Part shown: positions 1 to 64,000 of the stretch, piece after piece
Position numbering within the stretch: position 1 is the stretch's first letter
How the letters are laid out: every line of letters starts with the position of its first letter
From: an uncultured Acidobacteriota bacterium
Lineage (GTDB): Bacteria; Acidobacteriota; Thermoanaerobaculia; UBA5066; DATFVB01
Direction: 5' to 3'
Length of the DNA stretch: 64,000 nucleotides
Assembly: GCA_963813155.1 (NCBI GenBank)
Contig: CAWEYG010000003.1
Coordinates: 736,001-800,000 of the forward strand
Program-made: the position numbers and the translations under genes
The notes under the pieces: generated by a model
What the model was told of the DNA's origin: nothing
The model's input: the letters and a program-made list of their open reading frames with translations, nothing else
The model's database searches: none

Positions 1-99
1 GCGGCCGCCGCCCTTCTCCTCCTCGCCGCGACGGCAAGCTCGCTGCCCGCCCTTCGAGCGTCGAGAATCGATCCGATGACGGCGCTGCGGGAAGACTGA
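1..99 (+). CDS. C-terminal end of ADOP/MacB-family ABC permease (partial, runs off window)
   Basis: Frame 1 reads ...SSLPALRASRIDPMTALRED*, the same terminal motif as the two permeases that follow. Confidence 0.85.
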   Translation, partial: AAAALLLLAATASSLPALRASRIDPMTALRED

Positions 100-124
100 T
101 GCACGGACGAAAAGGAGACCTTCC

Positions 125-2581
125 ATGAACGGACTCGGCCAGGACGTTCGCTTCGCGCTGCGGAGCTTCCGCAAGTCGCCCGGCTTCACGGCGGTCGCGG
201 TTGTGACGCTCGCGCTCGGCATCGGCGCGAATTCCGCCATCTTCTCGGTCGTCGATGCCGTCCTGCTCCGGCCGCTGCCGTTCCGCGATCCGGGGCGCCT
301 CGTTCAGATCTTCGAGCCCCTCTCCGAAGGCCAGGGAGCGAGAAACAGCCAGTCGTACCTCGACGTCCAGGACTTTCGGTCAATGAACCGGGTCTTCACC
401 GGCATCGCCACCTACCGTTCGGAAAGCTTCACTCTCACGGGCGAGGGCGAACCGCTGCACGCTCGAGGAACGGTCGCTTCTTCGAATCTCATGGAGGTTC
501 TCGGGATTGCGCCCAAGCTCGGCCGTTCCTTCACGCCGGCCGACGACCGGCCCGGGCCGCGGACGGTTCTCCTCGCCGACGGCCTCTGGCGCCGCCGTTT
601 CGCGGGCGACCCGGGAATCGTCGGACGCACGATCCTGATCGACGGCCGCGCGTTCCGGGTCGCCGGAGTGATGCCGGCCGGGTTCCAGTTTCCGATCGAT
701 CCCCGTCCCGGCGAGCTCTGGGCGAACGCGGGACTCGACGCCGAACGGCCGGCCGACGATCCGAACGGAAAGTCGCAGGCCGAACAGCGCGGGTGGCGCT
801 CTCTTCGAACAGTCGCCCGGCTGAAGCCCGGCGTGACGATCGGCCGGGCGACGGCCGAGATGAACGCGATCGCCCGAACGCTCGCCGCGCTCCATCCGGA
901 CGAAGACGCGCGCCGGAGCGCCGAGGTCCTGGCGCTGCACGAATCGCTGGTTCGCAACCTCGAGCCCGCTCTGCTCGTGCTCTTCGGCGCCGTGGGTTGC
1001 GTGCTCCTCATCGCGTGCGCGAACATCGCGAATCTTCTGCTCGCTCGCGCGGCATCCCGCGAAAAGGAGCTCGCCGTTCGCGCGGCCATCGGAGCGAGCC
1101 GGGCCCGGATGATCCGCCAGCTTCTGACGGAGAGCGTTCTCCTCTCGCTGTTCGGCGGGGCCGCGGGGGTCCTGCTGGCGTACTGGGGAATCGCGCTCGT
1201 CGTCGCCCGCGGCCCGCGGGACCTGCCGCGGCTTTCCCAGATCCACCTCGATGGCTGGGTTCTCCTCTTCACGGCGGCGCTCTCGCTCGTCACCGGCGTC
1301 GTCTTCGGGTTGGCCCCCGCGTTGCGCTCGTCGCCTTCGCGGCTGGCCGAATCGTTGAAAGACGGTGGCCGGGGGGCGAGCGCCGGTCTCCGACAAAATC
1401 GATTTCGAAGCCTGCTCGTGATCGCCGAAGTCACGCTCGCGCTGATTCTCCTCGCGGGGGCCGGACTGCTGCTCCAGAGCTTCGTTCGTCTCCAGCGCGT
1501 CGACCCCGGTTTCCGGCCCGATCACGTCCTTTCGCTGCGCTTCAGCCTCCCGGACCGGTCCTATCCGACTTCGGCCCGGATCGCGGCATTCGTCGCGGGC
1601 ACGGTCGAACGGTGCGCGGCCGTGCCCGGCGTCGTTGCCGCGGCCGCCGTCGGTCCCCTTCCGCTCGGAGGCGGCAACATGGGAACGAGTTTCGAGATCG
1701 AAGGACATCCGACCCCGAAGGCCGAACAGCCGGGCACCGACGTCCGGATCGCGACGCCCGGATACTTCCGAACGATGGGTATTACTCTGTCTTCCGGGCG
1801 CGATTTCCAGCCCGAAGACCGGATCGACGCTCCGCCGGTCGCCATCATCAATCAGACTCTCGCGCGAAAGTTCTTTCCCGGCGTCGACCCGATCGGGCGG
1901 CGGATCCGGCCCGGACTGAGCGCCCTTCCCGGGGATCCTCCCTTCCGGCGAATCGTCGGAGTCGTGGGAGACGTCAAGCACGTCGAGCTCGCGGAGGTCG
2001 ACGGCCCGGAGACGTACCTGCCGGAGGGGCAGGTGCCGTTCAGCACGATGACGGTCGTGGCGCGCACGGCGGGAAGGCCGCTCGACGCCGAGGCCTCGCT
2101 CGCGGCCGCCGTTCACGCCGGCGATCCGACGGTGCCCGTTTTCGACGTTCGGACGATCGACGAGTACATGTCGCAGGCCGTCGCCCGGCCCCGCTTCAAC
2201 GCGGTCCTCCTCGGCCTGTTCGCCGCGCTCGCGCTCGTCCTGACGGCGGTCGGCCTGTACGGAGTCCTGTCCTATTCCGTTTCCCAGCGCACGCACGAGA
2301 TCGGAATCCGGCGCGCGCTCGGCGCCAGCGATTCCGCCGTCTACCGCCTCGTCGTCGGCCATGGCATGCGCCTCGCGGCGCTCGGTCTCGTCCTCGGAAT
2401 CGCCGGGGCTCTCGTGGCGACGCGACTCCTCTCGACGCTGCTGTTCCGGATGAAGCCGTTCGACTTTCCGACCTTCGCCGCCGTGACGCTCGGTCTCGCG
2501 CTCGTGTCCCTCGCGGCGTCGTGGCTGCCGGCCCGGCGGGCCGCGGGGATCGAGCCGACGGTGGCGCTGCGCGACGAGTGA
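125..2581 (+). CDS. ADOP-family (acidobacterial duplicated) MacB/FtsX-type ABC permease
   Basis: N-terminus QDVRFALRSFRKSPGFTAVAVVTLALGIGANSAIFSVV; VLLIACANIANLLLARA; duplicated periplasmic and FtsX halves; ends PARRAAGIEPTVALRDE. Confidence 0.95.
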   Translation: MNGLGQDVRFALRSFRKSPGFTAVAVVTLALGIGANSAIFSVVDAVLLRPLPFRDPGRLVQIFEPLSEGQGARNSQSYLDVQDFRSMNRVFTGIATYRSESFTLTGEGEPLHARGTVASSNLMEVLGIAPKLGRSFTPADDRPGPRTVLLADGLWRRRFAGDPGIVGRTILIDGRAFRVAGVMPAGFQFPIDPRPGELWANAGLDAERPADDPNGKSQAEQRGWRSLRTVARLKPGVTIGRATAEMNAIARTLAALHPDEDARRSAEVLALHESLVRNLEPALLVLFGAVGCVLLIACANIANLLLARAASREKELAVRAAIGASRARMIRQLLTESVLLSLFGGAAGVLLAYWGIALVVARGPRDLPRLSQIHLDGWVLLFTAALSLVTGVVFGLAPALRSSPSRLAESLKDGGRGASAGLRQNRFRSLLVIAEVTLALILLAGAGLLLQSFVRLQRVDPGFRPDHVLSLRFSLPDRSYPTSARIAAFVAGTVERCAAVPGVVAAAAVGPLPLGGGNMGTSFEIEGHPTPKAEQPGTDVRIATPGYFRTMGITLSSGRDFQPEDRIDAPPVAIINQTLARKFFPGVDPIGRRIRPGLSALPGDPPFRRIVGVVGDVKHVELAEVDGPETYLPEGQVPFSTMTVVARTAGRPLDAEASLAAAVHAGDPTVPVFDVRTIDEYMSQAVARPRFNAVLLGLFAALALVLTAVGLYGVLSYSVSQRTHEIGIRRALGASDSAVYRLVVGHGMRLAALGLVLGIAGALVATRLLSTLLFRMKPFDFPTFAAVTLGLALVSLAASWLPARRAAGIEPTVALRDE

Positions 2582-2623
2582 GCGGAGCGGAAGGATTTCT
2601 TTCGCGGAGAATGAGGTGAACAG

Positions 2624-5067
2624 ATGACCGGAATCCTTCAGGATCTTCGTTTTGCGGCCCGGTTGCTGCGCCGCTCGCCCGGGTTCGCGTTCGGATCGAT
2701 CGTCGTTCTCGCTCTCGGCATCGCGGCCAACGTGACTCTCTTCGGCGTCGTCGACACGGTTCTTCTCAAGCCGCTGCCCTTTGACCACCCCGATCGCCTG
2801 TATGCGATCGTCACTTCGGACGTGAAGCAGCATTTTCGCGCCGCGGCCTCGCCTCCCGACTTCCTCGACTACCGCCGGTCGGTTCGCTCCTTGAAAGACG
2901 TCGCGGCTTCCCAGCCCTGGAACCCGAACGTCACCGGCGAAGCGTCTCCCGAAAGACTGAACGCGCTGCTCGTCTCGGCGAACTTCTTTTCGACCCTCGG
3001 CGTTTCCGCCGCGCGGGGCCGAACGTTTCTTCCCGCCGAGGAAGTCGACGGCCGTGAACGGGTCGCGGTTCTCAGCGACGCTTTCTGGAGACGAAGGTTC
3101 GGCTCGGACCCATCGCGGGTCGGCAAACCGATCCGGCTGAACGGCGAAGAGTACATCGTCGTCGGCGTCATGCCCCCCGGATTCCGGTGGGGCCGCGCGT
3201 ACGGCGGGAGCGGGGCCGCGGACCTCTGGGCGCCGTTCGCGCTGACGCCCTCGCGGATTGCCCCCGACCAGCGCGGCAACGAATACCTCGACCTGATCGG
3301 CCGGCTTCGGCCGGGCGTTTCCGTCCGAGCCGCTCAGGGCGAGATCGACCAGCTCATGGAGGGATTCCGCCGAAGCTACCCGGAGAACTTTCCCCGAGGA
3401 GGGGGGCTCACCACGACGCTCGTTCCCCTCCGGGACGACCTGGTCGAAAACGTGCGCTCGCCTCTCTGGGTGCTCGTCGGTTCGGTCGGGTTCCTTCTGG
3501 CGATCGCGTGCACGAACGTGGCGGGCCTTCTTCTCGCCCGGGCCGCGGCGCGGCGGGGCGAAATCGCGATTCGGGCTTCGCTCGGCGCCACCCGGCAGCG
3601 CCTGCTGCGCCAGCTGCTCGCGGAGAGCGCCCTGCTGGCGTTTGTTGCCGGGGCCCTCGGAGCGTTTCTGGCGGCGGTCGCGTTGGGCGTCGTCCGGCGC
3701 GCGGGTTTCGAGACCTTTCCAGGACTGGAGAGAGCGAGATTCGACGGCGCCGCCGCGGTTTTCTCCGTCGGAGTCTCGGCGCTGACGGCCGTGCTTTTCG
3801 GTCTTCTCCCGGCTCTGGGGGACGACGCGTGGGAACCTCAGGGAAGAGATCGACGCGGATCGGCAGGCCTCCGGTGGAAACCGGGGCCGGCTGCGGCGGT
3901 TTCTCGTGGCCTCGCAGATGGCGTTCGCATCGCTGCTTCTGGTCGGCGCGGGTCTCCTCGTCTCGAGCCTTTCCCGGCTGCTCCAGCGTCAATCCGGGGT
4001 TCGACCCCAACGGCGTCGTCGCCGGCGAGATCTCGCTCCCCCCCTCGCGATACCCGGACCGGGCGTCCCGCGCGGCATTCGCGGAGGCTGTCCTCGCGCG
4101 CCTGCGCTCCGAGCCGGGAATTCGGGCCGCCGGCGCGGCCGAGATTCTTCCGCTCGGGGGTGAGATGAACAGCTCGACGTTCGACGTCGAGAATCGGCCT
4201 GCCGAGCCGGGAGGAACGAAGCCCCACGCCGAGAGCTGGCGAGCCTCGGTCGGCTATTTCGAAACGATGCGGATCCCGCTCTTTCGGGGGCGTCTCTTCG
4301 ATGCGACCGACCGACCCGGATCGGTGCCGGTCGCGATCGTCGACGAAGCGCTTGCGAAGAAATACTTCGGCGGGTTCGGCGCGCTCGGCAGGAGAATCGA
4401 TTTCGAGGGCGACCCGGGCGCGCCGCGATGGCGCGTCATCGTGGGAGTCGTCGGGACGATCCGCGCCCGATCGCTCGACGACGAGCCGCGATCCGCGTTC
4501 TATGTTCCTTTCGCGCAAAGGCCGCCCGGAATGATGGCGCTCGTCGCGAGGACGGGAGGCGATCCGAATCTCGCGGCCCAGGGGCTGCGATCCGCGGTCG
4601 CGGCCGTCGACCGCGACCAGCCGGTTGCCGACGTCGTGCCGCTCTCGGAGGTCCTGTCGGCGTCGGTGTCCCGCCGGCGGCTCGCGGCGGTCGCTCTCTC
4701 GGCCTTCGCCTCGTCGGCGCTCGTTCTCGCGGGCATCGGTCTGTACGGCGTCCTGGCTTACTCCGTCGCCCAGCGGCGCCGCGAGATCGGCATCCGAATG
4801 GCCCTCGGCGCCCGCCCCGGATCGGTCCTGCGCCTCGTCCTGGGCGAGAGCTCGAAGATGATCGCCCTCGGCATCGGGTCGGGCCTCGCGGGCGCGGCCC
4901 TGGCGACGCGATGGCTGACCGGCCTTCTTTACGGCGTCGCGCCGCTCGATCCCGCCACTTTCGCCGGCACGGCAGCCGTGCTCGCCTGCGTCGGTCTCCT
5001 CGCGAGCGGCCTCCCCGCCCGAAGAGCCGCGAGAATCGACCCGATGGAAGCCCTGCGATCCGAATGA
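2624..5067 (+). CDS. ADOP-family ABC permease, two apparent frameshifts (~3820, ~3985)
   Basis: Stitched from ORF 2624..4168 (N half), 3906..4163 (ASQMAFASLLLVGAGLL) and 3187..5067 (VNPGFDP...ARRAARIDPMEALRSE). Confidence 0.9.
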
Positions 5068-5110
5068 GGGTCGGCGGAATCCTGTCGTTTATGATGAAGG
5101 AGACGCAACG

Positions 5111-5776
5111 ATGATCCAGCTTCGCAACGTCGAAAAGTCGTTCCCCGCGGGAGGGGGCCGCACGTTCGTTCTGCGGCAGATCGAGCTGGGCGTGGAGGAA
5201 GGCGAGTTCGTCTCGATCATGGGCCCGTCCGGATCCGGAAAGACGACGCTCCTCTCGATTCTCGGCATGCTCGACGCGGACTGGAGCGGCGAGTACGAAT
5301 TCCTCGGCCAGTCCGTCCACCGGATGAAGCCGAAAGAGCGCGCGGAGCTCAACAAGAAGAACATCGGGTTCGTCTTTCAGCAGTACCACCTCCTCGACAA
5401 CCTGACGGTCCGCGAAAATCTCGACGTTCCCCTGTCGTACCGAAACGTCAAATCGTCCGAACGAGCGGCGCTCGTCGCGGACACGCTCGACCGCTTCCGC
5501 ATCGTCGGAAAAAAGGATCTTTTCCCCTCCCAGCTCTCCGGCGGGCAGCAGCAGCTCGTGGGCGTCGCGCGCGCGCTCATCGCGAAACCGAAGCTCATCC
5601 TCGCCGACGAACCGACCGGGAACCTCCACTCCGACCAGGGGCGGGAGATCATGGAGCTGTTTCGCGAATTGAACGCCTCCGGCACGACGATCATCCAGGT
5701 GACCCACTCCGACACGAACGCGGGGTACGGAAACCGGGTCGTCCGCCTCCACGACGGGTGGATCCAACGCGATTGA
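5111..5776 (+). CDS. ABC transporter ATP-binding protein, MacB/LolD family
   Basis: Walker A GPSGSGKT, signature LSGGQQQ, Walker B ILADEPTGNL, VTH switch. Confidence 0.95.
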   Translation: MIQLRNVEKSFPAGGGRTFVLRQIELGVEEGEFVSIMGPSGSGKTTLLSILGMLDADWSGEYEFLGQSVHRMKPKERAELNKKNIGFVFQQYHLLDNLTVRENLDVPLSYRNVKSSERAALVADTLDRFRIVGKKDLFPSQLSGGQQQLVGVARALIAKPKLILADEPTGNLHSDQGREIMELFRELNASGTTIIQVTHSDTNAGYGNRVVRLHDGWIQRD

Positions 5777-5809
5777 CGCGAGCTCTCAAACGCGGAATGC
5801 TCGCGTAGG

Positions 5810-7180
5810 ATGCCGACGACCGGAGAAACCGCGCCCCGCCTGCTCGTGGCCGACGACCAGCCGGCGGTCCTCGAGGCGATCCGACTTCTCGTCAAGCCGG
5901 AGGGCTTTCTCGTGGAAACGGCGGGCTCGCCCGCGGCGGCCCTGGATGCCGCCCGCCACCGGGAGTTCGACGCCGTCCTGATCGACCTCAACTATGCGCG
6001 CGACACGACTTCGGGGCGGGAGGGGCTCGATCTCCTGACCCGGCTTCTCGAGACCGACGAGACGCTTCCCGTGATCGTGATGACCGCCTGGGGCTCGATC
6101 GACCTCGCCGTCGAGGCCGTGCGCCGCGGTGCCCGGGATTTCGTCCAGAAGCCGTGGGACAACGCGCGCCTTGTCGCGACGCTTCGCACCCAGGTCGAGC
6201 TCGGGGCCGCGTTGCGGCGCGGGAGGCGGCTCGAGGCCGAGAACCGTCTTCTGCGGGGCGCCGGCGCGCCGCCGATCGTCGCTCAATCCGCCGCGATGCA
6301 GCCGATCCTGCAGATGGTCGCGCGGGTCGGGCCCACGGAAGCAAATGTCCTCATCACCGGGGAAAGCGGAACGGGAAAGGGACTCATCGCCCAGGCGCTC
6401 CACGCCGCGTCCCGGCGCGCCGCAGCCCCGATGGTCACGATCAACATGGGCGGGCTGCCGGAAGGCGTTTTCGAGAGCGAGCTGTTCGGGCACGTCAAAG
6501 GGGCGTTCACCGACGCGAAAGCCGACCGAATCGGGCGATTCGAGCTCGCCCGCGGCGGAACTCTGTTCCAGGACGAAATCGCGAACCTGACGCTCGCGCA
6601 GCAGGCGCGTCTCCTCCGCGTGATCGAAACCGGCGAGTTCGAGCCCGTGGGATCCTCCCGGACGCGCCGCGCCGACGTGCGAATCCTGTCCGCGACGAAC
6701 GCCGACCTGCGGCAGGAAGTCGCGGCGGGAAAGTTTCGCCAGGACCTGCTGTTCCGCCTCAATACCGTCGAGATCTCGATTCCGCCGCTCCGCGAGCGCC
6801 CGGACGACATCGCCGGCCTCGCGACGCACTTCCTCGGGCTGCACACGGTCCGCCACCGCAAAAAGGCCAACGAACTGGATCCGGCGGCGCTCGACGCGCT
6901 GCGGCGGTATCCCTGGCCCGGAAACGTGCGAGAGCTCGAGCACGTGATCGAGCGCGCAGTCCTGATGTCGGAAGGAGAGCGAATCCGCATTTCCGACCTG
7001 GGGCTCGCCTCCGGGCGCGAGACGGACACCCGCCTCGAGGAAATGGGGCTGGAAGAAATGGAAGCACTGCTGATCCGAAAGGCTCTCGCGCGCCACGAAG
7101 GCAACGTGAGCAAAGCGGCCGACGCGCTCGGCCTCTCGCGAAGCGCGCTGTACCGGCGGCTCCAGCGGCACGGAATGTGA
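5810..7180 (+). CDS. NtrC-family sigma-54-dependent response regulator (REC-AAA+-Fis HTH)
   Basis: REC (VADD...D...KPW), GESGTGK, ESELFGHVKGAFTDA, WPGNVREL, C-terminal HTH. Confidence 0.95.
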   Translation: MPTTGETAPRLLVADDQPAVLEAIRLLVKPEGFLVETAGSPAAALDAARHREFDAVLIDLNYARDTTSGREGLDLLTRLLETDETLPVIVMTAWGSIDLAVEAVRRGARDFVQKPWDNARLVATLRTQVELGAALRRGRRLEAENRLLRGAGAPPIVAQSAAMQPILQMVARVGPTEANVLITGESGTGKGLIAQALHAASRRAAAPMVTINMGGLPEGVFESELFGHVKGAFTDAKADRIGRFELARGGTLFQDEIANLTLAQQARLLRVIETGEFEPVGSSRTRRADVRILSATNADLRQEVAAGKFRQDLLFRLNTVEISIPPLRERPDDIAGLATHFLGLHTVRHRKKANELDPAALDALRRYPWPGNVRELEHVIERAVLMSEGERIRISDLGLASGRETDTRLEEMGLEEMEALLIRKALARHEGNVSKAADALGLSRSALYRRLQRHGM

Positions 7181-7190
7181 GTCGCAGGCG

Positions 7191-8546
7191 ATGCTGAAGC
7201 GGCCGCGACGCAACCACGAGGGACGGATCTTCGGCCTCGCGCTCGCCGCCGGGCTCCCCGCGATCGCCGGCGCCGGAATCCTTCTGTGGACCGCTCACGC
7301 GGGCCGGGGCCTCGCGTGGACGGTCCTCGCGCTCCTCGCGGGCTCGACCGCGGCGTTCGCGTTCGCGATTCGGAGCCGCGTCGTCCGGACCCTCCAGACG
7401 GTCGCGAACCTGCTCGGCGCGATCCGAGAAGACGACTACTCGATACGGGGAACGATCACGCCGGGCCAGGACGCCTTGAGCCTCGTCTTCTGGGAGATCA
7501 ACGAGCTCGCGGAAACCCTTCGGGGCCGGAGGCTGGGCGAGCTCGAATCCGCCGCCCTCTTGCGCGCGGTCGTCGCGAAGATCGACACGGCGATTTTCAC
7601 GTTCGATTTCGACGCGAACCTGCAATTCGTGAACCGCTCCGCGGAATCGCTCCTCGGAACGCCGGCGGACAGGCTTGTCGGGAAGCGGGCCGCGGACCTC
7701 GGCCTCGCCGAATGGCTCGAGGGCCCCGAGGCGAGGACCGTCGAGCACGTCCTTTCGGTCCCCGGCCGCTGGTCCGTGCGCCGCTCGGCCTTTCGCGAAG
7801 AGGGCCGCCCGCACCACCTCGTCGTCGTCACCGATCTCCGCCAGGCGCTGCGCGAGGAGGAGCGGCAGGCCTGGCAGCGGATCATCCGGGTCCTCGGGCA
7901 CGAGCTGAACAACTCGCTCGCGCCGATCCGCTCGATCGCAGAGAGCCTCCTCTCGGCTTCCGCGAGAACGCCGCGGTCCGCCGACTGGGATGCCGACCTG
8001 GGCCGCGGCCTCGAGGTCATCGGCTCCCGCGCGGCCGCATTGACGCGATTCCTCGAGGGATACCGGCAGCTCGCCCGGCTCCCCGAGCCGCAGCGCCGCC
8101 GGGTCGATCTCGCCGGCCTTCTCCGGCGCGTCGCCGCTCTCGAGAGCCGCGTCCCGGTTCGCGTCGCCGGAGGGCCCGACGTCGTGATCGAGGCGGACGG
8201 AGATCAGCTCGAGCAACTCTTCATCAACCTCCTACGGAACGCCGCCGATGCGGCCCTCGAGACCGGAGGATCGGTAGAGGTCGGGTGGGACCTCGGCCCG
8301 GGCGGGGTCGAAGCGAGCGTCATCGACGACGGACCCGGCATCGCCAGCACGAACAACCTCTTCGTGCCGTTCTACACGACGAAACCGGGAGGCTCGGGGA
8401 TCGGCCTGCTTCTCAGCCGGCAGATCGCCGAGGCGCACGGCGGCTCCCTGACGCTGTCCAACCGCCGCGATGCGACCGGCTGCGTCGCGCGCCTGACGCT
8501 GCCGATCGGGCCCTGGACCCGCACCGGCGACGCCGCCTTTCAGTAG
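7191..8546 (+). CDS. Membrane sensor histidine kinase (PAS-like, HisKA, HATPase)
   Basis: Two N-terminal TM segments, H-box HELNNSL, N-box NLLRNA, DDGPG, FYTTK, GSGIGL. Confidence 0.93.
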   Translation: MLKRPRRNHEGRIFGLALAAGLPAIAGAGILLWTAHAGRGLAWTVLALLAGSTAAFAFAIRSRVVRTLQTVANLLGAIREDDYSIRGTITPGQDALSLVFWEINELAETLRGRRLGELESAALLRAVVAKIDTAIFTFDFDANLQFVNRSAESLLGTPADRLVGKRAADLGLAEWLEGPEARTVEHVLSVPGRWSVRRSAFREEGRPHHLVVVTDLRQALREEERQAWQRIIRVLGHELNNSLAPIRSIAESLLSASARTPRSADWDADLGRGLEVIGSRAAALTRFLEGYRQLARLPEPQRRRVDLAGLLRRVAALESRVPVRVAGGPDVVIEADGDQLEQLFINLLRNAADAALETGGSVEVGWDLGPGGVEASVIDDGPGIASTNNLFVPFYTTKPGGSGIGLLLSRQIAEAHGGSLTLSNRRDATGCVARLTLPIGPWTRTGDAAFQ

Positions 8547-9820
8547 TACGGCTCCCAGATCCAGAAGATGAGCTCCGAAACCCGCGCGAGCAGCCCCCGG
8601 TGCGACCAGTTCGGGTACGTGATCTCCCGGCATTTCTTCATGTCGTCGTTGAACATTTCTTCGATCTGCTGCGCGAACCCCCGGTCGTAGAAGGCGACGC
8701 TCTCTTCCGCGTTCTTCCCCATCGATCGCGTGTCGAAATTGATCGAGCCGATCGTGGAGAAAACGCCGTCGACGACGAAGGATTTCGTGTGCATCATCGT
8801 CGGCTGGTATTCGTAGAACTTGACGCCGGCCTTCAACATCGGCCCGTAGTGGAGCCGCCCCGCGAGCCGCACCATCGGAAGATCGATGTTCATGCCGGGA
8901 ACCATCACCTGCACGTCGACTCCCCTCCGAACCGCCCGGATCAGGGCGTTGCGCGTCTGGCGGTCCGGTAGGAAATAGGCGTTCTGGATGTGGATGCTCT
9001 TTCGGGCCGCCTGGATGCACATGTAGTAGAGCATCTTCGGAAGCGAGGAAGCGTCTCCCCGCGAGGCCTTCATCGCCGCGACGTCGATCTTGCCGGCCGG
9101 CGCGATCTTCGGAAAGAACCTCTCCCCGGCCAGGATTTCGCCCGTCGTGAACGTCCAGTCTTCGGAGAAAATCGCCTGCATCTGCGCCGCGACGGGACCT
9201 TCGACGCGAACCTGCGTGTCGCGCCATTCGGAGGTGGTTCGGGCGTCACCCAGCCACCGCTTGTCGATGCCCAGGCCGCCCGTGTATCCGACCTTTCCGT
9301 CCACGATCAGGAGCTTCCGGTGCGTGCGCTTCCCGATCTTGTAGATCGAGATCAGGCGGATCGGACGGTACACCTTCACGTTCACGCCCGCCTGCTTGAG
9401 CGGTTCCTCGAGGTCGCCCAGGGAGCTCCCGTAGCCGTCAATGAGGAGCCGGACCTCGACGCCTCGCTTCGCCGCGTCGATCATGGCGTCCGCGAACTGG
9501 CGGCCCGCCGCGTCCGGCTGAAAGATGTACGTCTCCAGGTTCACACTCATTTTCGCGGCGCGGATCTCGCGGGTCATCGCCGGGAAGATCTGATCGCCGT
9601 TCTTCAGAAGCTCGGCGGAGTTTCCGCTCGTCATGCTGCTCTCCAGCGTGTCGAGCGAACGGCGGAACTGGGGCTCCTCCACGCCGAAGTCCGGCTTGAA
9701 GTGATAGATCTCCCTCTTCTCCGAAGCGATGACCCCGCGAAGAACGGTGCAGCCCGAAAGGGCAAGAGCCGTTCCGGCGAGGCCGGTGAGCAGCGCGGCG
9801 ACCCGAATCTTCACGAACAT
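8540..9820 (-). CDS. Phospholipase D / cardiolipin synthase family protein, probable lipoprotein
   Basis: Two HKD motifs (HRKLLIVD, HTKSFVVD), GSINFD. Start placed at ATG 9820, downstream of the terminator at 9861-9885. Signal peptide ends LSG-C. Confidence 0.9.
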   Translation of the reverse strand: MFVKIRVAALLTGLAGTALALSGCTVLRGVIASEKREIYHFKPDFGVEEPQFRRSLDTLESSMTSGNSAELLKNGDQIFPAMTREIRAAKMSVNLETYIFQPDAAGRQFADAMIDAAKRGVEVRLLIDGYGSSLGDLEEPLKQAGVNVKVYRPIRLISIYKIGKRTHRKLLIVDGKVGYTGGLGIDKRWLGDARTTSEWRDTQVRVEGPVAAQMQAIFSEDWTFTTGEILAGERFFPKIAPAGKIDVAAMKASRGDASSLPKMLYYMCIQAARKSIHIQNAYFLPDRQTRNALIRAVRRGVDVQVMVPGMNIDLPMVRLAGRLHYGPMLKAGVKFYEYQPTMMHTKSFVVDGVFSTIGSINFDTRSMGKNAEESVAFYDRGFAQQIEEMFNDDMKKCREITYPNWSHRGLLARVSELIFWIWEPYY

Positions 9821-9860
9821 TCGACAGCCGAAAATAGCAACATTCGTGCCGCCGGAGCGC

Positions 9861-9885
9861 AAAAAAAACCCCGCCGAAGCGGGGT
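9861..9885 (-). terminator. Intrinsic terminator
   Basis: Minus strand ACCCCGC-TTCG-GCGGGGT followed by a T-tract, just downstream of the 9924..10280 gene. Confidence 0.9.
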
Positions 9886-9923
9886 CCCGGATCACTCCGG
9901 GCCGCTGGTGATGGCTCCAGCGG

Positions 9924-10280
9924 TCAAGGCATCAGACGGATTTTCTCGATATCGAGCTTGTCCCCCTTCAGGTCGCCGACGATCTGCACTCGCTGGCCAG
10001 CGTAACCGGCGGCCTTCTTCTGGTTCTCGATGTTGTAGGTCTTGTTCGATTCGGTATCGGCGAGCACGTACTTCGCGCCCCCTTCGACGCACGCCTTCGT
10101 ACAGACGGCCGTTGAGTACTGGGCAACGCCCCCGTGTTTTCGCTGCATCTCGGAGTGATCGAGGCCGCACATGCTGTCGCTGATGTAGCCGATGACGGTC
10201 ACGTCATCATGGGCGAGCAGGCTGCCCGCGGCGGCCAGCATGAGTATCGTGACGCCGACGGCGGAAAAAATGCGTTTCAT
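9924..10280 (-). CDS. Small secreted Cys/His-containing hypothetical protein (probable OB-fold)
   Basis: SD GGAGG then ATG 10280; signal peptide MKRIFSAVGVTILMLAAAGSLLA; GYISDSMCG...CTKAC...YVL...AGQRVQIVG. Confidence 0.75.
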   Translation of the reverse strand: MKRIFSAVGVTILMLAAAGSLLAHDDVTVIGYISDSMCGLDHSEMQRKHGGVAQYSTAVCTKACVEGGAKYVLADTESNKTYNIENQKKAAGYAGQRVQIVGDLKGDKLDIEKIRLMP

Positions 10281-10788
10281 ACCCGTGTCCTCCCGCGGGT
10301 ATACCGTGCACGATTTGTGCCAGCGAGAGCGAGCGGCGCCTTCGCGGCCGGTAAGGGCCTTCGAACGCGTTTCGGAGGATCTCGACCCGCGCCACCCCGT
10401 TCTCCTCGAGGATCGCGACGACGTCGAACCGGGCCGCAGAGCCAGTCTTCTTGCGTTTCGCGAGATACCATTCCGCCGTGCGCGCAAGGCGCCGCTGCTT
10501 CTCCGGCGTGACGGCCTCCGCCGGATGGCCCATGTTCTCGTCCCGCCGCCATTTCACCTCGACGAAGCAGAGCACGTCCCGCTCCCGCGCGACGACGTCG
10601 ATTTCCCCGATGGGCGTTCGAAAATTTCGCTCGACGATCTCGTAGCCGGCTTCGACGAGCGCGTCGATCGCGAGCGTCTCTCCCCGCTGCCCGACGCCGC
10701 GCAACCCCTCCCACTCGGGCAGGTCGTCTTCGCGGCCGAGCTTCGACAGCGCCTCGCGGATGTATTCGAGCGGAGTCCGCAGCATCAC
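10207..10788 (-). CDS. yraN: YraN / UPF0102 family putative nuclease
   Basis: GQRGETLA...GYEIVERNFR...GEIDVVA...FVEVK...RFDVVAI...NAF. The 3' tail overlapping the next gene is uncertain. Confidence 0.88.
   Translation of the reverse strand: MMLRTPLEYIREALSKLGREDDLPEWEGLRGVGQRGETLAIDALVEAGYEIVERNFRTPIGEIDVVARERDVLCFVEVKWRRDENMGHPAEAVTPEKQRRLARTAEWYLAKRKKTGSAARFDVVAILEENGVARVEILRNAFEGPYRPRRRRSLSLAQIVHGIPAGGHGYETHFFRRRRHDTHAGRRGQPARP
10307..10322 (-). promoter_or_regulatory. Putative sigma-54 (-24/-12) promoter
   Basis: Minus strand TGGCACAAATCGTGCA has GG-N10-GC spacing and lies about 27 nt upstream of ATG 10280. Confidence 0.6.
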
Positions 10789-10827
10789 GCCGGATTATCT
10801 CTCTTCGCGTGTTAAACTTCGCGCGCT

Positions 10828-12879
10828 TTGGACGCCGCTTTTCTCGTCTCCGCCATCCGTCAGGGCCTGGCGGAAGCCGTTCGAGTCGCCCTCGAGGGCG
10901 CCTTCGGCGTCACCGACGCGGAGTTCTCCCTCGAACGGCCGCCGAACGTCTCGCAGGGAGACCTGTCGACGACGATCGCCTTCGACCTGGCGAAGCGCCT
11001 TCGGAAGGCTCCGCGCGCGATCGCGGCCGAGCTCGCGCGGACCCTCGTTCTCCCGCCCGGCGTCGCCGGGGCCGCCGTCGAAGGGGCGGGATACCTGAAT
11101 TTCCGCCTCGATCGCGGCGCGTTCGTCGCCGGAATGTTCCGGCCTCGACCCACCGGGGTCGCGGAACCGCCGGCCCGCGCCGGCAAAGTCATCGTCGAGC
11201 ACACGAACATCAACCCCAACAAGGCCGCTCACATCGGCCACCTTCGCAATGCCGTCCTCGGCGACACTCTCGTGCGCTGTCTCCGGCATGCCGGCCGCGA
11301 GGTGGAAGTGCAGAACTACATCGACGACACGGGCGTCCAGGTGGCCGACGTGGTCGTCGGCTTTCTCGACGTCCGGCGATGGACGCTCGAACAGATCGAG
11401 GATGCGATCCGGAGCCCCGCCGCGAGCGGCGCGAGATATCGGACGTTCGGCGACCTCTGCTGGGACGTGTATGCCGACGTGGGGCGCGAGTACGAGCAGC
11501 GCCCCGAGACGAAGGGCCTTCGGGCGGAGACGCTCCATGCGATGGAAGAGGGGGGCAACCTCCGATCCGCGTCGGCCGAGAAAATCGCCGCGGCGATCGT
11601 CGCGGAACACGTCGCGACGATGGGCCGGATCGGGGTCGCCTACGATCTCCTTCCCCGCGAATCCGACATCCTCAAGAAGCATTTCTGGGTTCGCGCCTTC
11701 TCTCTCCTGAAGGAGCGGGACGCGATCGCCCTCGAAAGCGAGGGCCGCCACGCCGGCTGCTGGGTCATGAGACTGTCCGCCTCGGAAGCCTTTGCCGGTC
11801 TCGACGAGCCGGACAAGATTCTCGTCCGCAGCAACGGAACCGTCACGTACACCGGCAAGGACATCGCCTACCAGCTCTGGAAGTTCGGACGCCTGGGGCT
11901 CGACTTCGACTATGCGCCGTACGAACCCGACTGGTCGGCCGGGCGCGGGGGCGCGGGGGCCGTTCCGGACGAAGTCCGGCGTCACCCGGTCTGGCAGACG
12001 TCAACCGGCGCCCCGCCGTCGTCGCCCGGCTTCGGCTCGGCCGCGAGAGTCTTCAACGTGATCGACGTCCGCCAGTCCTACCCCCAGAAGGTCGTTCAGG
12101 AAGGACTGAGGGTCCTCGGTTTCGGCGACGAGGCCGACGCGTCGGTGCACTTCGCGTACGAGATGGTCGCCCTGACACCGGGAACGGTGCGCCGGCTCCA
12201 CGACGTCTACGGAGACGAGTACCGCCTCTCCGAAGAAGACGAAAAGAAAGCATTCGTCGAGATGTCGGGGCGGAAGGGACAGGGCGTCAAGGCGCACGAC
12301 CTGCTCGAGACGATGGTCGAACAGGCGCTCGCCCAGATCCGGGAGCGGGATCCCGCCCTCGCGCCCGGCGAGGCGGAAGTCCGGGCTCGCGAGATCGCCG
12401 TCGGCGCCCTCCGGTATTTCATGCTGAAGTTCGGCCGCAACAAGATCCTCGCGTTCGATTTCGATGAGGCCTTGAACTTCGAGGGCGACACCGGGCCGTA
12501 CCTCCAGTATTCGGTCGTGCGGGCCGAGAACATCTTTCGGAAGCTCGAGGGAATGGGAATCGCCGCGGCTGTCGACCCGGGCTCGCTGGACCGGCTCGCC
12601 GCCGCGGACTGGCCCGACGACCTCTGGGAGATCTTTCTCGAGGTCTCCCGGATCACGGAAGTCGTCGAACGGGCCCTCTCGTCGCTCGAGCTGGCGGCCG
12701 TCGCGAGGCACGCCTTCTCGCTCGCGCAGCTCTTTTCCCAGTTCTACCACCGGCACCCGATCGCGCAGGAACGCGACGAGGTCCTCCGCGCGCAGAAAGT
12801 CGCCGCGGCGCGGGCCTTCCACTCCGGGCTCGGGCTCCTTTTATCGCTTCTGGGAATCCCCTCGCCCGAAAAGATGTAG
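10828..12879 (+). CDS. argS: Arginine--tRNA ligase
   Basis: VEHTNINPNKAAHIGHLRNA (HIGH motif), MSGRKG, FEGDTGPYLQY, DALR-type C-terminus ending PEKM. Confidence 0.96.
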   Translation: MDAAFLVSAIRQGLAEAVRVALEGAFGVTDAEFSLERPPNVSQGDLSTTIAFDLAKRLRKAPRAIAAELARTLVLPPGVAGAAVEGAGYLNFRLDRGAFVAGMFRPRPTGVAEPPARAGKVIVEHTNINPNKAAHIGHLRNAVLGDTLVRCLRHAGREVEVQNYIDDTGVQVADVVVGFLDVRRWTLEQIEDAIRSPAASGARYRTFGDLCWDVYADVGREYEQRPETKGLRAETLHAMEEGGNLRSASAEKIAAAIVAEHVATMGRIGVAYDLLPRESDILKKHFWVRAFSLLKERDAIALESEGRHAGCWVMRLSASEAFAGLDEPDKILVRSNGTVTYTGKDIAYQLWKFGRLGLDFDYAPYEPDWSAGRGGAGAVPDEVRRHPVWQTSTGAPPSSPGFGSAARVFNVIDVRQSYPQKVVQEGLRVLGFGDEADASVHFAYEMVALTPGTVRRLHDVYGDEYRLSEEDEKKAFVEMSGRKGQGVKAHDLLETMVEQALAQIRERDPALAPGEAEVRAREIAVGALRYFMLKFGRNKILAFDFDEALNFEGDTGPYLQYSVVRAENIFRKLEGMGIAAAVDPGSLDRLAAADWPDDLWEIFLEVSRITEVVERALSSLELAAVARHAFSLAQLFSQFYHRHPIAQERDEVLRAQKVAAARAFHSGLGLLLSLLGIPSPEKM

Positions 12880-13170
12880 CCCCGGCAGGACCTTCCCGCC
12901 CGCGAACCGCGCGACGACGGGCGCGAGCTTCAAAAGCCATTTCGCCGATCGAAAGCCTCGGCGCAGGGAGGTCATCCGCAGAACCGCGGCCGAGGTCAGC
13001 AACGCGAGGCCGCCCCACTTGAGTGAATTGCCCGCCTTCTCGAGGCCCGACGTGAGATCGGCCGCGCCCTGCCGGGTCGCGAACTCGAGTTCCCGGAAAC
13101 GTCGGCCGACGCGGTCGCGTTCGCTCGCGCCCGCGGCGATCCACCGGCTCCACTTCTCCTCGGAGCTCAT
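12841..13170 (-). CDS. Small hypothetical protein, YqjK-like position
   Basis: ATG overlaps the stop of the upstream holin-like gene (ATGA); basic, with one hydrophobic segment. Confidence 0.55.
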   Translation of the reverse strand: MSSEEKWSRWIAAGASERDRVGRRFRELEFATRQGAADLTSGLEKAGNSLKWGGLALLTSAAVLRMTSLRRGFRSAKWLLKLAPVVARFAGGKVLPGLHLFGRGDSQKR

Positions 13171-13595
13171 TGCTCCCCTCCGGTCCAGGACTCGAAATCC
13201 TTCCGGATCTCGCCCGCAGTCCGTTCGAACATCGGCCGGGACAGGCGGCTCCGAAGAGCGGCGAAGACCAGGCCGGCGGCGGAGAGAACGCAGATTCCGA
13301 AGCTCGCGAACACCGCCGCAATCAGGCTTCTGAACCAGAGATCCAGGAGAAGAACGACGCCGACGAGCAGGAAAACGAGAGCGAGGAACGACAGCGCCGC
13401 CGCTGTCGCGAAAAGGGCGACGCGGACGAGGGCAAAGCGGCTCCACTCCTTCGCCTCGCTCTTGGCCATCTCCCAGCGGAGAAAGCCGAGCGAGCCCAGG
13501 GCCGAAAGGAATGCGGCGAGCGAGCGCTTCCACTCCTGCCAGGTCCCGTCGGGGACCTCGGGAATCTCGTCCGATTCCACGTCCGGCTCGATCAA
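13167..13595 (-). CDS. YqjE / phage holin superfamily III-like 2-TM membrane protein
   Basis: LRWEMAKSEAKE followed by two TM helices and FERTAGEIRKD; TTG start overlaps the upstream TGA. Confidence 0.75.
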   Translation of the reverse strand: MIEPDVESDEIPEVPDGTWQEWKRSLAAFLSALGSLGFLRWEMAKSEAKEWSRFALVRVALFATAAALSFLALVFLLVGVVLLLDLWFRSLIAAVFASFGICVLSAAGLVFAALRSRLSRPMFERTAGEIRKDFESWTGGEQ

Positions 13596-13906
13596 TCGCG
13601 CGACGTGGCGACCACGACGGCGGCGATCGCGGCGATCGCGGCGGCGGCGACCCAGATCCTCCACGAGGATCGGCGCCGCCGGCGCGAAGTTCCCGTGAGG
13701 AGGGGCAGGCCGTATTCGCGCGCGAGCTCCGCCCCGTGGCGCGCCGCCAGCGCGAGCAGCTCGGCCCCTTCGTGCTTCGCCTCGCCGAGCAAACGGTTCG
13801 CGCGGGCCGCCGCGTCGGTGCGGACGTCTTCGTACCGTTCCGCGACGTCGCCCCGGCTCAGCAGCGCGCCGGATGCTTGGCCCAGAATCTCCGTCAGAGT
13901 TGCCAT
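13592..13906 (-). CDS. Tail-anchored helical protein (ElaB/YqjD-like)
   Basis: Ala-rich helical body with a single C-terminal TM (IWVAAAAIAAIAAVVVA); GGAGG upstream. Confidence 0.6.
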   Translation of the reverse strand: MATLTEILGQASGALLSRGDVAERYEDVRTDAAARANRLLGEAKHEGAELLALAARHGAELAREYGLPLLTGTSRRRRRSSWRIWVAAAAIAAIAAVVVATSRD

Positions 13907-13928
13907 CCCAAATGCCTCCGAACCCGAA

Positions 13929-14285
13929 TCATACGCCGTCAGCCGGCTCGGAAAAAAGCTTCTCTTCTTCTTCGGGAGTCCACAGCGAGTCCGGTTCGAG
14001 CGGCTCGAGATCCGCGGACTCGGACGATTCCACCCATCGCACCCTTTCGGCCGCGACGGCGTAAAAGCCGCGCCGGCCATCGATTCCGATCGCGCTCGTC
14101 TCCTCGGCCCGATTCGCGAGCCCCAGCCGGCCGGCGAGCCGAAGGAGGGGCACGCGGCCGCGGGCGAGAACGAGCTGGTCGTCCTCGGTCACGCGCAGGG
14201 GAGCGACGAACGCGAGGCGCTCGACCGGGAGAAAGAAGCTGCGGCCGCCGACTTCGATCGCGACGCCCGCCCGGCCGGAGATCAA
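13929..14285 (-). CDS. CheW-like protein (divergent)
   Basis: VGGRSFFLPVERL...RGRVPLLRLAGRLGL...YAVAAERV; TTG start coupled to the MCP stop. Confidence 0.65.
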   Translation of the reverse strand: MISGRAGVAIEVGGRSFFLPVERLAFVAPLRVTEDDQLVLARGRVPLLRLAGRLGLANRAEETSAIGIDGRRGFYAVAAERVRWVESSESADLEPLEPDSLWTPEEEEKLFSEPADGV

Positions 14286-16453
14286 CTCGACGCCCCCTCC
14301 AGCCGGAAGCGCTCGATCTCCCGCTCGAGCAATCCAATCTCGGAACGAAGAACCTGGATCGCCTCGCCGACCGCCGCCGCGCTCGCGCTGTTGTCGCCGC
14401 TCTGGCGGCGGACGCCGGAAATCAGCTCGACGAGCCGGGCGGATTCCGTCTTCTGCCGTTCGGTGGAGGCGAGGACCTCGCGAATCCGCGACAGCGTGCT
14501 CTCGGCCGCCTGGGCGATCGAGTCCCCCGCGTTCTTCTGCTCCCGGACGGCGCCCTTGATGGAAGCGGAGCGCTCGCGCATCGAGACGACGGCCTGCTCG
14601 ACGTGGCGTCCGCCCGCTTTCTGCTGCGACATCGCCGAGGCGATCTGCGCAATCTGTTCGCGAACGCGGTCGATCGCCGTCGCGACCCGGTGGGAGCCCT
14701 CGCTCTGTTCGGCGGTCGCGCGGGCGATCTCCGCGGCGGACTCGCTCGCCAGGCGCGACCGGTCGAGAATTTTCGAGAGCCTCTCTCCGGCGCCCTGCGA
14801 CCGGCCGACGCCGTCCTCGACGCGGCGAACACTCTCCTTCATCGAGTCGGAGAGAGCGCCGATTTCCTGCTGGATTCCCGAAAGCAGCTGGCCGATCTCC
14901 GAAGCTCCCGCCGAGGCGCGCTGGGACAGGGCGCGAATCTCGGCCGCGACGACGCCGAATCCTTTTCCTTCTTCGCCGGACTGCGCCGCGAGAATCGCGG
15001 CGTTGAGCGCGAGCAGGTGCGTCTCGCCGGCGACTTCCTCGATCATCCCGACGATCTTCCCGATTTCGCGCGACCGCTCGCCGAGCGCGTTCATGCGCGC
15101 CGAGTCGCCTTTCACCGCGTCGCGCACGGCCGACATCGCGGACACGGTCTTCATGACCGCCCCCTGCCCTCCCTCGGCGTCGGTCGCCGCCCCTTCCGAG
15201 AGCTGCGCGCTCTTCTTCGCGCTCTCCCGGACCTGGCGGATCGACGCGTCGATTTCCGTCATCGAGGTCGCCGTCTCGGCGGCGAAAGCCGACAGCGTCT
15301 CGAGCGACGAGTCGATCGACGAGATCGACTGCGCCATCTCCACCGCCGCCGTCGACATCTCCTCGATCGAGGCGTGGAGGGCGTCCATGTGCTGCGAGAC
15401 CTCTTCGAGGGACGCCGCCATTTCGAGAATCGACGAGCCGGTCTGCTCGGCCGAAGCGGAGAGATCTTCCATCCGCTCTCCGATCCGCCGCGAGTCGGAA
15501 TCGGACTGCTCGATCGAGGCCGAGGCCTTATCGACGATCTCGTTCTGCGCCACCGCGCGGCCGGCGACCGCTTCGGTGTCGCGCTGAATTCCTTCCGCGA
15601 CCTTGCGGACGCGGCGCTGCCCTTCGCGAATCCGCACGGCGATGCCGGCCAGGCCCTCCGCCATCGAATTGAACGCGGAGGCCAGCACACCGATCTCGTT
15701 GCGTCGGGTAACCGCGATCCGGCGCGTGAGGTCGCCAGACGCCATCTTCCCGGCGGAAAACGCGATGCTTTCGAGGGGTTTGATCATGTAGCGCGCCGCG
15801 AAGACAATGATGAGGATGCCGACGGCCAGGCCGACGAGCGTCAGCGCGGCGCCCAGCCCCCACACGGTCCGGCGCATGTCCTGCCAGTCCCGGGAATTCA
15901 TGACCAGCCGAAGCGTTCCCACGATCGCCGATTTCCGGAAGTTCTCCACGTCCGCACGCGCGACGCCCGCCGTGACGATCGCGTCCTCGGAAACCCGGGC
16001 GAGCTCGGGCCGGCTCGCGACGCCGAGGCGATCGAGCGCCCTCGCGTCCGCGGGCGTGTCCGCGACCGGGGCGCCGAACGCAATCTCCCCGGCGGGCAGG
16101 GCGCGGGAGGTTCCCAGCGCCGCGGGCCGCTTCGAAGCGTCGCTCTGCGCGAGGAGCTTTCCGTCGCCGTCGAGGAATTCGACGTAGTCGACCGAGCGGT
16201 TGAGAAGCAGGGACTGGGCGATGTCGCGGAGGTTCGCCTCCAGGCGGAAGTCCACGTAGTAGCCGCTCCCCGCGGCGATCGTCTTCGACAGCGACGTTCC
16301 TTCCCGCTTGAGGCGCTCGAAGAACGTCTTCCGGGCGATCAGCGTAAACAGAATCAGGTACGCCGCCGCGGTGCCGACGAGAAGTGCGATCACGACCGAC
16401 ACGAGCTGGGCGATCAGCGAGGCGTTCCGGCTGCGGGACATCATCTGACTCAT
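14282..16453 (-). CDS. Methyl-accepting chemotaxis protein with HAMP and a long signalling coiled coil
   Basis: Two TMs, HAMP (GDLTRRI...NEIGVLASAFN), hairpin tip THLLALNAAILAAQSGEEGKGFGVVAAEIRAL; ATG 16453 overlaps the kinase stop. Confidence 0.92.
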   Translation of the reverse strand: MSQMMSRSRNASLIAQLVSVVIALLVGTAAAYLILFTLIARKTFFERLKREGTSLSKTIAAGSGYYVDFRLEANLRDIAQSLLLNRSVDYVEFLDGDGKLLAQSDASKRPAALGTSRALPAGEIAFGAPVADTPADARALDRLGVASRPELARVSEDAIVTAGVARADVENFRKSAIVGTLRLVMNSRDWQDMRRTVWGLGAALTLVGLAVGILIIVFAARYMIKPLESIAFSAGKMASGDLTRRIAVTRRNEIGVLASAFNSMAEGLAGIAVRIREGQRRVRKVAEGIQRDTEAVAGRAVAQNEIVDKASASIEQSDSDSRRIGERMEDLSASAEQTGSSILEMAASLEEVSQHMDALHASIEEMSTAAVEMAQSISSIDSSLETLSAFAAETATSMTEIDASIRQVRESAKKSAQLSEGAATDAEGGQGAVMKTVSAMSAVRDAVKGDSARMNALGERSREIGKIVGMIEEVAGETHLLALNAAILAAQSGEEGKGFGVVAAEIRALSQRASAGASEIGQLLSGIQQEIGALSDSMKESVRRVEDGVGRSQGAGERLSKILDRSRLASESAAEIARATAEQSEGSHRVATAIDRVREQIAQIASAMSQQKAGGRHVEQAVVSMRERSASIKGAVREQKNAGDSIAQAAESTLSRIREVLASTERQKTESARLVELISGVRRQSGDNSASAAAVGEAIQVLRSEIGLLEREIERFRLEGASS

Positions 16454-17475
16454 CCTGGACTTGAGGAAAAGGATATCAGATCTCCGAATCGCAGCCCGTC
16501 GTTTTCGGGCGACGCTTCGAAGATCGCCCCGCCCGCGAGCCCGCGAAGGGCGTCGACGACGGCCTCCCTCCGCGGCGCCGGGGTCAGGATCGCAAGGACG
16601 CCGCCGCCTCCCGCTCCGCACGCCTTCGCGCCCCAGGCGCCCGCCGCCCGGCTCCGCCGGTCGGCCTCGTCGAGGAGATCGGTCGACGCGCGCTTCGACA
16701 GCCGCTTGCGAAACGCCCACTCTTCTCCCATCGCGAGTCCCATCGCTTCGAAGTCGAGGCCATGAGACGCCCGGGCCAGCGCGAGCGCGCAGTCCCGGAT
16801 GCCGTCGAGCGCGTCGCGCACGCTCGCGTCTCCGTCGATTCGGGCCTTGTAGATCTCCCAGTTGTTCAGGCCCGAAGAATGCGAGGTCCCCGAGTCGAAG
16901 AGCACGAGATGCCTCGAGAAATCCTCCGCGGGCACCGCCCGGGTCTCGATGACCGCGCCGCCGATCCCGAAGGAAATCACGTTCAGGCCGCCGCGAAGCG
17001 CGGATTCGTAGTCCTGCGTGCCCGCCGGCGCCCCGAGAACGCGGGTCTCGACGTCGCGGCAGATTTCGCAGATCCGCTCAGCCGGCAGCTCGGTCTCGGA
17101 AAAACGCGCGAGGGCGGCGACGATGGCGACGAGCAGCGCCGACGATCCGCCGAGGCCGGACCCGAACGGCACCGCCGACGAGGTCTCGATGCGCAGCCCG
17201 TTCTCGAGACCGAGGGCGAGGGCCGCCCCCGAGGCGATCGAGGCCTCGCGGCTCTGCCCGGCCGAGCGCACGGTCTCGTACCGCCGTTCGAACCGGAGGT
17301 CCTGCGAAACGAGCTCGAATCCGGAGCCGATCGCGGACACCGCCGCGCGCGCCCGGCGATCGATCGCAAGGTTCACGGTCTTCGAGTTTTCGTGGAGGAG
17401 ATAGAGAGGCCACAGATCGAGGGTGCCGCCGGCCAGGTCCACGCGGGCCGGGGCGGACGCGGAAACGCCGGTCAG
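16450..17475 (-). CDS. GHMP-family sugar kinase (HddA / heptose-7-phosphate kinase-like)
   Basis: APARVDLAGGTLD, PFGSGLGGSS, GTQD, GAKACGAGGGG. Probable CTG start overlapping the upstream TGA. Confidence 0.88.
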   Translation of the reverse strand: MTGVSASAPARVDLAGGTLDLWPLYLLHENSKTVNLAIDRRARAAVSAIGSGFELVSQDLRFERRYETVRSAGQSREASIASGAALALGLENGLRIETSSAVPFGSGLGGSSALLVAIVAALARFSETELPAERICEICRDVETRVLGAPAGTQDYESALRGGLNVISFGIGGAVIETRAVPAEDFSRHLVLFDSGTSHSSGLNNWEIYKARIDGDASVRDALDGIRDCALALARASHGLDFEAMGLAMGEEWAFRKRLSKRASTDLLDEADRRSRAAGAWGAKACGAGGGGVLAILTPAPRREAVVDALRGLAGGAIFEASPENDGLRFGDLISFSSSPG

Positions 17476-18056
17476 CGAATGCTCTCGGCCGCGACGACGT
17501 GGCTCGCCGGGAAGTACCGCCCGGCCATCGCGACCTCGCCGGTCGGGTACGATTCCGGGCACGCCTCGCGGTTGAGCAGGATCCAGACTTCTCCGTCGTC
17601 GGAACGGAACGCCGCAAGATGCGGATTCGACCCGGCGGGCGCCGCGGCGATCTCGGCCTTTCCCTTCAGAGCGCAGCGCAGGCAGAAGATCCGGCCGCGC
17701 AGCACGCGCTCCACCGGCTTCTCCTTCAGAGCGTCCCTTTCGACGGGAGATCGCGAGATCGAATCCGCGACGACGGGAATCACGAGGAGACAGAGGGCCG
17801 CGGCGGCGACGGCCGGCCGCCACGCTCGCCTTCTCGAAGGCAGCCGCATGCGGGCGATCCGGCGCCGAAGGTCGGCGGGAGCCGGCTGCCGCGGCGAGCG
17901 GTCCTTCAGGATCGCGCGGACGCGGCGAAAGGAGTCCAGACGAACGGCGCACCGCTCGCACCTCGAAAGGTGCAGCGCGACCTGACGGCGGTCGCCCTCG
18001 GCGAGCTCCCCGTCGAGGTAGGCATTCAGGAAAAATCTGGTTCTGGCGCAGTCCAT
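17472..18056 (-). CDS. Zinc-finger (ZAS, HxxxCxxC) transmembrane anti-sigma factor
   Basis: MDC...YLDGEL...HLSRCERC, one TM, C-terminal domain with CLRC...H; directly follows the ECF sigma. Confidence 0.88.
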   Translation of the reverse strand: MDCARTRFFLNAYLDGELAEGDRRQVALHLSRCERCAVRLDSFRRVRAILKDRSPRQPAPADLRRRIARMRLPSRRRAWRPAVAAAALCLLVIPVVADSISRSPVERDALKEKPVERVLRGRIFCLRCALKGKAEIAAAPAGSNPHLAAFRSDDGEVWILLNREACPESYPTGEVAMAGRYFPASHVVAAESIR

Positions 18057-18101
18057 AAGTGAAAATCTCGCGACGTCACCGACGCGATATTCTCCCTTAA
18101 G

Positions 18102-18127
18102 AACGGATAAATTTCGATCCCTATTCC
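18102..18127 (-). promoter_or_regulatory. Putative SigH/SigR-type promoter upstream of the anti-sigma gene
   Basis: Minus strand GGAAT-N18-GTT, matching the established SigR/SigH consensus. Confidence 0.55.
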
Positions 18128-18148
18128 GGGGAACCGCCCGGGAGCCCT

Positions 18149-18787
18149 TTATTTCGAGGCTTTGAGGCGGGTTCGGGCCGGGGCTCCGCCCCGGAGGTAG
18201 CCGTGGGACTTCGCGTACCGCATGAGCGCCTTCTCGAGCAGCTTCCGGCCGCGGTAGAGACGCGACATGACCGTTCCCACCGGGCAATCGAGGATCTCGG
18301 CGATCTCCTTGTACGAGAAGTCCTCCAGATCGGCCAGGAGAACGACCATCCGGTAGTCCGTCGGGAGCGACTCGAGCGCCTTTTTGACGCCCTCGTCCAT
18401 GATGCTCGACAGGTACTGGGTCTCCGGGTCGAGCGGCACGTCGTCCGGGTCGTGGCGAACGATCCGCTCGAACGACTCCTCGATCTCGGAAAACTCGACG
18501 CTCTTGGGCTCCAGCTTTTTCTTACGGTAGTTGTTGATGAACGTGTTCTTCAAGATCTTGAAGAGCCAGGCCTTGAGGTTCGTTCCCTCTTCGAACTTGT
18601 CGTAGTACTTGTAGGCCTTGAAGAACGTCTCCTGGACGAGGTCTTCCGCGTCCTGGGAGTTTCCGGTCATCCGGTAGGCCGTGTTGTAGAGCGAGTCCAC
18701 GTACGGCATCGTTTTCGAGTCGAAATCCCACGCCGTGACTCCCTGGGGTCCCATCGGGGCGGTGGATTCAGTTGCAAGCTTCAGCAC
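18149..18787 (-). CDS. ECF sigma-70 factor, SigH/SigR (ECF12)-like
   Basis: DAEDLVQETFFKAY...GTNLKAWLFKILKNTFINNYRKK and FSYKEIAEILDCPVGTVMSRLYRGR; GTG 18787 has a GGAGG SD. Confidence 0.93.
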   Translation of the reverse strand: MLKLATESTAPMGPQGVTAWDFDSKTMPYVDSLYNTAYRMTGNSQDAEDLVQETFFKAYKYYDKFEEGTNLKAWLFKILKNTFINNYRKKKLEPKSVEFSEIEESFERIVRHDPDDVPLDPETQYLSSIMDEGVKKALESLPTDYRMVVLLADLEDFSYKEIAEILDCPVGTVMSRLYRGRKLLEKALMRYAKSHGYLRGGAPARTRLKASK

Positions 18788-18963
18788 GTCTTCCTCCAAA
18801 TCTGGAATAAATCGGTTGCAATTCCCCTGCCGGGCCCGCTCCGAGCCTTCCGACTTCGGCCTTCGAGCAGTTTCAGGGACTTACCGGAACCCCGGCTCAT
18901 CCCTGTTTACGAAGGGGCGTAGAAAAACGTTTCGGAGAATGTCAAAGTGGACGTGCTGCCCTG

Positions 18964-18996
18964 AAAAAAGGACGCCCCCGCCGGGCGGCGGGGGCG
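18964..18996 (-). terminator. Intrinsic terminator of the nuo-atp transcript
   Basis: 10-bp stem CGCCCCCGCC/GGCGGGGGCG followed by TCCTTTTTT on the minus strand, just after atpE. Confidence 0.9.
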
Positions 18997-19025
18997 CGAT
19001 ACAACGAAGTGCGGAACGGGAAGCC

Positions 19026-19343
19026 TTACGCCCCTTTGATCGCGAACGCGATCACGAGCGCGTAGATGACGAGCGACTCGATGAGCGCGAGGCCCAGAAT
19101 CGCCATCACGCGGATCGGCCCGGCCGCGCCGGGATTCCTCGCCATGCCCTCGCAGGCCGCCGCCGTCGCCTTGCCCTGCGCGAACGCGCCGCCGAACGCC
19201 GAGATCGCGATCGCAAACGCCGCGCCGATGACGCCCCATTTGACGCCGCCGGTCGCGCCCGCCGCCGCGGTCTCCTGGGCGAACGCCGGCATCGCCATCA
19301 ACGCCGTCGCCGCCAACCCCATGAACATTCCCTTTTTCGACAT
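19026..19343 (-). CDS. atpE: F0 ATP synthase subunit c
   Basis: GGAFAQG...ARNP...LIESLVIY; signal-peptide-like N-terminal extension. Confidence 0.96.
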
Positions 19344-19386
19344 CAGACGAAACTCCTTTCAAAACCTCTCAATGTTCTTCGTGAAC

Positions 19387-20145
19387 TCAGTGTTCTTCGT
19401 GCCCCACCGCTCCCGCGATGTAGATCGTCGACAGAATCACGAAAATGAACGCCTGCAGAAGCGCGCCGATGAGCCCGAGGGCCATCATCGGCCACGGAAC
19501 CAGGATCGGCGCCATCGTGAAGAAGACTCCCGTCGCGATGTGCTCGCCGCCGATGTTGCCGACGAGACGCAGCGACAGGGAGAGGATGCGCGCGAACACG
19601 CTGATGATCTCGATCAGGAACATCAGCGGCGCCAGCACGAGCATCGGCCCCATGAAATGCTTCAGGTATCCGAAGAGCCCGTGCTCCCGAATTCCATGGA
19701 AATTGAAATAAACAAATGACGTGATAGCGAGCGCGATCGTCGTCTGGAACGAAGCCGTCGGCGGGGAGAGGAAGAAGAAGAGGCCCATGAGATTGGAGAG
19801 AAGGATGAAGTACGCGAAAGCGCCGAGCAGCGGAAGGTACTTCTTTCCCGCGCCGTGCCCGACGACGTCGTCGATGAGGTCCCTCACGGCGAGAACGATC
19901 ATCTCGTTCAAGTTCTGGAACCAGTTCGGGCTGCGCTTGCGGTACTTGCGGCTCGCGATCGGAAGCACGACCGCGAGAAGAACGAGCAGCAGGAGCGCCA
20001 TGATCACGTTGTCCTGCAGCCAGATCCCCGGCCCGTCCGGAAAGAGGTAGCCACGGAGCCCCGGGGAAAGCCGCGCAAGCGGAGGCGGACCGAACAGCGC
20101 GGTCAGCAGCCGGTTGATCGGCCCGTAGAGAAACGAGTGTTCCAT
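19387..20145 (-). CDS. atpB: F0 ATP synthase subunit a
   Basis: ILLSNLMGL, RILSLSLRLVGNI, LQAFIFVILSTIYI. Confidence 0.96.
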   Translation of the reverse strand: MEHSFLYGPINRLLTALFGPPPLARLSPGLRGYLFPDGPGIWLQDNVIMALLLLVLLAVVLPIASRKYRKRSPNWFQNLNEMIVLAVRDLIDDVVGHGAGKKYLPLLGAFAYFILLSNLMGLFFFLSPPTASFQTTIALAITSFVYFNFHGIREHGLFGYLKHFMGPMLVLAPLMFLIEIISVFARILSLSLRLVGNIGGEHIATGVFFTMAPILVPWPMMALGLIGALLQAFIFVILSTIYIAGAVGHEEH

Positions 20146-20167
20146 TCCCGCCGTTCTCCTTCCGTCC

Positions 20168-20542
20168 CTATTTCCAGCCCCCGAGGGCGCCCCGCCAGGC
20201 TATCGCGACCACGATGACCGAGAGTCCCGCGAGCCCCGCAACGAGATCGAAGGCCTTCCATCTCAGCACCGCCGTGAGCAGCAGAAGGATCAACAGAAAA
20301 CCCGCTGCCGGAATCGCGACGTCGGTGAATCGCATACCGGTTCTGGGGGTGAGGACCCTTCCCATCACCTTTTCCAGAACGAAAAAGTTGAATATAGCGA
20401 TGGCCGCCCCGATCGTCAAGGACAGGCCGGCGCGGGTCCCGAAGAGCGCGAACGTCGCCGCGGAGGCTGCCGCGGCGAGCAGGAACGCGGTCTTTCGGAC
20501 GCCGAGGAGGAGCCGCTCGGAAGGGTCAATCGGACTTGTCAT
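20168..20542 (-). CDS. atpI: ATP synthase protein I
   Basis: 4-TM protein (GAAIAIFNF) immediately upstream of atpB. Confidence 0.8.
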   Translation of the reverse strand: MTSPIDPSERLLLGVRKTAFLLAAAASAATFALFGTRAGLSLTIGAAIAIFNFFVLEKVMGRVLTPRTGMRFTDVAIPAAGFLLILLLLTAVLRWKAFDLVAGLAGLSVIVVAIAWRGALGGWK

Positions 20543-20747
20543 CGTTCGATGCGCGGCCCGCGATCCAGTACAGGTTGACGAATGCCGCCGCGCTCCCGAG
20601 GAGGCCTCCCCCGTACGAGAGGGCACGTCCGGTATGGAACAGCGAATCGAGCCAGTGCCCCAGGAAATACCCGGCGAGCGTGCAGGCGGGAAAGGTCAGG
20701 CCGAGCGCCGCGGCGTCCGCGGCCGTGCGCAGGCGCGAACGGCTCAA
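20526..20747 (-). CDS. atpZ: AtpZ / AtpI (gene 1) family protein
   Basis: GYFLGHWLDSLFHT...GGLLGSAAAF; TTG start overlaps the nuoN TGA. Confidence 0.8.
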   Translation of the reverse strand: MSRSRLRTAADAAALGLTFPACTLAGYFLGHWLDSLFHTGRALSYGGGLLGSAAAFVNLYWIAGRASNDDKSD

Positions 20748-22183
20748 AGCAGGCAGCGGCGAACGACGGACAGGAACGGCTGCGGGGCGAGACCGATCAC
20801 CATCGTCGCGATCGCGCACGCCGAGACCGTCACGGTCAGCCCGATCGAGCCCTTCAGCGGCGCCCCCTCGCCCTCGGACAGGTACATCGCCGTCACGATG
20901 CGGAAGTAGTAGAAGAGCGAGACCGCCGAAGCGAGCACGGCGAGCACGGCGAGGCCCGGATATCCGGCTCGGATCGCAACCGCGAACAGGTAGTACTTTC
21001 CGATGAACCCCGCGGTCGTCGGGATGCCGGCAAGCGAGAGGAGAAAGATCAGCATCACGGCGGCGATCAGCGGGTTCCGGCGCGAGAGGCCTTTCCAGTC
21101 GTCGATCGATTCGCCTGCGTACCCCTTCGATTCCAGGAAAATCACGAGGGCGAAAGCTCCGAAGTTCATGAACGTGTATGCGAGCAGGTAGATTTCGATC
21201 GCCTCGATCCCGCCCTGCGAGAACCCGAGCACGCCGAGCAGGGCGTATCCCGCGTTCGCGATCGACGAGTACGCGAGCAGCCGCTTGACGTTCGTCTGCA
21301 GCAGCGCCGCGACGTTCCCGACGACGAGCGTGAGCGCGGCCGCGATCGCGACGATCAGCTTCCAGTCAGCCGCAAAATGCGGGAGAGCGACGTAGAAGAT
21401 GCGCGCGAGAATCGCATAGGAGCCCGCCTTCGGCCCCACGGAGAAGAACGCCGCGATCGGCGTCGGCGCCCCCTCGTAGACGTCCGGGGCCCAGACGTGA
21501 AACGGGACGGCCGCGATCTTGAACAGGATCCCGAAGAGAAGAAGGAGAGCTCCGATCGTCGCGATCCGGCTCGGAGCGAGCGTCTGAAACGACGCCGCCA
21601 GCTCCGGCAGCCCGAGCTTCCCCGAAAATCCGTACAGCAGGGAGATCCCGTAGAGAAGCACGCCCGACGAAAACGCGCCGAGGATGAAATATTTCGTCGC
21701 CGCCTCGATCGACTTCACCTGTTCCTTGAAATAGCCGGCGAGCACGTAGGAGGACAGCGCCATGAGCTCGAGCGAAACGTAGATCGACGCGAGATTGTCG
21801 CCCGATGCCATGAACATCGTACCGAGCGTCGCGAAAAGAACGAGGCCGTAGTACTCCCCCGCGGGATACGGCGCGTCTCCGACGAAGCGAATCGACGCAA
21901 GGACGGTCAGCGCCGCCGAGCCGAGCACGAGAAACTTGAAATAGATTGAAAAGTTGTCGACCACGAACATACCGGAGAGGATCGGAACTCCGCGGCCGGG
22001 CACCCTCAGCAGGATGCCGAGCAGGAGCGCGGCGGCCCCGGCGATTCCTGCGAGCGCGACGCCCGCGAGGATCTTCTCGCGCTTCTTCGAAGTGACGACG
22101 GCGAGGCAGAGGATGAGCGCCGCGACGCCGCAGAGGAAAAGCTCCGGCGAAAGGAGCAGCCACTCGATCGGGCGGATCTTCAT
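20744..22183 (-). CDS. nuoN: NADH-quinone oxidoreductase subunit N
   Basis: SLELMALSSYVL, EAATKYF, FKIAAVPFHVWAPDVYEGAP, KRLLAYSSI. Confidence 0.96.
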   Translation of the reverse strand: MKIRPIEWLLLSPELFLCGVAALILCLAVVTSKKREKILAGVALAGIAGAAALLLGILLRVPGRGVPILSGMFVVDNFSIYFKFLVLGSAALTVLASIRFVGDAPYPAGEYYGLVLFATLGTMFMASGDNLASIYVSLELMALSSYVLAGYFKEQVKSIEAATKYFILGAFSSGVLLYGISLLYGFSGKLGLPELAASFQTLAPSRIATIGALLLLFGILFKIAAVPFHVWAPDVYEGAPTPIAAFFSVGPKAGSYAILARIFYVALPHFAADWKLIVAIAAALTLVVGNVAALLQTNVKRLLAYSSIANAGYALLGVLGFSQGGIEAIEIYLLAYTFMNFGAFALVIFLESKGYAGESIDDWKGLSRRNPLIAAVMLIFLLSLAGIPTTAGFIGKYYLFAVAIRAGYPGLAVLAVLASAVSLFYYFRIVTAMYLSEGEGAPLKGSIGLTVTVSACAIATMVIGLAPQPFLSVVRRCLL

Positions 22184-23757
22184 TTCGTCCGGAGCCGCGC
22201 GACAGCGCCCGGCGGCGTCCCGGGAGCGGACGCCGTGGCGATCGCCGCGACGATCTTGTCGACCGGCTTCGCCATGATGTCGAAGAACGGCTGCGGGTAG
22301 ACGCCGATCCACAACGCGCACGCGATCAGGGGAATGAGCGTCCACTGCTCGCGGGCCGACAGATCTTTCAGTTTTTCATTGGCCGGGTTCGACAGCTCGC
22401 CGAAAAAGACCCTCTGGTAGAGCCACAGGAGGTAGGCCGCCCCGAGCACGATTCCCCAGAGCGCCCAGAAAGCCCACCACGGATTGTGGAGGTACGCGCC
22501 GTTCAGGATCGTGAACTCCCCGACGAACCCGTTCAGAAGTGGGAGCCCCATCGACGAAAGCGCGATGATGAGAAAGAAAACCGCGTAGATCGGCATCTGC
22601 TTCGCGAGGCCGCCGTATTCCGCGATCATTCTCGTGTGCCGGCGCTCGTAGACGATGCCGACGAGGAGAAAGAGCGCTCCGGTGGAAATTCCGTGGTTCA
22701 CCATCTGCAGGATCCCGCCCCGCAACCCCGCCGTGTTCAGAGCGAACACGCCGAGCATCACGAATCCCAGGTGGGAGACCGACGAGTAGGCGACGAGCTT
22801 CTTCATGTCTTTCTGAACGAGGGAGACCATCGCGCCGTAGATGATCCCGACGATCGAGATCGCGGCCATCAGGAGGAGCACCCAGTGCGTCGTGACGGCC
22901 TTCGGGAACATCGGCAGCGAGAAGCGGACGAATCCGTACGTGCCCATCTTCAGCAAAACGCCCGCGAGGATGACCGAGCCTGCCGTCGGCGCTTCCACGT
23001 GCGCGTCCGGAAGCCACGTGTGGAACGGGAACATCGGAACCTTGATCGCGAAGCCGAAGAAGAACGCGAAGAACAGCAGGATCTGGAGATGCGCGGGCAT
23101 TCCCGGCGTCAGCGCCGTCAGCGTCGGGATGTCGAACGTCGGAGCGTTGCCGAGGCCGGCGACCCCGAGCGCTCCGGTCGTGTTGTAGAAGTAGACCGTG
23201 ATGATGCCAAGCAGCATCAGGACCGACCCGGAGAGCGTGTAGAGGAAGAACTTGATCGCCGCGTAGAGCCTTCGCGGACCGCCCCAGATTCCGATGAGGA
23301 AGTACATCGGAACGAGCATCACCTCCCAGAACACGTAGAACAGGAAGAAATCCAGGGTCATGAACGTCCCGAGCATCCCGGTCTGGAGAAGCAACAGGAA
23401 AACGTAATACTCCTTTTCACGCTCGTGGATCGCGGTGAACGACGAATAGATCGAGATCACGCCCAGGAGCGTCGTCAGGAGGATCAGCAGCAGCGAGATC
23501 CCGTCGATCCCGAAGTGGTACTGCACGCCGAGCGAAGGGATCCAGCTCGCGACTTCCTGGAACTGGAATCCGTCCTTCGCGCGATCGAACCAGAACCAGA
23601 GGAACAGCGAGACGGCAAAATCGAGGCCCGCGACGGCCGTCGCGAACGCCCGGATCGCGCCGCTCTTCGACCGGGGAATCGCGAAGACCAGCAGCAGCGC
23701 GCCCGCGAGCGGAATGTAGGCGACGATCGAAAGAATGTGGGCTTGAAGAAAATTCAT
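22180..23757 (-). CDS. nuoM: NADH-quinone oxidoreductase subunit M
   Basis: GIDGISL, FYVFWEVML, IKVPMFPFHTWLPDAHVEAP, LLKMGTYG. Confidence 0.97.
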   Translation of the reverse strand: MNFLQAHILSIVAYIPLAGALLLVFAIPRSKSGAIRAFATAVAGLDFAVSLFLWFWFDRAKDGFQFQEVASWIPSLGVQYHFGIDGISLLLILLTTLLGVISIYSSFTAIHEREKEYYVFLLLLQTGMLGTFMTLDFFLFYVFWEVMLVPMYFLIGIWGGPRRLYAAIKFFLYTLSGSVLMLLGIITVYFYNTTGALGVAGLGNAPTFDIPTLTALTPGMPAHLQILLFFAFFFGFAIKVPMFPFHTWLPDAHVEAPTAGSVILAGVLLKMGTYGFVRFSLPMFPKAVTTHWVLLLMAAISIVGIIYGAMVSLVQKDMKKLVAYSSVSHLGFVMLGVFALNTAGLRGGILQMVNHGISTGALFLLVGIVYERRHTRMIAEYGGLAKQMPIYAVFFLIIALSSMGLPLLNGFVGEFTILNGAYLHNPWWAFWALWGIVLGAAYLLWLYQRVFFGELSNPANEKLKDLSAREQWTLIPLIACALWIGVYPQPFFDIMAKPVDKIVAAIATASAPGTPPGAVARLRTK

Positions 23758-23770
23758 GCTTGCTCTTCCC

Positions 23771-25945
23771 CTATCTCCAGATCAGGTAGGCGGCGATCAG
23801 CACCAGGAATCCGCCCCCCATGACGAATGCATAATTCTGAACGCGGCCCGTCTGAAGCCTCTTCAGGCCGCGAAATCCCGCCTGGAGCGAGCCGGCGACG
23901 CCGTTGACGAGGCCGTCAACGACGTACTGGTCGAAAACGGACGCGAGCCAAGAGAGAGCGAGCGGCACCTTCGTGAACAGTCCGTTCACGCCGATTCCGT
24001 CGATGACGCGAGCGTCGAAATCCCACAGGAAACGTCCGCCTCCCTTGCCGAGGCCCTCGACGAAGACCGCGTTGTACGCCTCGTCGACGTAGTACTTGTT
24101 CTGGAGAACGCGGTAGGCCCCCGCAAACCGTTCCGCGAGCCGTTTCGGCGCCGCAAACGCCCGCTCCCCGAGATAGAAGCGCGCAGCGACGAGGATGCCG
24201 GCGATCGCGGCTCCGACCGAGACGCCCATCAGGAGAAACTCCGTGCCCGGCGCCAGCCGGGCCTCGGCCGCGTTTCGCCCCGCGAGGGGCAGGAAGATCG
24301 GCTCGAGCCAGTTCTTCAGGAGATGGGAGTGAGAGCGAAACGCCTCGGGAATTCCGAGGAAGCCGGCCAGGATCGCGCCGACGCCCAGAACGATCAGCGG
24401 AATCGTCATCGTCGCGGGCGACTCGTGGAGATGGTTCTCCTGTTCGGCCGTTCCGCGGAACTTTCCGTAGAACGTCAGAAAGACGGTCCGAAACATGTAG
24501 AACGCGGTCATGCCCGCCGTGAGGAGACCCACGCCGTAGAGAATGCGATGCCCGCCCGCGAACGTCTCTCCGAGGATCTCGTCTTTCGAGAAGAACCCGG
24601 CGAACGGAATGATCCCGGCGATCGCGAGCGTCGAGACGAGGTACGTCCAGTGCGTCGTCTTCATGCGGCTCTTCAGACCGCCCATCGCGCGCATGTCCTG
24701 CTCCCCCGCCATGGCATGGATCACCGAGCCCGATCCGAGGAAGAGACAAGCCTTGAAGAACGCGTGCGTGAAGACGTGGAACATTCCTCCGACGAAAGCG
24801 CCGACGCCGCAGCCCAGGAACATGTAGCCGAGCTGCGAGATCGTCGAGTACGCGAGGACCTTCTTGATGTCGTTCTGGACGAGCGCGATCGTGGCCGCAA
24901 AGATCGCCGTCGCGCAGCCGATGACGGCGACGAACAGCATCGCCTCCGGCGACAGCCGGAAAAGCACGTTGCAGCGGGCGACCATGTACACGCCGGCGGT
25001 CACCATCGTCGCCGCGTGGATCAGCGCGGAAACCGGCGTGGGCCCGGCCATCGCGTCCGGAAGCCAGACGTACAGGGGAATCTGCGCCGACTTGCCCATC
25101 GCGCCCACGAAAAGACACAGGCAGATCGCGGTCAGGTACGGGGCGTAGGTCCCGGGCGAAGCCGCCGCGAGGGAGAAGACGCGGCCGAAGTCGGAGGTGC
25201 CGAAGAGCGAGAAGATCCCGAAGATCCCGAGCGCGAAGCCGAGATCGCCGATCCGGTTGACGACGAACGCCTTCTTGCCTGCGTCCGCCGCGAAATTCTT
25301 CTCGTAGTAGTAGCCGATCAGGAGGTACGAGCAGAGACCGACGCCCTCCCAGCCGGCGAACATGACGATGAAGTTGCCGCCCAAAACGAGCAGCAGCATC
25401 GAGAACATGAAGAGGTTGAGGTACGCGAAGAACCTTCCGAATCCCTCTTCGTGGCCCATGTACCCGATCGAATAGACGTGGATCAGGAAACCCACGAACG
25501 TGACGAAGGAGATCATCAGCGCCGAGAGCGGATCGAGCCGGAACGTCCAGTCGACGGCCATCGCGGCCGTTCCGCCGAGCTTCAGCGGGTTGACCCCCTG
25601 GGGAATCCAGCTCGCGAGCGTCACGACGTGGGGGTGCGCGAGCCCCTCCGATCTCACCCAGTCGATGATCGCGCCGAAGGAAAACACGCAGGAGAGCGCG
25701 ATCATCAGCGGGGACAGCACCGCGTGAACGGTCTTGAAGGGAACGTGAGGGTGCTCTCCGACGTGCGCCGAGGGCGCCGACGCGTGCGGCGGAGAGATCG
25801 CTTTTGCCTCGGTCGGATGGACTTCGGGCCCGTGGTCCCCCGCCGCGAGCTCCCCCTGCGTCCGGTGCGACAGCAGGTAGAGGAAGCCGTTCACGACGAA
25901 TCCCGCGAGCGGGAAGAGCGGAATCAGCCAGAGAAGGTCTTTCAT
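23771..25945 (-). CDS. nuoL: NADH-quinone oxidoreductase subunit L
   Basis: GWEGVGLCSYLLIG, GKSAQIPLYVWLPDAMAGPTPVSALIHAATMV, HAFFKA. Confidence 0.97.
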   Translation of the reverse strand: MKDLLWLIPLFPLAGFVVNGFLYLLSHRTQGELAAGDHGPEVHPTEAKAISPPHASAPSAHVGEHPHVPFKTVHAVLSPLMIALSCVFSFGAIIDWVRSEGLAHPHVVTLASWIPQGVNPLKLGGTAAMAVDWTFRLDPLSALMISFVTFVGFLIHVYSIGYMGHEEGFGRFFAYLNLFMFSMLLLVLGGNFIVMFAGWEGVGLCSYLLIGYYYEKNFAADAGKKAFVVNRIGDLGFALGIFGIFSLFGTSDFGRVFSLAAASPGTYAPYLTAICLCLFVGAMGKSAQIPLYVWLPDAMAGPTPVSALIHAATMVTAGVYMVARCNVLFRLSPEAMLFVAVIGCATAIFAATIALVQNDIKKVLAYSTISQLGYMFLGCGVGAFVGGMFHVFTHAFFKACLFLGSGSVIHAMAGEQDMRAMGGLKSRMKTTHWTYLVSTLAIAGIIPFAGFFSKDEILGETFAGGHRILYGVGLLTAGMTAFYMFRTVFLTFYGKFRGTAEQENHLHESPATMTIPLIVLGVGAILAGFLGIPEAFRSHSHLLKNWLEPIFLPLAGRNAAEARLAPGTEFLLMGVSVGAAIAGILVAARFYLGERAFAAPKRLAERFAGAYRVLQNKYYVDEAYNAVFVEGLGKGGGRFLWDFDARVIDGIGVNGLFTKVPLALSWLASVFDQYVVDGLVNGVAGSLQAGFRGLKRLQTGRVQNYAFVMGGGFLVLIAAYLIWR

Positions 25946-26250
25946 CAGCCCTGCATCGTGTCGGCTTCGTCGACGTACAACGTCTGCTTCTGCCGGTACA
26001 GCGAGATGATGATGGCCAGGCCGATGGCGGCTTCCCCGGCCGCGATCGTGATCACGAACACAGCGAAGATCTGGCCCGTGAGGTCCGAAAGGCGGTGCGA
26101 AAACGCGATGAGGTTCAGGTTCACCGCGTTCAACATGAGCTCGATCGACATCAGCACGGTCAGGAAGTTCCGGCGGATCAAAACGCCGATGAAGCCGATC
26201 GTGAAGAGCAGAAACGAAAGCGCGAGGTAGTCGTTGATCGTGATCGTCAT
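25945..26250 (-). CDS. nuoK: NADH-quinone oxidoreductase subunit K
   Basis: MSIELMLNAVNL, AAGEAAIGLA. Confidence 0.96.
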   Translation of the reverse strand: MTITINDYLALSFLLFTIGFIGVLIRRNFLTVLMSIELMLNAVNLNLIAFSHRLSDLTGQIFAVFVITIAAGEAAIGLAIIISLYRQKQTLYVDEADTMQG

Positions 26251-26254
26251 GACT

Positions 26255-26812
26255 TCAGTCCATCTTTTCGACGGATCGCCGGCCGAGCACGACGGCGCCG
26301 ACGATTGCGACGAGCAGGAAGATCGACGCGATCTCGAACGGCAGGAGATATTCGCGGTACAGGCCCCAGGCCACCGCCTGCGAGTTGCCGAGGAGCTTGC
26401 CCGCGACCGTGCGGAAAACGTCCGGCTGGAACGGGGCTCCGGGGCCGAGAGGCTCCAGCAGGAGCTGCGAGTCGAAGAGCACGTTCAGGATGAACCCGAG
26501 CACGACGGCCGCGACGATCTGCTTCTGGTACGGCTCGACCTGCGGCAGACGCTGGACGTTGACGAGCATGATGACGAAGAGGAAAAGAACCATGATCCCG
26601 CCGGCGTAAACGAGGATCTGGACGGCCCCCACGAATTCCGCCTCCTGCAGGAAGAAGATCCCCGCGACCATGAGAAACGCGAGGAGCAGGGAAAGCGCCG
26701 AATGGATCGGGTTCCGCGCGAGGACGACCGAGATCGCGCAGACGACCGCGACGAGCGCGAACGCGGCGAAGATCCAGCCGGAGATTCCCGTCAGGAGCGC
26801 GCCCTCGCTCAT
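26255..26812 (-). CDS. nuoJ: NADH-quinone oxidoreductase subunit J
   Basis: NPIHSAL, AEFVGAVQILVYAGGIMVLFLFVIML, LPFEIAS. Confidence 0.95.
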   Translation of the reverse strand: MSEGALLTGISGWIFAAFALVAVVCAISVVLARNPIHSALSLLLAFLMVAGIFFLQEAEFVGAVQILVYAGGIMVLFLFVIMLVNVQRLPQVEPYQKQIVAAVVLGFILNVLFDSQLLLEPLGPGAPFQPDVFRTVAGKLLGNSQAVAWGLYREYLLPFEIASIFLLVAIVGAVVLGRRSVEKMD

Positions 26813-27285
26813 CCCTTCTCCGTGATCGTGAACGGCTTCACGTTTTCGTCCCACTCCGTGAGCTTGTCGATGTCCAGGTAGAGCGCCTCGTTTCGCTCGT
26901 AAGTCGAGAGCTCGTAGGTCTTCGTCGTCAGCCAGATCGACTTCGGGACGGTCGGGCACGCTTCTTCGCACAACTGGCAGAACATGCAGCGCTTGAGATC
27001 GAGGTCGAAGCGGTCCAAAACCTTGACCGACTTGGCCGCCTCGTTCTTCTCGTTGTGCCAGTCGATGAAGATGATGTTGATCGGGCACTCGATCGCGCAA
27101 AGAGTGCACTTGATGCACCGCTCCTCGTCGAGCCGGAACATTCCCCGGAAACGGTCCGACGGCTCCTTCTTCTGCTCCGGGTACTGGATCGTCGTCTTCT
27201 TCTTCACGAAGTGGCGGCCCGTGACCATGAGCCCGTCGAACAGGTCGAGCAGAACGATCTTGTCCAGGAACTTTCGGAGGCTCAT
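26809..27285 (-). CDS. nuoI: NADH-quinone oxidoreductase subunit I
   Basis: TIQYPE, two CxxCxxCxxxCP motifs (CIKCTLCAIECP, CMFCQLCEEACP). Confidence 0.95.
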   Translation of the reverse strand: MSLRKFLDKIVLLDLFDGLMVTGRHFVKKKTTIQYPEQKKEPSDRFRGMFRLDEERCIKCTLCAIECPINIIFIDWHNEKNEAAKSVKVLDRFDLDLKRCMFCQLCEEACPTVPKSIWLTTKTYELSTYERNEALYLDIDKLTEWDENVKPFTITEKG

Positions 27286-28418
27286 TTCGCCTCCGCGGCC
27301 GCGAGCGAGCGCCGGAGAACGGAAAGCGCGAACATCGCGGCGAACAGCCCGCCGAACACCCATCCGAGGGCCCGCAGCCCGTGCAGGTACGTCGTGTCCG
27401 CCAGCACGCAGCCGGCGACGACGAGGATGTTCCCGAGGGCGAGCGGGATGAGCCACTTCCAACCGAGGTTCATGAGCTGGTCGAACCGGTAGCGTGGAAA
27501 CGTCGACCGGAACCAGATGTAACAGAAGATGAAGACACCGACCTTCGCGAGGAACCAGACCATTCCGGGCACCGCGCTCAGGAACGGCAGCAGGTGCGGG
27601 AAGGGCGCCAGCCAGCCTCCGAAGAACAGCGTGACGGCGACCGAGGAGACGACGATCATCGCCGTGTACTCGCCGAGAAAATAGAAGGCGAACTTGATTC
27701 CCGAATACTCCGTGTTGAAGCCCGAGACGAGCTCCGACTCCGCCTCCGGAAGGTCGAAGGGATTCCGGTTCGTCTCCGCGACCCCCGACACGAAGTAGAT
27801 GAAGAACGACAGGAGCCCGGGAAAGATGAACCACAGGCGCGCGCGCTCCTGGACTCTCACGATCTCCACGAGCGACATCGAGCGCGACATCAGGAGCACG
27901 GCGACGATGGCGAGCCCCATCGGAACCTCGTAGGAGACGAGCTGCGCCGCGGAGCGAAGCCCCCCGAGGAGCGAGAACTTGTTGTTCGACGCCCAGCCGC
28001 CCAGGATGATGCCGTACACGCCGATCGACGTGATTCCGAGAAGGAACAGGAGCCCGACGTTGACGTCGGCGACCCAGAGCGGCGTCTCGATCCCGGCGAT
28101 CCGGATGCCGGCCCCGAACGGAATGAGCGCGAGGGCCGTCAGGGCCGGGATGACCGAGAGCACCGGGCCGAAGAAGTAGCTGATCTTCTCCGCCTTCGCG
28201 GGCGTCAGGTCCTCTTTCGTCACGAGCTTCAGAAGGTCCGCGAGCCCCTGCAGCGTGCCCTGCGGGCCGACCCGGTTGGGGCCGAGCCTCCCCTGCATGA
28301 AGCCCATGAATCGCCTTTCGGCGAGAACGATGACGAAACCGACGATCGCCGGGACGACGAGGACGATCAGGAGGATCTTGACCGCCGTGAAGAGCGTCTG
28401 CAGGTTCTGCGGGCTCAT
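27282..28418 (-). CDS. nuoH: NADH-quinone oxidoreductase subunit H
   Basis: AERR...[39 protein letters not shown]. Confidence 0.95.
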
Positions 28419-29621
28419 CGGTCCACCTCGCCGAGGACGATGTCGACCGTGCCGATCAGCGCCACGAGGTCCGAGACGAGGTGCCCCCGGGCGAGGCGCG
28501 GCAGCGCCTGCAGATTGATGAGCGAAGGAGGCCTCACGTGCAGGCGGTACGGCTTGTTCGATCCGTTCGAGACGAGGTAGAAGCCGAGTCTCCCCCTTCG
28601 GGGATTCGACCGACGCGTAGACTTCCTCGGCCGGCGGCTTGATGACGCGGGGGACCTTGCCCTTGATCTCGCCCGGCTCGAGCCGGTCGAGGCACTGGCG
28701 GATGATTCGGGCGGACTGGCGCATCTCCGCGACGCGGACGAGGTATCGGTCGTAGGTGTCGCCGTTCTTGCCGGTCGGGACGACGAAGTCGAGCTCGTCG
28801 TAGCACTCGTACGGCTGCGCGCGGCGAAGGTCCCACTCGATGCCCGATCCCCGGATGAGCGGGCCGGTGAGCCCCCATTCGATGCACTCCTCGCCGGAAA
28901 TGACGCCGATTCCGACCGTCCGCTTCTTCCAGATCCGGTTGTTCGTGAGAAGGGTCTCGTAATCGTCCACCCGCGCCGGAAAATCCTCGATGAACTCTGC
29001 GACGGCCTCCGTCCAGTTCGGCGTCAGGTCGAAGGGAAGGCCCCCGATCCGCATGCAGTTCAACGTCAGGCGGGCGCCGCAGTACTCCTCGAAGAAATCG
29101 AGGATCTGCTCCCGCTCCCGGAAGCAGTACCAGAACGGCGTGACCGCGCCGAGATCGATTCCCGACGTCCCGAGCCACACCAGGTGGGACGAGATCCGCT
29201 GCAGCTCGTCGAGGATCACGCGGATCAGCTGGGCGCGGCGCGGGATCTCGACGCCGAGGAGCTTCTCGACGGTCAGGCAGTAGGCGTGATTGCTCGTGGC
29301 GGCCGCGATGTAGTCCATGCGGTCCGTGTGCGGGATCGCCATCGGGTAGGTTTCGGTCTCGAAGAGCTTTTCCGTGCCGCGGTGGAGATAGCCGACGTCC
29401 GGAATCGCGTCCACGATCTTCTCGCCGTCGACCTTGAGAACGATCCGGAGCACGCCGTGCGTCGAGGGGTGCTGCGGCCCGAAGTTCAGCTCCATCTCCG
29501 TGACGTCGAACAGCGTCTTCGGAGCCGCGACCGTCCGGGCCGGGGGGTTGTGCAGCGTCTGCGCCGACTTCGCGCGCGCCGCGAAGTAGGCCGCTTCGTC
29601 CTGTTCGGGGGTGCGGCTCAT
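28415..29621 (-). CDS. nuoD: NADH-quinone oxidoreductase subunit D, apparent frameshift ~28590
   Basis: [28 protein letters not shown]; the tail DIVLGEVDR* is in the adjacent frame. Confidence 0.93.
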
Positions 29622-30181
29622 GACACCGACTTCTGGTTCGGGTCGTCGGGCGCGGGGCCGCCGCCGGCGGGATATTCCTCCGGGTAGATCGCGGCGCCCG
29701 TGTCGATCCCCTCGAGCGGGAAATCCTTCCGCAGCGGATGTCCCTGGAATCCGTCCCAGGTGACGAGCCGCCGGAGGTCCGGGTGATCGGTGAAGCGAAT
29801 TCCGTACAGGTCGAACACCTCGCGCTCCGACCAGTTCGCCGCGAGGTACGTCGTCGCGATCGTCGGGACTTCCTCCCCGTCCGCGCAGCCGAGCTTCACG
29901 CGGATTCTCGCGTTCTTGGAAAACGAGTAGAAGTGATAGACGACGTCGAACCGCGGCGTGCGGTCGCGCCAGTCGACGGCCGTGACGTCGACGCAGTATT
30001 TGAAGTCCTCGGCGTCCTTGAGGTGCCGCGCGACCTCCACGATCTTCTCGCGCGCGACGGTGACGGTGACCTGCGAGGCGAACATCTTGGCGGCCACGAC
30101 GGAGTCGGGCACGGCGCCCCGAAGGGAAACGACCCAGGGGTGATCGGACGCGTCCGTCGCGGCAGGTTTCGCTTCGGCCAT
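29618..30181 (-). CDS. nuoC: NADH-quinone oxidoreductase subunit C
   Basis: DVTAVD, RFDVVY, ANWSEREVFDLYGI..HPDLRR..GHPLRKDFP. Confidence 0.95.
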   Translation of the reverse strand: MAEAKPAATDASDHPWVVSLRGAVPDSVVAAKMFASQVTVTVAREKIVEVARHLKDAEDFKYCVDVTAVDWRDRTPRFDVVYHFYSFSKNARIRVKLGCADGEEVPTIATTYLAANWSEREVFDLYGIRFTDHPDLRRLVTWDGFQGHPLRKDFPLEGIDTGAAIYPEEYPAGGGPAPDDPNQKSVS

Positions 30182-30666
30182 CAGGACGCCTTGCGAATGA
30201 CCTTCATCTTGTCGATTTTCTTCTGGAGCTGGATGATGCCGTACAGCAGGGCTTCCGGCCGCGGCGGGCAGCCCGGCACGTAGACGTCTACGGGAACGAT
30301 GCGGTCCACGCCCTGCGTGACCGCGTACGTCCGGTAAGGTCCGCCGCAAGTCGCGCACGAGCCCATCGCGATCACCCATTTCGGATCGGGCATCTGATCG
30401 TAGAGCCGCTTGACGACGGGGGCCATCTTTTCGACGACCGTGCCGGCGACGATCATGAGGTCCGACTGGCGCGGCGTGCCGCGGAACACCTCCGCCCCGA
30501 ACCGCGCGAGATCGTGCCGCGAATCCATGACCGCCATCATTTCGATCGCGCAGCACGCGAGACCGAACTGCATCGGCCAGATCGCGCTGCGCCTCGCCCA
30601 GTTGATGACGGAGTCGACCGTCGTCGTGAGGACGTTCTCTTCGAAGCGGTTCGTGAGGATGCTCAT
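30181..30666 (-). CDS. nuoB: NADH-quinone oxidoreductase subunit B
   Basis: [24 protein letters not shown]. Confidence 0.97.
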
Positions 30667-30675
30667 TGCCCGTCC

Positions 30676-30847
30676 CCAGAACAGGCAGCCGCGTCTCCTG
30701 AGAACTGCGTAACTTTTCGAGCCTGGGTCCGGTATTCAGTTGGAGACAGCTGACTTGCGAGAAAAGTTAGCCGAGCGGCGGCCATGGACCGATGCCACGA
30801 AGTGGGCCGCTGCGTCAGGTCGAGGGAGATGCGGCGGCCTGTTCCGG
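30676..30847 (-). other. Structured intergenic element with nested inverted repeats between nuoA and nuoB
   Basis: 30679-30698 and 30825-30844 are complementary at 18/20 positions; inner perfect IR TAACTTTTC (30710-30718) / GAAAAGTTA (30761-30769). Confidence 0.65.
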
Positions 30848-31204
30848 TCACGCCCACTGCAGCGCTCCCCGCTTCCACGCGTAGAAGTAGCCGACGATCA
30901 GGATCGCGAGGAAGAGAACCATCTCGAAGAAGCCGAAGATCGCGAGCTTGTCGAGGAGGATCGCCCACGGAAAGAGGAAGATCGTCTCGACGTCGAAGAC
31001 GACGAAGAGAACGGCGATCAGGAAGTACCTGGCGGAAAAGCGGTAATCGAATGCCGTCGTCGTCGATTCGATTCCGCATTCGTAGGGCTCGCCCTTGGCC
31101 GTATTCGGCGTGCCGTGCTGCAGGAGCCGGGCGGCCACGATCGTCCCGATCGGCAGAGCGGCCGCCAGGACGGCGAAAACCAGAATGAAAAAGTAAGCTT
31201 CCAT
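30848..31204 (-). CDS. nuoA: NADH-quinone oxidoreductase subunit A
   Basis: KGEPYECG, FVVFDVE..FLFPWA, YAWKRGALQW. Confidence 0.97.
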   Translation of the reverse strand: MEAYFFILVFAVLAAALPIGTIVAARLLQHGTPNTAKGEPYECGIESTTTAFDYRFSARYFLIAVLFVVFDVETIFLFPWAILLDKLAIFGFFEMVLFLAILIVGYFYAWKRGALQWA

Positions 31205-31215
31205 TGAGCCTAGGG

Positions 31216-31262
31216 ATTCTCTCGATTCACCTTCCGGATGTCAATTGTGAAAAAAAGCGCAA
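31216..31262 (-). promoter_or_regulatory. Sigma-70 promoter of the nuo operon with an adjacent Rex/CRP-like site
   Basis: Minus strand TTGACA (31244-31239)-N17-GAGAAT; TTGTGAAAAAAAGCGCAA at 31245-31262 abuts the -35. Confidence 0.6.
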
Positions 31263-32413
31263 GCTCGCAACCTGCTTCGACTGAACGAGAACGGAGAGCG
31301 TTTCGCCGAGGCCTTCCGGATCGAGCAGGCGCATCGCCGCGATCTTGTCGCGGTACGCGTCCTGGAAGAGGCCCGACTCGACCAGGAATCGCGAGAGTCG
31401 ACGGATCTCTTCCGACGCGAAGCCTTCCGCTTCTCCCACCGCGATCGAGGTCGTCCCAGTTCACGTGAGCCGTCAGGTCGACGAGCCCGGGATTCTCCAG
31501 CGGGTCGCCGCCGCGGCGTCCTCTCGAGTGCACCGCGAGCGTTCCGCGCGGCCGCGCGTGCGAATGGTAGAGGACCGGCGCGCGGTGGCCGTAGTCGAAG
31601 GCAACGATTCTTCCAACCCGGATCGACCGGCAGAGCGCCCGATGGAGCGGGCCGGCGTCGAGATTGATTTCCGCGATCTGGCCCTCCGCCAGCTCGACGC
31701 CGAAGCGGGCGAGGTAGTCGGAAAGAGGCGAGGGAGCCGGCCAGGATGTCCACGCGAAGCCGTGCCGGTCGAGAGCGCTCCGCGCAGGCTGGTCTTCGAG
31801 ATCCCGAGGGAAAGCGAACTGCGGCCGAGGGTCGAGAAGACTTGCCGAGACGGAGCGCTCGGCTTCCGGCTTGACCGACGAGCCGAGCGTGACCCCCAGC
31901 TCGAAGAGCTCGGCCTTCGCGCATCTGGACTCGGTGAACCGGGAGCGCGTCGTACAGCTCATTCGAGAAAATCCAGCCGGAGATCGATTCCTTCTCGAGC
32001 TGGGACGCGTCCGCGAAGACCCGCTCGGCCCCGCCGCTCCGGACGATCGACTCTCTCCCGCGCGCCGACCGTTCGACCGCCCGGATCCGCGTCCGCCGGG
32101 CGGCGGAAGGATCGACCTCCGCGAGCTCGCGGCGAAAGTCGCGCAGGAAGATCCCCTCGCCGGCCGCGACCTCCACGAAATCGATCGGGCCCTCGAAGCT
32201 GCCCGCGTCGGCCGCGAAGGCGCGCGCGACCGCCCGCGCGAAAAGCGGCGAGATCGACGGCGCGGTCGTGAAGTCTCCTCCCTCGCCGATCGCCGCGCGG
32301 ACAGAGTAGTACCCCTCCTTCGGGTCGTAGAGCGCCGTCTCCATGAAGTCGCGAAAGGAGATCGGTCCCGTTTTCGAAATCCGTTCGGCGAGAATGTCCG
32401 CGCAGCCGGTCAC
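31227..32413 (-). CDS. MidA/NDUFAF7-family SAM-dependent methyltransferase, apparent frameshifts (~31920, ~31440)
   Basis: GPISFRDFMETALYDPKEGYY...GDFTTAP...SNELYDALP, then FDYG...GTL...DLTAHVN and LGETLSVL in successive frames. Confidence 0.88.
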
Positions 32414-32439
32414 CCGAGCTCCTGACGCCGGAGACGGCT

Positions 32440-33684
32440 CTAGCGCGTTCCCGAGACTTTGTAGACGAGGCCCATGCCCGGCGTGCCCTTGTCGGCGAGC
32501 TGCTGCCGGAAAGCGAGCGCTTCGTCGCGGGACGCGAATTCGCCGAGCATTACCCGGAACCACGAGCCCTCGCGGCCGAGATTGACCTCGATGATGCGGA
32601 ACGGCCGGCCGAGCTCCTTCGAAAGGCGGGCCCGGTCCCGTTCCGCATTCTCCCGCTTCTGGTAGGAGGAGAAGTGAATCATGAACGCGGGCGCCTGCCC
32701 GGTCCAGTCGGGCGAGATCATCGAAGAGCCGCGCGATTCCGGTATCGCTGAGCCGCGCATTCGGAGTCGCCGCGGCCGAGCTCGACGGCGCCGGCGCGTC
32801 CGGAGACGCGGGAGCATTCGAGGCACGCGACAGCCCGATCGCACCCGGCGGTTTCGGTTTCGGAGCGTTCGGCGAGACGGTCGAGGGGCTCGCGGTCGTC
32901 CTCGAGCGAAGACTTCGAAGCGGCGAGGCCCGGCGACGGTACCCGGGGAGATGACGCCTCCCGAGGGGGCTGCCCCGCCGGCGGGGGAACGGGCTCGACC
33001 CTCAGCGCGGACGACGTGGACGGAGCTGGGGCCGGCGCAGGGACCCTCTTCGCAACCCCGGGAGCACCGCGGTGGAAAGGCCAGGCGCCGCTCCTCGACC
33101 AGTTTGTAGGCGCCGAAACCGATGGCGACGATCAGAAGAAAAATCAGGACCCGCGTGGCCGAGATGTTCGAGTGCCGTTCTTTCCTCGGCTCGCGGAGGT
33201 AGGCGCGGTAGGGAGGCACCGGCGTCGGAGGAGGCGGCGTTTTCTCCGAGAGCTCGAGGGGACGGACGGGACCGGATGCCGGATTCGCCGGCCCGACGGG
33301 AGGCTCGTAGGACTCGAGGCCCTCCCCGAATCGAGCGCGAAAGGACCTTCTTCGGAGGTCTTCGAGGGCCGCGACGGAGCCGCGATCGTGTCGAACGGAT
33401 CCGGTTCCGGGAAAAGCGCCGCCTTCCGGAGCGCGAGGCGCGCCCTCGCCGGCAAGCTCGGCCGGCAGCAGCCGGATCGCCCGCTCCACGAGCTCGTCGA
33501 ACGGAGCGGAGCGGAAGCCCGTGCGAACGAGCCGAAGCTCCTCCGCGCAGACCTGCTGGGCGGCGCGAAACAACACGGGTTGCTGTTCCGGCGACGCGAG
33601 GAGGCGTTTCGAGAGCTCGGCCACGACGTCCGAGACGGCCGGAATCTTTCGCCTGTTCTGCGAGCTGTCCGAGGGGTCGTCCAT
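32440..33684 (-). CDS. Bitopic membrane protein with C-terminal SPOR domain
   Basis: Helical N-terminus, Pro-rich linker, TM (VLIFLLIVAIGFGAY), second linker, SPOR-like FMIHFSSY..RENAE...WFRVMLGEFASRDEA. The linkers probably contain compensating indels. Confidence 0.82.
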   Translation of the reverse strand: MDDPSDSSQNRRKIPAVSDVVAELSKRLLASPEQQPVLFRAAQQVCAEELRLVRTGFRSAPFDELVERAIRLLPAELAGEGAPRAPEGGAFPGTGSVRHDRGSVAALEDLRRRSFRARFGEGLESYEPPVGPANPASGPVRPLELSEKTPPPPTPVPPYRAYLREPRKERHSNISATRVLIFLLIVAIGFGAYKLVEERRLAFPPRCSRGCEEGPCAGPSSVHVVRAEGRARSPAGGAAPSGGVISPGTVAGPRRFEVFARGRPRAPRPSRRTLRNRNRRVRSGCRVPRMLPRLRTRRRRRARPRRLRMRGSAIPESRGSSMISPDWTGQAPAFMIHFSSYQKRENAERDRARLSKELGRPFRIIEVNLGREGSWFRVMLGEFASRDEALAFRQQLADKGTPGMGLVYKVSGTR

Positions 33685-33687
33685 CGA

Positions 33688-34724
33688 TCAGGCGTTCGAG
33701 CCGGAAAGGCTCTCCCAGTCGGTTTCGGGAGCGTCGGTCGCGATCGCGAGACCTCCGTTCGAGCCCGCGAAGACGGGATCTTCCACCGCCCGCACCCGGC
33801 CTCCCCCCATGTCGCCGAGAGCTTTCTGCAGCGACTCCGCGAGGCCGGGGATCTGCGATCCTCCCCCGCGAGGATGACGTTGTTCCGGACTTTTTCCTGG
33901 AATTCCGGATCGACCCGCGAGATCAGGTCGAGCATCGTCTCGGTGACGGGGGCGAGAAGGCTTTCGCAGGCGCGCCGCATCTCCGACGTGATGTCGACCG
34001 TCGTCGGCTTGCCGTCGACCGGAAAGGTCACCATCACCGGCTTCTTCGGCTCGCCGACGAAGCTCTGCTGCTCTTTCCATTCCCGCACCATGTAGACGGA
34101 GAACCGTCCCTCCGGATGGCGGCTCTTCACGAGCGCGGCGAGCTGCTCGTCGATCGCGTCGCCGGCGTTGGTGAGCGTGCGCTGGTCTTCGTCGGTCGGA
34201 TAGCGGCCGTTCATCACGCAGAAATCCGCCGTGCCCGCGCCGATGTCGATGATCATCGTGTGGAGAAGGGAGTCCATCCCGTACGCGACGGCGAACGGCT
34301 CCGAAACGATCATGAGCGAGCTCGCGATCCCCGAGACGGCGTTGCGCAGGTGCTGCTTCGAAACGCGCAGCGCTTCGGCCGGCACTCCGACGACGGCGAA
34401 AACCTTCTGCCCCTCCTTCGGCTCCGCCAGGGAGATCAGGTGGCCGAGCAGCTCCCGCACGGCAAGCTCGTCCTTTTCGGACCCTTCCTTGATCAGCCCC
34501 CGCTCGAGCGGTCGGTGAAGATCCAGCATCGGGCGGTTCTCGAGCGCTTCGTGGCCGAACAGAATCGCCTTCTTGACGACTTTTCTCGCAACCATGTCCA
34601 CCGGCCATCCGACGTAGCTCTCGACGACGTGCCGCGACCCGTTGGACGCGGAGATGGAGCTGCGGGACGTTCCGAGGTCGATCCCGACGTGCAGAATTTC
34701 GCCTTTCGCGGACTTCGTGCTCAT
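33688..34724 (-). CDS. MamK-like bacterial actin, apparent frameshift in G-run at 33863-33867
   Basis: VGIDLGTS, AVVGVPAEA, VSEPFAVAYG, IIDIGAGTAD, PTDEDQRTLTNAG, KEQQSFVG, EFQEKVRNNVILAG|GGSQI, VEDPVFAG...DWESL. These are actin-fold motifs in the MamK-type rather than MreB-type form. Confidence 0.88.
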
Positions 34725-34754
34725 GAATTCCTTTCCCACGATTCGATCATGGAA

Positions 34755-35819
34755 TCAGCTGCCCGCCGACACGGGCGCCGAAGCGGGCGATCCGCCGCGC
34801 GAGGCCACGTACGATTCGACGCCCGCGCGGAGCGCCTGCGCGATCTCCTGGCGGTACGCCGGCGTCGAGAGGCGCCGCGCTTCGCCGCCGTTGGAAATGC
34901 ACGAAACCTCGGCGAGGATCGCCGGCATCTGTGTGCCGACGAGCACGACGAGCGGCGCCGTCTTCACGCCGCGGTTCTCCAGCTCCGGAGTCACGACGTG
35001 GAGCCTCCGGTACAGCCCGTTCTGCATGTCCTCGGCGAGGCGCCTCGATTCGTCGTGCCGGACGTCCACGTACACGCCTTCGAGCAGCGTCTTGAAATCG
35101 GAGAGCGAGTAGCCCGAGCCGGAGTTTTCGGCATGGGCGAGCCGAAGGGCGGCGGGATCGCGGGAAGTCCCGAGGTAGTACGTCTCCACGCCGAACTGTT
35201 CCGGAAGCGGAATCGAATTGACGTGGATGGAGACGAACAGGTCCGCCTTCTCGCGATTCGCGATCTCGACGCGCTTCTCGAGTGAGACCGACTCGTCCCG
35301 GTCGCGGGTCAGCACGACACCGAACAGGTTCCCCCCGCGCAGCAGCGCCGCGAGGCGGACCGCGATATCGAGGGTGATGTCCTTTTCCGAGAGGCCGCCG
35401 CGAGTCATCGCCCCGGGATCGCCGCCGCCGTGGCCCGGATCCACGACGATCTTCCGGACGGCGAGCTGGAAGAGGTTCGGATCGATCGCCCTCGGAGCCG
35501 GGAGCGATTCGGGCGAGAGCGGCGCCGACGCGGGCGAGACGCCGCCCGAGGCCGGGTGAGCCGCCGCCGGCGCAAGCTCCGCGACCGGATCGGCGACGGC
35601 GGCGCGGCGAGCTTTCCGGCCTCCCCCGGCGGAGGTGGTTCCGATCGAACCCGTGAAGAAAGCCGCGGCCGCGACGATCAACGCGCCGAGGATCCACCCT
35701 CCCGCCCGTTTCGTCTCGCGGGACCGCGACCGGTATCGCGGAACACCTCGGGCAACGTCGAGATTTTCCTGCACGAGATCGCGGATCAACCGCTGTTTGA
35801 GACGGTGATTTCCCTGCAT
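34755..35819 (-). CDS. Membrane-anchored N-acetylmuramoyl-L-alanine amidase (Amidase_3)
   Basis: VVDPGHGG, EKDITL, FVSIHVN, PAILAEV (Zn ligands H/E/H plus catalytic E); TM near residues 42-57. Confidence 0.92.
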   Translation of the reverse strand: MQGNHRLKQRLIRDLVQENLDVARGVPRYRSRSRETKRAGGWILGALIVAAAAFFTGSIGTTSAGGGRKARRAAVADPVAELAPAAAHPASGGVSPASAPLSPESLPAPRAIDPNLFQLAVRKIVVDPGHGGGDPGAMTRGGLSEKDITLDIAVRLAALLRGGNLFGVVLTRDRDESVSLEKRVEIANREKADLFVSIHVNSIPLPEQFGVETYYLGTSRDPAALRLAHAENSGSGYSLSDFKTLLEGVYVDVRHDESRRLAEDMQNGLYRRLHVVTPELENRGVKTAPLVVLVGTQMPAILAEVSCISNGGEARRLSTPAYRQEIAQALRAGVESYVASRGGSPASAPVSAGS

Positions 35820-35920
35820 GGCGCTGCCTTTAGTTTAGAGGCTTCCGCGGGGAGAGTCCACCGGAGCGCGCGAAACGCCGCGGGCGGGCCTCGCAGAGCG
35901 CCGGTCTATAATGCCCGAGG

Positions 35921-37477
35921 ATGACGACGCGTCCGGCGACTTTCGGGGAGCTCAAGGCCAGCGGTTATCGCCCGCGTTCCGTCAAGGACGAGCTGCGGGA
36001 AAACCTGATCGACCGGCTCCGCACCCGCCAGAACGCGTTCCCCGGAATCTATGGCTACGACCACACCGTCCTGCCGATGCTCCACAACGCGATCCTCGCC
36101 CGGCACGACATCATCCTCCTGGGCCTGCGCGGGCAGGCGAAGACGCGCCTGCTGCGGTCGCTCGTCGGCCTTCTCGATCCGGAAATGCCCGTGATCGACG
36201 GAAGCGAGCTCAATGAGAGCCCGTTCGCGCCGATCACGAAATACGGCACGCGACTCGTCGCGGACCGGGGCGATCAGACGCCGATCGCGTGGATGCCGCG
36301 CGAAGAGCGATACCGCGAAAAGCTCGCCACTCCCGACGTGACGATCGCGGATCTGATCGGAGACATCGACCCGATCAAGGCCGCGACGCAGAGACGCTCG
36401 TACTCCGACGAGGAAATCATCCACTTCGGCATCGTCCCGAGGACGAACCGGGGGATCTTCGCGATCAACGAGCTGCCCGACCTGCAACCGCGCATCCAGG
36501 TCGGCCTCCTGAACATCCTGGAAGAGCGAGACCTCCAGATCCGCGGCTTTCCCGTTCGCATCCCGCTCGACATCCTGCTCGTCTTTTCCGCCAACCCCGA
36601 GGACTACACGAACCGCGGCAACATCATCACGCCGCTGAAGGACCGGATCTCGTCGCAGATCCTCACCCACTACCCCGACGACGTGAAGGTCGCGCGGGCG
36701 ATCACCGACCAGGAGGCGTGGGTCGCGCGCGACCCGGGGATCCGCGTCGAGGTCCCCGAGTATTTCAAGGAGCTCGTGGAGAAGATCGCGTTCGCGGCGC
36801 GGGAGTCGGAGTTCGTCGACCAGTCTTCCGGCGTTTCGGCGCGAATGCCCATCTCCGCCCTCGAGATCCTCGTTTCGAACCTCGAGCGCCGCGCGATCGT
36901 CCACGGCGAGCAGTGCGTCCTCCCGAGGCTGTGCGACCTGCTCGCGTGCCTCCCGGCGATCACCGGAAAAGTCGAAGTCGTCTACGAAGGAGAACAGCAG
37001 GGAACGGAAGTCATCGCGAAAAAGCTCATTTCGGTTCCCGTCGCCGAGCTGTTCAAACAGAAGTTCCCTCCCGTCGACTCGGGGCGCAGGACGGAACGGC
37101 GTCCCCCGCCGGCGGAGGAAGAAGAGAATCCGGGCGCCCGGCGCGGCGCGCGGTTCGCGGCCGAAGAGCCGGACAAGCTGAACCCCGTCTACCGCGAAAT
37201 CGTCGACTGGTTCGGCGCCGGAAACTCGATCGACATTTCCGACGAATCCCCGTTCGCGCGCCACTTCCAGGATCTCGAATCGGTGCCGGGCCTGAAGCGA
37301 GTCGCCGAAGAGCACTTCAAGCCGTCGTCGCGCGAGGAAACGGCGCTCGCGATGGAGCTCGTGCTCGAGGGGCTGACGCAGCACCTGAAAATCGCGCGCG
37401 AGGACCTCGACAGCAAGATTTCCTACAAGGAAATGCTCAAGTTCAACCTGGTTCGGCAAAGAACACCGGTCAATTAA
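35921..37477 (+). CDS. ChlI/MoxR-like AAA+ ATPase ('magnesium chelatase'-annotated family)
   Basis: GLRGQAKT Walker A, INELPDL, SANPEDYTNRG...PLKDR. Confidence 0.88.
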   Translation: MTTRPATFGELKASGYRPRSVKDELRENLIDRLRTRQNAFPGIYGYDHTVLPMLHNAILARHDIILLGLRGQAKTRLLRSLVGLLDPEMPVIDGSELNESPFAPITKYGTRLVADRGDQTPIAWMPREERYREKLATPDVTIADLIGDIDPIKAATQRRSYSDEEIIHFGIVPRTNRGIFAINELPDLQPRIQVGLLNILEERDLQIRGFPVRIPLDILLVFSANPEDYTNRGNIITPLKDRISSQILTHYPDDVKVARAITDQEAWVARDPGIRVEVPEYFKELVEKIAFAARESEFVDQSSGVSARMPISALEILVSNLERRAIVHGEQCVLPRLCDLLACLPAITGKVEVVYEGEQQGTEVIAKKLISVPVAELFKQKFPPVDSGRRTERRPPPAEEEENPGARRGARFAAEEPDKLNPVYREIVDWFGAGNSIDISDESPFARHFQDLESVPGLKRVAEEHFKPSSREETALAMELVLEGLTQHLKIAREDLDSKISYKEMLKFNLVRQRTPVN

Positions 37478-38239
37478 ATGACTCCCCATCTTCGCGCGAG
37501 AATCCTCGCGGGCGAACGGTTGCTGGGCTGCTTCCTCACGTGGCCCGTCGGGGGCGCGGCGGAGCTGCTCGGGCTGGCCGAGCTCGATTTCCTCGTCATC
37601 GACGTGGAGCACGGCTTTCACGGCATCGAGTCGATTGAAAATCTCGTTCGCGCGTCGGACACGGCTTCCATCCCCGCGATCGTCCGTCCTCCCCGTTTCG
37701 ACTCCGACGTCATGAGCCGATCGCTCGACGCGGGAGCCGCCGGGGTCCTCGTGCCGCGCGTGGACGGCGCCGCGTCCGCGAAGATCGCCGTCGAGAGCGT
37801 GAAGTTCGCTCCCGAGGGACGCCGCGGTCTCGGCGGAGTGCGCGCGAACCGCTACGGCACCCAGCCCCTCGCCGACTTCGTTCGGGAATCCAACGAGCAG
37901 ACCGTCGTCGCCGTTCAGATCGAGACGCCGGGCGCGCTCGACGACGTGGGGTCGATTGCGGCCCTGCCGGGAGTCGACGTCCTCTTCGTCGGGCCGAACG
38001 ACCTCACGCAGGCGCTCGGGATCCCGGGCCGGATCGACGACCGCCGCTACCACGATGCCCTCGAAAGGATCGCCTCCGCGGCGCGCGACAACGGGCGGGC
38101 CGCGGGGATCATGCTCGGGCGGCGCGAGCAGATCCCGGAGCTCGTCGAGCTCGGGTACCGCTTCTTCACGACGAGCGACCGCACCCTGCTGCTCGAGTCC
38201 GCGCGCGGCTGGCGCGCCGCCGTCGCGCCCGCGCGGTAG
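37478..38239 (+). CDS. HpcH/HpaI aldolase family protein
   Basis: IDVEHG, LDAGAAGVLVP, QIET, LFVGPNDL. Confidence 0.92.
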   Translation: MTPHLRARILAGERLLGCFLTWPVGGAAELLGLAELDFLVIDVEHGFHGIESIENLVRASDTASIPAIVRPPRFDSDVMSRSLDAGAAGVLVPRVDGAASAKIAVESVKFAPEGRRGLGGVRANRYGTQPLADFVRESNEQTVVAVQIETPGALDDVGSIAALPGVDVLFVGPNDLTQALGIPGRIDDRRYHDALERIASAARDNGRAAGIMLGRREQIPELVELGYRFFTTSDRTLLLESARGWRAAVAPAR

Positions 38240-38284
38240 GGCGCTCTCGCCCGGTCTTCTCCACGGGGCGTAGAATCAAATCGG

Positions 38285-39370
38285 ATGCGCTACCGATACC
38301 AGGATTACCCGGTCGATCTCCTCCGCCAGCTCCTGACGATGGACGAGCTGACGAAGCTCTTCTGGCAGCTCGTTTTGCAGACGGGCGGCGACGTCGAGGA
38401 AGCGCTCCGGTGGATGAAGTACCTGCAGGAACGCGGCCTGATCGATCCCGGTATCGACCTCGCGCAGTTCGCAAAGGAACTGGAAAAGCGCGAGCTCGTT
38501 GAAAATCAGGGAGGCAACCTCGTGCTGACCGGCGCCGCGGAGCGGCAGATCCGGCGGCAGGCCCTCGAAGAAGTGTTTTCCTCGCTCAAGAAATCGGGCG
38601 CGGGGTACCACTCGATTCCGCAGTCGGGCGCGGGCGGCGAGACTCTGCCCGAAACGCGGCCGTACGAGTTCGGCGACAACCCCACCTCGATCGACGGCAT
38701 CCGGACGATCGGCAATGCGATCAAGCGCGACATTTCGGATATTGCGCTGAAGGAGGAGGACTTCGAGGTCTACTCCACGGAGCACCTCGCGTCGTGCGCG
38801 ACCGTCATCGCGATCGACATCTCGCATTCGATGGTCCTGTACGGCGAGGACCGGTTCACGCCGGCGAAGAAGGTCGCGCTCGCGATGGTGGAGCTGATCC
38901 AGTCGAAATACCCGAAGGACTCGATCGAGGTCGTGCTCTTCGGCGACGACGCGAAGCGCATCCCGATCTCGGAAATCTCGAAAACGGACGTCGGCCCCTT
39001 CCACACGAACACGAAGGCGGGATTGGCGCTTTCGCGCAAGATCCTGCAGCACAAGAAGAACCCGAACAAGCAGATCTTCATGATCACCGACGGAAAGCCC
39101 TCCGCGATCTTCGACCGGGGAAAGCTCTACAAGAACCCGTTCGGCCTGGATCTGAAGATCGTCAACCGCACGCTCGAGGAGGCGGACGCCTGCCGGCGCG
39201 ACGGCATCACGATCACGACGTTCATGATCGCGACCGATTCGCATCTCGTGGAGTTCGTCGAGAAACTGACGAAAATCAACCGCGGGCGCGCGTACTACGC
39301 CTCGCCGTACAACCTCGCGGAGTTCCTCTTCACCGACTACATCCGGAACCGCAAGCGGTTTTTGCACTGA
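38285..39370 (+). CDS. von Willebrand factor A domain protein, likely partner of the AAA+ ATPase
   Basis: MIDAS motif DISHSM, TNT, MITDGKPS. Confidence 0.9.
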   Translation: MRYRYQDYPVDLLRQLLTMDELTKLFWQLVLQTGGDVEEALRWMKYLQERGLIDPGIDLAQFAKELEKRELVENQGGNLVLTGAAERQIRRQALEEVFSSLKKSGAGYHSIPQSGAGGETLPETRPYEFGDNPTSIDGIRTIGNAIKRDISDIALKEEDFEVYSTEHLASCATVIAIDISHSMVLYGEDRFTPAKKVALAMVELIQSKYPKDSIEVVLFGDDAKRIPISEISKTDVGPFHTNTKAGLALSRKILQHKKNPNKQIFMITDGKPSAIFDRGKLYKNPFGLDLKIVNRTLEEADACRRDGITITTFMIATDSHLVEFVEKLTKINRGRAYYASPYNLAEFLFTDYIRNRKRFLH

Positions 39371-39421
39371 GGGAGGTCGCTCGGCACTCGTCCGCTCGCG
39401 TCACCGGCGCGGCCGGGGCCT

Positions 39422-40439
39422 CTACCCTCCGGCGGTCTTCGGCTTCGACTCCGGCGCGTCGGGAAACTTCACGACGTCGTTGCGGATCGGCGGAAGCGAC
39501 TTCAGGTAGTCGTAGATCGCGCCCAGGTCCTGCTCGGTCATTCCCGAGAACGCGAGCCACGGCATGACCGTGTTCCGGCCGGGCTCGGCGGTGGGCATCG
39601 TCTCCGGCGTGAACGACGCGAACGCCTTGAAGCGCCCGATGAACTCCGCCTTGCTCGCCTGGCCGACGTACGTGCCCTGCTCGGGAGTGATGTTCGCGGT
39701 CACGACGCGGCCCCACGGGCCCTTCATCTCCCAGCCGCCGGAGAAATCCCGGCCGGCGACTTCCCGCCCATTCTCGCGGGGCGTGTGGCAGGTCCTGCAG
39801 CCGGCGATCGTGACGACGTACTTCCCGTAGGCCAGATGGTCCCGGCTGTCGTCGGGCGCGACGACGGGCCCCGTCAGCGGCTGCGGAACGAACTTGATCA
39901 TGAGGTTCACGGGAAAGTCGATGTGCTTCTTCGGCACCGCGTGGGCGATTGCGGGCAGCGATCGAAGATAGACGACGACGGACTTCGCATCCTCGTCGCT
40001 CATCTCCGCAAGGCTTCGGTACGGCATCATCGGAAACAACTCTTTCCCGTCGCGATCGACCCCTTCGCGGAACGCGCGGAGAATCTCGCCGTCGGTCCAT
40101 CGTCCGAGCCCGTGCTCCGGGTCGGGCGTGATGTTCTGCGCGCAGACGATGCCGGGCACGCCGAGCTTCGCGTCGAACGGATAGCCGCCCTGTCCCTCCG
40201 TGCCGCGCTTGATCGGCATCGCGAACCGCGTCGTGTGGTCCGAGTGGCAGCCGAGGCAGTCGCTCACGTGATCCACGAGGTACCGGCCCCGGGCCATGCG
40301 GGACGGCGTGGCTTCGACCTTCTCCGCGGAAGGAGGCCGCATCTTCGGCGGGCGAATCGACAGAAAAACGACGCCGGCCGCCGCGACGAGCACGACGACG
40401 AGCAGCGATGCAGCCGACGATCTTCGCGAGCTTCAACAT
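39422..40439 (-). CDS. Membrane-anchored diheme cytochrome c, apparent frameshift ~40400 in the signal anchor
   Basis: CLGCH and CRTCH, duplicated NITP motif, PMMPY and VMPW Met ligands. Confidence 0.88.
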
Positions 40440-40514
40440 TCCGACCTCCTCGAGAGTCGGGCGATTCTAGAGGCTGGAATCCCCTCGAATCGGACGCGAT
40501 ACCATCGCTCGAGG

Positions 40515-42840
40515 ATGCAGGGCCTTCCGACACTCCCCTCCGCCCCGGCCGAACGCGATCCCGTCTGCGGAATGACGCCGAAACCGGACACGCCCCACCG
40601 AGCGACGTTCGAGGAGCGGGAATACCTCTTCTGTTCCGCCGGCTGCCGCGCAAAATTCGACGCCGATCCGCGCAAGTATCTTGCAGCCGTTCCTTCGCCC
40701 GCCGGGCCTGCACCGCTTCCCCCTCTCGCTTGAGGGAGAGGGGACGCGAGAGGCGGCGACGGAGTGGGGCTGTCCCATGCATCCGGAAGTCGTCGCGAAC
40801 GCTCCCGGGTCCTGCCCGATCTGCGGCATGGCGCTCGAGCCGCGAACGGTCACGGCCGAGGAGGGGCCCAACCCCGAGCTCGCCGACATGACGCGCCGCC
40901 TGTGGGTGAGCGCCGCGCTCACCCTTTCCGTCGTCGTTCTGGGAATGGGGATGCGAGCGGGCGGCGGCGCTCTCACTCAGCTCGCGCTCGCGGCTCCCGT
41001 CGTTCTCTGGGGGGGCTGGCCTTTCTTCGTGCGGGGGTGGAAGTCGCTCGTTCTGCGCAGCCTCAACATGTTCACGCTCATCTCGCTCGGGGTCGGCGTC
41101 GCTTTTCTCTACAGCGTCGTCGCGGCTCTCGCGCCGGGAATCTTCCCCACCTCCCTCCGAATGGCCAACGGCGAAGTCGCCGTCTACTTCGAAGCGTCCG
41201 CTTCGATCGTCACGCTCGTCCTCGTCGGACAGGTCCTGGAGCTGCGGGCGCGAAGCCGGACCGGCGCCGCGCTCCGGGCCCTGCTCGGCCTCGCGCCGAA
41301 GACCGCGCGAAGGGTCGGCCCGGAGGGGCGGGACGAAGACGTCCCTCTCGACGCGATCCGTCCCGGCGACCGCCTTCGCGTGCGCCCGGGAGAGAAGATT
41401 CCCGTGGACGGCGTCGTTCTCGAAGGCTCGAGCGCGATCGACGAGTCGATGATCTCGGGCGAGCCGATTCCGGTCGAAAAAGGCCCCGGGGATCGCGTCG
41501 TCGGAGCGACGGTCAACCGCACCGGCTCGTTCGTCCTGCGCGCCGAGAAGGTGGGATCCGAAACCCTGCTCGCGCGGATCATCCAGATGGTCGCCGCGGC
41601 GCAGCGCAGCCGCGCCCCCATCCAGCGCCTCGCCGACGTCGTGGCCGGGTATTTCGTCCCCGCCGTCGTCGCAGTCGCGGCGGCGACCTTCGTCCTCTGG
41701 TCGCTCTTCGGGCCGGCGCCCCGCCTCGCGCACGCGATCGTCAACGCGGTCGCGGTCCTCATCATCGCCTGCCCGTGCGCGCTCGGCCTCGCCACGCCGA
41801 TCTCGATCATGGTCGCGATGGGAAAGGGAGCGAGCGTCGGCGTCCTCTTCCGCAATGCCGAATCGATCGAACAACTCCGAAACGTGGACACGCTCGTCGT
41901 CGACAAGACCGGCACTCTCACGGAGGGAAAGCCGCGGCTCGACGGAATCGTCGCGGCCGCCGGGTGGAGCGAGGCCCGCGTTCTCGAGATCGCCGCCGGC
42001 CTCGAGCGCGGCAGCGAGCACCCTCTCGCCGCGGCGATCGTCGAAGGCGCGAACGATCGGGGCGTCGCGGTTCCCGCGTCTTCCGATTTCGAGGCCGTCC
42101 CCGGGAAGGGCGTGCGGGGAACGATCGGCGGCGCGGCGTGCGCGCTCGGAAACCTCGCGCTGATGCAGGCGCTCGGAATCGACCCGGACGCGATGGCCGG
42201 GCGGGCCGAAGAGTTTCGGCGGAACGGAAGGACCGCCGTCTACGTCGCTTCCGGCGGAGAGATCGCGGGAATCGTGGCGATCGCCGACCCGATCCGGCCG
42301 AGCGCCCGCGAAGCGGTCGCGGCGCTGCACCGGGAGGGAATCCGCCTCGTGATGCTGACGGGGGACAGCCGCGCAACCGCCCTGGCCGTCGCGCGCGAGC
42401 TCGGGATCGACGAGGTCGAGGGAGACGTCCTGCCGGCCGGCAAAGCCGAGGCGATCCGCCGGCTTCAGGGCGAGGGGCTCGTGGTCGCGATGGCCGGCGA
42501 CGGGATCAACGACGCGCCGGCGCTCGCGCAGGCGCGGGTCGGCATCGCGATGGGAACGGGAACGGACGTCGCGATGGAAAGCGCCGGAATCACGCTCGTG
42601 CGCGGCGACCTGAACGGGATCGTCCGCGCCCGGAGGCTGTCGCAGGCGACGATGCGAAACATCCGGCAGAATCTCTTCTTCGCGTTCGTCTACAACTCCG
42701 TCGGGGTGCCGGTCGCGGCCGGAGCGCTCTATCCCTTCTTCGGAATCCTTCTCTCGCCAATCCTCGCCGCCGCCGCGATGAGCTTCAGCTCCTTCTCGGT
42801 GATCGCGAATGCCTTGAGGCTGAGCCGGGCGCGCATCTAG
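40515..42840 (+). CDS. copA: Cu(I)-translocating P1B ATPase with YHS and CPMHP domains, apparent frameshift ~40725
   Basis: DPVCGM..FCSAGC (YHS), [38 protein letters not shown]. Confidence 0.93.
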
Positions 42841-42873
42841 GCGTCGCCGAACGGGTCCTGTCGCGGGACGGCA

Positions 42874-43968
42874 CTACCGCGTATATGAGATTCGGTAGAT
42901 CGTTCCCGTCTGGTCGTCCGACACAAGAAGCGCTCCGTCCGGCATGACCTGCACGTCGACCGGCCTTCCCCAGGCCCTCTCGCCCTGGAGCCATCCCTCG
43001 GCGAACGGGCGGTAGCCGGTGACCCGGCCGCGGTCCACGCCGACGAACGTCACCCGATAGCCGACCTTGCGACTGCGATTCCAGGAGCCGTGCTCCGCGA
43101 TGAAAATCCCTCGGCGGTACTCGGACGGAAACGTGGTGCCCGTGGAAAATCGCATGCCGAGGGACGCCACGTGCGCGCCCAGATTTTGCGCGGGCGGCGT
43201 GAATTGCGAGCAAGGATGTTTGTTGCCGAATTCCGGATCCGCGACCGTACCGCCGTGACAATAGGGAAAGCCGAAATTCATGCCGGGCTTCGGCGCGAAG
43301 TTCAACTCGTCCGGAGGCACGTCATCGCCGAGCAGGTCCCTCCCGTTGTCGGTGAACCACAGCTCCCGCGTTTCCGGGTTCCAGTCGAAACCGACCGAGT
43401 TGCGCACGCCCCGGGCATAGACTGCCATCCCGCTTCCGTCCGGGCGCATGCGCATGATCGTGCCGTAAGGGTCCGGCTTTTCGCAGACGTTGCACGGCAT
43501 TCCGATGCCGAAGTAGAGCCAGTTGTCCGGCCCGAACCGGATCACCTTCAGCCCGTGCCATTCCTCCGGGGGCAGGGCGTCGGTCACGAGCGCGGGGTGA
43601 CGCGGCGACCGAAGCGTCTGCAGGATGTCGTCGTAACGCCAGACCCGGTTGATCTCGGCGACGTAGAGCGATCCGGCGCGGAACGCGACCCCGTTCGGAG
43701 ACCGAAGGCCCCGCGCAATCACGATCGTCTCCTCGGACTTCGGACCGCAGTGCGGGTTCGTCAGCGCGTAGACGTTCCCGCCCTTGGACCCGACGAACAC
43801 CGTGCAGTCCGGCCCGAGCACCATCGAACGGGCCTCCGGGACCTGATCGGCGTAGATCCCGATCTGAAACCCGGGCGGAAGCCGAATCGTGTCGAGCGGA
43901 AGATGGCGCTCCGCCATCGCGGAGCCGGAGAGGGCCAGGAGCGGGAAAAGCCAGGCGAGTCTTCTCAT
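42874..43968 (-). CDS. Secreted glucose/sorbosone dehydrogenase-family beta-propeller protein
   Basis: Signal peptide, GMPCNVC, GVRNSVGFDW, DELN, HGSWNR, GRPVDV, SDD. Confidence 0.9.
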   Translation of the reverse strand: MRRLAWLFPLLALSGSAMAERHLPLDTIRLPPGFQIGIYADQVPEARSMVLGPDCTVFVGSKGGNVYALTNPHCGPKSEETIVIARGLRSPNGVAFRAGSLYVAEINRVWRYDDILQTLRSPRHPALVTDALPPEEWHGLKVIRFGPDNWLYFGIGMPCNVCEKPDPYGTIMRMRPDGSGMAVYARGVRNSVGFDWNPETRELWFTDNGRDLLGDDVPPDELNFAPKPGMNFGFPYCHGGTVADPEFGNKHPCSQFTPPAQNLGAHVASLGMRFSTGTTFPSEYRRGIFIAEHGSWNRSRKVGYRVTFVGVDRGRVTGYRPFAEGWLQGERAWGRPVDVQVMPDGALLVSDDQTGTIYRISYTR

Positions 43969-43976
43969 TCACTTCC

Positions 43977-44891
43977 TCACAAGAGCGAAACCGATGCCAT
44001 CGCAGCCGGAACGCGCACGCGAATCGCGCCCGGAACGACCCAGAAGCTCACCGGAAACGAGGGCTTCCGGATCTCGCCGTCCGCGTGCGCAAACAGAGGA
44101 CGGTCGGAGCCCAGCGTGAACCCTTTTCCACGGAAGAACCTCGCCTTCGGATGGCTCCGGTGCGCGCCGAAGAGCGCCTTCGGAAGGTTCGCGAGCGTTT
44201 CGAGCTTGCCGAGATCCCCGATCACGCACGCGTCGAGCGCTCCGTCGGACGGGGAAGCGTCCGGCGTGAGGAGAAACCCGCCGCCGCACGACGGTCCGTT
44301 GCCCACCGCGCAGAGGAGAGCCTTCCCTTCCCAGGACCCGAAATCCCCCTCGAGTCTCAGGACGGGCTTCTCGTAGGTCGCGATCGTCGCGACGGCGGCC
44401 GCGAGGTACGCGGGCAGCCCGCGCAATCTTCGAAACTCCTTCGACTTCGCGGCTGCCGCCCCGTCCAGCCCGACGCCGACGCCGCTGAAGAAGAATTCGC
44501 CGTCCATCGCGCCGAGGTCGAGAGTCTTTTCTTCGCCATCGATTGCGAGATCGGCCGCCGGGCCGAACTTCCGCGGCGAGCCGATCGTCCTCGCGGCGTC
44601 GTTTCCGCCTCCCGCGGGAACGAAACAGAGGACTCCCCGGCCCGGCGCCGCCCCCATCGCCTGCACGATCTCGTGGACGGTGCCGTCGCCGCCGACCGCC
44701 ACGACGACGCCGTCCCGCTCGGCCTCGATGAATTCGCGCGCCAGCTCCGTCGCGTGGCCGGGCGCAGCGGTCCGAAAAATCTCGAACGAGGCGCCGCGCT
44801 CCCGCAGGCGCGACTGGACGCTCGCGAGAATTCGCGGCTCACGGCCGTTGCCGGCGGCCGGATTCCCGATGACGCGGATCGGAGAGGACAG
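43977..44891 (-). CDS. Diacylglycerol/lipid kinase, YegS/BmrU family
   Basis: NPAAG, GHATELA, GGDGT, GGGND, ADGE. The frame is open upstream of the called GTG; probable CTG start. Confidence 0.88.
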   Translation of the reverse strand: MSSPIRVIGNPAAGNGREPRILASVQSRLRERGASFEIFRTAAPGHATELAREFIEAERDGVVVAVGGDGTVHEIVQAMGAAPGRGVLCFVPAGGGNDAARTIGSPRKFGPAADLAIDGEEKTLDLGAMDGEFFFSGVGVGLDGAAAAKSKEFRRLRGLPAYLAAAVATIATYEKPVLRLEGDFGSWEGKALLCAVGNGPSCGGGFLLTPDASPSDGALDACVIGDLGKLETLANLPKALFGAHRSHPKARFFRGKGFTLGSDRPLFAHADGEIRKPSFPVSFWVVPGAIRVRVPAAMASVSLL

Positions 44892-44917
44892 ATCGATTCT
44901 TCGGTTATCCTTCGGCG

Positions 44918-45433
44918 ATGATTCTGAAGGTTTCGAAGCTCGGCGTCAAAGTTCTGCGCGAAAAGGCGGCCGACGTCGACCCGAAAGACGTGCGGCAGGG
45001 CAAGTACGAGCCGTTCCTCGAGCACATGCTCGACACGATGCGGGAATACGACGGGACCGGCCTGGCGGCCCCGCAGGTCTTCGCGGGAGTGCGCGTGTTC
45101 GTGTACGAAGTCGTTCCCGAACGCCGGAACAAGAAGGAGAAGGCCGTTCCGCTGACGGCGCTCTTCAACGCCCGCTACGAACCGGTCGGCGACGAAATCG
45201 AGGTCGATTCGGAGGGTTGCCTCTCCGTCCCGTTCCTTTGGGGAGACGAGGTCCCGCGATGGAAGACGATCCGCGTCCGCGCTCTCGACCGCGGCGGAAA
45301 GGCGGTCGCGTTCGAGGCGGAAGGCTTTCACGCGCGGGTCCTGCAGCACGAGATCGACCACCTCGACGGGATCGTCTACCTGGACCGGATGAAAGACCTC
45401 CGGAGCCTCGGCTACACCGTAAAGTTTGGGTAA
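44918..45433 (+). CDS. def: Peptide deformylase
   Basis: GTGLAAPQ, EGCLS, QHEIDHLDG. Confidence 0.96.
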   Translation: MILKVSKLGVKVLREKAADVDPKDVRQGKYEPFLEHMLDTMREYDGTGLAAPQVFAGVRVFVYEVVPERRNKKEKAVPLTALFNARYEPVGDEIEVDSEGCLSVPFLWGDEVPRWKTIRVRALDRGGKAVAFEAEGFHARVLQHEIDHLDGIVYLDRMKDLRSLGYTVKFG

Positions 45434-45440
45434 GTCGAGC

Positions 45441-45480
45441 TTGTGAAGCGTTTCACATTCCCGTTTCGCTCTGATAGATT
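45441..45480 (+). promoter_or_regulatory. Rex/CRP-like palindrome overlapping the -35 of the second nuoB promoter
   Basis: TTGTGAAGCGTTTCACAT (45441-45458); TTCACA (45452-45457)-N17-TAGATT (45475-45480) with extended TG. Confidence 0.7.
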
Positions 45481-45486
45481 TTGAGC

Positions 45487-46029
45487 ATGGCGAGCTCGCG
45501 CCCCCTCGACACGATGCCGTCCGGCTCTGCCGACTTCTTCACGACGCGGCTCGACAACCTCGTCGCGTGGGCGCGCAAGAACTCCCTGTGGCCGCTCCCC
45601 TTCGGGACGGCGTGTTGCGCGATCGAATACATGTCGATCGTCTCCTCGCATTACGACCTCTCCCGGTTCGGCGCGGAGGTCGTGCGGTTTTCTCCCCGGC
45701 AGGCCGATCTTCTGATCGTTGCGGGAACGGTCGTCGACAAACTCGCTCCCGTGCTCCGCAAGATCTACGACCAGATGCCGGAGCCGAAATGGGTGATCTC
45801 GATGGGCGTCTGCGCCTCGTCGGGAGGGTTTTACCGGGCGTACCACGTCGTCCAGGGCATCGACGAGATCGTTCCGGTCGACGTTTACGTCCCCGGCTGC
45901 CCTCCGACGCCGGAAGAGCTGATGTACGGGATCATCCGGCTCCAGGAAGCGATCCAGTCGGGAAAGAAGTCCCGCGACGGCCGCTCGGCGCGCTACGCGG
46001 CGAGCCTTCCCGCGATCCAGGCGCCGTGA
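45487..46029 (+). CDS. nuoB: NADH-quinone oxidoreductase subunit B (second copy)
   Basis: [24 protein letters not shown]. Confidence 0.95.
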
Positions 46030-47755
46030 GCGACACGGCCGTCTCTTCCCTGTCGGCGCCCGCCGAACGGATCCGGCGGAAAATCGCGGAGAAATTCCCC
46101 GATTCGAAAGTCTCCGTCGCAGACCTCGACCTGCCCACCGTCGAGACCGACCCTTCGAGCTGGCCCGCGGTCGCCCGCTTCCTGCGCGACGACCCGGAGC
46201 TGCGGTTCGATCTTCTGCTGGATCTCGCGGGAGTCGACAATCTCCAGCGCCGGGGCCGGCCGAGCCGGTTCGAAGCCGTCGTCGCACTTTTACTCCACTG
46301 TTCGCGACGAGCACGTTCGCGCGAAGGTCATCCTGGACTCCGACAAACCGGGCCTGCCGTCCGTCGTCGACGTCTGGCCCGCGGCGAACTGGTTCGAGCG
46401 CGAGGCCTTCGACCTTTTCGGTTTCGATTTTCCCGGGCATCCGAGGCTGCGTCGCCTGCCTGTGCCACGAGGCGTTCGTCGGCCACGCGCTCCGCAAAGA
46501 CTACGCCGCCGGCCAGCGCTGGATGTGCACGGACGACGACCTCTACGTGCCGTCGCTCGTCGAGCGGGAGAACGAGGAGCAGGACCAGTTCGAGACGGTC
46601 GTCGTCAACCTCGGGCCGTCGCATCCCGCGACGCACGGGACGCTCCGGATCGTCGCGCGCCTCGACGGGGAGCAGATCCTCGAGGCCGAGTCGGAGATCG
46701 GCTACCTGCACCGCTGCTTCGAGAAAATGTCGGAGACGCACACCTGGAACCAGGTCATCCCGTACACGGACCGCCTGAACTACTGCTCGTCGTTCCTCAA
46801 CAACGTCGCCTACTGCAAGACGGTGGAGCGGATGCTCGGGATCGAGGTGCCGGAGCGCGGCGCGCTCATCCGCACGATCCTCTCCGAGTTCTCGCGGGTG
46901 ATGGACCACTGCGTGTGCATCGGCGCGAACCTCGTCGACACGGGAGCGCTCACGAACTTCTGGTATCTCTTCCAGTGCCGCGAGGAGATCTACTCGCTGA
47001 TCGAGGCCTGCTGCGGGGCACGCCTGACCGTCTCCTACGGACGGATCGGCGGCCTCTCGCGCGACGTGCCGGAGGACTTCGTCGAGCGGTGCAAGTCGCT
47101 GCTGAAGTCGATTCCGCCGTTCCTGAACGACGTGGACGGGCTCATCAAGAAGAATCGGATCGTGTGGAACCGTTTTCACGGCGTCGGCGTCGTCTCCCGC
47201 GAGCAGGCGATCGCCTGGGGATTCACCGGCCCGTGCCTGCGCGCTTCCGGAGTCGGGTACGACGTGAGGAAGTCCCGTCCGTACGATTTCTACGACCGCT
47301 TCGACTGGGACGTGCCGGTGCACCGCGACGGCGACAACTATGCCCGCTACCTCGTCCGCATGGAGGAGATGCGGCAGTCCCTTTCGATCATCCGCCAGGC
47401 GCTCGAGGTGTTTCCGAAGTCCGGGCCCGTCGACGCCGCCGACTGGCACGTCGTGCTCCCGCCGAAGAACAACGTGTACCACGACATGGAATCGCTCATC
47501 TATCACTTCAAATGGGTGATGGAGGGGATCCAGGTGCCGGAAGGCGAACGGTACGAATGGTTCGAAGGGGGCAACGGGGAGCTCGGCTTCTACATCGTGT
47601 CGACGGGAGGCGGATCGCCCTACCGCGTCAAGGTCCGGCCGCCCTGCTTTCCCCTGATGGCCGCCTTCGAAAAGATCATCGCGGGCAGCCGCATTTCGGA
47701 CGCCGTCGCGACGCTCGGGACGCTGAACATCATCGCCGGGGAACTGGACAGATGA
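46026..47755 (+). CDS. nuoCD: Fused NuoC/D (second copy), apparent frameshifts ~46285 and ~46460
   Basis: [22 protein letters not shown], then GHALRKDY continuing in frame into [20 protein letters not shown]...IAGELDR. Confidence 0.88.
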
Positions 47756-48394
47756 GCGCGAAGGTCGTCGACATCACCGACCGCGAGCCGCGCTCGCCGT
47801 CTTTCGCCGCGCGCCTCTATCTCCCCGAGATCTTCAAGGGGATGCTCGTCACGATCGGGCATTTCCTGCGCAACATCGTCGCGATCGGCAAGCTCCCGAC
47901 GATCCTCTACCCCGAACAGAAGCGGAACTATTCCGAAAGGTTTCGCGGCAAGCACATCCTGAAGACCCGCGAGGACGGGACGCTCAAGTGCGTCGCCTGC
48001 TACATGTGCGCGCAGGCGTGCCCGGCGGACTGCATCCAGATCGTCGCCGGCGAGCACCCGAAGATCGCCTACGAGAAATATCCGGTCGTCTTCAACATCG
48101 ACATGCTGCGCTGCGTCATGTGCGGTTTCTGCGTGGACGCCTGTCCCGAAGGACGCGATCTGGATGAGCCGCGACTACGAGCTCTCGTTTTTCACGCGGC
48201 ACGAATCGGTCTTCGACATCTCCCGGCTCGTCGAAAAGCCGGGCGCCCCCGTCAAAGACGGGTACGGATACCGGCCGTACTACCCCGGCGACGGCACCGT
48301 GCCCCCGACCGACGCTTCGACCGCCCCCGTCGTTCCCGGCGACGGAGGACGAAAGGAGCTCCGCGAGAAGGGGCTGCTGCCGGTCCACTCCTGA
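47752..48394 (+). CDS. nuoI: NADH-quinone oxidoreductase subunit I (second copy), apparent frameshift ~48150
   Basis: TILYPE, RFRGKH, CVACYMCAQACP, CVMCGFCVDACPE|DAIWMSRDYEL. Confidence 0.9.
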
Positions 48395-50502
48395 CGCGCC
48401 GCCGGCAAATCTTTCTTTTTCTTGCGCTCTGGTGGCTCGCTCTCGGCGCGGTCAACCTCGCGTGGCTCTCGAAAAACACCCGTCCCCCGTCGTGGGATCC
48501 CTTCAACCATCTCTTTTCCGGCGCGAAGTACCACAACCTCGTCGCGGATCTGCTCGAGGGGAACGCGACCGTCCGGGCGACGGCCCGATCGCTGCTGCGC
48601 GTCGACGACCACTATCCGCCGCTGGCGCCCCTCGCGGCGGGACCGGCGTTCGGAGGCGCCGATCCCCGGAGCCCGACGCTCTTCCTGAACCAGGCCGCGC
48701 TCGCGCTGCTGATCGGCGCGACCTACGCGATGGGAAAAAGATATTCCTCGGAGGCGACCGGGATCCTCGCCGCGATCGCCGTGTCGTCGTTTCCGATCGT
48801 CTCGATGCAATCGAGGATGTTCATGCTCGATCTGCCCGATGCGGCGATGACCGCGCTCGCCCTGCTTGCGCTCTGCCGCGCCGACGCCTTTCGCCGCGCC
48901 GCACCTTCGTTGGTCTTCGGAGCGACGCTCGGGCTGGCTCTTCTCACGAAATGGACGGTCGTCTTTTTCCTCGCCGCGCCCCTCGCCTTCGAGTTGCTTC
49001 GAGCCGCGAGGTCGTCCGAGCGCGGCCGGCGTCTGGGAAACGCGGGCGCGGGTCTCCTTCTCGCGGCCGCGATCCCCCTCCCGTGGTACTCGGCGCACCT
49101 GTGGAACATCCTCCGCGATTCAGCGAAATTTTCGTACGACGTCGGAGTACGCGAAGGCGATCCGCCGGTCTTCACCGCGAAATCGCTGTTCTTTTACGCC
49201 TCGTCGCTTCCGGCGGCCGTCCTCGCGCCCTGGGCCTTTCTCTTTGTCGGGGGTCTTGCGCTCGCGGCTCGGGACCGTTTCCGCCGGGGCCGGTTGATGT
49301 TCTTTGCGATCCTGGGCGGCTGGGCGATCCTGACCCTGATCCGGAACAAGGATTCCCGCTACGTGATCCCCATGCTGCCCGTCATTGCGGTCGTCGCCGC
49401 GTCCGCGCTCGACGCTTTCCGAGTCCGGTTCCGCTGGAAGGCCGCCGCCGCGGGCTTGCTCGCCGCGATCTCGCTCGGCGCGGCCTGGCGGACGGACCCT
49501 CCGGTTCGCGAGAATTGGCCCATTCACGAAGCGGTCGAGTTTCTCCGGCGCCAGCCGGTTTCACGGCCCCGGCTTCGGGTCGTCCCGGACTGGCCGTATT
49601 TCGAGAGGCATGGCTTCGAGTACGCCGCGGAAGAAGCGCGCTTTCCGCTCGACGTCGGCATGTGGTTTCATTTCCCCGCTTTCACCGACTTCGTGATCAC
49701 GAAGAGCGGCGACCAGGGAGAGCGCCCGGAGCCGAAGGAGATCATGCGCGAGGTCGAAGATCCCCGGAGCGACTTCCGGTCTCTTTTCCAACCCGTCTGG
49801 GAACACCCGCTCCCCGACGGAGGCGTCGCACGGATCTACGCCCGGCACGTCGCGCCGGCTCCGGCCGAGCCGGACGAGATCGTTCGCCGACTTCGATCGG
49901 CCGCGGCCGACCTCGTCGCCGCCTACTTCCGCGACGTCGAGGGACTGGAAATCGATGTCGACCCGTACTCCGACGGCGAGACCCGGAGCGGGCGGTTCCG
50001 GCGGATCGACATCCGCATTTCCACCGCTGCGATCCGCGGGAAAAAACCCGGTTCACCCGCGCTCGCGCTTCGAAACGTCCGACTGGAAGTGTCCGACGTC
50101 GTCGTCAATCCGTATCGCCTCCTTCGCGACGGAACGATCGAAGTCCTGAGCCTTCGCGAGGCGGCGCCCTCCGTCGAGCTGCGGGAAGAAGACGCGAGCG
50201 AGTATCTCGCCTCGCTTCTTCGCGGCCCGAGCCACGTGCGATTCTCCTCCGGAACGATCTCGATCGAAGCGCATCCGCGCGGGCGGATCCCGGCGATCTC
50301 GCTCTCCCTCGAGCCGCGAATCGTCGCGGGCGAGAACATCGGATTCCACGTGACGCGATTTCGCGTCGGCGATCTACCGATCCCGGCGGCGATCGCCGGA
50401 ATGTTGACCGCGGGAAACGACCCGATCCTCAAACCGATGCCGTGCCGCGTGCGACTCGATCGCTTGAGCATCGAGGGCGGGGTCCTGGCCCTCAACGAAT
50501 AG
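48391..50502 (+). CDS. GT-C (ArnT/PMT-like) glycosyltransferase with C-terminal DUF2993/LmeA-like domain
   Basis: PPSWD..H, YPPL, multiple TMs, LALLTKW, PWY, NKDSRY. The soluble C-terminus LEIDV..GRFRRIDI..LRNVRLEVSDVVVNPYRL..LREED resembles DUF2993. Confidence 0.8.
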   Translation: MTRRRQIFLFLALWWLALGAVNLAWLSKNTRPPSWDPFNHLFSGAKYHNLVADLLEGNATVRATARSLLRVDDHYPPLAPLAAGPAFGGADPRSPTLFLNQAALALLIGATYAMGKRYSSEATGILAAIAVSSFPIVSMQSRMFMLDLPDAAMTALALLALCRADAFRRAAPSLVFGATLGLALLTKWTVVFFLAAPLAFELLRAARSSERGRRLGNAGAGLLLAAAIPLPWYSAHLWNILRDSAKFSYDVGVREGDPPVFTAKSLFFYASSLPAAVLAPWAFLFVGGLALAARDRFRRGRLMFFAILGGWAILTLIRNKDSRYVIPMLPVIAVVAASALDAFRVRFRWKAAAAGLLAAISLGAAWRTDPPVRENWPIHEAVEFLRRQPVSRPRLRVVPDWPYFERHGFEYAAEEARFPLDVGMWFHFPAFTDFVITKSGDQGERPEPKEIMREVEDPRSDFRSLFQPVWEHPLPDGGVARIYARHVAPAPAEPDEIVRRLRSAAADLVAAYFRDVEGLEIDVDPYSDGETRSGRFRRIDIRISTAAIRGKKPGSPALALRNVRLEVSDVVVNPYRLLRDGTIEVLSLREAAPSVELREEDASEYLASLLRGPSHVRFSSGTISIEAHPRGRIPAISLSLEPRIVAGENIGFHVTRFRVGDLPIPAAIAGMLTAGNDPILKPMPCRVRLDRLSIEGGVLALNE

Positions 50503-50521
50503 CGCGGGCTCGCGGTCCGAG

Positions 50522-51608
50522 CTACCGGACCCGGACCTTCAGCGCGAGGCCGAAGTCCGCTCGGTCGCCGAAAGCGGGGACGTTTTCCGTCAGGGTGACG
50601 CCCGCGGCGACGCGCGATGGAAAGATCGCGGTCCACGCCGAGCGCGATCTCGAACCCGGTATGCGAGAGGTCTCCGAGCCCGTCCCGGCGGAAAGGGCTC
50701 TGCTCGTACGTCGCGGAAGCGCCGATCCTCGTGCTCGCGCCAAACGAGCGCGTCGCCCCGACGAGAGCCCGCGCGAACCACGCGACCGGGAGCCCCGTTT
50801 CGCTGCGCCATTTTCCCGGGAAGACGACGCCCGCTTCGCCATCGAGCGTCCATCGCGGACCGTCGCGCCGGGCGAACGCGAGAGCGCCCGCGTCCCACGA
50901 TCCCGAACCGTTGAAATTCCTGGCGCTTCCCGTCGGGGCCTTGACGGCCGCGTCGGCGCCGTAGGACCACCGCGAACCGCCGCCCGGTCGCCACGACAGC
51001 GTCGCCGTCGCGTCGCCGAGACCCGATTCCGGCGGGCGGTCGTCGAAGGTCATCGCGCCGTTCGGCCTTTGGATGACGACGTCGAAGGAATCGGCGGGAA
51101 ACTCGTCGCGGCCCGACTGCGGGAGGCCGAACGCCCGATGAAACGCCTCGACCGCGGAACCTCCGCGGATCGCGTCGTGCGACACGTAAACGAGCTCGAG
51201 GGAGACCGAGAAACACCGGGAAAGCCCCGCTCGGCCGGTCAGGCCCGCGCGAAACAAATCGCTCTCGAGAAAGAACACCCGGTCTCCTGGAAAATCCCGA
51301 TGGATCATTTCGGCCTCGGCGCTCGTGAACGGCGTTCCGGCGAGACCGAGGTTCTTGTGGTAGCTCAGCGCGTGCCAGGTCGAGGAGAACGTGCTCGCGT
51401 ACGCGGTTTCGAGCGTCCAGTTCACCGCTCCCGGTTCGGGGCTCGCCGCGTCGGCAGGGCCAAAATCGAGAAACGGGACGTGGAGGACATGAAGGCTTCG
51501 TTCGCCGAAAACGGGCGGAGAGTTACTCTGGGACGGCGCTCCGCGGACAGGCAACCGCGGGGGCAGACCATCACTGCGCGAAAAACGCTCCAGTCGCCGA
51601 AGTCGCAA
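50522..51608 (-). CDS. DUF3187-like outer-membrane beta-barrel protein, apparent frameshift ~50610; start uncertain
   Basis: VEAFHRAFGLPQSGR, GLGD, VKAPTG...GSGSWD; tail TEN...RADFGLALKVRVR* in the next frame. Confidence 0.7.
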
Positions 51609-51642
51609 ACGACTTGAAATCTATCGCATTTCGACGACGACC

Positions 51643-51670
51643 TTGACGCCGCGAGACGCCCCTGTATAAT
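51643..51670 (+). promoter_or_regulatory. Sigma-70 promoter
   Basis: TTGACG-N16-TATAAT, 9 nt upstream of TTG 51680. Confidence 0.7.
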
Positions 51671-51679
51671 CTCCGGCGG

Positions 51680-53379
51680 TTGTCCACCCGCCGAACGATC
51701 CCGCGCAAACAGGGAGTACTCGTCCACAGGTCCGTCCGCAGCGCGGCTTTTTCGATTTTCGCGCTCCTGCTGGCGCCGACGACGAGACTCTTCGCCGCCT
51801 CGTACTTCATGATCTCCGACGAGTCCCTGGCCCGGCGGAGCCCCGTCGTCGTGCGCGCGACCGCGCTCGCGTCGAGAGTTCTTCCGGCGGGCGGTTTCCA
51901 CACGGAGACCCGCACGACCTTCTCCGTCGAAGAGGTCGTCCGCGGAACCGCCGGGCGGTCGATCGACGTCGCGCTGCCGGGAGGAAACCTGCCCTCCGGC
52001 GCCGGATCGTACGCCTGGATGCCGGAATTCCGGGCCGGCAGCGACTACGTCCTCTTTCTCGCGCGCCGATCCGACGGCGTCTACGGCGTCGTGGAGCTGG
52101 AGCTCGGGATCTTCGAGGTCCAATACGACGCGGCCGGCGCCGCGTTCGCCGTTCGCCCGCGTTTCCCGTCGAGCGCCGCGCCGTCGCGATCGCTCGACTC
52201 GGCCGGCGGCCTCCCCGCGGAGCGTCCCGCGGGAGCTGCGCGCGTTCCTCTCGATGATCGCTGGACCGACTTCCCCCGTTTCGGGAAAGCCGCCCGCCGG
52301 ACGCCTGCAGTCCGTCCCGGTGTCGGGGACGGGCGGACAGATCCGGCCGATGTGGAACAACCTCGGCAGCGTTCTCGCGCGCTGGCCCACGAACGCGCCG
52401 ATCTCCGCCGGCTACGTCGACGACGACACGACCGACGGCGGCACGGGTCCGCAGGCCAACCTCACCGGAGGCGGAGGAGGTTTGCCCCAGCTCCAGAACG
52501 CCGTTTCCCACTGGAACGACGACTCCTCGAGCAGCATCAACATCTCGTTCTCGGCCGGGTCGAAATCGGTCACGATTCACACCGACAACGTCTCGGAGTT
52601 CTCCGGAGGAACGGGAATTCCGTGCGATCTCGGCGTCGTCGGCCTCACGATCGTCTCGTGGAGCTCCGCGAATCAGACCTTCAAGAGACGAGAGCTATCG
52701 AACGCTGCTCGGGGCCGACGTCTACCTTCGCCGTTGGGATTGCCTGACGAGCACCTACCTGCCGAGCGCTTTCGAGAATGTCGCGACGCACGAGCTCGGC
52801 CATGCCCTCGGCCTCGATCATCCCGACCAGGCGACGAGCCCGCACGACCACACGCCGAACGACGTTGCGGACGCCGTCATGATCTCGACCGGCAGCTACA
52901 CCCGCCACACCGGCCTCGGCAGCGACGACGTCGAGGGAATTTGCTGGCTGTACGGAGCCTGTACGGACACCGTCGCGCCTCCTCCCCCGCCACCGCCCCC
53001 ACCGCCACCGCCTCCCCCGCCGCCTCCGCCTCCGACGAGCGGCTGCCAGGCGGGCGCGAACACATTGTGCCTGCAGGGTGCCCGCTTCCGCGTGAGCGTC
53101 GCGTGGCAGGCCTTGAACGAGGGCACGAGCGGAAACGGCATCGCGATCCCGCTGACGGGAGACACGGGCGCATTCTGGTTCTTCGATCCGAGCAACCTCG
53201 AGCTCACCGTCAAGGTTCTCGACGGCCGCCCGATCAACAAACACTTCTGGGTGTTCTACGGCGCGCTGTCGAACGTGCAGTACACGATCACCGTCACCGA
53301 CACGCAGACCGGAGCGATCCGGAAGTACACGAACCCGCAAAATACGATGGCAAGCGTGGGAGACGTAGCCGCCTTCTAG
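51680..53379 (+). CDS. Secreted metzincin (matrixin/M10-like) metalloprotease with polyproline linker and lineage-type C-terminal domain, frameshifted
   Basis: Signal peptide; HELGHALGLDH (52789-52821) and Met-turn AVMIS are in frame with ORF 52879..53379; the N-terminal parts lie in two other frames. Confidence 0.82.
52978..53034 (+). repeat. (CCN)19 polyproline-coding tract
   Basis: 19 consecutive Pro codons with mixed third positions. Confidence 0.95.
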
Positions 53380-54512
53380 CGTCCGGAAGCCTCCGGGGGT
53401 GACGCTGCCGCGAGCGCACAAGCGACAGCTTCGACTTCTTCCGGGGTCAACTCCGGGTAGCACGGGATCGAGACCACTTCTCCCGCGACCCGTTCGGAGA
53501 CCGGCAGCGCGCCCTCCGGGAATTGCGGGTCGGCGAAGGCGGGTTCCAGATGCGCCGGGTTTGGATAGTGAACGTCGGTCTCGACGCCAAGGTCCGCGAG
53601 CCGGGCGCGAACGCGCTCCCGTTCGAGGGTCCGGATCACGAAGAGGTGGTACACGTGCTCCCGCTCGGGAGACTCGAAAGGAGCAACGAGACGGGTGCCT
53701 GCCAGCGCCTTCCTGTACCGGTCCGCGATCGCGCGCCTCGCCCGATTCCAACCCTCGAGGCGCGGCAACTTCACGCGCAGAATCGCGGCCTGAACTTCGT
53801 CGAGGCGGCTGTTCGCTCCGCCGGGAAGGACGGCGTGAAAACGGCTCTCCCACCCGTATTCCCTCAGCTGTCGGACGCGGAGCGCGAGATCTTCGTCGTT
53901 GGTCACGACGATGCCTCCGTCGCCTGCCGCCCCGAGGTTCTTCGTCGGGTAGAAGCTGAAACAGCCCGCGGCCGCGAGGCTGCCGACCGGTCTCCCCCGA
54001 TATCGCGCCCCGTGGGCCTGGGAGCAGTCTTCGATGACGGGCAAACCGCGCCGTCCCGCGATCTCGAGAATTTCGTCCATTTCGGCAGGAAGGCCGTAGA
54101 GATGCACGACGAGAACGGCAGACGCCGCGGCCGTGATTCCCCGCGCCAGGGACCCGGGGTCCATCGTTTGCGAGAGAACATCGACATCGACGTAGACCGG
54201 TCGCGCTCCGGCGAGGCGGATCGCGGCCGGCCCGGGTACACCGGCGTTGGCCACCGTGACGACGTCGCTGCCCGCCTTCACTCCGGAAGCGAGGAGCGCC
54301 AGGCGGATCGCGTCCGTGCCGCTGCCGACCCCGACGCCGTGCGCGGCGCCGCACAGACTCGAGAATTCGTTTTCGAACGCTTTCGTCTGGGGTCCGAGGA
54401 TGTACCGACCCCGTTCGAGGGCCCCGGACACGGCCTCCCGGAGCTCCGGCTCGATGGACCGGAACTGGCGCGCCAGATCACCGAACGGAACGCGAATCGG
54501 CGCGTCTACCAG
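53376..54512 (-). CDS. DegT/DnrJ/EryC1/StrS sugar aminotransferase
   Basis: GSGTDA, VHLYG, EDCSQAHG, SFYPTKNLGAAGDGG, NSRLDE; start uncertain (possibly CTG). Confidence 0.92.
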   Translation of the reverse strand: MVDAPIRVPFGDLARQFRSIEPELREAVSGALERGRYILGPQTKAFENEFSSLCGAAHGVGVGSGTDAIRLALLASGVKAGSDVVTVANAGVPGPAAIRLAGARPVYVDVDVLSQTMDPGSLARGITAAASAVLVVHLYGLPAEMDEILEIAGRRGLPVIEDCSQAHGARYRGRPVGSLAAAGCFSFYPTKNLGAAGDGGIVVTNDEDLALRVRQLREYGWESRFHAVLPGGANSRLDEVQAAILRVKLPRLEGWNRARRAIADRYRKALAGTRLVAPFESPEREHVYHLFVIRTLERERVRARLADLGVETDVHYPNPAHLEPAFADPQFPEGALPVSERVAGEVVSIPCYPELTPEEVEAVACALAAASPPEASGR

Positions 54513-55510
54513 TACCGCTCCCGATTCTTCCGGAAGAATTCGACCGTTCGCGCGAGACCTTCGCGAAGAGCGACGCGGGGCCGCCAGCCGAGCTCGACTT
54601 CGATTCGTTGGAACGAGCTGTAGACGTCGCCCACGTCGAGGGCCTTCTTTTCCGGAGGCCACGGCACGAGGCGGTAGCTTCCCGAGCCCGCGAGCTCGAT
54701 CAGGAGGTCGAGCAACTGGCGGTGCTCGGTCGGCTCCAACCCCCCCAGGTTGTAGATCCGGCCGTTGCTCCGCTCGTCGGCGGCGGCGAGGAGGAAGGCG
54801 TCGACGACATCGTCCACGTAGTTGTAGTCGCGCATCTGGGTGCCGTCGCCGAAGATCTCGACTTCTCCTCCTTCGACGACGAGCCGGACGAACCAGCCGA
54901 GCGCCGTTTGGCGACTGTGCTTGACGAGCATTCCCGGGCCGTACGTATTGGTCAGGCGAAGCGAACAGGCGCGAATTCCGTACACGTCGTTGTAAAGGAT
55001 GTGATACCGCTCGCCCGCCATCTTGTTGATGCCATTGACGTCCACCGGCCGAACCGGGTGCGCTTCGTCGATCGGGAGATAGCTCGGCCGGCCGTAGATC
55101 TGCCTTGTGCCGGCAAAAACGATCTTCGCGTCCCGATTGAACTTTCGGCAGGCTTCGAGGATCGACACCTGCGCCCGGCAGTTGATGTCGAGGTCCGTGA
55201 AAGGATCCTCCATCGAATCCCAATGGCTGACCTGGCCCGCGAGATTGAAAATGAAATCGCGATCCTGCACGAGATACTGCATCGAGTGCCCGTCGCGGAC
55301 GTCGGCAAAATTCACGCGGACCCGGTCTTGAATCCCTTCGATGTTGTGGAGATTGCCCCCGTATTCCGGAATCATGCTGTCGACGAGGACGACGTCCGCA
55401 CCGGAGGCCGCGAGCGCGCGAGCGAGGTGGCTACCGATGAACCCCAGGCCTCCCGTGACGAGGCATCTCTTCCCGGAAAAGAAATCTCGCGAGCGAGGAG
55501 AATCAGTCAA
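54506..55510 (-). CDS. NAD-dependent epimerase/dehydratase
   Basis: VTGGLGFIG, FNLAG, NGINK (non-canonical YxxxK position), RLTNTYGP, RDYNYVDD. Confidence 0.92.
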   Translation of the reverse strand: MTDSPRSRDFFSGKRCLVTGGLGFIGSHLARALAASGADVVLVDSMIPEYGGNLHNIEGIQDRVRVNFADVRDGHSMQYLVQDRDFIFNLAGQVSHWDSMEDPFTDLDINCRAQVSILEACRKFNRDAKIVFAGTRQIYGRPSYLPIDEAHPVRPVDVNGINKMAGERYHILYNDVYGIRACSLRLTNTYGPGMLVKHSRQTALGWFVRLVVEGGEVEIFGDGTQMRDYNYVDDVVDAFLLAAADERSNGRIYNLGGLEPTEHRQLLDLLIELAGSGSYRLVPWPPEKKALDVGDVYSSFQRIEVELGWRPRVALREGLARTVEFFRKNRERYW

Positions 55511-55934
55511 TTCGATCCGAATTGTAGCCCGTGTCCGGAGCCGATTCCGCGGCGCGAACGCCCAGGGCCCACCGCGCGAGAAAGAACGTCAGCGGAACGC
55601 TCCCGACGATCGCGAGACCGGATGCCATCCATTGAGGCAGGTGGCCGTTCGCCAGACACATCCAGAGGATCGCCATTCCCAGCGCGTACTGGCCGACGTA
55701 AACGACCGGATAGCGCAGGAAGGCGCTCCACGTCGCCGGCCGGCGAAAAACGTAGCGCGAATTCAGCGCGAAAGAGAGCAGGATCCCCGCGAGATACGAG
55801 GCCGAATAGGCGATCGGATACGGAAGGTAAGCGACGAGGGCGAGGTAGAGAAGATAAGTGGCGACGGTATTGACGGCCCCCGCGAGAAGGAAGCGCCGCG
55901 GCTCCCCGGAACCGAGGAGGTTCGCGAAGCTCAC
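55503..55934 (-). CDS. GtrA-family lipid-linked sugar flippase
   Basis: RFLLAGAVNT, SFALNSRYVF, four TMs. Confidence 0.88.
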   Translation of the reverse strand: MSFANLLGSGEPRRFLLAGAVNTVATYLLYLALVAYLPYPIAYSASYLAGILLSFALNSRYVFRRPATWSAFLRYPVVYVGQYALGMAILWMCLANGHLPQWMASGLAIVGSVPLTFFLARWALGVRAAESAPDTGYNSDRID

Positions 55935-56722
55935 GGCTTCTGACCCGCGGACGGCCCGTTGAGGCTCTCGCTTCCCGCGGGTTCGCGGACACCTTCGCGG
56001 CGAACGACGAGCTGCCACCAGAGCTCGATCAGCTGGATCAGCGTGCGCCAGAGCCGGCGAAAATTGAAGAACTGGCTCTTCCCGTAGGCGCGATGAAAGT
56101 GGTGAACGGGGACCTCCGCGAATCGAAAGCCGGCGTCCTGCAGCTTCTTGACGAGCTCCAGACAGATCGTCCCGGTGTTCGATTGCAGGTCGACGACGTC
56201 GAACACGCGGCGTCGCAGCAGGCGGAAATCGCAGTCGACGTCCCGCAGACGGAAGCCGAATGCCGCGCGGACGATGTGGTGATAGACCCGGCCGATGATT
56301 TTTCGGTGAAGCGGATCCGATCGGTCGATCTTGTAACCGTTGACGACGTCGACCTCCGGAGACATCGCCTCGGCGAGCCGGCGAAGCTCCCGGGGATCGT
56401 ACTGGGCGTCGCCGTCGGTATAGAAGACCAGCTCCCGCGTTGCCGCCGCGAATCCGGTGCGAAGCGCGGCTCCATAGCCCCGGTTTCGGCCGTGGTCGAT
56501 CACACGCAAGCTCGGATATCGGGCCGCCAGCTCCTTCAGGATGTCGGCCGTGTAATCGGTCGATCCGTCATTGACGACGATGATCTCGAAGTCGTCGGTG
56601 AGCGAGCAGAGGGTAGCCTCGGCCGAGACGACCATGCTCGCGATCGTCCCGCCGTCGTTGAACGCGGGGAAAAACGCGGAAATCGACGGGCGGCCGGCGC
56701 GATCGTCAGCCACTTTTCTCAC
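55931..56722 (-). CDS. GT2 polyprenol-phosphate glycosyltransferase (DPM1-like)
   Basis: PAFND, VNDGSTD, NRGYGAAL, DGDAQY, DVDCDF. Confidence 0.92.
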   Translation of the reverse strand: MRKVADDRAGRPSISAFFPAFNDGGTIASMVVSAEATLCSLTDDFEIIVVNDGSTDYTADILKELAARYPSLRVIDHGRNRGYGAALRTGFAAATRELVFYTDGDAQYDPRELRRLAEAMSPEVDVVNGYKIDRSDPLHRKIIGRVYHHIVRAAFGFRLRDVDCDFRLLRRRVFDVVDLQSNTGTICLELVKKLQDAGFRFAEVPVHHFHRAYGKSQFFNFRRLWRTLIQLIELWWQLVVRREGVREPAGSESLNGPSAGQKP

Positions 56723-56836
56723 CCCACCCGCGCCAGCACTTCGGGCTCATCCGGCTTCAATTCGCCTCCAATTTGCGCGAAAAAGGCATTGTAGCGGTTA
56801 TACTGCGTCGTTTTCGAGAAGGAACGAGGAGGCACG

Positions 56837-57802
56837 TTGAAGACCGCTCTGATCACAGGTACCACGGGCCAGGACGGCTCGTACCTTTCCGAGTACCTCC
56901 TGGGACTCGGCTACAAGGTGTACGGGCTGATTCGCCGCAGCTCGACCCAGAATTTCGAAAGGGTCGCGCACATCCAGGACCGGATCGAATTCCTGAACGC
57001 CGACCTGCTCGACCAGAACTCCCTGACCAACGCGATCGCCGAAGCGAAACCGGACGAGGTCTACAACCTCGCGGCACAGTCGTTCGTTCCGGCTTCGTGG
57101 TCGCAGCCCGTCCTGACCGGCGAATTCACGGCACTCGGCGTGACCCGCATGCTCGAAGCGATCCGCGTGTTGAATCCGAAGATCCGGTTCTACCAGGCGT
57201 CCTCCTCGGAAATGTTCGGAAAGGTGCACTCGGTTCCCCAGGACGAGGAGACGAAATTCCATCCGCGCAGTCCCTACGGGGTCGCGAAGCTGTACGGGCA
57301 CTGGATCACGGTGAATTACCGGGAGTCGTACGGCATGCACGCGGTCTCGGGAATCCTCTTCAATCACGAGTCTCCGCGCCGCGGAGAGGAATTCGTCACG
57401 CGAAAGATTTCGCTCGGCGCCGCGCGCATCGCCGCTGGACTGCAGAAGGAGCTGCGCCTCGGAAACCTCGAGGCCAAGCGCGACTGGGGCTTCACGGGCG
57501 ACTACGTGAAAGCGATGCACATGATGCTGCAGCACGACGAGCCGAAGGATTACGTCGTCGGCACCGGAGAGACCCACACGGTCGAAGAATTCGTCGACAT
57601 CGCCTTTTCGCGCGTCGGGCTCAAATGGCGGGACCACGTCGTGATCGACAGGAAATTCGTCCGCCCGGCGGAGGTCGACCTCCTCATCTCGAATCCGCGG
57701 CGCGCGCGCGAAGAGCTCGGCTGGGTACCCGAAGTCCCGTTTCGCGCTCTCGTCGAAATGATGGTCGACGCGGACGTGAAGCTGACTCAGGAACGCCGGT
57801 GA
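56837..57802 (+). CDS. gmd: GDP-mannose 4,6-dehydratase
   Basis: TGTTGQDGSYL, YQASSSEMFG, PRSPYGVAK, LFNHESPRRG, RDWG. Confidence 0.96.
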   Translation: MKTALITGTTGQDGSYLSEYLLGLGYKVYGLIRRSSTQNFERVAHIQDRIEFLNADLLDQNSLTNAIAEAKPDEVYNLAAQSFVPASWSQPVLTGEFTALGVTRMLEAIRVLNPKIRFYQASSSEMFGKVHSVPQDEETKFHPRSPYGVAKLYGHWITVNYRESYGMHAVSGILFNHESPRRGEEFVTRKISLGAARIAAGLQKELRLGNLEAKRDWGFTGDYVKAMHMMLQHDEPKDYVVGTGETHTVEEFVDIAFSRVGLKWRDHVVIDRKFVRPAEVDLLISNPRRAREELGWVPEVPFRALVEMMVDADVKLTQERR

Positions 57803-57834
57803 GCCGCGGCGCGTGCGTGCTGGAAGTGCTATGA

Positions 57835-60382
57835 TTGCTTCCGGTTTGTGTGAATTTCCTATCTGGCCTTTCCTCGCGCCTTCCTCTCTGTAGCGCGCCG
57901 AATCCCGCGCGGATACTGGCGGCCGCGGCGCTTCTCCAACTTTTCCTTCTCGCCGGACCCGCCCGCGCGCAGCCGGCGGGCGAGCAACCGGTTCGCCCGG
58001 TCGTGAGTCTGCCCTCTCACCATGACATTTCTCCTCCGCTTCGAAGCCTTCCGCCGGCCGCGCGCCGGGGTGGCCCGCCCCGGGAGGCTCCCGAGCCCGG
58101 CCCTCTTCCTCCGCGGCACACCAACGGGGAGGCCGATCCCGTGACGCAGACGTGGAATGGCCCGCTCGCGATGCCTTCGACGAACGTCAATTTCGAGGGA
58201 ATCGGGCAGGGGCTCGCGGGCTTTACGGTTCAATGGGCTCCGCCTGACACCGACGGCGACGTCGGCCCAAACCACTATGTTCAGATCGTCAATACTGACT
58301 TCGCGGTCTTCAATAAGAGCGGGACCCTGCTCTATGGCCCGGTTTCGACAAACACTCTCTGGAGCGGCTTCGGAGGCGCGTGCCAGACCGCCAATGACGG
58401 CGACGCGGTCGTCAAGTACGACAAGCGCGCCGACCGTTGGATTTTCGAGCAACCGGTATTCGAGTCGCCGTACATGCAGTGCCTCGCGATCTCGACGACG
58501 GCCGACCCTACTGGTTCCTACGCCCGCTACTCCTACACGTTTTCGAACTTTCCCGATTACCCGAAGCTCTCCGTCTGGCCGGACGGCTATTACATGACGT
58601 ACAACATGTTCAACGGGAATAGCTTCGTCGGCGGCGAGACTTGCGCCTACGACCGCTCGAAGATGCTCACCGGTGCCGCCGCCACGCAACAGTGTTTCGG
58701 CCCGGTCTCGGCGATGGGCGGATCGGTTCCGTCAGACCTCGATGGCCCAACGGACCCCCCGGCGGGATCACCCGACTACGTCATGAGCTACGAGACGTTT
58801 CAAAGCTCCCCGCCGGTGCTGCTCCTCTGGAAGGCCCACGTCGACTGGGTCGAATTCCGGAAATTCGGCGCTTTCCGGGCCAGCGACGATCACGCCCGCC
58901 ACATTTTCTCCCGCCTGCGGCGGGGGAACCTGCATCCCCCAGCCGGGAACGACGAATCAGCTCGACTCGCTCGCGGACCGGTTCATGATGCGCCTTGGCT
59001 ACCGGAACTTTGGAGACCACGAATCGCTCGTCGTCAATCACAGCGTAACGCCGCCCGGCTCCGGAGTCAGCGGAATCCGCTGGTACGAGATCCGCTCGCC
59101 GGGTAGCTCGCCCTCGATCTTCCAGCAAGGCACGTACGCGCCCGACGACGGGGCTTCTCGGTGGATGGGATCGGCCGCGATGGACGGTTCCGGCGACGTC
59201 GCCGTCGGCTACAGCGTCTCGTCGGGTACCGTCTACCCGTCGGTCGCCTACACCGGGCGACTCGCAGGCGATCCCCTCGGGACGCTGCCGGAGGGCGAAT
59301 CGACGATGCGGTCCGGAAGCGGCTCGCAGACGAAGGCCAAGGGAGGCTCCTCGCTGACCCGCTGGGGCGATTACAGCGCCCTCGCGGTCGATCCTGTCGA
59401 CGACTGCACCTTCTGGTACACCGACGAGTACCTTGCCACGACGGGAGCGTTCAACTGGCAAACACGGATCGGGTCGTTCCGGTTCGCGAGCTGCGGCTGC
59501 GCCTCGAACCCAACGGCAGTCGCCTCCGGCAGCGCAGCGATCTGCGCCGGCAAGTCCACATCGCTTTCCGGCTCCGGGGGCGTTTCGTGCTCGTGGTCGC
59601 CGTCGACGGGCCTTTCGAATGCGTCGAGCTGCTCGCCGACGGCCTCGCCCGCGGCAACGACGACCTACACGCTCACGGTCACCGACGCCAGCGGATGCCC
59701 TTCCACCAACGGTCCGACAGTCACGGTCACCATCAACCCCCCGCCCGCGACACCCGTGATCACCGCTTCTTCGACCGCCAATCCGGGGGACACGGGGTTG
59801 ATCGCCTCGGTCGCGAACCACGTCGGAAGCACCTACGCCTGGTCGATTACCAACGGAACGATCACGCTGGGCAACGGCACGAACCAGATCACGTTCACGG
59901 CCGGTGTCGCCGGCACGTTGACGCTTCAGGTCGTCGAGACGAATTCGAACGGCTGCGCGTCGGTCACGGGCTCGACGACAGTCCAGGTCGGCTCGGGCGG
60001 TTCGGCGGGGGCTTTGTTCTATACCCTCATGCCCTGCCGGGTCGTCGACACCCGCAACATAGCGGGACCGTACGGCGGGCCTTCTTTGAGCGCAGATTCG
60101 ACACGAACCTTCGTGCTGGCCGGACAGTGCGGAATTCCGAGTGACGCGAAGGCCGTCTCGCTGAACGTTACGGTTGTCGCGCCGACTTCCGGTGGCACCC
60201 TCAAGCTCAATCCTGCCGGCGTCTCGCCAAGCGTCGCGACGGCGATCAACTTCAATGCCTTGCAGACTCGCGCAAACAACGCGCTCGCGTTTCTCGGCGC
60301 AACGGGAGCCGTCAGCGTCGAGGACGACCAGACATCGGGCACAACGAATTTACTCATCGATGCGAACGGATATTTCAAGTGA
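57835..60382 (+). CDS. Large secreted protein (probable beta-propeller, Ig-like repeats, PCRxxDTR...GYF domain), apparent frameshift ~58850
   Basis: Signal peptide, PPDTDGDVGPNHYVQ, DYPKL, RWGDYS..VDP.DDCTFW, Ser/Thr-rich Ig-like segments, ends DANGYFK. Confidence 0.8.
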
Positions 60383-60462
60383 TCCGCTCTTGATTAAGAG
60401 TCATCAGTGCAAGGAGGCAAACCCCTGCTAAGATCGCGACGGCTTCGAAGTGGGGATCTCAA

Positions 60463-62421
60463 ATGCTGAGTAGAACCGAAATGACTGCGAGCAAGATTCA
60501 CGTCGCGCGCGGAGCAGCGCGACGACTGCGAACAGCTTCTCTCGCGGCTTTATCCTTGCTCTTCATTGGCCAGCGTCATCTTCAGGCTCAACAGCCCGTG
60601 CTCCCTCCGGGCGTTTTGTCCAAGTCCGGGTTTCCGATAACCTTCAGCGGCAACAAGACCTCGCACGGCGAGCCCGTCATCGCGGACCTTGGGTTGACCC
60701 CTGGCCACAAACAGATAATCTTCGGCACGTACAACCACAAGTTATACGTCGTGAATTATGACGGCTCGGTCGCGAGCGGCTTTCCCGTGACTCTTCCCGG
60801 AGACATTTACAGCAGCCCCGCGATCGGCGACCTCGACGGCGACGGCATTCCGGACATCGTCGTCGGCTATGGCTCGACGATCGAGGTGGCCGCAACGGGC
60901 CTGGAAACCGGAGGCGTCTGCGCGTACCACCGCAACGGCGCGCAGATGTGGTGCCGCGTGTCCGGAGACTTCAACAACAATGGGTCCCCCGATCCCGTCA
61001 TGTCGACGCCCGCGATTGGCGACGTGAACGGGGACGGCCACAACGAGGTCGCCTGGGGCGGACTCGACGCGAATGTCTACCTCGTGAACGGCGCAACCGG
61101 CGCGAATAAGACCGGGTGGCCAAAGTTCGTCCGGGACACGATTTTCTGTTCTCCAGCCCTCGCGGATCTCAACGGTGATGGAAAGCTCGAGGTCATCATC
61201 GGTGCCGACGCTCACAAGGAAGGCGCTCCGTACAACACTCCCAACGGTGGATGCCTGCACGTGCTTCAGTTCGACGCCTCAGAAATGGCGGGGTTTCCCC
61301 AGTGCGTCAATCAGGCGATGGACAGCACCCCCGCAGTGGGCGATATCAACGGAGATGGAAAGCCCGAGATCATCGTGGGGACCGGAACATTCTGGAACAG
61401 CACCAACAACGGCACCGGCGTATCGCCGCCGCACGTCGTCTACGCGTTCGAGTGCAACGGAACGCAAGCGCCAGGCTGGCCGGTTTCGGTCGATGGTGAG
61501 GTTTCGAGCTCGCCCGCCCTGGGCGACATCGACGGCGACGGAATTCCGGACGTCGTGGTGACCGACACCAGCGACGGGCCGAGTGGAACCTTTCACGTTT
61601 ACGGTTTCAAAGGAAACGGCACGCCAATATTCAAGACACAGCCAAAAACCTTTTTCGGAACGACGCCGAATGCTGGGAGTCCTCGGATCGCCAACATCTT
61701 GAACGACTCTCACCCGGAAATTGTTTTCCCCATCGGGACGGAGATTTGCGTCCTGTCCTCAACCGGAACACAGTTGACCGACCCAGGGACTCACGCCGCA
61801 GGGACATTCTCGTTCTATACGCAAACGGCGGTGAGCGGTGTCGCGATCGGAGATCTGGACAACGACGGTGTCGCCAATGAGATGGTTGTGGTCTCGGGTA
61901 CGCCCTTCCCTTCGGCGACTGACACCCAGGTCTTTGCCTGGACCCTGACGACGAATTCGACACCCCTCTGGGGATTTTTCAAGTACGGTACAGCCCGTAC
62001 GGGGATCATCCCGGGCACGCCCAGTTGCTCCACCTCCACGATTTCCACGACGGATTTTTTTCCGCTCCCGCCCTGTCGGATCGTCGACACGCGAAACCCG
62101 ACCGGGCCTTACGGTGGGCCGCCCCTGTCAGCCGGCTCAACCCGCACCTTCGTTCTCGCAGGTCAGTGCGGCATTCCTGTCGGCGCCGGAGCCGCCTCGG
62201 TCAATATTACGGTCGTCAGTCCCAGTTCGGGCGGAGCCTTGAAATTAAACCCCGCCGGCGCAACACCGACTGCCGCGACAGCCATCCTCTTCAACTCCCT
62301 GAAGACGCGCGCAAATAACGCGATCGTCTTCTTGAGCTCGAGCGGAGCCGCGAGCGTCGAGGACGATCAGACCTCCGGCACGACCAACTTCCTACTCGAC
62401 GTGAACGGATACTTCAAATAG
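60463..62421 (+). CDS. Secreted FG-GAP/VCBS-repeat protein with C-terminal PCRxxDTR...GYF domain
   Basis: Repeats S(S/T)PA(I/L/V)GDxxGDGxx(D/E)IV with GWP/GFP spacers; ends DVNGYFK. Confidence 0.88.
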   Translation: MLSRTEMTASKIHVARGAARRLRTASLAALSLLFIGQRHLQAQQPVLPPGVLSKSGFPITFSGNKTSHGEPVIADLGLTPGHKQIIFGTYNHKLYVVNYDGSVASGFPVTLPGDIYSSPAIGDLDGDGIPDIVVGYGSTIEVAATGLETGGVCAYHRNGAQMWCRVSGDFNNNGSPDPVMSTPAIGDVNGDGHNEVAWGGLDANVYLVNGATGANKTGWPKFVRDTIFCSPALADLNGDGKLEVIIGADAHKEGAPYNTPNGGCLHVLQFDASEMAGFPQCVNQAMDSTPAVGDINGDGKPEIIVGTGTFWNSTNNGTGVSPPHVVYAFECNGTQAPGWPVSVDGEVSSSPALGDIDGDGIPDVVVTDTSDGPSGTFHVYGFKGNGTPIFKTQPKTFFGTTPNAGSPRIANILNDSHPEIVFPIGTEICVLSSTGTQLTDPGTHAAGTFSFYTQTAVSGVAIGDLDNDGVANEMVVVSGTPFPSATDTQVFAWTLTTNSTPLWGFFKYGTARTGIIPGTPSCSTSTISTTDFFPLPPCRIVDTRNPTGPYGGPPLSAGSTRTFVLAGQCGIPVGAGAASVNITVVSPSSGGALKLNPAGATPTAATAILFNSLKTRANNAIVFLSSSGAASVEDDQTSGTTNFLLDVNGYFK

Positions 62422-62498
62422 AGATGCCGAATGAAAATCCAAAACCAGTTGTGCTACTCTTATCGAAGGGTCGAGGACTTGCCGAAGAAGGAGATCCA

Positions 62499-63005
62499 AT
62501 GAATCCAGACACTCGCACTCTCAGAAGATGGGCGTTCGCCCTGGTTGTCGTCGTAGCCCTCTTCACGGGCAAACCGGCGGCCGCGCAGACGGGTCTTCAA
62601 TACTTTGCGGTCATCCCCTGCCGGGTCGCCGACACGAGGAGCAGTACTTTCAATTCGGGATCCTACCTGAACGGGTCTCCAAGTCTGACAGCGGGCGCCA
62701 CTCGGGCCTTTTTCGTGAAGGGCCGCTGCGGCATTCCCGATACGGCGCAAGCCGTCTCGGTCAACGCGGCTATCCTCAATCCGACGGACGCCGGATTTCT
62801 CTCGCTTTGGCCTGCAGGCGGCCAGTTTCCGGTAGTGTCGACGATAAATTTCGTGGCGGGAGAGCCTGGCCTGGCGAACGGAGCGATCGTACCCCTAAAA
62901 ATCTGCGCCTCGCCATGTGCAGATCTCAACGTCGTCTACGGGAATGGCGGCGCCGCCGGACAGACTTTGAATTTCATCCTCGACGTGACCGGGTACTTCG
63001 AGTAG
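62499..63005 (+). CDS. Secreted protein consisting only of the PCRxxDTR...GYF domain
   Basis: SD AAGGAG, signal peptide ending AAA-Q, then YFAVIPCRVADTR...CGIP...DVTGYFE. Confidence 0.82.
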   Translation: MNPDTRTLRRWAFALVVVVALFTGKPAAAQTGLQYFAVIPCRVADTRSSTFNSGSYLNGSPSLTAGATRAFFVKGRCGIPDTAQAVSVNAAILNPTDAGFLSLWPAGGQFPVVSTINFVAGEPGLANGAIVPLKICASPCADLNVVYGNGGAAGQTLNFILDVTGYFE

Positions 63006-63086
63006 GGAATTCTCCAGGGAACATCTGGAGGTTTCTGCGTTTTCTAAAGCCAGGCGAAACCTCGCATCGCGTCAGTTTCGCGTAAT

Positions 63087-64000
63087 TTATCTGTCTGGCG
63101 GGAGGAGCCGAATCGCTCCCGGATCGTTTCGATAGACGGCAAACGGGCCCACCTCGTCGTATCGAAAGTGTCGGTGGTCAAGCTTCAGGGTCGATTCGAT
63201 ATATTCCTGCCGCGGGTCACCTTTGAAGAAGACGTACGCGGGCGATCGCGAGGCGTTTGCTGCTCGCGTATACATCTGGTCCCGATCCCAGTCACGAAAC
63301 AGGCCCAGTTTGACGTCGCCGTTCGAACGCATATTCACCACGTAACTGATCCAGTACGAGCCATAGCCCACGCTAATATTTTCCCGCCGGAGAAATGCGA
63401 TCAGGTCTCCGTTAGGGTCCGGCTTGCGAGCCAGCTCCCAATCCGGCCCGAGAGCTCCGTTGGTCTGATACCAGAGGCCGGTTTGAACAGCCGGGTAGAA
63501 AAACAAAAAAGCCACGAGACCCGCAGATGCGAAACGATGTCGAAGCGCCAGCCGCGCCAAGAAGCCTCCCGACAGGACGGCCAGAGCCGGGACGCAGGGG
63601 AGAAGATAGTGGTTCGAAAGGACATCCTGCGGATTCCTGGAGAGACCGAAAACCAGGAGGTTCACGCCCACGAGGATCCCCAGGAAGACGGGAATGTATC
63701 TCCACGCTCGGCGATTGAGAGGGATCTCGTCCCGCCGCCAGAATACCGCGAGCCACGCCCAGGAAAGAAGGAGCGCAAAGAGAAATCCGGTCAGGCTCCA
63801 CGCTAGGCCCGCCGCCCCGACCGCCGGCCCGAGTTCCCGTGTCCGCGCGGGGTTGATCCCCAAAAAGGCCGGGAGCGCGCGGGTCGCGAGGAGGCCGAAG
63901 TTAGCGCGAATCTGGGCGAATGAAGCGAGTCCGTAGTCGACCCGAGGCGTTCTTAACGTGTGTCGAAGGATCGCGCGAACCTTGGGAGCCCACCCAAGGC
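63087..64000 (-). CDS. Polytopic membrane protein, probable GT-C glycosyltransferase (partial, runs off window)
   Basis: Frame open to the window edge; several TMs, HYLLP, then soluble tail LIAFL..GYGSYWISY typical of GT-C C-termini. Confidence 0.6.
   Translation of the reverse strand, partial: LGWAPKVRAILRHTLRTPRVDYGLASFAQIRANFGLLATRALPAFLGINPARTRELGPAVGAAGLAWSLTGFLFALLLSWAWLAVFWRRDEIPLNRRAWRYIPVFLGILVGVNLLVFGLSRNPQDVLSNHYLLPCVPALAVLSGGFLARLALRHRFASAGLVAFLFFYPAVQTGLWYQTNGALGPDWELARKPDPNGDLIAFLRRENISVGYGSYWISYVVNMRSNGDVKLGLFRDWDRDQMYTRAANASRSPAYVFFKGDPRQEYIESTLKLDHRHFRYDEVGPFAVYRNDPGAIRLLPPDR

What the first reader, a model, noticed from the sequence alone, without database searches (positions are those of the whole stretch)
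32440..35819. MamK-like actin sandwiched between a membrane-anchored amidase and a membrane-anchored SPOR protein: candidate new cytoskeleton / cell-wall remodelling system
Seen: three co-oriented, tightly spaced genes (30 bp and 3 bp gaps). The middle one has the motif pattern I recognise from the magnetosome actin MamK rather than MreB, FtsA or ParM (GIDLGTS, GVPA, VSEPFxVxYG, DIGAGTxD, PxxEDQxTLTxAG, KEQxSFVG, NxxxAGGGS, DPxFxG, terminal W). No mreCD/rodA and no mam/mms/feo genes occur in these 64 kb. Established: MamK filaments position magnetosomes through adaptors such as MamJ; Amidase_3 enzymes produce denuded glycan; SPOR domains bind denuded glycan. Inference: a self-contained module in which the amidase writes a mark in the peptidoglycan, the SPOR protein reads it, and their cytoplasmic N-termini couple to a MamK-type filament. 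This would be a non-magnetosome role for MamK in shape, division, filament growth or organelle positioning.
Basis: partly seen in the sequence, partly recalled or inferred. Interest (0 to 1): 0.88.

Follow-up and report, generated by a model that had tools for sequence, protein, structure and literature searches.

The report
Actin filament gene paired with wall-cutting amidase
A soil Acidobacteriota genome carries a conserved, undescribed gene cassette that pairs a MamK-type bacterial actin with a membrane-anchored cell-wall amidase whose cytoplasmic tail is predicted to bind the actin.

Summary
Three co-oriented genes on the minus strand encode a membrane-anchored Amidase_3 enzyme, a MamK-family actin, and a membrane protein ending in a SPOR domain.

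- **Frameshift:** The actin's one-base frameshift is an assembly error. Contigs from 4 of 4 other runs carry the missing base, and relatives read straight through.
- **Which actin:** It is neither MreB nor magnetosome MamK. It forms its own clade (SH-aLRT 100), apart from the magnetosome MamK and BeeR clades. The genome has a separate MreB and FtsA, and no MamI, MamP or MamQ above cut-off.
- **Conserved core:** The core is amidase then actin. The amidase lies directly upstream in 78 of 80 genome loci and in 74 of 80 loci of the sister clade. Every exception is cut at the contig end.
- **SPOR gene:** It follows the actin only in Acidobacteriota, in 60 of 62 loci, and in 0 of 18 others.
- **Predicted binding:** The amidase's conserved N-terminal helix is predicted to dock on the actin (ipSAE 0.85, best control 0.01).

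Most likely this is a cytoskeleton-tethered amidase for spatially controlled wall cleavage. Six literature searches found no description of it. Function is inferred and untested.

The parts
34755..35819 (-). Gene for a membrane-anchored N-acetylmuramoyl-L-alanine amidase (354 aa)
   Evidence: ORF. Pfam Amidase_3 scores 164 bits. Fold search top hits are AmiC2, E. coli AmiA, CwlD, AmiB and AmiC, at E 5e-17 to 5e-16.
35751..35816 (-). Cytoplasmic N-terminal helix of the amidase (residues 2-23), with motif R-L-K-x-x-hydrophobic-hydrophobic-R-x-hydrophobic-hydrophobic-x-E-N-hydrophobic
   Evidence: Helix H2-23 in the AF2 model. E and N are invariant across 17 sequences from three labelled phyla. 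A related motif is present in the sister clade. Residues 3-24 form the predicted interface with the actin.
35637..35693 (-). Membrane helix of the amidase (residues 43-61), preceded by a basic stretch, which implies N-terminus in and catalytic domain out
   Evidence: Hydropathy maximum 1.92. Helix H33-57 in the model. The topology follows from the positive-inside rule and is inference.
34815..35450 (-). Periplasmic Amidase_3 catalytic domain (residues 124-335), including an insert of about 60 residues of the AmiA/B/C type
   Evidence: Pfam coordinates. E. coli AmiA (8c2o) aligns continuously across the insert, whereas short amidases (5emi) align in two pieces that skip it. Invariant H, E, H and E columns are listed.
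33688..34724 (-). Gene for a MamK-family actin-like ATPase (about 345 aa once the frameshift is read through)
   Evidence: NCBIfam MamK scores 321-327 bits plus 45 bits for the two pieces. Intact orthologues of 338-343 aa exist in relatives. The alignment to MamK structures is gapless.
33863..33867 (-). Homopolymer run where the window lacks one base, giving an apparent frameshift
   Evidence: Sequence. An extra base behind 33862 is present in contigs of 4 of 4 runs.
32440..33684 (-). Gene for a bitopic membrane protein with a cytoplasmic helical N-domain and a C-terminal SPOR domain
   Evidence: ORF. It lies downstream of the actin in 60 of 62 Acidobacteriota-labelled loci. The central part is probably misframed in the window.
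33463..33645 (-). Conserved cytoplasmic three-helix N-domain of the SPOR protein (about residues 14-74), with no known family
   Evidence: Alignments. The AF2 model of an orthologue has three helices with pLDDT 86-91 in the core. No Pfam match at E<=1. No significant fold match.
33109..33165 (-). Membrane helix of the SPOR protein (residues 174-192)
   Evidence: Hydropathy maximum 2.21, preceded by basic residues.
32485..32685 (-). SPOR domain (residues 334-400)
   Evidence: Pfam PF05036 scores 44.5 bits against a cut-off of 21 and 47.6 bits in the genome search.

Best explanation
The locus is a self-contained cassette that tethers a peptidoglycan amidase to an actin-like filament, so that wall cleavage happens at chosen places.

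**Proposed mechanism.**
- The MamK-family ATPase polymerises under the inner membrane. This is inferred from the family.
- The amidase spans the membrane once. Its short, conserved N-terminal helix docks in the groove between the actin's subdomains IA and IIA. This is predicted, not shown.
- The position or dynamics of the cytoplasmic filament therefore decide where the periplasmic catalytic domain cuts peptide stems off the glycan.
- The catalytic domain carries the AmiA/B/C-type regulatory insert. It is probably autoinhibited and needs an activator at its site of action.
- In Thermoanaerobaculia-type Acidobacteriota a third gene adds an FtsN-like protein with a cytoplasmic helical domain, one membrane helix and a periplasmic SPOR domain. 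SPOR domains bind the denuded glycan that amidases produce, which would concentrate the system where it has already acted.

**Likely role.** Daughter-cell separation or another localised wall-remodelling event. The cassette acts alongside the ordinary MreB and FtsA systems, which the genome keeps.
For: **Shown by calls.**
- The three genes and their families are confirmed.
- The actin is intact in independent contigs of 4 of 4 runs.
- The actin's ATP-binding motifs and the catalytic Glu of VSEPF are invariant in 17 orthologues.
- Amidase and actin are adjacent, in that order and on the same strand, in four sets of loci:
  - 19 of 19 loci of close relatives (one of them, L009, is from the unpublished genome G002);
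  - 78 of 80 genome loci, where the two exceptions have 85 nt or less upstream;
  - 74 of 80 metagenome loci of the sister clade, whose actin is about 53% identical and whose six exceptions have 345 nt or less upstream;
  - 4 of 4 loci from other Acidobacteriota classes.
- Start and stop codons overlap or abut in many loci.
- Flanking genes differ outside the window's own family. Only 2 of 80 loci share the MidA and nuo neighbours.
- The amidase N-tail motif is conserved in both clades.
- Complex prediction gave ipSAE 0.85, 0.85 and 0.84, with a best control of 0.01.
  - That mark was reached by 58 of 80 solved complexes and by 2 of 110 mismatched pairs.
  - The partner's pLDDT was 65 and the runs shared at least 88% of contacts.
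  - I supplied my own alignments, so these calibration counts hold only roughly.
- Interface residues are near-invariant within each amidase-linked clade and differ between clades.
- The amidase has the AmiA-type insert and the Amidase_3 fold.
- The SPOR protein is conserved in 60 of 62 Acidobacteriota-labelled loci.
- The genome has its own MreB (488 bits), FtsA (130 bits), other Amidase_3 genes and three other SPOR proteins.

**From established knowledge (recalled, not from a call).** MamK polymerises. SPOR domains bind denuded glycan. FtsN binds FtsA through its cytoplasmic tail. AmiA/B/C are autoinhibited and are activated by LytM factors.
Against: - There are no experimental data. Every carrier found is an uncultured MAG, so cell shape and phenotype are unknown.
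- The binding is a model's confidence only. The partner's pLDDT is a modest 65.
- The groove is a generic partner site of actins. It also contributes to longitudinal filament contacts, so the tail might bind only monomers or filament ends.
- The controls were unrelated proteins, not other amphipathic helices.
- No LytM activator is encoded in the cassette. Five Peptidase_M23 genes lie elsewhere in the genome.
- The SPOR gene was absent from 15 of 15 loci labelled Rokuibacteriota or Methylomirabilota, from the single Myxococcota-labelled locus, from 4 of 4 loci of other Acidobacteriota classes, and from 79 of 80 sister-clade loci. A write-and-read loop therefore cannot be the core mechanism.
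- The actin scores below NCBIfam's MamK cut-off (about 372 bits summed, 366-390 in relatives, against 400).
Confidence: 0.6

Rival explanations
1. The pair is a signalling or control device rather than a positioning device. The amidase tail caps or sequesters the actin, or senses its polymer state. The assembly state in the cytoplasm then switches the periplasmic amidase on or off across the membrane, without guiding where it sits.
For: The predicted site is the inter-subdomain groove. In other actins this groove is used by capping or monomer-binding partners and by the neighbouring subunit (recalled). The amidase has a regulatory insert but no activator in the cassette.
Against: One short helix, a single membrane helix and a disordered linker of about 55 residues (pLDDT 35-46) form a poor path for allosteric transmission. 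Nothing here separates this reading from positioning.
Confidence: 0.17
2. The genes are co-transcribed neighbours that do not interact. The actin has an unrelated cytoplasmic job, such as positioning an organelle or the chromosome.
For: Binding is only predicted. MamK-family relatives of unknown function exist, such as BeeR. I read the main text of PMC11929497 (part 1 of 2, through the Methods Summary heading), which states that BeeR's function is unknown.
Against: Adjacency holds in 78 of 80 and 74 of 80 loci of two clades whose actins are only about 53% identical, while the surroundings change. The cytoplasmic tail of a periplasmic enzyme is conserved. The complex score was 0.85 against 0.01 for the best control.
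Confidence: 0.1
3. It is a true magnetosome MamK, or a remnant of a magnetosome island.
For: The best family match is MamK, and the alignment to Magnetospirillum MamK structures is gapless.
Against: The actin forms its own clade, separate from the clade holding the named magnetosome MamKs (support 100 and 98). MamI has no match, MamP reaches 31 bits against a cut-off of 300, and MamQ reaches 90 bits against 250. No mam-like neighbours were seen in 160 loci.
Confidence: 0.02
4. The actin is a pseudogene in this organism and the cassette is decaying.
For: The window sequence has a frameshift.
Against: Contigs of 4 of 4 runs carry the missing base. Other genes in the window also show frame breaks typical of assembly indels: the Methyltransf_28 gene is split over two frames, and a NuoD-NuoH ORF is merged. 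Orthologues are intact in 19 of 19 relatives.
Confidence: 0.03

Closest known systems
MamK, the magnetosome actin (Magnetospirillum; PDB 5ljw, 5jyg, 5ljv)
   Same: It is the best family match. The alignment is gapless over 333 residues at 248 bits. It shares the nucleotide-binding motifs and has about the same length.
   Different: It forms a separate, well-supported clade and scores below the NCBIfam cut-off. It is not in a mam operon, and no MamI, MamP or MamQ was found. Its constant partner is an amidase rather than MamJ-type adaptors. Several groove residues differ, for example at positions 152, 172-173, 330 and 334.
BeeR, the three-stranded tubular actin of Verrucomicrobiota (PDB 8r2n)
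   Same: It is a MamK relative from non-magnetotactic bacteria with no known function. I read the main text of PMC11929497 (part 1 of 2, through the Methods Summary heading).
   Different: The BeeR model scores only 188 bits against a cut-off of 530. The BeeR clade is separate. The window's actin lacks the 30-50 residue disordered N-terminal extension that the paper calls the family's hallmark. Only about 10 residues precede the first motif here.
FtsA-FtsN-AmiA/B/C septal loop of E. coli (recalled from the literature)
   Same: It has the same logic and parts list: an actin-family protein under the membrane, a bitopic protein with a cytoplasmic N-terminus and a C-terminal SPOR domain, and an AmiA/B/C-type amidase that makes the glycan SPOR binds. 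The amidase's closest solved relative by sequence is E. coli AmiA.
   Different: The actin is MamK-like, not FtsA, and the genome has FtsA as well. Here the amidase itself is membrane-anchored and carries the predicted actin-binding tail. The SPOR protein's N-domain is an unrelated three-helix unit. All the genes sit in one cassette.
MreB with RodZ, and MreBH with the hydrolase LytE in B. subtilis (recalled)
   Same: These are actin homologues that organise cell-wall enzymes through a membrane-spanning link.
   Different: The actin belongs to a different family (MreB models score 46-50 bits). There are no mreCD or rodA neighbours. The link is the enzyme's own tail rather than a separate adaptor.
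ParM with ParR, the plasmid-segregating actin (recalled)
   Same: A short helix of the partner is predicted to insert into the groove between subdomains IA and IIA, which in ParM gives end-tracking.
   Different: There is no centromere or DNA-binding partner. The cassette is chromosomal in complete genomes (L028 lies on a 3.84-Mb chromosome). The cargo is an enzyme in the periplasm.

Membership tests
MamK family (NCBIfam NF040964) | Whole-protein score at or above the curated cut-off of 400 bits | tested here: not met
   The window's two pieces score 326.6 and 45.1 bits. Intact orthologues in 19 relatives score 348-390 bits, and 0 of 41 genomes exceed the cut-off. The sister-clade representative P0123 scores 425 bits.
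MamK family (NCBIfam NF040964) | Actin-fold ATPase with phosphate-1, phosphate-2 and adenosine motifs and the catalytic Glu, collinear with MamK structures | tested here: met
   The alignment to 5ljw is gapless from residue 8 to 340. GIDLGTS, DIGAGT, AGGGS and the E of VSEPF are invariant.
Magnetosome MamK (functional sense) | Placement inside the clade of MamKs from magnetotactic bacteria | tested here: not met
   The actin forms its own clade (SH-aLRT 100). The clade with the named MamK and MamK-like proteins is separate (98). This was a quick tree and its backbone is unresolved.
Magnetosome MamK (functional sense) | Encoded in or with a magnetosome gene cluster (mamI, mamP, mamQ and others) | tested here: not met
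   MamI has no match, MamP reaches 31 bits against 300, and MamQ reaches 90 bits against 250, a level that also rings in control genomes. The genome is 90.8% complete. Only three mam families were tested.
Magnetosome MamK (functional sense) | Forms ATP-dependent filaments | not testable with these tools
   This needs purified protein.
BeeR (NCBIfam NF053558) | Score at or above 530 bits, and a disordered N-terminal extension of 30-50 residues | tested here: not met
   The score is 188 bits. Only about 10 residues precede GIDLGTS. The hallmark is taken from PMC11929497.
MreB | Score over the NCBIfam MreB cut-offs, and being the genome's rod-shape actin | tested here: not met
   The scores are 45.7 bits against 293 and 31.7 bits against 366. 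A true MreB scoring 488 bits lies on another contig. Public sources nevertheless name the orthologues 'rod shape-determining protein MreB'.
Amidase_3 (PF01520), cell-separation type AmiA/B/C | Amidase_3 fold with conserved zinc-binding and catalytic residues | tested here: met
   The Pfam score is 164 bits. Foldseek top hits have E 5e-17 and TM-score to target 0.72-0.91. Invariant H130, E145, H199 and E304 in window numbering are listed. Assigning them as ligands is recalled from AmiC and CwlV.
Amidase_3 (PF01520), cell-separation type AmiA/B/C | Regulatory (autoinhibitory) insert in the catalytic domain | tested here: inconclusive
   An insert of about 60 residues is present and aligns continuously with E. 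coli AmiA, while short amidases skip it. It is modelled as helices 222-232 and 239-276 with low confidence around 234-240. Whether it occludes the active site could not be read from the outputs. The protein scores 100-115 bits on the NCBIfam AmiA, AmiB and AmiC equivalogs, against cut-offs of 400-700, so it is not an orthologue.
SPOR domain proteins (PF05036), FtsN-like architecture | C-terminal SPOR domain over the gathering score, on a bitopic protein with its N-terminus inside | tested here: met
   The score is 44.5 bits against 21. One hydrophobic helix lies at residues 174-192, preceded by basic residues. Orthologues have the same layout.
SPOR domain proteins (PF05036), FtsN-like architecture | Cytoplasmic N-terminus binds the actin-family partner | not tested

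The most novel reading that the evidence does not exclude
Steering a peptidoglycan amidase is an ancestral, widespread job of the MamK family, and the magnetosome cytoskeleton is a later offshoot of it. In this reading the cassette works as an end-tracking motor in the manner of ParM and ParR. The amidase tail rides the growing filament end, so polymerisation drags a wall-cutting enzyme along a defined track. In Acidobacteriota a SPOR reader then locks the machine onto the glycan it has just stripped. That would be a compact, division-like feedback loop independent of FtsZ, FtsA and FtsN.
Probability: 0.2. Interest if true: 0.92.

Novelty: new variant of a known kind. Interest (0 to 1): 0.78.

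Why it matters
- **A function for orphan actins.** Bacterial actins are known to organise wall synthesis (MreB), division (FtsA), plasmids (ParM) and magnetosomes (MamK). Here a large, unnamed branch of the MamK family is bound by gene order to a wall hydrolase. In this branch 484 stretches matched among the 185,579 species genomes. A further 208 matched in the metagenome scan of the sister clade. Public databases label these proteins as MreB.
- **A testable hypothesis.** It gives non-magnetosome MamK relatives, whose role is an open question (BeeR paper), a concrete function with a defined peptide-to-groove interface.
- **A possible precursor.** It suggests a candidate precursor for the magnetosome cytoskeleton.
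- **A new control mode.** It proposes a new way of controlling a potentially lethal enzyme in space.
- **Poorly known hosts.** It occurs in abundant soil phyla that are hardly cultured.

Tried and rejected
- **RNA evidence.** No RNA holder was listed among the 24 runs, so nothing can be said about expression.
- **Rebuilding the SPOR gene.** I applied the three 1-nt deletions seen in other contigs. This produced internal stops around the membrane helix. The contigs are short and do not bridge the whole gene, so the true reading of the central linker stays open.
- **Fold of the SPOR protein's N-domain.** No Foldseek match reached E<=0.001. The only suggestive rows were the N-terminal domain of SelA (3wcn, 3w1h; probability about 0.7, E about 1, 62-63 columns). 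This is a lead only.
- **Pfam on four orthologous SPOR proteins at E<=1.** Only the SPOR domain matched, plus two sub-threshold DUF rows.
- **A further conserved gene in the cassette.**
  - The window's neighbours (MidA-like, nuoA/B, AAA_5, HpcH, VWA) recur in only 1-2 of 80 loci.
  - Crude clustering of ORFs found no other gene shared widely. Gene calling in this GC-rich DNA was noisy.
- **Promoter and terminator scan of 31000-36100.**
  - One promoter-like site and three terminator-like sites were found, and the terminator count is no higher than in shuffles.
  - None lies between the three genes.
  - One terminator-like site lies after the MidA-like gene.
- **NCBIfam accessions guessed next to MamK.** NF040962 and NF040967 turned out to be unrelated families.
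- **Literature.** Six full-text searches returned no paper on a MamK-like actin linked to an amidase or SPOR protein. I saw only the listings, apart from PMC11929497. The library lacks most subscription journals, and supplements were closed.
- **Other MamK-like clades.** Clades labelled Verrucomicrobiota and Gemmatimonadota, and the long fusion proteins, could not be checked for amidase neighbours, because no context tool was left.

Full report
**What is there.** On the minus strand, three ORFs follow each other with gaps of 30 and 3 nt.
- 34755-35819 encodes a 354-aa protein with a Pfam Amidase_3 domain (164 bits, residues 124-335).
- 33688-34724 encodes an actin-like ATPase.
- 32440-33684 encodes a 414-aa protein ending in a SPOR domain (44.5 bits).

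The actin's first 285 residues score 321 bits on NCBIfam's MamK model, 188 on BeeR and 46 on MreB. Its last 60 residues lie in another frame and add 45 bits. The window is part of a 3.81-Mb, 23-contig genome that is 90.8% complete. Record titles of its closest relatives name them Acidobacteriota or Thermoanaerobaculia, and all are metagenome-assembled.

**The frameshift is an artefact.**
- The break is in a run of five G at 33863-33867.
- A complete-genome relative reads ILAGGGSQIPGL across it.
- All 19 orthologues found in relatives match the MamK model without interruption.
- I laid the contigs of four public soil runs (three studies) on the locus. Each contig covering the site has one extra base behind 33862, at full depth.
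- The window shows other frame breaks typical of assembly indels.
  - The Methyltransf_28 gene downstream is split over two frames.
  - A 779-aa ORF joins a truncated NuoD to NuoH.
- The same contigs differ by single-base deletions at 32757, 32902 and 33407 inside the SPOR gene. The middle of that gene reads as an odd Arg-rich stretch in the window.
- My attempt to apply those three changes gave internal stops, so the true linker sequence stays open.
- The SPOR protein's N-domain, membrane helix and SPOR domain are readable as given.

**Which actin it is.**
- Against solved structures, an intact orthologue aligns without a single gap to Magnetospirillum MamK (248 bits). BeeR scores 162 bits and MreB 47 bits.
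- A full-library search found only 197 cluster representatives at E<=1e-30.
- I built a quick maximum-likelihood tree of 83 rows: 69 representatives with near-full actin domains, one added partial representative, 11 locus sequences, one cut MamK row and the genome's own MreB as outgroup. Ten of the 81 representatives of 320 aa or longer were left out for partial domains. The tree showed:
  - the orthologues form one clade with SH-aLRT 100;
  - its sister is representative P0123 (support 92);
  - a separate clade (98) holds the proteins that sources name MamK or MamK-like, from Paramagnetospirillum, Magnetococcales, a deltaproteobacterium and an uncultured magnetotactic bacterium (labels);
  - BeeR-type proteins form a third clade (100);
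  - the backbone is unresolved, so no order of origin can be given.
- Orthologues score 348-390 bits, just under NCBIfam's 400-bit cut-off.
- Public sources call them 'rod shape-determining protein MreB'.
- The genome has a real MreB (488 bits on PF06723) and FtsA (130 bits).
- Models for MamI, MamP and MamQ found nothing specific. MamI had no match. MamP reached 31 bits against a cut-off of 300. MamQ reached 90 bits against 250, a level that also rings in control genomes.
- None of the 41 larger ORFs of the window that I scanned is an mre, rodA or mam gene.

**Conservation of the neighbourhood.**
- *Close relatives.* In 41 related genomes the actin is present in 20: 4 of 6 and 15 of 17 in two families, and 0 of 17 in a third.
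  - All 19 loci of relatives have the amidase upstream.
  - 18 have the SPOR gene downstream, and the 19th is cut.
  - One of these loci (L009) comes from the unpublished genome G002. Without it the counts are 18 of 18 and 17 of 18.
- *Species genomes.* A scan of 185,579 species genomes found 484 stretches encoding relatives, and I analysed the best 80.
  - With profiles built from the first set, the amidase lies directly upstream on the same strand in 78 of 80. The other two have 85 nt or less of upstream DNA.
  - The SPOR gene follows in 60 of 62 loci whose records are labelled Acidobacteriota. One exception has only 638 nt downstream. The other, L105, truly lacks it.
  - It follows in 0 of 15 loci labelled Rokuibacteriota or Methylomirabilota, 0 of 1 Myxococcota and 0 of 2 unlabelled.
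- *Other Acidobacteriota classes.* Four more loci have the amidase but no SPOR gene.
- *Sister clade.* It is about 53% identical, and one member is labelled Nitrospira. A metagenome scan gave 208 relatives. Of the best 80 loci, 74 have an Amidase_3 gene directly upstream, and the six others have 345 nt or less upstream. Only one shows a weak SPOR hit.
- *Changing surroundings.* The window's own neighbours recur in only 1-2 of 80 loci.
- *Tight coupling.* Stops and starts overlap or abut in many loci.
- *Phylum survey.* In an even sample of the phylum, 32 of 401 genomes have the actin at E<=1e-60, and 27 of them are in the window's class.

The conserved unit is therefore amidase plus actin. The SPOR gene is a lineage-specific third part.

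**Anatomy of the partners.**

*Amidase.*
- The AF2 model (mean pLDDT 72.8) has an N-terminal helix (residues 2-23), a basic stretch, one membrane helix, a disordered linker of about 55 residues and the catalytic domain.
- The positive-inside rule places the enzyme in the periplasm. This is inference.
- The N-terminal helix carries a motif of the form R-L-K-x-x-hydrophobic-hydrophobic-R-x-hydrophobic-hydrophobic-x-E-N-hydrophobic. Its E and N are invariant in 17 sequences from three labelled phyla.
- The sister clade has the matching form, for example RLKNAILRGVYDDNL. Conservation of a cytoplasmic tail on a periplasmic enzyme argues for a cytoplasmic partner.
- The catalytic domain matches AmiC2, AmiA, CwlD, AmiB and AmiC structures (E about 1e-16).
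- By sequence, E. coli AmiA aligns through an insert of about 60 residues that short amidases lack. In AmiA/B/C this region is the autoinhibitory element released by LytM activators (recalled). One of the matched entries is titled AmiB bound to the EnvC LytM domain.
- No LytM gene is in the cassette. Five lie elsewhere in the genome.

*SPOR protein.*
- It has a conserved N-domain of about 60 residues and three helices (model pLDDT 86-91 in the core).
- That domain has no Pfam family and no significant fold match.
- One membrane helix, a low-complexity linker and the SPOR domain follow.

**Predicted contact.**
- Three runs gave ipSAE 0.85, 0.85 and 0.84, and the best of three controls gave 0.01.
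- The tool's calibration says this mark was reached by 58 of 80 solved complexes and by 2 of 110 mismatched pairs. Because I used my own alignments, these counts hold only roughly.
- The partner's pLDDT was 65-66 and the runs shared at least 88% of contacts.
- Tail residues 3-24 touch actin residues 121-125, 136-152, 171-173 and 326-338.
- By collinearity with MamK, I read this as the groove between subdomains IA and IIA. That is my reading, not a tool output.
- These actin positions are almost invariant within each amidase-linked clade and differ between the two clades and from the magnetosome MamKs and BeeR.
- The model supports binding but does not show it. The groove is also a longitudinal contact in actin polymers (recalled), so the tail may bind ends or monomers only.

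**Most likely mechanism.** A MamK-type filament under the membrane holds or moves a single-pass amidase by its tail, so peptidoglycan is cleaved at chosen places.
- *Shown:* the parts, their conservation, and the intact state of the actin.
- *Predicted:* the tail-to-groove contact.
- *Inferred:* polymerisation, topology, autoinhibition, and the biological role in cell separation or another local remodelling event.

In the window's lineage the SPOR protein gives the system the layout of the E. coli FtsA-FtsN-amidase loop (recalled). That layout is an actin-family protein, a bitopic SPOR protein, and the amidase that makes the SPOR ligand. Here it is built from different proteins and packed in one cassette. 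The genome keeps FtsA, MreB, further Amidase_3 genes and three other SPOR proteins. The cassette is therefore an added system, not a replacement.

**Novelty.** Six full-text searches found no paper on a MamK-like actin linked to an amidase or SPOR protein.
- The BeeR paper states that MamK's closest non-magnetotactic relatives have unknown function. I read its main text (part 1 of 2, through the Methods Summary heading).
- The library lacks most subscription journals, and supplements were closed, so an earlier mention cannot be excluded.

I rate the finding as a new variant of a known kind: an actin-guided envelope enzyme, in which the actin is of the MamK family and the cargo is a hydrolase carrying its own adaptor helix.

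Noticed in passing
window 31213-32563 (-): A MidA-like Methyltransf_28 gene directly downstream of the SPOR gene is split over two frames. Model positions 15-117 lie in one frame and 129-237 in another. This is probably another assembly indel.
   Followed up: partly
window 27285-29621 (-) and 45481-47752 (+): A 779-aa ORF joins a truncated NuoD (49-kDa model positions 1-185 of 271) to NuoH, which is probably a frame error. A second nuoB and nuoD pair lies 16 kb away, so the genome may have two complex I sets.
   Followed up: no
protein P0201 (768 aa): This protein is a natural fusion of a full FtsZ (351 bits on TIGR00065) to a MamK domain (446 bits). Its source names it 'Magnetosome protein MamK [uncultured bacterium]'.
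   Followed up: no
proteins P0133-P0149 and P0157: Fourteen cluster representatives of 523-1232 aa carry a MamK-family domain at the C-terminus of a long N-terminal extension. They fall on one side of a branch in the tree (support 90). Their organisms and function are unknown.
   Followed up: no
loci L055, L062, L067-L070, L074, L076, L082-L084, L087, L098, L100: MAGs labelled Rokuibacteriota or Methylomirabilota carry the amidase-actin pair, with actins 76-78% identical to the Acidobacteriota ones. They are interleaved with the Acidobacteriota sequences in the tree. This suggests horizontal transfer of the cassette between phyla, or mislabelled bins.
   Followed up: partly
L030:7008-7322 and its orthologues (window 33463-33645): The three-helix N-domain of the SPOR protein weakly resembles the N-terminal domain of selenocysteine synthase SelA (3wcn, 3w1h; probability about 0.7, rmsd 2.5-2.9 A over 62-63 columns, E about 1). 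The match is not significant.
   Followed up: partly
window 31216-31275 (-): A terminator-like hairpin with a T run (31259-31275) and a 10-of-12 sigma-70-like promoter (31216-31244) lie between the MidA-like gene and nuoA. This suggests a transcript boundary there and none within the cassette. The terminator count is not above shuffles.
   Followed up: no
window 35921-39367 (+): Three genes lie divergent from the cassette: an AAA_5 (MoxR-like) ATPase, an HpcH/HpaI aldolase and a VWA-domain protein. This trio recurs next to the cassette in only 1 of 80 loci (L028, the window's own family).
   Followed up: partly
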